Shown one piece after another: positions 1 through 37,192 of a stretch of 37,192 nt of DNA (the first letter of the stretch is position 1; each line of letters opens with the position of its first letter). The position numbers and the translations under genes were made by a program. The stretch covers positions 31,956,809 to 31,994,000 of the forward strand of contig CM097885.1 of NCBI GenBank assembly GCA_044892525.1, in the 5' to 3' direction. This DNA is from Schmidtea polychroa. Taxonomy: Eukaryota. The notes under the pieces were generated by a model. The model was not told the origin of the DNA and did not search any database. It saw nothing but the letters and a program-made list of their open reading frames with translations.

Positions 1-13795: not shown

Positions 13796-15779
13796 TTTGA
13801 TGAAACTTATTTTTTATTTGATATATAATCTCAAGGAGCTTCTATTATATATTTGATTCAAAATTCAAAAAGGTATGCCATTCAAGTCACTATAAAAACT
13901 GAATCGCTGTTCACGGAAGAAATTGGAATAGTCAGCGTCAGTACCCATAGAGCAGAGGATATAAATGAGTTTTCAAACAGATTATAAAATTAAAGAAACT
14001 GCCATTTTTCCTGAAAGTTTAGATGTCATAGTAAACATGTTATTTAAAGATTATCTAATCGAAGTAATATTCTCTTTTGTTCGTTTAACAGGTATTACCG
14101 CCCGCGTATTCATAATTAGGTGTGCTGGTTGCTTCGCGTTGGCTGCTCTTTTATTACATATCCCACTATGGGATTGTTTTTTCATAAGACTGTAGACTAG
14201 GAGTGACCAGGCATTATATGAGGTGGACAAACAATTATTCAAAAAATAATGACTGGCAAAAGGTTTCATTGATATAAAAGGCTGTTACAAACAAATAATG
14301 TTTCAAATAATATTTAGTAGATCAAAATAATTAATAGCTCTTCTGTTTATTTGTATTAACCTTTAATGTAATAACTTCGGTAAAGGGTTTGACTATAGAT
14401 CAAGTATTTCAAATTTTACATTAAACGTTAATCCTTTTGAAAATTGTGTATGATTTGAAGAGAAAAGAAACTGAAGGTAGTTGATAAGTATTGAAGAATA
14501 TAAATATTTTACTCAGTTAATTTGTCATAAAACTGAATTAATGATTAATTTGGTTACTCCTGCTAATGGAATATCTAAATATTACTTCTGGCTTGCTTAC
14601 TGGTAATAAAAATAGTGTAAAATATGTTACCTAATTTTAGAATTATGCTTGAATTTCTTTTATTTATCAATTTCAATTAAAAATCACAGAGGCTTCTCCA
14701 AAGTCCCATATATTGAGCAATGTGTCTTATTTTTAGACCATGCTTAAGCCCAGTATGGACTTATCAAGGATATTTATTTACAAAATGTTAGTATGTAGAT
14801 ATCCATGAACTTAGGTGCAATAATATGGCTATTGAGATATGTGTACAAATGTTATTAACACAACGCCAACTCAAACCTCACCACCTTTCAAGGCATTTGA
14901 ATAAGCATTTCCAATTGTCAACCAATGAACAATGCTGTGCTATATATCCATGTCATATATCCATGAAGGAAGGAAACTACAGTTGCTACTGAGGTACCAC
15001 TGAATCCTCTTTGGAACACCCCTTGAATACTATCTAAACACATGTGAACAATTGCCATTACAATCTGTACCTTTATCTTAATTTTCTGATAACCTATTTC
15101 CAAAAACTATGGACATGATTTGGAACTCGAATGATTAGACATTTAATTTTCAGGTTTCTCTTGTAAATCTAAATATCGCAAGGATTTTATTTTATTGTTG
15201 TTTGTAACCCACGTTTTATCAAAAATTAAAATCATGCTTAGAAATGTGTCTTTCTTTATAGATTGATGGAAGAAAACTAGAAGATAAGTGTTAATTTAGG
15301 TCAAATTTTTATTCTAATTAGATGAAGAGATCAGAATTTGGACAAGAAAATAGATATTCATTTAAAAAATAGTTTTTTTGTTTTAATGAATGCACTGAAA
15401 ATTACCATCGGGAAAATAGATGTCACATTGAAGCTGTTTTTTTTTTATTTTATTTTTTTATTTCATTTTATCAATAAATGTAAATGTTTTTTTGTAAATT
15501 TAAACTAAACAATATTTTTTCCACCTTTCTTGATTTTAATAATAACTTCTTTCTATTAATTCAAAATAATGTCAGAAAGTAATGATATTAAAAAAACATT
15601 TAAAAGATATAAAAATATAATATTATATAATTAAATAATTCACTGTTTAAATAGACAAGTAGAATAATATAATTATTAAAAATAATTGTTGTATAATTTT
15701 CCACAAATTTTTCTAAAATAGATTGCCTAAAAATTCGGTGAAATATTTAATAATAAACGCAATGCAATGATGAGGTCCA

Positions 15780-16450
15780 ATAAAAATAATTGGAGTGATG
15801 AAACAGCATTATTTCTATATTATCTAATCACTGTGGAATGAGAATTCAATCAACATAACAGTTTGTGTAGCTAGATTCGACATTTACAGCTTACAGGGGA
15901 AATTAAATATAATTAGATCCACTAATTAATCCTGACGATAATCATCACTAGTAACGGTAGCGGCGGCTGTGGCGGCGGCGGAGATTAATACCTGCCTGAC
16001 AAGAAATACCATAATTCTGCCGTATTTTTTTCCCTAGCATCAATAACATGTGCTAAACAATTTATTTCTTTACCAACTGACGATTAATTACGACCTTGTC
16101 TGACAGAGCCCCAATTCATGATTTTCATAGGGAGAACCCGTCAGTTTGTGTTCCAATTGATGAGCTGTCATCAATTATCTCTTTATTAAATACGAACTCC
16201 ATCAGCCAATTAGTGTGGCGAGTCAGTGAAAATTTCCCGATGACAATCATCCAATTCACAATTACCTTTTCGTAATATTTCCAAACGAATCCATTTCCCC
16301 CAATTCGGTCATTTGATCCTTTTTTTTAGTCAGTGATGTTCAGTAGAAAATCGGGTCTTAGTCGATTTATAGAATCAGTTCTTGTTGGTATTCTGTCTAT
16401 GACGTTCGCCGGTCGGTAGACGCCATCACTGATTCTGTAATTGTTTGGCA
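15780..16450. promoter_or_regulatory. Candidate cis-regulatory block in Nkx1 intron 1 (or an alternative promoter)
   Basis: Non-coding, higher-complexity island with clustered TAAT/ATTA cores (e.g. CCACTAATTAATCC), TGACAG/CTGTCA (TALE-type) motifs, a CCAAT box and a GCGGCGG run. Function is inferred. Confidence 0.4.
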
Positions 16451-16897
16451 ACTTTTGTCTTGTTAGTTTCTATTAATTATCGATGCTTATCTTTGATTGA
16501 TTTAAGAAAATTGGTGGAGTTTGCCTGTGCACTTTTGTCCTAAATTGATAGAATAAGGTGCCTAAATGATTTGTTAATATAATATTAATAATTCTTATTT
16601 ATTTTTGAAATTAAAATATTGACTACAAAGTATTTATAAAATAAAATACTGGAAAAAAAGTCTAATCTATTATTTTGAAAACAAATTTTTGTTTAAGATT
16701 ATATTCATTTAAACAAAAAAATTATTTATAAATATTATAAGAATATAANNNNNNNNNNNNNNNNNNNNNNNNNNNNNNNNNNNNNNNNNNNNNNNNNNNN
16801 NNNNNNNNNNNNNNNNNNNNNNNNNNNNNNNNNNNNNNNNNNNNNNNNNNNNNNNNNNNNNNNNNNNNNNNNNNNNNNNNNNNNNNNNNNNNNNNNT

Positions 16898-17404
<507 letters not shown>

Positions 17405-18112
17405 TGACTAAATAGTGAGTCTAAGGTGACAGCTGAATCACGAAAAAGGCTTCCTCGCTCACTCTGACCTATACAGTCCCATCCTTCTCATTTCTCTTGG
17501 AATATTTGAAATTATTATTAAATGTCTACTACAAATATTTTGTAATAAATTTTATGATTTTATGAAGAATCATAAATATTTTTCAAACTCTTTCTTTTAA
17601 CTATTTCAACTTATTTGTTATTAAAACAAATTAATATAAATGCCAAAACAATCAGAAACTGAATAAACAACAAGTTAAAAAATTATATTTCCAGATTTAA
17701 GAAGAATTGATTAATTTGTATTAATTTTTGCCTCACGACACTATCGCACTTTTTCTGTTCAGCACCTAAAAGTGTCAACTAATTGACCCGAAGAGTCAAT
17801 TTGCCCGCATGCTCGAATTTATTAGTGTATATTTGCACTGTTACCGCCTTCACTGTTACTCAAGTTCATAAAGATCTGTGGTACTCAAACCATTAATATA
17901 AATATTAGTCTAAAATGTTTTATGAGCTTCATTTTTCAAAATTGCCTTACTTTTTCGAAATAATAATTTCATTGCATTCTTACAATTATGCCAGATATTC
18001 ATAACTTTGACAAATTTATTATCGCTTCCGTCTGTTTGAGATTTTAGTTATCAGTCAACAGAAAATAGAGATTAATTAAATTGTTTTGTAATTTTAAATA
18101 TAAAAAACATAA

Positions 18113-18547
<435 letters not shown>

Positions 18548-19795
18548 CTATAAACTCAAATGATGCCAATATATCTTCCTTTTTAGTGCCATTTCCGTTA
18601 AAGAAATACCGACGGAATTATTGTTAATATACCTTATTTTGATTTATCTTTTAAATGCATTTTTTCTTCTTTACAATTGATGATTTGTCATTAAAGATAT
18701 TAAATGTGCTTCAACATTGATCGAATGTTTTCAATTTCTTTTTTCTTTCTTTTCAAACAACAGCAGATCAATAAATTCTAATTAGACACAAATTTAACGA
18801 CCAAATCTCATCTGAAAATCTAGAGGAAAATATTATGATTTTGAGTAATTTGAGAGCTTTCTTTTATATTTTTTGAGCACATAAAAGGCCGTTATTTTTT
18901 ATTTAACCTATTCCCTTTGAAAATATAACAGATATAATATTATTCAATTTTAACTTTATAAGACACATATTTACAATTTACAGAATTTGCTACATTAAAA
19001 TAGCAATTGACTTTTTAGGTGAGTTTACAGTGTTCATGATTTGGAAATTATCTTGCAATTCATATCCTTATCGATGGCTCAGACGACCTTCTCTTGTATG
19101 GACAACTTCAGTTCGACTTCTTCTTCACCTGTCTCATTGTCCGATTCTTATTTAAGTAATTCATTGCAATCGAGGGACTTTGACAGACCAGTAACCAGTG
19201 AAACAATCATCGTTTTGCTTAGACATTCAAAATTTAAAAGAGAATTCAACTCCAATTCAGTATAATTTTGTGTGCATTTGTACAGATATTGCAGCCAAGG
19301 CCGTCTAAAGAAATTCGGAGCCCGTGGGCTACTAAAAATAATGCGCCCCTCTTCGTAAGAAACTATTCACAGGATAGCAAAAGGGAGCTATTACTCCAGC
19401 AAAATTATACAAGAGTGTCAGAACTAAAATAACCAATTCATTACCTATATACAAAACAAGTAACTTATATTTATTTTCCTAGCTTTTTCTTTGGCAAACT
19501 GATCAATAATATCCCTCGGTTTAAGTTAAGTTGAAAAATAATACATATTAAATAGTGGTGGTCAAACAAGTGCGCACAAGACAAATGCTCATGAGACAAA
19601 TGCGCACAAAAGAATAAAAATATGGATTTACAGTAAATAGTTTTATATTAAAATTGCATGCATTTATAACAATAATTAAATAAATATGTACAAAAGAATT
19701 TTTTATTTATTGCATATATTGTCACATTAATTAAATATAAAATAATTGAAAAACGCCAAAAATTGACAGACCGCCACTGATAATATTTTTTTTCA

Positions 19796-19938
19796 TTTTT
19801 TCACTGAAAATTTGAAATAAATTTGTATCGTTGCAAATGTATTACATTTCGAATTTTAAGAATATTAAAATGTTTAATCTTGAAGTAAATTGGGATACCT
19901 TAAATAATTAACCATTAAAAATAAAAAATGCGTTTCTA
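19796..19938 (+). repeat. ~145-bp dispersed repeat, copy 2
   Basis: Direct copy of 13651-13795. Confidence 0.9.
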
Positions 19939-21900
19939 CTACAAATATTTTGAAAAAAAAAATTGAAAAAAAGTGCATGTGTATAATAAATATTTTGGGC
20001 ATTATACAAAATAGAACTTTTTTTCATTAATTTACAAAGTAGAACACTTTTTTAAAACCAGAACATCAGTTAATATTGAAAGTTTTTATACAAATAAGAT
20101 GATTTGAAATCATTGATTTCCAGAAATAATTAATAACATTAAAAAAACAGACAGCCTCTTTAAATTAAATTTTTTTATTAATTTTTTTTTGTCTTGGGGT
20201 TTTCCCACATTGTTTGAGCGCATCTATTAAAATGTGTTTAAATTAATCGAAAAATAGAATGGTTTGGGAAATTCAGCGGGGCACTTGATTCACTCGATTT
20301 CTTTCTAAGCCAGTGTTAATATCGACAATGTTGATATCGAAGGCGAAGTGCCTTGGAATGTGCAATTTTATCCCAAGAAAAGGATAAAGCTTGGAAAGTC
20401 TCTAATGAAATGAATAGTTTTCATAGAATGTATAAGCATCAGGTTTTCTGTCTTTGAATTTAGTGGACACATCTTTTCATATTATTTTAATTTATTCATT
20501 CCTATCAATAACTCAAGAAAAGTATTTGTGTTGAAACTTTAAACTAAGAGGCCACTCACAAAAACTGTTTATGTCTATATAAAAAAAGCCCAGTGTCGTC
20601 ATCGGATGCTGTGTGGCATTCTGTAACGAAATTTAACCAACTACGGATCCTCACTCCCAAAATGCCATACAAATACATAGAATATATTTAAATCGTTAAA
20701 GCTAATTTAGAAGACATACCTGAAATTTCTAAGAAATTAAATGGTTCAAGCCTATTATATGCAAGGAACTTTCACTGTAACTGCTGAATTAAATCAGCAG
20801 ATAAGCAGGCGTGGAATTTTATATAATATTATATAAACATCTAGTCAATTAAAGTCATATAACTGGTTTCTGTTAATATATCTCTTGCTTTATAGTACTC
20901 GTCTGCTGTACATTCACGCAAATTAATGACATGTAGATTATTTTTAACCCTTCCTAAGATGTTCTGAAATTATATAGAAATATCCCTTTAAAATCAATAA
21001 TACTCCGAATAAATTTTGACGAAGTTGAAGGTAATGACGTCAAAGTTTTTAAAGCATTATATTATAAACTTAAATAAACAAATTAGAAAGAATTAATAAA
21101 TTTAATATTTAGACTATTGACTCTTGGAGATAGGGTTTCTGTTTTTTGAGAGCCGTTTTCCGTTTTTACTAATATATAAATTCTGCAATAGAAGCGAAAT
21201 TTTTTTAAAAACTTTTTTGTTCTTTTATTTAAATCGAACTCCAAAGAGACCAGTGTGTGCTGATAGAATGTTAGCAGTTCCTATTTTTAACCATTTTTTC
21301 AAAAAATACTTTCCATATTTTTCATTAACACAATTTTTGCAAACAAATAAAAAATGCAAATATTAAAATAATTAAAAATGGGTTGAAAACTGCAATAACA
21401 AAGTGTGAGATCAATTTTTCGGAAGGTATCTGTGAATTTGAAATGTCACATAAGCTCATTAATATAAAAGAAGTGGATAGAATTTCAATTTTGCTAATTT
21501 CTTTTCTAAACAAATTATTTAACAAAGAATTTTTAAAATTGTGATGATTTGATTAGATTCTTTGTACGGAAAGTATATGTAAATAACACAACGAGAAAGA
21601 TATCTCTAAAGCCGTAATATTTATTCATCCAAAGCTAGTTAGACTAAATAAATAATATTTTCTAAAATATTATTTTTAAAGCTTTAAATTACTTTAACGG
21701 TTTTTAAAAAATTCGAATGTTTTTGTGCTAAAATGCGATACTAGCGCCACCTAGAAGATGCCAAGCTAAGTTCTATCCGCATAATCTGGAAAAAAATGTG
21801 AATTTCCTTTTAATTTTTAAACTAATTTCAATAGAATAAAGTAATTTTCACAGTGTTTTAATCCATAATGGATTATCCATTCTTTAAAAATTTGATTATA

Positions 21901-22150
21901 CACCCATACCTCGCTTTACGGCCTACATACGTTCCACGAAACTTGGCCGCAAAGCGAAAAGCCGTATAAGAAATCGAGATTGCGCTTGCGTAAGATTGGC
22001 AACATGTAGATATATCGACATCGAAAAAAAGTTTTTTTATGCCGTTATAGCGAAACATTTTAGGCCGTGAATCGAAAACGTGCCTTAATTAAAGAGGGCC
22101 GTTATAGCGAAATGCCGTATAAAGAGCGGCCGTATAGCGAGGTATGGATG
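21901..22150. mobile_element. Tc1/mariner(pogo)-type MITE, 250 bp
   Basis: TIRs CA(C/T)CCATACCTCGCT(T/A)TACGGCC; TA dinucleotide on both sides (21899-21900, 22151-22152); internal GCCGT(T)ATAGCGA repeats. Confidence 0.8.
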
Positions 22151-23550
22151 TATTATCCATAATTTTAGAGATATCAAGAATTTGGGATTATGCAACTAAG
22201 CGCAAAAATACAACAACAAATGAACTCGAAGGCATATGTAATCGATGCGGAAAAACAATCAAGTGCGTAAAATCCTCCGTTACTACTTTAAAGACACATC
22301 TCAAAGCAAATGGCATCATTATCGAGATGAATGAACAATCAAGTGAAGAACCCGCTTCAAAGAAACCAAAGACAATATGGGATTTCATGACAAAACCATT
22401 TCGGAAGGAAACAGTTTCTGATCTTGAAACCGAAGGGATTGCAATTAGAACAATAACGCGAAATAGCTATATCCGTAAATCGATTCAACGAGATGGCTTC
22501 AAACTACCAGAAAACGAGTCTGATGTGATGAAACCTTTGCTTGTCGAATACAACGAGAAGAGAGAAAAAATGGAGACTGAAATTCGCTCGATGATACAGG
22601 AAGTTAAATTCAGCATGACGGTCGACGAGTATACTACGATTCATGGCCCACACTTTATCGGAATCAACTTACACGATAGCGTAGAGAAAATGATATGGAA
22701 AACCGGAATTATTCGTATTTTGGGATCTTGCCCTGCCGAGGGCATGTTCAATTCTATCAAGCAGCATTTGATCTCATTTGGAATTAATCCTGAGTGTGAT
22801 CTTGATGCTTCAACTCAAGACAGTGCCGCTGTTAACAAAAAGTACATAAGGGTCCAGGGCGTTATTTGCCAATTTTGCTTTAATCATGCTTTTCACTCGG
22901 ATGTCACCGATACTCTTTACAAAAAGCAAGACAAGATTCAAGATGAAGTTGATTTTGATGAAAATGATGAATTCGACGGAACTGACTTTGAAATCATTGA
23001 TAGCAATACGAACGAATAAATTCAATATAATGAACTTTTCATACAAGCCAGGAAAGTAGTGAAGTACATTAAATTTTCACCAGTTAGGAATTATGCTTTT
23101 CAAGGTAAAGTAAAAGGAAAGCTGAACAAAGAAGTAAAACTGCATTTGGACGAGAAAAAACATCACTAGAATTCAATCCCAGAGCTATTTTAGCCACTCA
23201 TTGAGACTGAAGAAGCACTCAAAGAAACCTTAAAAGATCTCAACGCGAGTTATATGATCGAAAATCTTGATTTTGACGCAAGGTTTTGCTAGCTACGATG
23301 ACTCCAAAAAAACTGATCGTTGAAGTATTAAGCAGAGAAGATTAAACGCTTCAAACTGCAGACACCGATTTTATGTATCGCAAGCTTGCCGGTATGAAAA
23401 GTACAATAAGTGCGGTCTTCTCAAAAATTTGAAAAAAAGAGTGTATGAACGATGGAATCATGATGTAATGAATTTATTACGAGGTGTAAAGGATCCCAAC
23501 ATGGTGAGAACACATAACACAATTATTTATGAAGGAAAGCTCTTCACTCA
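22151..23550 (+). pseudogene. Decayed hAT transposase with N-terminal BED zinc finger, interrupted by the gypsy element
   Basis: IWDY...CNRCGKTIK...TTLKTHL (BED finger); SMTVDEYT (first catalytic D); STQDSAAVN; CFNHAFH (CxxH); degraded TRWNS near 23165. Stops and frameshifts after 23019. The annotated ATG at 22144 lies inside the MITE end. Confidence 0.85.
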
Positions 23551-23764
23551 TATTAGGATTCTCATCCGTTAAAACATTATTATCTGTTTGCAAATCATTA
23601 AACAATTCCATAAATTTTTATTTAATAAATTATACACTCAAAACTTTTGTTTCTTATTTAAACAAATTTCAATCTTTCTTTTTAAAATATTTTTCGATAA
23701 AAATATTTTTAAAATTTTACAAAATTTCTAATTAAAACATTTAGAATCTTTCATCTTCCTCATA
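23551..23764 (-). repeat. 3' LTR of the gypsy element
   Basis: Preceded on the minus strand by PPT AAGAAGGGGGA (23765-23775); termini TATGAGGA...TCCTAATA form an imperfect inverted repeat. Confidence 0.9.
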
Positions 23765-25023
23765 TCCCCCTTCTTAAGAATTTTTTTAAGTTTTTCCACG
23801 TTTCTTTCAATCTTTATTCCATTCTCATTTATTAAGATATATCGCCTGTCATGCACTTTCTCGATTACTTTATATGGTCCCTCATATCTGTCTTGGCTTT
23901 TGTTGCGTGTTTCTAATTTTACTAACACATTTTCTCCTACGTTGAATTCCCTCCTTGTTTGTTCTTCTTGTTCTTCCTTTACCTGTTTTTCTTTGACCCG
24001 TACCACTTTTCCCTGCTAATTTTTTTTCCAAAAACTATCTCTGCCGGAATTTTTCCTGTCGCTTTTTGTTTGGTTGCGTTTAATGTAAATTCGACTTCTG
24101 GTAGTATCTCTGCCCAATCCGTCTTCCTTCTGTCTCGTAAAGTAGCATATATCAGCTCTCGTATTGTCCTTAATTGCATTTCTATCTGTCAATTTATTTG
24201 GTGATGGTATGGACTCGAAAAACACAACTTAATATCAATCATCTTTGTGAATTCTCTCATCATTCCTGATTCCCACAATCAACTCTTATCTACTTTGAGC
24301 ATCCAAATCTTAAAATCCATTTTTCTAAAATCGTTTTATTTATTGTTTCCTCGTTTTGTCTTGTTATAGCTGTCAAGACTTGATACTTACTATACTTATT
24401 ATACCCAATATATACATTATATATATAGTATATATACCCAATATATTATACATTTCGGTTGATTCTAGATTTTTTACTGGTTCCTTCGTTGTAATTGTTA
24501 TAGCCTTGGTTTTTTGGCAAGTCTCACAACTTCGAATAGTTTCCTGAATCTGACTCCACAGGTTTTTCCTAATATATCTATCTTTCATATAATGGGCTAT
24601 CTTCTCAACTCCAGCCTGACACAATAGTCTATGAATTTCCTTTATGGTTTCTTGTATCTCGTTTTCTGGTATCATCGTTTACTTTCGTCATTCTTTTTTC
24701 AAGTTTCCATGTTGATTGGGGCTTTCACCTTCTTCTCTGATCGAGTCTAGTAATCTAGTTTTTATCTTTCCTCTCTTAGCTTCTTCATGAGCCATTTGAC
24801 ATTGAACACACGTTTCACATATAGTTCTAGACATCATGTCTGAATTTTGGTGATTAACACCCTTTCTATATTCAACGATCATATCTAAACTGCTCAAATA
24901 ATTGATCCAGGTTTGGAATTGTGAAGTAATTGGCTACTTGGTTGTCATCATAAACGTGACCGCCTTGTGGCCTGTCCTTAGCGTGAATCTCCTTCCGTAG
25001 AGATAGTACTAGAAATGAATACA
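23765..25023 (-). pseudogene. pol: Gypsy pol 3' part: rest of RNase H and integrase (degenerate)
   Basis: YLYGRRFTLRTDH and EYRKGVNHQNSDMMSR (RNase H); IHRLLCQ...CETCQ (HHCC remnant); SSPYHHQ...QIE core; RYEGPYKVIEKV (GPY/F motif). Confidence 0.9.
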
Positions 25024-25657
25024 AGTAGATGGTATGGTCACCGCTAGAACAGGTCACCGCTGGAACAAAGACATTTTTACCCCACCCCCCCCCCGGCCGG
25101 AAAAAATTTTTAAAAATTTTTTTTTCAAGAACAAAGACATATGACTCATCCGATGACTCATCAAGCATTCAAGGTCGACTTAAGAACAAAGACATATGAC
25201 TCATCCGATGATATATAATTATTATTATTTTTAAAAATATTATTATTTCTAATGTCTTTGTTCCAGCGGTGACCTACTATTTGGCCTGCCAAAAGTTATC
25301 GTTCCCATCAACCTATTTCATCGATCGATAGCTTATTTTGAAGCTTGGTGCAAGACCTTTCGAATGAGCTATTGTTGTTATCACCATCTTTAATATTGAC
25401 AAAGTNNNNNNNNNNNNNNNNNNNNNNNNNNNNNNNNNNNNNNNNNNNNNNNNNNNNNNNNNNNNNNNNNNNNNNNNNNNNNNNNNNNNNNNNNNNNNNN
25501 NNNNNNNNNNNNNNNNNNNNNNNNNNNNNNNNNNNNNNNNNNNNNNNNNNNNNNNNNNNNNNNNNNNNNNNNNNNNNNNCTCCGAGTTTATCCGACAAAA
25601 TATTTTGTCCCCCTATGGGTAATGCTCACAAGGGTACTGGTCACGCTCAACAAATCA
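25024..25657 (+). repeat. Left TIR of the Polinton-like element
   Basis: Reverse complement of 33586-34208, including an N run at the same position; differs by repeat-unit slippage and a few inner substitutions. Confidence 0.92.
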
Positions 25658-25682
25658 ACAAATCAACAAAACATACATTTAT

Positions 25683-26183
25683 TTAAACAATAAAATAATG
25701 TAAAATTAACAAAGGTGAACTAAATATTGATGTACTACTATTCGCAGCAATATTGTTAGAAATTGGTAACGTTGAATTGATTTTCAGATATTCTATTGAT
25801 CCTTTGATTGTTTGAATTTCTCTTAATAATAATTCAATCTTTTTTAATAAATAATCATGCTTCTTATCAATAATTTTCATATTCTTTTTATTTTCAACAA
25901 TAGAGTTATTGAAAACCTCAATATGATCAATCAATTTAATTTTTATATTTTGTATATATTCAAATGATAGTTCATAACTGTTTTCCAAATTCTCCAATCT
26001 TTGAGATATTCTTTTTCCTGGATGCTTTGACCATTTTGGTTTGTCGAGAATATATAAAATATCCATCAACTTGGCTGTATTCGGACAAACACATATTGAT
26101 TTATTAAAAGACTCCACTGTTATTGTTGTATTGTGTGAGCACACACTCGTTATAATAATTAGCAATATGAATATAGTTTTCAT
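25683..26183 (-). CDS. Secreted or GPI-anchored glycoprotein-like protein with coiled coil (166 aa)
   Basis: N-terminal MKTIFILLIIITSVCS signal peptide; heptad-like central region; NxS/T sites (NTT, NKS, NNS, NST, NSS); small-residue stretch followed by a hydrophobic C-terminal tail; TATA ~30 nt upstream. Confidence 0.65.
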   Translation of the reverse strand: MKTIFILLIIITSVCSHNTTITVESFNKSICVCPNTAKLMDILYILDKPKWSKHPGKRISQRLENLENSYELSFEYIQNIKIKLIDHIEVFNNSIVENKKNMKIIDKKHDYLLKKIELLLREIQTIKGSIEYLKINSTLPISNNIAANSSTSIFSSPLLILHYFIV

Positions 26184-26288
26184 GGTGTATCAAATCAAAA
26201 CCATTCTTTTACATTTATAGTCTATCAACCAATCAAAATCATACAGTATTAGTATAAATAAAACATCATATTTTAAATTATTGTAAAA

Positions 26289-26795
26289 ATGTCTCATTTT
26301 ATGGAAAAACTTTTCTCGTCAACAAGAATATTATGGAAAGCCTAAGTTTCCTGGTCGATCGGACCGAAAAGATTATAGAAGGTAATCACATTGATTATGA
26401 GGACGTGCTCAATTCCGATTCCCTCGAAACGAAGAAATTCTATTTTAATAGGATTTTAACTGTCTATGCGACGAGGAGATGAAGTGGACCCGAATATTAG
26501 TAGGGTTCGCTTATATGAAGATCATAATGGAAAGAAGTCTATGGGACTCTGAACATTATTATCAGTGGTCTCAAGAAGTAATACTTTTATAATCTATATT
26601 TTATTAATATTTATTTTCTAGATAATCAAGTCAAAGTTTCAGCCATGGATTGAAGCCAATGGCGGATGGGGCGTGCTGAATCAACTCGCCAGAAATGCAA
26701 AGGAAATAGATCAGCAGAAAATCAAATTTAAAAACTATTTAAAACTTGCAACAGGTGTTGCTATTTTGTATGTTTTATGTCGGTTTTTTAAATAA
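26289..26795 (+). CDS. Bcl-2 family protein (BH3-like, BH1, BH2, C-terminal TM) with a 44-nt intron (26578-26621) and apparent 1-nt frameshift(s); possibly a pseudogene or sequence error
   Basis: BH1-like DEEMKWTRILVGFAY (26470-26514); BH2 WIEANGGW (26646-26669); tail LATGVAILYVLCRFFK*; GT...TTTTCTAG phase-0 intron. The upstream part (MESLSFLVDRTEKII..., from 26333) is in another frame, with a shift near 26467 and possibly near 26292. Confidence 0.8.
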
Positions 26796-26872
26796 AAATT
26801 AATATAGTTATTTTGTTTGATTTTTAAATAAAATTTTAAATAAATTTACAAACACTAATTAACTAAGATTTA

Positions 26873-27154
26873 TTAATTAACACATTCGCAGTCGTCATCT
26901 CCACATTTCATTATATTTTCAACGACATGATCAATACAATCGTTCGTAATATTATCTTTAGATTCATCTTTAGGTTCCTCTATAGGTTCCTCTATAGGTT
27001 CATCTATAGGTTCATAGATTTCCTCTTGAGTTTCTTCCTCATCATCAAATCCTGTATCTTGACTCTCAACTAACCAGCCGATATTTAAGGCATTTGTAAT
27101 AGATAATATGTCCTCAATTTTCACACCAGATATTTCTGCTAACTTTTCCAACAA
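26873..27154 (-). CDS. Small acidic protein with EPI(D/E)E repeats; start uncertain
   Basis: Open frame with coding-like composition; no in-frame ATG found, so it may have an upstream exon or a frameshift. Confidence 0.4.
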   Translation of the reverse strand: MLEKLAEISGVKIEDILSITNALNIGWLVESQDTGFDDEEETQEEIYEPIDEPIEEPIEEPKDESKDNITNDCIDHVVENIMKCGDDDCECVN

Positions 27155-27360
27155 AAGGTTGATTAAAAATTCAAAATAATAAATAATTCGGTAATTAATA
27201 AATCATGTTAACCTTTTTCTGCAGTCATTTTCATCACTTTAAAACTATATTATAAGTTTGTTTATAGATTTTCTTTGTTAAATTTGCATGTCATTTGCAT
27301 TTATGTTGCAATTAATAAAGAGAAAAACAAATCTGACTAATACATTTATTAAATATAACA

Positions 27361-27789
27361 TTAAAATATTTGTGAAAGTCTAGGAGACATAATTTTCCAA
27401 ATAGGAGAATATACATCATTATTATCAACTTTATATCCCTGGATTGCAATTATTATATACCAATTTTCATTTTCTTTGAAACTGATTTCATCAAAAGCAT
27501 CATAAAATCTTGCATATCTATTGTTGAACCACGCATGTTGATTACACGATAGATTCGAATCTATCCGTTTAAAAACATCATCAATAGTTTTGACATCAAT
27601 CATTGAAAGCGTGCCGGATAAGAATTCAAATTTAGTTGGAATTAGCTTGACTGGTGCAACCAATTTCATATTGATTTCTTCTTTCAAAAAATACATTTTG
27701 TAGTTGTGGAACATTTGAACTGGTTGTACCATTTGAACTGGTTGTATCATTTCTTTAGGTTTTTCGGTGCTTGAAATTTTCTTAGTCAT
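27361..27789 (-). CDS. Hypothetical 142-aa protein, possibly OB-fold/ssDNA-binding-like
   Basis: ATG-to-stop ORF with TATAAAAA at 27830-27823. The C-terminal IIIAIQGYKV...YSPIWKI pattern recalls viral gp32-like SSB beta strands (weak inference). Confidence 0.6.
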   Translation of the reverse strand: MTKKISSTEKPKEMIQPVQMVQPVQMFHNYKMYFLKEEINMKLVAPVKLIPTKFEFLSGTLSMIDVKTIDDVFKRIDSNLSCNQHAWFNNRYARFYDAFDEISFKENENWYIIIAIQGYKVDNNDVYSPIWKIMSPRLSQIF

Positions 27790-28163
27790 CGTGAATAATG
27801 AATAAATTTAAATGTTACAGGGTTTTTATACCTTTGACTCATGCCTATCAACCAATCAGATTATAGCATGTCTTTGTTTAAATTGCATTCAAAATGCATT
27901 GATGTTGCATTGTCACATGTTCTATTATTTTTATTAATGTTTTATTATTATTAATGTTTTNNNNNNNNNNNNNNNNNNNNNNNNNNNNNNNNNNNNNNNN
28001 NNNNNNNNNNNNNNNNNNNNNNNNNNNNNNNNNNNNNNNNNNNNNNNNNNNNNNNNNNNNNNNNNNNNNNNNNNNNNNNNNNNNNNNNNNNNNNNNNNNN
28101 NNNNNNNNNNNNNNNNNNNNNNNNNNNNNNNNNNNNNNNNATAAAACACAATAAAAAATACAT

Positions 28164-28581
28164 TTATAGGTAACCTAAATCTACAATCCGGGAGTAGTGA
28201 AACCTTCTCAGAGTTTTCACTAACTCCCATTCGACATATCGCCGATATTGATCGGCACAGCATGAGCATCCGATGATGCATTGGTACTCCGGCTCCATTT
28301 GTTTCATAGTTCTGTTGATTTTCACATTCCATAAAAATTGGTGAAATACCTCCATTATTCTAATTTGCGTGGCATAAAAAATCAAATCAGGGATGATTTC
28401 CGGTTCCCGATCTTTGATTACTTCAGCAATTTGCGGATAATAATATTTTATCCTATTAATCATTATTTTTAAATATTTTTCTAAAATAATAAATATAAAA
28501 AAATGTGAAAATAAAAATTTTAAATTTACCATAATCATCAATATCCTTCATGAGATTCGCGGCGCTCGGAATTTTGTACAT
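28164..28581 (-). CDS. Spliced hypothetical protein (exons 28581-28530 and 28480-28164; 49-nt intron); CxxxCxCC motif
   Basis: ATG 28581 MYKIPSAANLMKDIDDY-G|GTAAATT...TTTTAG|AA restores the frame (...DDYEKYLKIMINRIK...). The ORF track's N-terminus is intron read-through. Confidence 0.7.
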
Positions 28582-28653
28582 AGTGAAATAAATGAATCCT
28601 AAACAAAAAACCGTTTGTTTAAATCAATCAATAACCAATTAGAAATTAACCAA

Positions 28654-29091
28654 TTAGAAATCGACCAATGAAATTATCTCATTTCGAACCTTGTCAACAA
28701 ATTCTCTATACTCCAAATTTCTCAACCCCAACATGACAACCTTTCCACTAGCAAACACGTTGACACATATAGGGTTATATTTTAATAGTCTTAGTGCCGG
28801 AAACAATTCCGGTTCAAACATACAATCACATTTTTTCGATATGTTATATAGATTGATACTATGTCCCATATCCATAGTAACGGTAATTGATTGGATTATA
28901 ATATTATTTATTCGATATTGTAATTTATTAATATCCAAAGGTTTCTTACATCCCATGATTCTGCATTTACCAGTCTTGAAAAATATTATCGGATATTTCC
29001 CACTTCTATCGATAATTTGCTGGGGTTTCCCTGGTGGGAACCTCATATTCGATACATCAAAATTTCCTCGATAATTTATATTTGCTAACAT
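28654..29091 (-). CDS. TATA-binding-protein (TBP)-like protein, minimal two-repeat core (145 aa)
   Basis: Repeat 2 FEPELFPALRL...VNVFASGKVVMLG matches TBP YEPELFPGLIY...LIFxSGKVVLTG; repeat 1 IIFFKTGKCRIMGCK matches LIFSSGKMVCTGAK; QSITVTMDMGHSINL matches QNMVGSCDVxFPIRL. Confidence 0.85.
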   Translation of the reverse strand: MLANINYRGNFDVSNMRFPPGKPQQIIDRSGKYPIIFFKTGKCRIMGCKKPLDINKLQYRINNIIIQSITVTMDMGHSINLYNISKKCDCMFEPELFPALRLLKYNPICVNVFASGKVVMLGLRNLEYREFVDKVRNEIISLVDF

Positions 29092-29190
29092 TATTAAATC
29101 ATTTATGAAAATTAGTCTTTATATACAAATTGAGCACGAGTTCATTAAATCATCGAATATAAACAAATACACATATATAAAATCTTTGAA

Positions 29191-29817
29191 ATGGAATTAA
29201 GAAATGATGCAGTATACCAAATCGTTGGTCCGAGTGGTAGTGGAAAAACATTATTTGTTTGTAAATTACTAAAATCAAATTTATTCAAATCAAAATTCAA
29301 CAGGATTTATTGGCATAGGGGTGCTGATGAAGAACATGGATTAACTCAATCAAGTTTCTGTAAATTAAAAAACATGAAAATAGTAAAGGGATTCGATAAA
29401 AACTGGTCCAGCCGATTAAAGAAAGGTGATGTCATTATTATCGATGATTTGTATCAAGAAGCTAATAAAGAAAAAGATTTTAATAATTTATTTTCAAAGA
29501 TCAGCAGACATGTCGGTGTAACAGTTATTTTCATAACACAAAATCTATTTCATCAAGGTGGGGCACATCGAACACGTAATTTAAATGTACAATATTTAGT
29601 CATTTTCAAGAATCCTAGAGATGCAACAGTGATTGATTTTCTTGCACGTCAAGCATACCCTAACAATCGTAATTTTCTTATCAGTGCATTTCAAGATGCT
29701 ACAAAAATACCTCATGGATATATATTTCTTGATTTCACACAACAATGTCCCGATGATTTACGTGTAAAAACAGATATCTTCAACCCAAAAGGTGTCATGG
29801 TTTATAAACAAAGTTGA
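29191..29817 (+). CDS. Polinton A32-like (FtsK/HerA) DNA-packaging ATPase
   Basis: Walker A GPSGSGKT; Walker B IIIDD; ITQNLF, FKNPRD, LARQAYP and PHGYIFLD motifs typical of Polinton ATPases. Confidence 0.92.
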   Translation: MELRNDAVYQIVGPSGSGKTLFVCKLLKSNLFKSKFNRIYWHRGADEEHGLTQSSFCKLKNMKIVKGFDKNWSSRLKKGDVIIIDDLYQEANKEKDFNNLFSKISRHVGVTVIFITQNLFHQGGAHRTRNLNVQYLVIFKNPRDATVIDFLARQAYPNNRNFLISAFQDATKIPHGYIFLDFTQQCPDDLRVKTDIFNPKGVMVYKQS

Positions 29818-29875
29818 AAACCTCTATGAATAATAATGTTTCTAAAAGCAAGGGTGAAAAATATTAGGAAATTAA

Positions 29876-32800
29876 GAAAAAGTATTAGAAAGAGTATTAA
29901 AGTTCCAAAAGTTCCACCAACAACTAGTTATACACCGTCTAAAAAACTTTTTCTCCAATAACGCCGAAGTTTTTTCCGATAATTTTCTATTAGAGGGCAT
30001 CACTAAGTTAAATAATAAAATTGAAAAATTCACCTATTTAGGAAGCGGATGGCGGGTTGTTAGGATAAAAGAAATAGATTTTATAATAAATAAATATAAA
30101 TGTATAAATAGATTAGCTGGACATAGTTACATCCCCACCCCAGCGGCTTTAAATTCTAAAAAAGCAATTGTAAATATACAGAACACAGATGATATGTGTT
30201 TCATCTATAGTATTCTAGCCCTCTTAAAGCGTGATATTATACACCGCAATAGGCACCGTGTTACTGCTTATGAGAGTTATTTAAACGAGATCAATTTCGA
30301 CCCTATTAGTGATTGCCCGATGAAATTATGTGACATACCCAAATTTGAACGCAAAAACAGTGAACTGAACTTGGCTATTAACGTTTTAACTTATAGGAAT
30401 AAACCAGCTAAGCCTATTGAACATCAAGATATAGATTATATTCCCCATCACCCACATCTAGATATTATTCACCGCTCTAAGGTTATAGGTGGTGAACCCA
30501 TATATTTATTATTATTAGAAGACGGTAGTTATTTTCATTACACCGCAGTTTTTGATCTGCAAAAACTTATGAATTGTCATCCTAATAATTCCTGTAATAT
30601 ACAAATTTGCGTAAAATGGTGTCCTCATTGCCTTAATGGCTTTAGATATAATAAGATATTTAATATACATGTAGATTTATGTAGTAAGAACCAAATAGGT
30701 ACTACATTGTATACCCTACCTAAGGACAAAAATTTAATTTTTAAAGATTTTTCCAAAAGAATAACCCCGCCATTCGTGATATATGCCGATTTTGAGGCAA
30801 TTTTACCTGAAGACATCACCCACCACCAAAAACATATGCCAATAACAGCAGGCATGTTATTAATTAATAATTATAATAATACCAGATTTTATTATGAGTT
30901 TGTTGGGGATGATTGTGTGTTGTCTTTCTTGCGTAAGGTGGAGGAAATTGCTGTCACAATTGTCCTACCATATTACGAAATTAATGGGAAAAAGCCCATG
31001 CAAACCTTGTCTTTCACTGAAGAACGTGTTTTTCGAGAATCCAGAACCTGTTACCTTTGTAAAAAATTCATTAAAGATAGAGTTAGGGATCATTGTCACT
31101 TCACAGGCAAGTATCTTGGTGCTGCCTGTAGGAACTGTAATGTTTCGCGACGAATTCAGAAACAGTTACCGGTTGTCTTTCACAATTTGAGGGGGTATGA
31201 TTTACATCATATTTTGAAGTATGGTTTGAATAATTTTCCTTCTTGGGAATTAAATATTATTCCGACTACTACTGAGAAATTCATCTCCCTCATCGCGTAT
31301 ATTAACAAATTGCCTGTTCGTTTTATTGACAGCATGCAGTTTGTTAATTCATCTTTAGCAAAAGCAGTTAAAACTCTTTCCGATCTGCCTTTAACTTCTT
31401 CTGTTTTTGATGGCGCAATTGTTCGAGCCAAAGGTATCTTTCCTTATGACTTTGCTACATCGCTTGAGGTTCTGGAATCGACTCTTGAACTACCTCCGAT
31501 CTGGGATTCTGTGTCTAATGATGAGTATGCATTAGCCCAAGTTATTTGGACTCAGCAAAATTGCAACAACATGTTAGATTACATGTTAACTTACCTTAAA
31601 TTAGACGTGTTTCTCCTCGCAGATTATTTTACTCAATTCCGTGAAAAGGCCATTGCTTACAATGGTCTGGAGCCTCTTAATTTCTATGGCATTCCCGGTA
31701 TGTCATGGGCCTCAGCGCTTATGACATTAACGGAACCCATTGAACTTCTGCAGGACATGGAAATGTTTAATTTCTATGAAGGAGGGATACGGGGTGGGTT
31801 AACATTTGTTAACAAACATTATGTTGTAAGTTCTGAAGACACAGAACTCTTGTATATTGACATAAATAACTTGTATGGTTGGGCCTTAAGCCAAAAGCTT
31901 CCGTATGCTGACTTTGAATGGGTGTATGATGATCTTGATTCTGTCTTGAATGAATGTATGAATGAGGATATTGAAAATCTTCCATATGGATATACAATGG
32001 AAGTAGATATTGATATCCCTCAGTGTGTGCATGATTTTTTGAATGATTTTCCGATTGCTCCGGAAAAAATGTGCCCGCCAGATTCGAAAGTTGAGAAGCT
32101 GATGCTCACGCATTGGCCGAAGAAGAACCATGTTCTTCATTGGCGACTTCTCAAGTTGTATATAGAATTGGGGGCTGTAATTAAAAATGTACATAGGGCA
32201 ATTAAATTTAAACATGCACCCATTTTTAAAGATTACATATCGACTAATACTAATTTGCGCTCAAATTCTACATGCGAGCTGCATAGAGATTTATATAAAT
32301 TATTTAATAATAGTCTGTATGGGAAATCCGTGGAAAACCTTAAAAAACGGATGAATTTGAGGCTATGCAATTCAGCTGAAAAGATGATTGTATATGCTTC
32401 AAAGCCGACTTTCAAGAAATCAATCAAAATGGCTGATGACTTGATTGCTGCACATCTAAATAAGGATTCTATATGTTTAGACAGGCCTATCTACATTGGC
32501 CAATCTGTGCTAGACCTGTCTAAACTGAGGATGTACCAGTTACAGTATATAGAATTGGCAAAATATCGTTTAGAGTTTAACTGTGATATAAATATCGTTG
32601 CCGGCGACACCGACTCCTTTTTCTTAGAGATAAAGCACTGTAAGCTTGACACTCTTTTGCCGGCAATGATTCGTGATAATCTTCTAGATACCAGCAATTA
32701 TGATCCTGCTCATCCTTTGTATTCAAAGAGTTTGGATTCTGTGATAGGGAAATTTAAGGACGAAAGTAAAGGGCTTGGTTATAAGGAGTGGGTTTTCTTG

Positions 32801-33295
32801 CGCCCTAAGTGTTATAGTTTGTTAGGAGATAAGGCAACACTTAGGGCTAAGGGAGTTCAGCTTGGTAATACTGAGATAGAGCACCAGTCTTATTTAGACT
32901 GCTACAACAACAGCGTAGTATATACGGTGCCACAAACTAGAATAGGGACTCGTAACCACCAGCTCTTTACTTTTAAGAACAGTAAAATAGCCTTGTCGAA
33001 CAACGATGACAAGAGACTATGGGTGGGGCCTAATTCCAGTCTGGCATATGGGCATTATTTAGGATTTGACGAAACTGATGATGGTCAGATATTTTCTGAA
33101 GTAGGACCACATTTTGGTGGCTTGAGTCCAGACCTTGACGATGACTCGGATCCTGATAATCCTGATATTCCTGGTCAGATATTCGAAGAGATTGGCCCGT
33201 TTTTTGGGGGTTTGAGCCCCGATTTTGATGAAGACTCAGACATTTTTATTAGAGAAATCGGCATCGATATTGACGATGTCATTTTATCAGATTAA
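29876..33295 (+). CDS. polB: Protein-primed family B DNA polymerase (pPolB) with an endonuclease VII-like zinc domain; the true start lies upstream of 30194
   Basis: Frame open from 29876 and includes the Polinton N-terminal GSGW...SYIP...KKAIVNIQN motif; DHCHFTGKYLGAAC; Exo I YADFE, Exo II FHNLRGYD, Exo III YLKLDV; Pol A DINNLYG, B KLFNNSLYGK, C GDTDS. Confidence 0.95.
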   Translation, partial: EKVLERVLKFQKFHQQLVIHRLKNFFSNNAEVFSDNFLLEGITKLNNKIEKFTYLGSGWRVVRIKEIDFIINKYKCINRLAGHSYIPTPAALNSKKAIVNIQNTDDMCFIYSILALLKRDIIHRNRHRVTAYESYLNEINFDPISDCPMKLCDIPKFERKNSELNLAINVLTYRNKPAKPIEHQDIDYIPHHPHLDIIHRSKVIGGEPIYLLLLEDGSYFHYTAVFDLQKLMNCHPNNSCNIQICVKWCPHCLNGFRYNKIFNIHVDLCSKNQIGTTLYTLPKDKNLIFKDFSKRITPPFVIYADFEAILPEDITHHQKHMPITAGMLLINNYNNTRFYYEFVGDDCVLSFLRKVEEIAVTIVLPYYEINGKKPMQTLSFTEERVFRESRTCYLCKKFIKDRVRDHCHFTGKYLGAACRNCNVSRRIQKQLPVVFHNLRGYDLHHILKYGLNNFPSWELNIIPTTTEKFISLIAYINKLPVRFIDSMQFVNSSLAKAVKTLSDLPLTSSVFDGAIVRAKGIFPYDFATSLEVLESTLELPPIWDSVSNDEYALAQVIWTQQNCNNMLDYMLTYLKLDVFLLADYFTQFREKAIAYNGLEPLNFYGIPGMSWASALMTLTEPIELLQDMEMFNFYEGGIRGGLTFVNKHYVVSSEDTELLYIDINNLYGWALSQKLPYADFEWVYDDLDSVLNECMNEDIENLPYGYTMEVDIDIPQCVHDFLNDFPIAPEKMCPPDSKVEKLMLTHWPKKNHVLHWRLLKLYIELGAVIKNVHRAIKFKHAPIFKDYISTNTNLRSNSTCELHRDLYKLFNNSLYGKSVENLKKRMNLRLCNSAEKMIVYASKPTFKKSIKMADDLIAAHLNKDSICLDRPIYIGQSVLDLSKLRMYQLQYIELAKYRLEFNCDINIVAGDTDSFFLEIKHCKLDTLLPAMIRDNLLDTSNYDPAHPLYSKSLDSVIGKFKDESKGLGYKEWVFLRPKCYSLLGDKATLRAKGVQLGNTEIEHQSYLDCYNNSVVYTVPQTRIGTRNHQLFTFKNSKIALSNNDDKRLWVGPNSSLAYGHYLGFDETDDGQIFSEVGPHFGGLSPDLDDDSDPDNPDIPGQIFEEIGPFFGGLSPDFDEDSDIFIREIGIDIDDVILSD

Positions 33296-33543
33296 TTTGT
33301 GTTTTAATATATTTTTAAAAAAAAAATAGTCTTTATATTGTTTTATTTCGTTTTATTGAAAACTGGTGATAGTTTTCAAGGTTCTTACAACAGTTAAACG
33401 CTTGTATAAATATATAAAAATTTGATTATTTCACACAAGTGTTAACTTTTGAAAGAATTTTGTTAGAAATTTTATATTTTTATTGTGTAATAGTGTTGCA
33501 GTGGGCACGCAACATTATTTATCTGTTGATAGGATTTTTTTTT

Positions 33544-33545
<2 letters not shown>

Positions 33546-33580
<35 letters not shown>
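33546..33580. repeat. (AAT)n microsatellite just inside the right TIR
   Basis: About 11 AAT units read directly. Confidence 0.9.
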
Positions 33581-33581
<1 letters not shown>

Positions 33582-33585
33582 CCTT

Positions 33586-34208
33586 GTGAGTTGTTGAGCA
33601 TGAGCAGTACCCTTTTGAGCATTACCCATAGGGGGACAAAATATTTTGTCGGATAAACTCGGAGNNNNNNNNNNNNNNNNNNNNNNNNNNNNNNNNNNNN
33701 NNNNNNNNNNNNNNNNNNNNNNNNNNNNNNNNNNNNNNNNNNNNNNNNNNNNNNNNNNNNNNNNNNNNNNNNNNNNNNNNNNNNNNNNNNNNNNNNNNNN
33801 NNNNNNNNNNNNNNNNNNNNNNNNNNNNNNNNNNNACTTTGTCAATATTAAAGATGGTGATAACAACAATAGCTCATTCGAAAGGTCTTGCACCAAGCTT
33901 CAAAATAAGCTATCGATCGATGAAATAGGTTGATGGGAACGATAACTTTTGGCAGGCCAAATAGTAGGTCACCGCTGGAACAAAGACATTAGAAATAATA
34001 ATAATTATATATCATCGGATGAGTCATATGTCTTTGTTCTTAAGTCGACCTTGAATGCTTGATGAGTCATCGGATGAGTCATCGGATGAGTCATATGTCT
34101 TTGTTCTTGAAAAAAAATTTTATAATTTTTTCCGGCCGGGGGGGGGGTGGGGTAAAAATGTCTTTGTTCCAGCGGTGACCTGTTCTAGCGGTGACCATAC
34201 CATCTACT
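33586..34208 (-). repeat. Right TIR of the Polinton-like element
   Basis: Inverted copy of the left TIR; one extra GATGAGTCATCG unit. Confidence 0.92.
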
Positions 34209-34214
34209 AATACA

Positions 34215-35825
34215 AAAATAGTATAGCACCAATAGTTCCTTTCTTTTAATGCAATATCGTTTTTCATGGCTCGTCATCGAGTGTAATCCATACGCAATTA
34301 CTCTCTCCTTTCCATCTTTCCAATCCCTCGAATATGTTATTCGTTCCTTCAATTCATTCAGGTTTTTTGTTACTCGGACCGCTACATAATTGTTCTAACA
34401 TCCTTGGTTCCTTTGCATACTCAATGATGAATTTTCAATAATAATTGCAAATGCCTAGGAAGCTTCAAAGTTTCTTTACGCAACTTGGCTTCCCAAAGTT
34501 TTGTATAGCCTGAATTTTAGAAGGATCTGTCTGTAATCCTTCTTTGCTGAGTATGCATCCTAAGAATCTGATTTCTCTGTGTATTATTTGACATTTCTGG
34601 GTTAATCTTTAGTCCTGCTTCCTCGATCGCTTTTAATACTTCACTGAGTATTGTATAATCCTTTTCTTTACTATTCGAATAAATCAAAATGTCATCCAAA
34701 TTCACTATTGCTCCATTTATTTTGCCTATTACCTTTGTCATAATTTCCTGGAACGTACCTGGTGCTGCAGCAATTCCGAACGACATTCTATTGAAACAGT
34801 ATTGCTCTTTCTTTGTTGAGAAGGCTGTTTTCCCTTGCGCTTTACCAAGATCAATTGAGCTAAAAAAACGGACCCTCCTAACAAATCTAACATCTCGTCT
34901 ATGTTTGGCATTGGGAATGCTTGCCTCTCTGTTACTGCATTCTGCTGTCTGAAATCCAAGCATAACCTAATATCCTTTTTCTCTTTTTTCCAAAGCAGAT
35001 TAAAGGCGTGTTTCATGGGGAGTTGCATTTCCATATAATCCCGTTTTCGTACAAATTTTGTATTGCTTCTTTAATTTTTGTTCACAAATTTAATGGTTGA
35101 CGATATGGTTTTATGTTTATTGGTTCACTTCTTGTAATTATCTTATGTTTTACTAATTGTGTTCGACCCACATCCCATTTATCCCACATAAACATGTTTC
35201 CACTGTTTGTTATTATTTCCTTTAATTTACTATCCTCATTAATCTTTAGGTGTTCCAACGCTCGCGTCAATCGTTCTCCATCCTTTATTTTTCTGCCAAA
35301 TTTGGCTTCAATTTTACAAATATAGTTCTTGTCTTTTTCACAAGTTTCGATATCTTTCTTTTTTTCCAACCTATATCCAAATGCTTCTTGTAATTCTACT
35401 CCTACAATCACCTCTGGTGTCACTTTCTCCGCCACAATGAATCTAACTTCATTGGAAATATCTTCGATAGTTATTTTAACCTTTGTTCTTCCAATTGTCT
35501 CTATCGTACTTTCGTTTGCACATCGTAACTTATTGTCGCTTCTCATCAATTGTTATTCTAGTAACTTGTTATAACAGTTCACACTCATTACGTTTATTCG
35601 TGCTCCGGTGTCTAATAAACAGTCGAAAATTTTCCCATTCATCATTACTGTTACACTAGGTCTTCCATGTAGCTTGTTATACACAATTTCTACCTCCTGC
35701 CCCGTTTCAATTGTTCCAATTCTTTCCAGTTCCTCTTCAAACCTTTCTCTCCTTAGGAACCTGTATACTTTCTCACTTACCCTTCCTACATTCTCCCACT
35801 TTTCTACCCCTTGAGGATATCCCAT
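34215..35825 (-). pseudogene. pol: Gypsy pol 5' part: protease, reverse transcriptase and start of RNase H (degenerate)
   Basis: CLLDTGARINVM (aspartic protease); IRLCLDFRQQNAVT...FPMPNID; FNRMSFGIAAAPGTFQ; VNLDDILIYS (YxDD equivalent). Many frameshifts. Confidence 0.92.
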
Positions 35826-35949
35826 CCACTTTTCTGTTAGTATATGTCTCCAACCAACTCCTCTACTGGTGGCGCCCTAATGTTTAGGTACGTCCTACTA
35901 AAATTATCGTACGATTCCATTCCCTCTTCTTCCTCGATTTCATTAATCC

Positions 35950-36761
35950 GACTGTATCTGTTTCCTGCCGGTCTTTGTTTCTCTATCGTTTTCTTGTAAC
36001 TCGACTTTGTTTAACATTCTTTAGATCTATGACCATTTCTGTTGCATCTTTTACACCGTATTTCTTGACATAACCTTCTTATATGACCTTCTTTCCCACA
36101 ACCAAAACATCTTGGAACTTTTTTATCTGGAAAGTTCCTACTTATATGTCCGATTCTGTGATACGTCCAGTACTCTATCTTACTTATTTTCGTGTGGCCT
36201 ATATTTTGGCATAGCCAGCACTCTGGCTCTTCTCGTCTCCTGCCTTCTTCTCTTTCATCTTTCTGCTGGTACTGTACTCTTCCCTGTGGATCATGATAGA
36301 CCACTCTTGAGTAACTTTTCATAGCGTTTCTCCCCGTTATTCATCAAAATTAATGTTTCCTTTATCTCATCTGTGCTTTTTATCTTCCGGAATATTACTT
36401 CTTTCTCAACTTCTTTATTCTCAGCACATACTATCAACATCTTTGCTGTTATTTTCTCTTTGGTGAATTCTTTGTTCTCAAACAACCTGTCGACAAGGCC
36501 CTCCACTTTTTAAAAAATATGTTTCAATCTCTTCGCCTCTTCTTTTAAAATTCAATAAACTTTCCATATCCTTTATTACGTCTCTTTCGTAATCAAATGC
36601 CATTCGTAACCTGGCTTGAAATCCTTTTGCTTTTGAAGTGTTTTTGCATATTTTTCCAATTGATCCTCGTCGATTATACATGCATTCAATCTTTCTTGTT
36701 CTTTTTTATTGATGCCTTTAGCATCGAAAAAAATCTCGCATCTTCTAATAAACTTTTCCAA
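35950..36761 (-). pseudogene. gag: Gypsy gag (frameshifted) with multiple CCHC zinc knuckles
   Basis: CFGCGKEGHIRRLC and CKRCNRNGHRSKEC intact, two more degenerate knuckles; reading frame broken into several short ORFs. Confidence 0.85.
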
Positions 36762-36808
36762 GTCATCACACTTTTGGCAACAATTTTTCGGTGATCGCGT
36801 CGGTGTTT

Positions 36809-36821
36809 ACCGCTGCCACCA
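36809..36821 (-). promoter_or_regulatory. Primer-binding site, tRNA-Leu type
   Basis: TGGTGGCAGCGGT directly after the 5' LTR; complementary to the ...ACCGCTGCCACCA 3' end of eukaryotic tRNA-Leu. Confidence 0.75.
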
Positions 36822-37033
36822 CATTAGGATTCTCATCCCTTAACACATTAATATCTGTTTGCAAATTACTAAATAATTCCATAAATTTTATTTAATAAAT
36901 TATACACTCAAAACTTTTGTTTCTTATTTAAACAAATTTCAATCTTTTTTTTGAAATATTTTTCGATAAAAATATTTTAAAAATTTAACAAAATTTCTAA
37001 TTAAAACTTTTAGAATCTTTCAACCTCTTCATA
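36822..37033 (-). repeat. 5' LTR of the gypsy element
   Basis: Direct repeat of 23551-23764, roughly 90-93% identical by eye; termini TATGA...CCTAAT(G). Confidence 0.9.
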
Positions 37034-37192
37034 ACTCGTTAATTTGATCCAAATGAGAATGATCAAGAACATCTCAAGAAGAAACTCCCGTATTATCGCT
37101 TCATGAGTAGTTGTACAAACAACTAAAAAAGGACATCGTGATGAATACCGTAGGACCTACGGCGTAGGTAATACTGACAAATTCAAGTTGTT
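37034..37192 (+). pseudogene. Probable continuation of the hAT element beyond the gypsy insertion
   Basis: Follows the second copy of the 5-bp gypsy target site (ACTCG), so it is contiguous with 23550 in the pre-insertion allele. Continuity of coding is not independently verified. Confidence 0.45.

Follow-up and report, generated by a model that had tools for sequence, protein, structure and literature searches.

Structure and gene content of the insertion

The window analysed here, a 37,192-nucleotide stretch of Schmidtea polychroa contig CM097885.1, contains a 9.2-kb Polinton/Maverick insertion at positions 25024-34208 (Table 1). Elements of this kind were reportedly described by Kapitonov and Jurka in 2006 and by Pritham and colleagues in 2007. 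The AG...CT ends, terminal inverted repeats (TIRs) of ~630 bp and perfect 6-bp target-site duplication listed in an initial annotation of this DNA were confirmed from the two ends of the element and the AATACA pair beside them, and all three are features expected of a Polinton. The window contains exactly two occurrences of the element's first 21 bases, one per end and inverted relative to each other, against none expected by chance. Over their outer 373-382 bases the TIR arms align with 360 matches, one mismatch and four indels (one substitution in 361 aligned bases, or ~0.3%), and a few positions differ over the inner ~77 bases. Each arm contains an N run (174 nt in the left, 171 nt in the right); because these runs start and stop at identical TIR positions and are of such similar length, both arms are collinear across them. 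The element integrated into a Ty3/gypsy-like retroelement, and its two flanks are consecutive domains of that one retroelement.

Pfam and ORF analysis also confirmed the previously noted protein-primed family-B DNA polymerase (PolB), A32-like ATPase and six accessory genes. Both the FtsK/A32-type packaging ATPase and a PolB of the pfam03175 type are Polinton features, though the polymerase gene is 5'-truncated; an Endonuclease VII-like finger was also detected in PolB by Pfam.

Among the accessory genes, the TBP-like gene has TATA-binding proteins as its PDB sequence matches (E down to 8e-11) and is 44-58% identical to the TBPs of related ("sibling") elements. The Bcl-2-like gene is split into three ORF pieces, with a short intron or a break as the possible cause of each of the two interruptions. 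The final piece aligns with the BH2 region in a Pfam-validated sibling Bcl-2 (pairwise E = 3e-4), and all 44 PDB sequence matches of this piece are Bcl-xL/Bcl-2 chains at E = 0.1-2. These matches point weakly to the Bcl-2-like identity first proposed, whereas Pfam searches with the pieces taken separately returned no match. The small gene o125 was negative in every test for a Bcl-2-like identity.

The conserved gene o142 has 38 relatives in a representative library. Its AF2 model (pLDDT 88) matched uncharacterised giant-virus proteins in BFVD (E = 1e-5) and, weakly, the ssDNA-binding proteins of phage Enc34 and ASFV in PDB (E = 0.07-0.2), and o142 may on this basis be an OB-fold DNA-binding protein. 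The initial annotation had allowed for divergent capsid or integrase proteins among the accessory ORFs; for o142, the model and its BFVD and PDB matches ruled out both a jelly-roll and an integrase fold. The segment from o142 to o93 has a near-identical copy in two ENA metagenome contigs. The ORF first described as a surface protein, o166, contains several N-x-S/T (N-glycosylation) motifs and a coiled coil; its Pfam matches are weak and of coiled-coil type alone, and no homologue was found among 38 sibling loci. ORFs listed as running through the N run at 27961-28140 were artefacts consisting only of X.

Table 1. Features of the insertion and its flanks, in window coordinates
Feature	Position	Strand	Details
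Left flank, Ty3/gypsy-like retroelement, integrase end	23728..25017	-	Integrase_H2C2, SH3_Tf2-1
Target-site duplication, left copy	25018..25023		AATACA, read directly; matches 34209-34214 exactly
Left TIR	25024..25657	+	AG start; 11-mer GAACAAAGACA four times; N run 25406-25579
o166, 166-aa ORF	25683..26183	-	Hydrophobic N-terminus (signal-peptide-like), hydrophobic C-terminus
Bcl-2-like gene	26333..26798	+	Three ORF pieces, two interruptions
o93, acidic ORF	26873..27154	-	93 aa
o142, conserved lineage gene	27361..27789	-	142 aa; tblastn homologues beside TBP/ATPase in 9 sibling loci
N run	27961..28140		180 nt
o125, small gene	28164..28581	-	3' end directed towards N run 27961-28140
TBP-like gene	28654..29091	-	Intact, 145 aa; Pfam TBP E = 2e-15
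A32/FtsK-type packaging ATPase	29191..29817	+	Intact, full length, 208 aa; Pox_A32 E = 5e-7, Walker motifs
Spacer, ATPase to PolB remnant	29818..29950		133 bp, gap-free
Protein-primed family-B DNA polymerase, 5'-truncated	29951..33295	+	Pfam DNA_pol_B_2 E = 1.8e-28
Right TIR	33587..34208	-	CT end; N run 33665-33835
Target-site duplication, right copy	34209..34214		AATACA
Right flank, remainder of the same retroelement	34215..36506	-	gag zinc knuckle, protease, RT, RNase H

Integrase and virion genes in related elements

Using sibling proteins as tblastn queries (E <= 1e-3), we found no homologue of integrase, capsid or protease in the whole window. No rve integrase was present in the element by tblastn with four sibling integrases or by Pfam over all ORFs. 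Likewise, tblastn of the window gave no double jelly-roll major capsid protein, an adenain/Ulp1-type cysteine protease had no match there, and neither did the 114-aa and 330-345-aa sibling proteins, which are candidate minor capsid or penton proteins. The absence of integrase, capsids and protease noted initially is therefore upheld across the window by tblastn and Pfam. Because the element lacks these genes, its integration or packaging is possible only with functions supplied in trans, in agreement with the helper dependence first proposed.

We compared the element with ~45 related elements from metagenomes, whose ATPases are 69-77% and PolBs 45-61% identical to those of the window. A 109-aa gene comes directly after the ATPase in every one of the 32 related loci whose sequence continues downstream, and all 27 loci of sufficient length have an rve integrase after it; in longer loci there follow the 330-345-aa genes, a gene of 114 aa, the 409-aa protein and a gene of 159 aa. 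The ATPase adjoins PolB in none of the 32. The position occupied by the short spacer in the window holds ~6 kb in the relatives, consisting of the 109-aa gene, the integrase and the virion module. Full-length siblings measure 15-16.3 kb. In one sibling, L001, PolB is on the same strand as the ATPase, integrase and virion genes, and the spacing of these genes implies a deletion of ~6 kb from a parent of ~15 kb. The closest relatives in the metagenome set share 53-61% PolB identity, a comparison that does not resolve the deletion end points base by base.

The AF2 model of the sibling 409-aa protein (pLDDT 88, pTM 0.87) matched the capsid proteins of PBCV-1 (Vp54), iridovirus, mavirus and Sputnik in Foldseek (E = 3e-15 to 1e-12). 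By its predicted fold, the 409-aa protein of this lineage is a double jelly-roll major capsid protein, an assignment beyond the reach of sequence searches alone. One sibling (L086) encodes a Peptidase_C48 protein of the Ulp1/adenain protease clan (Pfam E = 4e-21). At the level of the lineage, siblings with integrase and capsids therefore exist, and the interval from ATPase to PolB is exactly where they carry the rve integrase and the double jelly-roll capsid gene. The distinct element class suggested initially is not supported; the window copy founds no new class, and the claim as made matters little.

The caution that the N run at 27961-28140 could hide genes is moot, because the syntenic place of the missing module, between ATPase and PolB, falls within the uninterrupted stretch 28141-33664. 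In siblings, the interval between o142 and TBP is 60-800 bp long and contains no integrase or capsid gene. Nor were TBP, o142 and Bcl-2 gained by the reduced copy, as had been supposed of its cargo, because full-length relatives carry them beside the ATPase (14 sibling loci have TBP, 9 have o142, and L003 and L092-L094 have Bcl-2). The TIR terminus of the window element was absent from the related loci retrieved and from IMG/VR, and exact look-ups with the ATPase and TBP sequences gave no match. The comparison outlines a coherent lineage of animal-associated Polintons/adintovirus-like elements, widespread in metagenomes, that carries beside its packaging ATPase a TBP-like gene, a conserved 142-aa gene with a giant-virus-like fold and, in some members, a Bcl-2 homologue.

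Truncation of the polymerase gene

The PolB open frame comprises 1140 codons, with no internal stop or frameshift over ~1040 aligned codons. Its polymerase motifs are present, and its C-terminus is a unique acidic tail of ~70 aa. Alignments to nine full-length relatives all begin at one window position (29951-29954), which corresponds to residues 75-204 of those proteins. The ~70 residues before this onset are conserved among the nine relatives (E = 1e-7 to 1e-23), but a search of the whole element for them gave nothing at E <= 1; PolB homology thus sets in abruptly, midway through a conserved block. There is no start codon ahead of the first Met at 30194, which itself aligns with residue 231-271 of the relatives.

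In other protein-primed systems, such as fungal linear plasmids, the priming function resides in the N-terminal part of the polymerase. By analogy, and given the conservation of the missing N-terminus, the window polymerase is probably impaired. The catalytic part of the protein is intact, but with its start codon and conserved N-terminal block gone the gene no longer encodes the complete replicase that the initial annotation saw as kept in a possibly self-replicating element. For the N-terminus of Alpha-class PolB, an OTU-like domain has been reported from structure-based comparison (PMC8502044). Pfam detected no OTU domain in the N-terminal 305 residues of the window PolB or in a relative (P0001), and Cys/His motifs were seen by eye only.

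Origin of the reduced copy

The element is most likely a young, integrated internal-deletion derivative of an 'Alpha adintovirus-like' PolB-class Polinton/Maverick. An internal deletion of ~6 kb would have taken the 109-aa gene, the rve integrase, the virion module (the 330-345-aa genes, the 114-aa gene, the predicted double jelly-roll capsid protein and the 159-aa gene) and the 5' part of PolB. It would have left both TIRs, the accessory arm with the TBP-like gene, the Bcl-2-like gene, o142 and three small ORFs, the ATPase and a shortened polymerase. As in other deletion derivatives, the ends and the duplication are kept, the integration enzyme is lost, the genes are collinear with those of autonomous relatives, and a breakpoint lies inside a gene, PolB, that is complete in nine relatives. 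The simplest origin would be one deletion in a parent ordered ATPase, integrase, virion genes and PolB, like L001. Counting against this, a layout that permits a single deletion occurs only in L001, with PolB convergent in at least eight siblings and upstream in two, and a parent with the commoner convergent layout would require an inversion as well. It also counts against this reading that a shortened polymerase starting at an internal Met and retaining all catalytic motifs is possible in principle.

Such a copy would be non-autonomous and would need integrase and capsid in trans. The single substitution in 361 aligned outer TIR bases and the perfect duplication are evidence of its youth, and we infer that the remaining ORFs are intact owing to this youth and not to selection. 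Nevertheless, the intact 1140-codon frame, ATPase and TBP gene are also compatible with selection on a reduced element. A young, barely decayed deletion copy with intact ends offers a good marker for establishing, from sequence comparison alone, whether full-length partners have recently been active in the host.

It is unlikely that the element instead represents a propagating, helper-dependent reduced lineage, a weaker form of the idea first proposed, in which the deleted genome would have arisen in a replicating element, as defective-interfering genomes do, and full-length relatives would since have packaged, integrated and amplified it. It is just as doubtful that the ATPase, TBP, Bcl-2-like gene and shortened polymerase have been retained because they give competitive aid. 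The intact TIRs and perfect duplication do show that these ends were the substrate of an integrase, every retained long ORF is open, and the near-identical copy of the o142-o93 segment in two other samples shows that the family exists beyond this locus. However, the right breakpoint falls within conserved polymerase sequence and deprives the gene of its start codon, which would be unexpected if the replicase were under selection, and none of the 32 related loci repeats either the adjacency of ATPase and PolB or this reduced gene set. Moreover, at a TIR divergence of ~0.3% intact ORFs are expected without selection, and the near-identical contigs stop short of the junction and are uninformative on its structure. 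Slightly less likely again is that the deleted form, rather than a dead copy, is a transmissible, defective-interfering-like or satellite-like Polinton, amplified by full-length relatives in the same host, that depends on a helper and retains the packaging ATPase, TBP-like factor, Bcl-2-like gene, possible ssDNA-binding protein and shortened polymerase.

An assembly or scaffolding artefact, in which pieces of different Polinton copies were joined at the junction or across the three N runs and the true locus is full-length, is very improbable. Three N runs lie within the element, repeated elements assemble poorly, and the window contains another PolB fragment, which shows that the genome has other Polinton copies. 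Yet the junction between ATPase and PolB lies in uninterrupted sequence, the TIR arms are collinear across their N runs, the flanks belong to one retroelement and bear a perfect duplication, and the site of the third N run, the interval from o142 to TBP, never holds the missing block in siblings. Hardly credible, finally, is a naturally small replicon like a linear plasmid, lacking integrase and capsid and merely sharing genes with Polintons. A PolB gene and TIRs with no virion genes would suit such a replicon, but AG...CT ends and a duplication of 6 bp are hallmarks of an integrase, the genes share 45-77% identity and their synteny with elements that carry integrase and capsid, the polymerase has been cut short and is not a compact form, and a packaging ATPase would be pointless without a capsid.

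Comparison with known systems

Deletion derivatives of transposons and virus-like elements are common, and non-autonomous Polintons are listed in Repbase. The window copy resembles non-autonomous DNA transposons in keeping TIRs and duplication, in having lost the integration enzyme, and in its collinear genes with one intragenic breakpoint, but for a non-autonomous copy its size and number of genes are unusually high. Adenoviruses and other protein-primed replicons of linear dsDNA give rise to defective-interfering genomes that have internal deletions, keep their terminal repeats and obtain virion proteins from a complete genome; these are episomal and arise in infection, whereas the window copy is chromosomal and gives no sign of past replication in its deleted form. 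Virophages, polinton-like viruses and satellite-like elements have the same DNA-packaging ATPase family and likewise depend on another element or virus, but they carry their own capsid genes and form separate lineages, in contrast to the capsid-less window element, which is nested among complete Polintons.

The likeness to Alpha adintovirus-like Polintons includes a pfam03175-type protein-primed PolB with an extra N-terminal region, an A32/FtsK ATPase, long AG...CT TIRs, a 6-bp duplication and a Bcl-2-type gene. Unlike the window copy, these relatives possess an rve integrase, a double jelly-roll capsid protein and a clan-CE protease, and they are 15-20 kb long, as against 9.2 kb with a 5'-truncated PolB and no virion genes. 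Anti-apoptotic accessory genes of the Bcl-2 type have been reported from adintoviruses (Starrett et al. 2021, PMC8502044).

Ends, duplication and insertion site

The Polinton proposed in the initial annotation and its bounds were confirmed: the element opens with AG at 25024 and is closed at 34208 by the reverse complement of its start, and the 6-bp TSD is borne out by AATACA at both ends. Within the window the terminal 21 bases have exactly two copies, one per end and inverted relative to each other (expected 0); neither IMG/VR nor the 89 retrieved loci contain a match. With N runs excluded, the outer parts of the two TIRs share 360 matches, with one mismatch and four indels. The five N runs in the window all differ in length. 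Two of them, at 25406-25579 and 33665-33835 (174 and 171 nt), have identical boundaries relative to the TIRs, and these equal offsets and near-equal lengths indicate that both arms are collinear across them and that the same repeat stretch went unread or was masked in both. A third run lies at 27961-28140; the ORFs listed across it consist of X only, and continuity cannot be judged there.

Each TIR also carries four copies of the 11-mer GAACAAAGACA, three direct and one inverted (25063-25263 and 33978-34169), which is absent from the rest of the window, with 0.06 occurrences expected. Judging from sequence, these copies are candidate protein-binding sites.

The element lies within a Ty3/gypsy-like LTR retroelement on the minus strand, itself present as several ORF pieces, at a point between the RNase H and integrase regions. 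We judged the continuity of the retroelement flanks from Pfam domain order; a sibling retroelement pol protein aligned over both flanks matched on the right flank alone. Successive domains of one retroelement on either side, together with the perfect duplication, confirm a clean insertion. The duplication and the ends further show past action of an rve-type integrase on the element, an enzyme that must have been supplied by another element.

Features of the window and of the Polinton within it
Feature	Position	Strand	Content or evidence
Homeobox gene, NK1/slou class (metazoan)	16901-17407, 18116-18547	plus	two exons
Retroelement, left part	23728-25017	minus	integrase zinc finger, SH3 domain; Pfam domains
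TIRs	25024-25657, 33587-34208		
Bcl-2-like gene	26333-26798	plus	three ORF pieces
o142 (142-aa ORF)	27361-27789	minus	homologues in nine related loci; 38 relatives in representative library
TBP-like gene	28654-29091	minus	Pfam E = 2e-15; PDB sequence matches are TATA-binding proteins
ATPase	29191-29817		Pox_A32-type, 208 aa, intact
PolB	ORF 30194-33295, homology from 29951		Pfam DNA_pol_B_2 (E = 1.8e-28), Endonuclease VII-like finger
Retroelement, right part	34215-36506	minus	gag zinc knuckle, protease, RT, RNase H; Pfam domains

Gene content of related loci

Searches with PolB, the ATPase and a sibling capsid gene gathered about 45 related loci from metagenomes, which are 45-61% identical to the element in PolB and 69-77% in the ATPase. 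ATPase relatives were not found in IMG/VR, and no record exactly matched the ATPase or TBP of the window. A 109-aa gene directly follows the ATPase in all 32 loci with sequence downstream, and an rve integrase comes next in the 27 of these that extend far enough. Past the sibling integrase comes a 330-345-aa gene, in one to three paralogous copies, and then genes of 114, 409 and 159 aa. L092 (6353-9377), L093 and L094 have three tandem paralogues of the 330-345-aa gene, 29-50% identical, between integrase and capsid; one or two copies are present in other siblings. An Ulp1/adenain-clan protease was found in one sibling. PolB is convergent with the virion genes in at least eight loci and upstream of them in two, and a collinear arrangement occurs as in L001.

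A PDB profile search and Pfam identified none of the sibling virion genes, leaving the 409-aa protein unnamed by sequence. A structure modelled from 40 homologues (pLDDT 88, pTM 0.87) did name it, with matches at E = 3e-15 to 1e-12 to double jelly-roll capsid proteins from PBCV-1, an iridovirus, mavirus and Sputnik; the capsid protein was identified by this model only.

Full-length sibling contigs measure 15-16.3 kb. No TIRs were found in the 16.3-kb contig, which probably ends within collapsed repeats. Nearly one and the same 15-16.3-kb contig (L092, L093, L094 and the P0004 cluster) is among the largest in many separate ENA assemblies, a recurrence that may reflect a full-length sibling present at high copy number or in a free state. 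Near-identity to window 26820-27789, the segment from o142 to the 93-aa ORF o93, is seen in two short contigs from ENA metagenomes (L090:276-1257 and L091:170-1070), with 12-14 mismatches in about 0.9 kb. This near-identity indicates that those samples contain this element family or this host; both contigs are too short to span the ATPase-PolB junction.

Accessory genes

The initial annotation had viewed the accessory genes as gained cargo. This does not hold for three of them, as they also adjoin the ATPase in complete relatives: TBP in 14 loci, o142 in nine and Bcl-2 in the group of L003 and L092-L094. Homologues of o166, o93 and o125 were not detected among related elements. There are no breaks in the ATPase, TBP or o142, and breaks in o125 cannot be judged because an N run adjoins it.

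The predicted fold of o142 (pLDDT 88) resembles dozens of uncharacterised giant-virus proteins (BFVD E = 1e-5) and bears a weak likeness to OB-fold ssDNA-binding proteins of phage Enc34 and ASFV in the PDB (E = 0.07-0.2). Of the jelly-roll and RVE (integrase) folds that the initial annotation proposed looking for in the accessory ORFs, the o142 model has neither.

The pieces of the Bcl-2-like gene were searched separately. The last one matched a Pfam-validated Bcl-2 from a sibling, in its BH2 region, at E = 3e-4, and all 44 of its PDB matches were Bcl-xL/Bcl-2 chains, each of them weak. The two interruptions of the gene may be introns. The 125-aa ORF at 28164-28541 (minus strand) was rejected as a Bcl-2-like gene, with no Pfam, PDB or pairwise signal.

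Truncation of PolB and absence of the virion genes

The siblings' integrase and virion genes have left no trace anywhere in the window. Missing outright are the 109-aa gene, the integrase, the 330-345-aa gene(s), the 114-aa gene, the capsid gene, the 159-aa gene and the protease. Between the ATPase and the PolB remnant there are only 133 bp of gap-free sequence. The PolBs of nine full-length relatives all begin to align at one point of the window, 29951-29954, which corresponds to residues 75-204 of their sequences. Conservation among these relatives covers some 70 residues directly ahead of this point (E = 1e-7 to 1e-23), for which the whole element has no counterpart at a cut-off as loose as E ≤ 1. 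The PolB frame is open briefly upstream, with no start codon ahead of a Met that aligns with residues 231-271 of the relatives. The replicase described as kept in the initial annotation therefore lacks its conserved N-terminal block and its start codon. Beyond this single deletion, a 5' truncation, about 1040 aligned codons contain no internal stops and no frameshifts. Pfam detected no OTU domain in PolB. At its C-terminus (33080-33295), PolB carries a roughly 70-aa acidic tail with an internal tandem duplication and without equivalent in the relatives, which end soon after the last conserved motif.

In the simplest origin of the element, a collinear parent like L001, about 15 kb long, would have lost about 6 kb in one deletion; had the parent been convergent, an inversion would be required besides the deletion. 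Whichever layout the parent had, its integrase and capsid genes were a secondary loss. The near identity of the TIR arms indicates that the event was recent, and this recency is sufficient to account for the remaining ORFs still being open.

This copy is non-autonomous and cannot form particles by itself. Self-copying is doubtful: although its catalytic part is intact, PolB has lost its conserved N-terminal block and start codon. The protein primer of fungal linear plasmids comes from the N-terminal part of such polymerases; if by analogy this role applies here, PolB would be dead for replication.

Classification

The element fits the Alpha adintovirus-like class of Polintons/Mavericks. PMC8502044 reports Bcl-2 homologues for this class and lists TBP-like genes for midsize linear dsDNA viruses related to it. 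Integrase, capsid and protease, by which membership is tested, are all absent from the element, solely because of the deletion. Rather than the reduced, helper-dependent, satellite-like class first proposed, the best fit is a non-autonomous deletion derivative of a Polinton, a known kind of element. The deleted form is considered unlikely to have spread among loci.

Other features of the window

The window is of animal origin and AT-rich (about 28% G+C). The first ORF of its homeobox gene begins directly after an N run. A second PolB fragment (20450-21238, minus strand) is much more divergent, at 26-40% identity to sibling PolBs, and is a remnant of another Polinton-type element. Two further ORFs, both long for such AT-rich sequence, are a 483-aa ORF at 3465-4916 (minus strand) without a Pfam match and a 291-aa ORF at 22144-23019 (plus strand) with a weak BED zinc-finger match.

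What the first reader, a model, noticed from the sequence alone, without database searches (positions are those of the whole stretch)
26289..26795. Hidden intron-containing Bcl-2-family gene inside the Polinton-like element
Not in the ORF track because it is split. Manual translation gives a BH3-like helix (MESLSFLVDRTEKII), BH1-like (VY.DEEMKWTRILVGFAY, cf. NWGRIVAF), BH2 (WIEANGGW) and a C-terminal membrane anchor with basic end (LATGVAILYVLCRFFK). A 44-nt GT-AG intron separates BH1 from BH2. Established: large DNA viruses (herpes-, pox-, adeno-, asfarviruses) use vBcl-2 proteins to block apoptosis. I do not know of this as standard Polinton cargo. Inference: an apoptosis regulator captured from host DNA that may protect cells carrying the replicating element. 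One or two single-base frameshifts (near 26467 and 26292) mean this copy is either decaying or mis-assembled.
Basis: partly seen in the sequence, partly recalled or inferred. Interest (0 to 1): 0.9.

Follow-up and report, generated by a model that had tools for sequence, protein, structure and literature searches.

The report
Spliced Bcl-2 gene in planarian Polintons
A virus-like jumping element with about a thousand copies in this flatworm-like genome carries a small two-exon gene of the Bcl-2 cell-death family, likely taken from the host and predicted to keep the cell alive while the element multiplies; the copy in this window is broken, and Bcl-2 cargo has been mentioned before for such elements.

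Summary
The gene is a real two-exon Bcl-2-family gene inside a Polinton (Maverick/adintovirus) insertion with terminal inverted repeats and a 6-bp target duplication. The window copy is a decayed allele: two short deletions break exon 1, and an internal deletion has removed the integrase, capsid-like and protease genes. 25 of the 29 closest siblings are intact, and the exon-1/donor motif occurs 970 times in the genome. Protein spacing alone places the intron on GT..AG ends in six element lineages, with lengths of 38-98 nt. Both exons are under purifying selection (dN/dS 0.06-0.24 among lineages A and C). Exons 1 and 2 align without gaps to adjoining residues of a planarian 'bcl2-like' protein. 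The single host orthologue of that protein is the closest non-element relative and has its intron elsewhere, so this intron was probably gained in the element. Spliced reads and anti-apoptotic activity are not shown, and the BH3 motif is degenerate. Bcl2 cargo in adintoviruses and intron-bearing Maverick cargo are both in print. This scan found the same gene earlier on other DNA of this genome.

The parts
26289..26577 (+). Exon 1 of the Bcl-2-family gene (helices 1-5 and the start of 6, degenerate BH3, BH1). Broken in this copy by two short deletions near 26314 and 26454
   Evidence: The sibling exon aligns without gaps to P0004 residues 37-126; PF00452 E 0.013
26578..26621 (+). 44-nt phase-0 GT..AG intron inside helix 6, between BH1 and BH2 (predicted; no spliced read seen)
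26622..26795 (+). Exon 2: rest of helix 6, BH2 (26646-26669), short hydrophobic tail anchor (about 26739-26789), stop codon overlapping AATAAA (26791-26796)
   Evidence: gap-free alignment to P0004 residues 127-178; best PDB hits are Bcl-xL, E 0.1; hydropathy 1.71 over 17 aa
26253..26259 (+). TATAAAT box 36 nt before the start codon; a TATAAA box at -33 to -45 is seen in lineages A1, A2, A3 and D (putative promoter)
25024..25657 (+). Left terminal inverted repeat (starts AGTAG); the 6-bp target duplication lies at 25018-25023
33587..34208 (-). Right terminal inverted repeat; the matching 6-bp target duplication lies at 34209-34214
25683..26183 (-). Coiled-coil ORF with an N-terminal hydrophobic stretch, transcribed divergently from the Bcl-2 gene
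   Evidence: only coiled-coil-type hits, all below cut-off
26873..27228 (-). Acidic ORF, convergent with the Bcl-2 gene; appears to have its own micro-exon and a short GT..AG intron
27361..27789 (-). 142-aa ORF conserved in element lineages A and B; no Pfam or PHROG name (the 'SSB-like' label is recalled, not tested)
28654..29091 (-). TBP-like gene
   Evidence: PF00352 E 2e-15
29191..29817 (+). A32-type packaging ATPase
   Evidence: PF04665 29.8 bits, over the cut-off
29876..33295 (+). Family-B DNA polymerase remnant. An internal deletion at about 29945 (about 6.4 kb relative to sibling L078/L079) has removed the basic core ORF, integrase, two capsid-sized ORFs, protease and the polymerase N-terminus

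Best explanation
This is a two-exon Bcl-2-family gene carried by an abundant planarian Polinton family, likely captured from the host's single-copy bcl2-like gene and predicted to encode a tail-anchored pro-survival protein that would hold off mitochondrial apoptosis in cells where the element is expressed and copied; the copy in this window is broken. Shown: family membership, conserved exon structure across six lineages, purifying selection, Polinton context, closest host relative, and decay of this copy. Inferred steps: (1) transcription from a TATA box by host RNA polymerase II, probably early; (2) removal of the short intron by the host spliceosome to give a 156-aa protein; (3) anchoring in the outer mitochondrial or ER membrane by the C-terminal helix; (4) binding of the BH3 helices of host Bak/Bax/Bok-like or BH3-only proteins in the BH1-BH2 groove; (5) longer survival of the cell during protein-primed replication and integration, which is what selection on the element would preserve. 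Inferred history: one capture, loss of the host's 3-kb intron after BH2 and of the loop between helices 1 and 2, and gain of a new intron in helix 6 in the ancestor of the intron-bearing lineages.
For: Family: PF00452 is over the cut-off for sister lineage A2 read through with X (34.6 bits) and for intronless lineage B (32.5); 8 of 8 exon-1 rows match PF00452 at E<=1. The best PDB sequence hits are BCL2A1 for exon 1 and Bcl-xL for exon 2. Intron: placed only by the host protein's helix-6-to-BH2 spacing, it falls on GT..AG in 28 of 28 scorable A1 loci (30 examined) and in 19 of 20 scorable loci of other lineages (one has AT..AG; 4 more were not scorable), with lengths of 38-98 nt. The chance of GT plus AG at one such pair of places is about 0.002. 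Exon 1 ends at P0004 residue 126 and exon 2 starts at 127, with no gaps. Selection: dN/dS 0.06-0.07 (A1/A2), 0.18 (A1/A3), 0.16 (A1/C); Fisher p 1e-25 and 2e-13; seen in both exons. 25 of 29 siblings are intact, and there are 970 exact donor motifs. Donor: host locus L042, 89% identical to the S. mediterranea 'bcl2-like protein' P0004, or P0004 itself is the best host match for 13 of 13 element rows (62-93 bits against at most 40). It shares W-[ST]-R, P-W and the degenerate BH3 with most of them, has no element genes within the 10 kb fetched, and has its intron after GGW. Precedent: adintovirus homologues of anti-apoptotic Bcl2 and IAP (PMC8502044); planarian bcl2-1 RNAi causes systemic cell death (PMC6970515 citing Pellettieri 2010); planarian Polintons are piRNA-repressed and desilenced during differentiation (PMC8532177).
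Against: No function was tested. The BH1 glycine of NWGR is Thr or Ser and BH3 is degenerate, which could mean a changed or closed groove, although the host orthologue has the same states. A profile of exon-1 rows hits BAK best among Bcl-2 chains, and a designed PPR repeat protein ranks above them. The predicted folds are weak: pLDDT 63.7 and 61.7; Foldseek ranks Bcl-xL first but at E 0.83 and 5e-3 with TM about 0.3-0.4; VIA best Z 8.4 is tied with unrelated helical proteins. The tree does not prove the donor: element rows plus L042/P0004 form one side of a branch at only 38/41 support, and grouping the elements with the retrotransposon-borne Bcl-2 is not rejected (p-AU 0.24). I could not verify that P0004 is the bcl2-1 gene of the RNAi experiment. 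dN/dS against lineage D is higher (0.33-0.52), with dS near saturation. The intact count comes from the 30 best of 40 scored matches among 1687 candidates, so it is biased towards well-preserved copies.
Confidence: 0.75

Rival explanations
1. The protein keeps the Bcl-2 fold but works outside the BH3-groove pathway, for example by damping innate-immune signalling, autophagy or ER calcium release, as some viral Bcl-2-fold proteins do (recalled).
For: NWGR reads W-T/S-R/K and there is no G-D BH3 signature in any element lineage; identity to the host donor is only 26-51%.
Against: The host orthologue has the same motif states. BH2 and the tail anchor are kept in lineages A, C and D. The BH1 Arg is kept in all intron-bearing lineages.
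Confidence: 0.13
2. The protein is a pro-death or membrane-permeabilising effector (Bak/Bok-like) that helps particles leave the cell late in a viral cycle.
For: The exon-1 profile hits BAK chains best among Bcl-2 proteins (E 4e-4). Beta adintoviruses encode other membrane-active proteins (PMC8502044).
Against: There is no canonical BH3, which Bak/Bax oligomerisation needs (recalled). Single-sequence hits are the pro-survival BCL2A1 and Bcl-xL. The gene has a TATAAAT box, not the TATAAAC box found before the ATPase and core genes. About a thousand copies of a killer gene would be costly.
Confidence: 0.07
3. The gene is a passive hitchhiker or pseudogene multiplied with the element, and the 'intron' is an unspliced A/T-rich insertion.
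For: The window copy is broken, the fetched copies of lineages C and E often carry stops, and no spliced joint was listed in contig data (which cannot show absence).
Against: dN/dS is far below 1 on both exons, including exon 2, which could only be translated after splicing. The GT..AG ends are fixed while the interior varies in length and frame.
Confidence: 0.04
4. On origin only: the helix-6 intron was inherited from a host paralogue that I did not find, or that is now lost, rather than gained in the element; lineage B then lost it.
For: Six-frame profile scans find split genes poorly and scored only 150 of 909 candidates. The tree supports one group of intron-bearing rows only at 73/77. Nematode Maverick cargo keeps introns (bioRxiv 2022.07.12.499685).
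Against: All host Bcl-2 loci recovered (L031-L045) run from BH1 to BH2 in one exon. The closest host gene lacks this intron. A neighbouring element gene with no host look also appears to have a short intron.
Confidence: 0.25

Closest known systems
Bcl2 homologues of adintoviruses / animal Polintons (Starrett et al. 2021, PMC8502044)
   Same: Bcl-2-family accessory gene in a Polinton-type element with PolB, integrase, packaging ATPase and protease. 'Bcl2' appears 3 times in the text of Suppl. Fig. S2.
   Different: There it is one sentence and map labels: no intron, donor or selection is described in the parts I read, and no planarian is named in the main text or the held supplement. Suppl. Fig. 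S1 (slides) could not be read.
Planarian cellular 'bcl2-like protein' (P0004; UniRef C9WPR4, ACW83059.1) and its orthologue L042
   Same: Collinear over both exons and the tail; shared W-[ST]-R, P-W and degenerate BH3.
   Different: 24-31% identity to the A1 exons. The element version lacks the N-terminal residues and most of the helix 1-2 loop, lacks the 3-kb intron after GGW, and has a short intron in helix 6 instead.
Intron-bearing cargo genes of nematode Mavericks (wasp proteases, KRMA kinases; bioRxiv 10.1101/2022.07.12.499685)
   Same: Spliced, host-derived-looking gene near the left TIR of a Maverick (passages).
   Different: Different protein family. Here the intron does not match the likely donor gene, and the gene is kept across several diverged element lineages in one genome.
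Burro giant retrotransposons of planarians (BCL2-like and BIR domains; PMC6431247, PMC13465017)
   Same: A mobile element of planarians carrying apoptosis regulators. Such Bcl-2 domains occur in this genome in ORFs of up to about 3050 aa.
   Different: LTR retroelement with the domain inside a polyprotein; its Bcl-2 domain scores at most 33 bits against the Polinton genes.
Viral Bcl-2 proteins of herpes-, pox-, asfar- and adenoviruses (BHRF1, F1L, A179L, E1B-19K; recalled)
   Same: Compact Bcl-2 fold with a tail anchor, used to delay host cell death. A179L appears among the VIA hits (Z 7.2).
   Different: Carried by an integrating element with hundreds of genomic copies, and dependent on splicing. 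No significant match to viral models or viral contigs.

Membership tests
Bcl-2 family (PF00452) | Profile match over the curated cut-off | tested here: met
   Sister lineage A2 34.6 bits, lineage B 32.5, several A2/A3 loci in the genome scan. A1 exon 1 alone scores 16.5, below the cut-off; the whole spliced A1 protein was not scored against Pfam
Bcl-2 family (PF00452) | BH1 and BH2 motifs at canonical spacing | tested here: met
   W-T-R BH1 and W-x4-G-G-W BH2; the spacing equals the host protein's once the intron is left out
Bcl-2 family (PF00452) | Helical bundle around a central hydrophobic helix 5 | tested here: inconclusive
   Helix order fits and Bcl-xL ranks first in three PDB searches, but the models are of low confidence
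Bcl-2 family (PF00452) | C-terminal membrane anchor with basic flank | tested here: met
   17-aa window KD 1.71 (host P0004: 1.39), ending in R/K. Sequence only; localisation untested
Pro-apoptotic Bax/Bak/Bok effectors | Canonical BH3 (L-x3-G/A-D-x-hydrophobic; recalled) | tested here: not met
   No element lineage has it; host L034 does
Pro-survival Bcl-2 / viral Bcl-2 | Binds BH3 helices and blocks mitochondrial permeabilisation | not testable with these tools
   Needs binding and cell assays
Spliceosomal intron | GT..AG ends at a conserved codon boundary, removal restores the frame | tested here: met
Spliceosomal intron | Junction seen in RNA | tested here: inconclusive
   Only contigs of runs guessed to be RNA were available; no joint was listed
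Polinton/Maverick (adintovirus) | Long TIRs and 6-bp target duplication | tested here: met
Polinton/Maverick (adintovirus) | Family-B polymerase and packaging ATPase | tested here: met
   ATPase PF04665 over the cut-off. The polymerase motifs are visible in the ORF, but PF00136 scores only E 0.049; protein priming is not tested
Polinton/Maverick (adintovirus) | rve integrase and adenovirus-type protease | tested here: met
   Met for siblings: rve E 3e-7 (just under the cut-off), Peptidase_C5 over the cut-off. Deleted from the window copy
Polinton/Maverick (adintovirus) | [quoted passage not shown] | tested here: inconclusive
   ORFs of about 420 and 360 aa in siblings; no Pfam, PHROG or PDB hit. 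Atlas look-alike at 0.98, with PF21738 DJR-like on 15% of one cluster's members
Beta adintovirus | Divergent PolB outside pfam03175, with N-terminal OTU-like domain | tested here: inconclusive
   No PF03175 hit; OTU domain and phylogeny not tested

The most novel reading that the evidence does not exclude
Planarian Polintons captured the host's essential pro-survival bcl2 gene once, rebuilt it as a compact viral-style gene with an intron gained inside the element, and kept it under selection across at least six lineages. The roughly one thousand copies, desilenced as stem-cell progeny differentiate, now add to the animal's own cell-death threshold. That would be a second, independent anti-apoptotic partnership between a mobile element and a regenerating host, beside Burro1.
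Probability: 0.15. Interest if true: 0.8.

Novelty: new member of a known kind. Interest (0 to 1): 0.45.

Why it matters
Animal Polintons have no well-described life cycle. A conserved, selected anti-death gene is what a replicating virus needs and a quiet transposon does not, so it argues for an active somatic or stem-cell phase. The likely donor is in the same genome, which makes this a clear case for studying how a DNA element captures a host gene and remodels its introns. Planarians allow RNAi, so whether element-borne Bcl-2 changes host cell death or regeneration can be tested directly. The basic fact (Bcl2 as adintovirus cargo) is not new.

Tried and rejected
RNA evidence: no RNA holder is on record. 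Contigs of 4 of the 14 listed runs were laid on the gene and its upstream neighbour. No joint across the intron was listed, and contigs cannot show absence. Two contigs of run X1 begin exactly at the first base of exon 2. That fits a spliced/unspliced branch point, but a nearby variant could also cause it (none was seen at the expected place in 36 aligned rows, some of them duplicates), so I do not count it. A search for a precisely intronless A1 copy found 9 short-gap matches, none an exact loss. Protein database searches with exon 1 gave only two unnamed close relatives. Viral contigs: 304 pattern matches, none confirmed. Foldseek against viral models: nothing at E<=0.001. The profile search of 1.84 billion representatives was still queued when I stopped, so the range outside this genus is open; the only hint is short contigs from a run labelled as a second organism. 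Trees are mostly unresolved, with long branches; the second tree left out 6 near-duplicate rows of 23, and host rows L043/L045 (partial exons) were in neither. Pellettieri 2010 is not held. Accession searches, two of them typed from recall, found no link between P0004 and bcl2-1. Literature searches that showed no description of this planarian gene by listing or passages: Polinton+Bcl-2 (3 papers), Polinton+planarian+Schmidtea (8), Maverick+Polinton+intron+apoptosis (14), cargo/intron (9), Burro1+apoptosis (3); PMC11410931 has no hit for polinton, maverick or bcl. Subscription journals and Repbase entries are not covered. Rejected: mis-assembly as the cause of the breaks; other acceptor AGs (26630, 26636, 26642), which would shorten the canonical spacing; the hydrophobic peptide read through the A2/A3 intron as a real alternative anchor (it is absent in A1 and follows from A/T-rich codons). 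Complex prediction was not run, because a pass would follow from likeness to solved Bcl-2:BH3 structures.

Full report
Observation. The described pieces are in the sequence: a start at 26289, a BH1-like stretch at 26479-26514, a 44-nt GT..AG segment at 26578-26621, BH2 at 26646-26669, and a hydrophobic tail before the stop at 26793-26795. In the window, exon 1 is spread over three frames. A search of the own genome returned 40 scored matches at 97-100% identity from 1687 candidates. All 30 fetched loci have the same 44-nt segment, and 25 of the 29 siblings have a start codon, an open 99-codon exon 1 and an open 57-codon exon 2. The window copy differs from them by two short deletions near 26314 and 26454. 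L009, on another contig, shares the second, so this is a decayed allele rather than an assembly error. A 19-base motif across the donor occurs 970 times in the genome, against 0 for the reversed control.

Family. Exon 1 of a sibling has PF00452 as its only Pfam hit, below the cut-off (E 0.013). Its best PDB hits are BCL2A1, and exon 2's are Bcl-xL. A PF00452 scan of the genome found diverged sister lineages over the cut-off (68-75% identical in exon 1), and one of them, read through its in-frame intron with X, scores 34.6 bits. Two predicted models are all-helical but weak. Bcl-xL ranks first in both Foldseek PDB searches and in the VIA search, without reaching significance. The fold test is therefore inconclusive, and membership rests on sequence. 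BH3 is degenerate and the BH1 glycine is replaced.

Intron. Further searches uncovered lineages C, D and E at 36-50% identity in exon 1, and an intronless lineage B. I placed the boundary without looking for splice signals, using only the 12-residue spacing between the helix-6 and BH2 tryptophans of the host protein. It fell on GT..AG in 28 of 28 scorable A1 loci (of 30) and in 19 of 20 scorable loci of A2, A3, C, D and E (4 more not scorable), with lengths of 38 to 98 nt in all three frames. The chance for one such pair is about 0.002, though the lineages are related. Exon 1 aligns without gaps to residues 37-126, and exon 2 to residues 127-178, of P0004. dN/dS is 0.06-0.24 among lineages A and C and low on each exon separately, and 0.33-0.52 against D. 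Direct junction evidence is missing: only contigs of guessed RNA runs were available, and they listed no such joint.

Element. The gene lies 0.6 kb inside the left TIR of a 9.2-kb insertion (25024-34208) with a 6-bp target duplication, together with TBP-like, A32 ATPase and PolB genes. Siblings carry, after the ATPase, a basic ORF, an rve integrase with chromodomain, two capsid-sized ORFs, an adenovirus-type protease and a PolB of up to 1445 aa. The window copy has lost about 6.4 kb of this relative to L078/L079. The family is thus a Polinton/adintovirus, and this copy is non-autonomous.

Origin. One locus, L042, has no element genes in the 10 kb fetched, has no near copy in the search (next hit 48%), and is 89% identical to the S. 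mediterranea 'bcl2-like protein' P0004. From this I infer a planarian host. L042 or P0004 is the best host match for 13 of 13 element rows by a wide margin and shares their unusual motif states. It has one intron, of about 3 kb, after GGW, and none in helix 6. None of the host loci L031-L045 is interrupted between BH1 and BH2. The simplest history (inferred) is one capture, loss of the long host intron and of the helix 1-2 loop, and gain of a short intron in the element; a neighbouring element gene seems to have a short intron too. The trees do not prove this: support is 38/41 for elements plus donor and 73/77 for the intron-bearing rows, and a link to the retrotransposon-borne Bcl-2 is not rejected.

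Mechanism. Inferred: transcription from a TATAAAT box at -36, splicing, tail anchoring, and sequestration of host BH3 helices, which would delay mitochondrial apoptosis while the element replicates. Selection on both exons across lineages shows that the protein mattered to the element. The pro-survival direction rests on the lack of an effector-type BH3, the likely donor, and analogy with viral Bcl-2 proteins (recalled). Planarian bcl2-1 knockdown kills cells systemically (PMC6970515, passage; also PMC3566077, passage), but I could not tie that gene to P0004. Planarian Polintons are piRNA-repressed and desilenced during differentiation (PMC8532177, passages), which gives a setting for expression.

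What is known. Starrett et al. (PMC8502044; sections 3.1-3.2 read; passages; Suppl. Fig. S2 text; Fig. S1 unreadable) state that adintovirus homologues of Bcl2 and IAP were observed. Nematode Mavericks carry intron-bearing cargo near the left TIR (bioRxiv 2022.07.12.499685, passages). Introners occur in dinoflagellate Polinton-like elements (PMC12166617, passages). Planarian Burro retrotransposons hold BCL2-like and BIR domains (PMC6431247, passages), and Burro1's IAP is reported to protect stem cells (PMC13465017, passages citing another study). My searches showed no description of this planarian gene, but this scan noted it twice before in this genome.

Verdict. A real, spliced, selected Bcl-2 cargo gene of a very abundant Polinton family, broken in this copy. 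It is a new member of a kind already mentioned in print; the added value is an identifiable likely donor, a probably element-gained intron, and direct testability in an RNAi-tractable animal. Interest 0.45.

Noticed in passing
window 27172-27228 (-); L063, L072, L076: The acidic ORF seems to start with a 16-nt micro-exon behind a TATAAAC box, followed by a GT donor in 4 of 4 copies read and an AG acceptor about 41 nt on in 3 of 4 (lost in the window): a second short intron in the element.
   Followed up: partly
L053/L067/L069: A second Polinton lineage (PolB about 61% identical) carries an intronless Bcl-2 gene, 48% identical to host L042, head-to-head with the SSB-like ORF.
   Followed up: yes
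G000, e.g. L150, L157, L052: Many very long ORFs (up to about 3050 aa) hold a Bcl-2 domain, as described for Burro retrotransposons; so two classes of mobile element in this genome carry Bcl-2.
   Followed up: partly
L063/L064: Two inverted arms, each with Bcl-2, acidic, SSB-like and PolB pieces: a palindromic derivative, like those in earlier scan notes.
   Followed up: no
window 29158 and 29803 (+) versus 26253 (+): The ATPase and core ORF have TATAAAC at -33; the Bcl-2, coiled-coil, SSB-like and TBP-like genes have other TATAAA boxes at -32 to -41. This fits an early/late split suggested by earlier notes.
   Followed up: partly
window 23549-25017 and 34215-37033: The Polinton appears to interrupt an LTR retroelement: similar repeats at both ends and gag/protease/RT/integrase-like ORF pieces on the minus strand (names from motif recall).
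   Followed up: no
L031-L037 (G000:C4 89.9-90.8 Mb): Seven near-identical host Bcl-2 genes with canonical NWGR and a BH3-like motif in a local cluster.
   Followed up: no
window 18116-18547 (+), 22144-23019 (+), 3465-4916 (-): Homeobox exon (PF00046), BED-finger transposase-like ORF, and a 483-aa host ORF without a Pfam match at cut-off.
   Followed up: no

Follow-up and report, generated by a model that had tools for sequence, protein, structure and literature searches.

The window, i.e., the whole stretch of 37,192 nucleotides from contig CM097885.1 of Schmidtea polychroa (assembly GCA_044892525.1) that was analysed, contains a 9185-bp unit (25024-34208) that constitutes an internally deleted Polinton. 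Its inverted ends comprise approximately 630 bp with a core of 345 nt that is 99% complementary, and it is bordered by a 6-bp target duplication; one further copy of the element with its own 6-bp target duplication was found. The window element is inserted into a Gypsy-like retrotransposon, the flanks carrying reverse transcriptase and integrase-zinc domains (Pfam). The gene for a small TBP-like protein, termed mini-TBP in the following, resides inside these inverted ends and the target duplication, which bears out its initial annotation as element-encoded. The features of the unit are:

25024 to 25657, plus strand: left terminal inverted repeat, starting AGTAGA, target duplication AATACA at 25018-25023
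25683 to 26183, minus strand: ORF of 166 aa with hydrophobic ends and a coiled-coil middle
26258 to 26795, plus strand: Bcl-2-like pieces with a probable intron, frame broken in the window copy
26873 to 27202, minus strand: acidic ORF with a TATAAACA box upstream at 27259-27266
27361 to 27789, minus strand: conserved SSB-like neighbour of the TBP gene, 142 aa, canonical TATA upstream
28164 to 28538, minus strand: orphan ORF of 124 aa, also found in subfamilies of this genome
28654 to 29091, minus strand: mini-TBP gene, 145 aa, intact from ATG to stop (Pfam, AlphaFold2 model, Foldseek)
29117 to 29125, minus strand: canonical TATA box TATATAAAG, located 34 nt before the TBP gene starts, assigned from sequence with a presumed function
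29158 to 29165, plus strand: TATAAACA box of the ATPase gene, 33 nt ahead of its start, in head-to-head arrangement with the TBP gene
29191 to 29817, plus strand: A32-like packaging ATPase, 208 aa (Pfam Pox_A32, E 5e-7)
29803 to 29810, plus strand: second TATAAACA box, in the 3' end of the ATPase gene (codons YKQ), 33 nt before the basic core-protein-like gene
29836 to 29949, plus strand: basic core-protein-like gene, a stub cut by the internal deletion
29950 to 33295, plus strand: protein-primed DNA polymerase B (pPolB; Pfam DNA_pol_B_2, E 2e-28), N-terminal part absent
33587 to 34208, minus strand: right terminal inverted repeat, ending TCTACT, duplication AATACA at 34209-34214

The deletion removed about 7 kb from position 29950 on, including the integrase, penton-like, capsid and protease genes as well as the start of the polymerase gene, of which other copies carry a longer form. 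In 12/12 other regions of this genome, half of them chosen via TBP and half via the capsid-like gene, the order is TBP, ATPase, core-like, RVE integrase, penton-like, PX and capsid-like gene, and an adenain protease comes after the capsid gene. Integrase occurs in all 12 of these regions, with a Pfam rve match on one relative, and is absent from the window copy. The core-like, penton-like, PX and capsid genes are presumably what their names say, judging from order, size and motifs; no Pfam match was obtained for the capsid-like and penton-like genes, the candidates for a double jelly-roll major capsid protein and a penton. The Bcl-2-like pieces carry BH1- and BH2-like motifs, with no Pfam match for these pieces. 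As the window copy lacks integrase and capsid genes it is non-autonomous, and the targets open to its mini-TBP could therefore be only its own ATPase promoter and, in trans, other copies. The 142-aa neighbour of the mini-TBP was found at 21 of 80 metagenomic loci kept for context. The best Foldseek matches of its model, phage Enc34 SSB and ASFV CP312R, stay below significance (best E 0.1, probability 0.89), and the resemblance to the Enc34 single-stranded-DNA-binding protein is a lead only.

Relatives of the element carry additional genes for a ubiquitin-conjugating enzyme, a KilA-N protein, a PLA2-like protein and a RING finger protein (L048:222-719, L104:7142-8002, L104:9086-9487 and L090:13312-13893). 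In two copies (loci L142-L144 and L157-L159) the polymerase is replaced by genes from the left-hand side of the same copy, duplicated in inverted orientation.

With regard to the protein itself, the mini-TBP matches PF00352 in two stretches with 56.8 bits, well above the cut-off of 22.9 (E 2e-15), and a sequence search against the PDB yielded a match that covers mainly repeat 2. An AlphaFold2 model derived from a 95-sequence alignment (pLDDT 96.1) can be superimposed on yeast TBP (residues 66-240) over all 145 residues with a Z score of 13.4 and an rmsd of 2.4 Å, from which it follows that both lobes are present; unrelated folds reached Z scores of 6.3 or less, and in a Foldseek search of the PDB the first 44 places are taken by TBP chains or by complexes that contain TBP. 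A TBP fold is thus predicted, and the ORF, the PF00352 match and the model agree with the earlier description of an intact 145-aa reading frame with both TBP repeats. Repeat 2 contains, as had been stated, the EPELFP (residues 93-98) and FASGKV (residues 113-118) motifs with both phenylalanines, F97 and F113. Repeat 1 retains F38 and probably has P23 at its first Phe site, which renders the proposed loss of one phenylalanine from this repeat likely rather than certain. The register of P23 depends on the alignment, as it is based on pairwise alignment and on a strand offset of 74 residues between the repeats in the model (E25-28 vs. E99-102); the large family alignment shifts the spot by three residues.

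In comparison with cellular TBP (eukaryotic TBP/TRF and archaeal TBP; PF00352), with which it shares 23-26% identity in structural alignment, the mini-TBP has the same two-lobed saddle, three of four phenylalanines, the proline following the lobe-2 phenylalanine and the TFIIB glutamates, but is about 30 residues shorter, has proline at one Phe site and exhibits a polar, re-wired saddle. Its model contains no helix of four or more residues before residue 81, and lobe 1 is devoid of helices H1 and H2: N4-Q67 spans 63 residues vs. 89 in plant-type TBP, and the H2 region 20 residues vs. 33 in canonical TBP. Both helices are missing in the short subgroup of Polinton TBPs and retained in shortened form in a longer one.

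A family alignment of 247 proteins was reduced to 213 rows by removal of sequences below 120 aa and of five cellular-like proteins, and 193 of these rows span both lobes. Among the latter, the four intercalating phenylalanines of canonical TBP are reduced to three (F38 and F97 in 192/193 each, F113 in 193/193), and P23 is found at the first Phe site in 184/193 and P98 after the lobe-2 phenylalanine in 168/193. The TFIIB-contact glutamates are kept (E93 in 179/193, E95 in 191/193). Polar or otherwise changed residues of the saddle are N6 (157/193), R44 (191/193), M46 (193/193), R101 (158/193), C109 (164/193) and N111 (193/193), and S68 and T70 are also changed and near-fixed. The saddle residues of this family are thus near-invariant yet unlike those of cellular TBP. 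R101, C109 and N111 align to I194, V203 and L205 in a yeast numbering anchored on the alignment to plant-type TBP. In PMC1636458, I194, V203 and L205 are named as the three positions changed in TBPm3, a TBP mutant with altered specificity, and the N-lobe of TBP is stated to touch the 3' half of the TATA box. Two C-lobe glutamates of TBP constitute the contact to TFIIB, at which viral TBPs have mostly diverged, and a basic patch on the N-lobe (H2) serves as the common site for TFIIA, TAF1, Mot1 and Brf1/2 (PMC7221094, available portion). On the model, the mini-TBP would not offer this basic surface of the canonical N-lobe. Taken together, the residue pattern may be read as that of a DNA-binding, TFIIB-competent protein that prefers a new sequence and offers no docking site to host regulators. 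DNA bending or the stability of the protein could suffer from the loss of one phenylalanine and two helices.

The mini-TBP is widespread. In this genome at least 150 open copies exist: the best 150 of 4157 candidates are all full length, 97-100% identical and free of stop codons, although the finding that all of them are intact is biased by sampling according to rank. Six subfamilies are present, the TBPs of which are 53-89% identical to that of the window. dN/dS amounts to about 0.12-0.19 between the window TBP and three other subfamilies and to 0.17-0.34 among these three, with dS near saturation; on these sequence comparisons, the mini-TBP is under purifying selection. An excess of synonymous changes in the 30 best copies (19 of 26 distinct changes) carries no weight in this respect, since these copies had been ranked by protein score. 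Between subfamilies, TBP identity is 60% vs. 96% for the ATPase and dS is about 2.2 vs. about 0.36. As synonymous distance differs in the same way as identity, swapping of modules rather than fast evolution of TBP is indicated. A mosaic structure is apparent in the subfamilies (L124-L159, L168, L173, L236 and L237), with ATPases 95-96%, TBPs 54-62% and polymerases 63-90% identical, and terminal repeats differ between copies that have the same TBP.

Outside this genome, 108 of 115 candidates from a protein search match the mini-TBP, a profile search returned 813 clusters at E 1e-10 with canonical TBPs included, and a metagenomic search yielded 177 matching loci. Among the 80 of these 177 loci that were kept for context, 33 carry a core Polinton gene; of the 21 loci that measure 4 kb or more, 18 do so. 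The ORF is therefore conserved in related elements, as the occurrence in at least 150 copies, six subfamilies and 177 metagenomic loci documents. An Atlas search with a 97%-identical homologue found only TBP clusters with thin taxon records, and no longer or fused TBP forms appeared among 5250 candidates of 407-2000 aa, which is weak evidence. Contigs from four sequencing runs cover the TBP gene, and strand, level and RNA origin cannot be read from these contigs.

In a FastTree phylogeny of 41 sequences and 168 columns, as had been suggested for clarifying the relationship to other TBPs, the Polinton TBPs group together in a single clade with a support of 0.89, separate from the canonical TBP of the host. 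A divergent host paralogue, L167, is placed beside this clade on a very long branch, which precludes naming the donor of the Polinton TBP. Shortness and the loss of one phenylalanine and two helices could also be signs of a recently captured host TBP decaying without a role. Purifying selection and the existence of more than 100 relatives, the invariant non-cellular residues and the position of the clade apart from canonical host TBP oppose this idea, which we reject as having a negligible probability.

The mini-TBP and ATPase genes of the window are oriented head-to-head with a 99-nt gap between them. Going by sequence, the TATATAAAG motif before the mini-TBP gene is likely an early promoter for host TBP. 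The TATAAACA box before the ATPase gene was present in 27/27 listed copies, other and same copies counted alike. In aligned upstream regions of homologous genes a non-canonical TATA-like box selective for virion genes became apparent in the form YATAAACA. After removal of near-duplicates, ATAAAC occurred in sense orientation within 110 nt of the start of 23/23 ATPase, 8/8 core-like, 10/10 capsid, 7/7 penton-like, 6/6 PX and 3/4 integrase genes, and not once in antisense orientation in the same regions. In 200 dinucleotide shuffles, means (and maxima) were 2.0 (6) for ATPase, 1.2 (4) for core-like, 0.8 (4) for capsid, 0.9 (3) for penton-like and 0.6 (3) for PX genes. For TBP genes, ATAAAC was found in 5/58 (shuffle mean 4.0), YATAAACA in 0/58 and canonical TATAWAWR in 25/58 upstream regions. 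The box is present upstream of 0/3 polymerase genes, and none was seen directly upstream of the protease gene in the copies mapped. It also precedes non-virion genes, namely 3/8 SSB-like genes and 9/12 genes for a 154-aa protein.

The base following YATAAA, position 7 of the box, is C in 55/67 late cases vs. 1/31 cases upstream of TBP genes; it falls in the 3' half, i.e., on the side of the N-lobe. In cellular TATA matrices C accounts for only 1-2% at this position (PMC10005294, available portion). The box is common to lineages with ATPases that are only 35-39% identical, and a genome search with one divergent family member retrieved only further subfamilies with the same box. Where it lies in coding sequence it forces minority codons (Ile ATA 36%, Asn AAC 29%). 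Over the whole window the box is not enriched, with 13 occurrences vs. a shuffle mean of 8.1 and 8/100 shuffles reaching 13, and a single box cannot provide specificity without further context because it is common in this A+T-rich genome.

The distance from box to start codon is 31-49 nt for 21/23 ATPase genes and mostly so for core-like genes, and spacing is loose, up to about 105 nt, before penton-like, PX and integrase genes. At L155:2514-2741 (plus strand) the start of the integrase gene is overlapped by a 75-aa ORF beginning with MG; the box assigned to the integrase in relatives is located about 33 nt before this MG ORF, the product of which may be a myristoylated virion protein. In many cases the box coincides partly with, or lies immediately before, the stop codon of the gene ahead of it, and TATAAA and CATAAA are variants of the poly(A) signal, such that the box might be envisaged not as a promoter but as a signal by which the transcript of that gene is polyadenylated or terminated. 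We regard this as very improbable. The ATPase box is situated in a head-to-head gap without any same-strand gene end (elements of this genome and L079), the capsid gene of L036, L090 and L104, where the cluster ends, has no box behind it, and the box keeps a more uniform distance to the start that follows it than to the stop that precedes it.

For comparison, 42 other Polinton- or virophage-like contigs with an ATPase were inspected that gave no TBP match with the family profile; these contigs are partial and their absence of TBP is unproven, and integrase was seen on only 13/42. YATAAACA occurs in 0/29 distinct ATPase upstream regions of these controls and ATAAAC in two. In L189-L198, 10/10 related Polinton contigs, TATAAATA or TATAAAAG takes the place of the box, and since these are one clade the contrast represents a few independent lineages and not 29. 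A scan of viral contigs with the TBP alignment uncovered a single giant-virus-like TBP, L031, without Polinton genes and without the box, and scans of viral contigs with TBP, capsid and ATPase alignments yielded nothing beyond it.

Instead of the mini-TBP, a host factor (TBP, a paralogue or a forkhead protein) or a helper virus might read the box, with the mini-TBP serving elsewhere, e.g., at early promoters or a replication origin. The host possesses at least seven TBP-family genes, several of them divergent, virophages share promoter motifs with their helper viruses, and the forkhead site resembles ATAAACA. Furthermore, cellular TBP is weakly active on TATAAAC, TATAAACG having kept 27% activity in one plant assay (PMC10005294, available portion). 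On the other hand, the box is strictly in sense orientation and at TATA distance, neither of which a forkhead enhancer site would need, it tracks TBP-bearing elements over very different lineages and is missing from the controls, and the saddle residues of the family are near-invariant yet unlike cellular TBP. A host or helper-virus factor as reader of the box is accordingly unlikely, though it is the foremost of the alternatives.

We therefore favour, with a probability of roughly 0.7, the interpretation that the mini-TBP is the late-gene switch of the element, acting via TATAAACA together with host TFIIB and Pol II. Support is correlational and comprises fold, conservation, residue pattern, genomic context, box position and selectivity for gene classes. 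Host TBP would transcribe the genes for the mini-TBP, the SSB-like protein and other early proteins from normal TATA boxes, the early timing of the mini-TBP being deduced from the canonical TATA at its gene. The mini-TBP would then bind TATAAACA before packaging and capsid genes, as predicted from co-occurrence and the re-wired saddle, and recruit host TFIIB and Pol II to the box. Use of host TFIIB is suggested by the kept glutamates and by the lack of a TFIIB family match in the elements: this family has only 21 matches in the whole genome vs. thousands of element candidates. Packaging, integrase and capsid genes would thereby be switched on late and, given that H1 and H2 are missing, beyond TFIIA-, TAF1-, Mot1- and Brf-type control. 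The wider statement, that a whole lineage of animal Polintons holds the smallest known virus-specific promoter system, in which a host-regulator-free, TFIIB-linked TBP of 145 aa reads TATAAACA as an early-to-late switch, appears to us only slightly better than an even proposition.

The initial annotation had considered a private or dominant-negative basal transcription factor that could redirect Pol II to the element's own promoters or alter TATA specificity. A private factor that redirects Pol II with altered specificity gains strong indirect backing from the matching non-canonical box before virion genes and from the lack of this box in relatives without a detected TBP. The dominant-negative alternative found no support, as an activator fits better with TFIIB-contact glutamates that are kept and a regulator-binding surface that is lost. 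An antagonist of the host that ties up TFIIB or sits on host TATA boxes, the box being unrelated, might still be construed from the retained TFIIB-contact loop in a protein devoid of H1/H2 and one phenylalanine, and from the location of the gene among accessory genes, e.g., the Bcl-2-like one. However, a decoy needs no conserved, altered saddle, the missing surface is the one bound by inhibitors and coactivators, a poison gene with thousands of candidates in the genome would presumably be costly, and the correlation with the box would be left unexplained. We consider such an antagonist improbable.

The late-gene switch has its closest functional parallel in the herpesvirus TBP mimics KSHV ORF24, EBV BcRF1 and HCMV UL87 with their TATTWAA late box, which, according to the accessible text of PMC12529657, likewise combine a virus-encoded TBP, a polar DNA face, a non-canonical box before virion genes and host Pol II. 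As described there, ORF24 is large, comprises several domains, belongs to a complex of six proteins and has four phenylalanines without the TFIIB glutamates, whereas the Polinton TBP is a lone 145-aa core with another box and with the glutamates kept, so that it would use host TFIIB. Structural matches between the mini-TBP and the mimics are weak (Foldseek E 0.01-0.1). By analogy, the mini-TBP would work like ORF24 but is no homologue of it. TBP-like proteins of giant viruses (Nucleocytoviricota) are similar in representing a viral TBP fold that has lost the eukaryotic N-lobe signature, for which evasion of Mot1-type control has been proposed; most of these viruses have their own TFIIB, and the TFIIB-contact residues of their TBPs have diverged (PMC7221094, available portion). 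In the Polinton elements studied here, by contrast, no TFIIB or RNA polymerase gene was seen and the contact residues are kept.

The elements share pPolB, RVE integrase, A32-like ATPase, adenain protease, capsid-like genes, inverted ends (AG...CT) and a 6-bp duplication with Polintons, Mavericks and adintoviruses as described in the accessible parts of PMC8502044 and PMC8097293. A 'TBP' gene is labelled in a figure legend for MELD viruses (PMC8502044; preprint 10.1101/697771); in its accessible parts PMC8502044 contains the label only, with no residue analysis or promoter, and there were no matches in one supplementary file. The available main texts of 10.64898/2026.06.19.733378, 10.64898/2026.10.13.758929, PMC11131425, PMC10748475, PMC11161782 and PMC8097293 do not mention TBP or TATA. 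Within the literature searched, the legend label would thus be what was already known, and neither a late-promoter system for Polintons nor a promoter system around the Polinton TBP was found; figures, bioRxiv supplements, subscription journals or Repbase may hold a prior description.

These findings bear on how Polintons time their genes and on whether animal Polintons make particles alone. The box represents a candidate late-gene marker across the Polinton lineage for which a single small protein and a motif of 8 bp suffice as test material, and the mini-TBP is a natural test of what a TBP can lose, i.e., two helices and one phenylalanine, with transcription still starting. If true, the proposed switch would provide a natural orthogonal TBP-promoter pair as a candidate for synthetic biology and evidence for a regulated nuclear virion phase of integrated elements without a helper virus.

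Several further observations concern the host genome and the remainder of the window. Besides one canonical TBP, the genome encodes six or more divergent members of the TBP family (loci L160-L167). The core of host TFIIB is spread across more than one exon, and 13 of the 21 TFIIB-family matches reside in clustered, near-identical ORFs of approximately 300 aa. A 483-aa low-complexity ORF without Pfam match is present at 3465-4916 (minus strand) of the window, and the last exon of a host homeobox gene (WFQNRR) at 18116-18547 (plus strand). A BED-finger transposase-like fragment (22144-23019, plus strand, and 21894-22157) follows a pair of 30-nt inverted repeats, and a hairpin-forming inverted repeat at 7413-7708 with 103-nt arms of 90% identity is probably a small mobile element.
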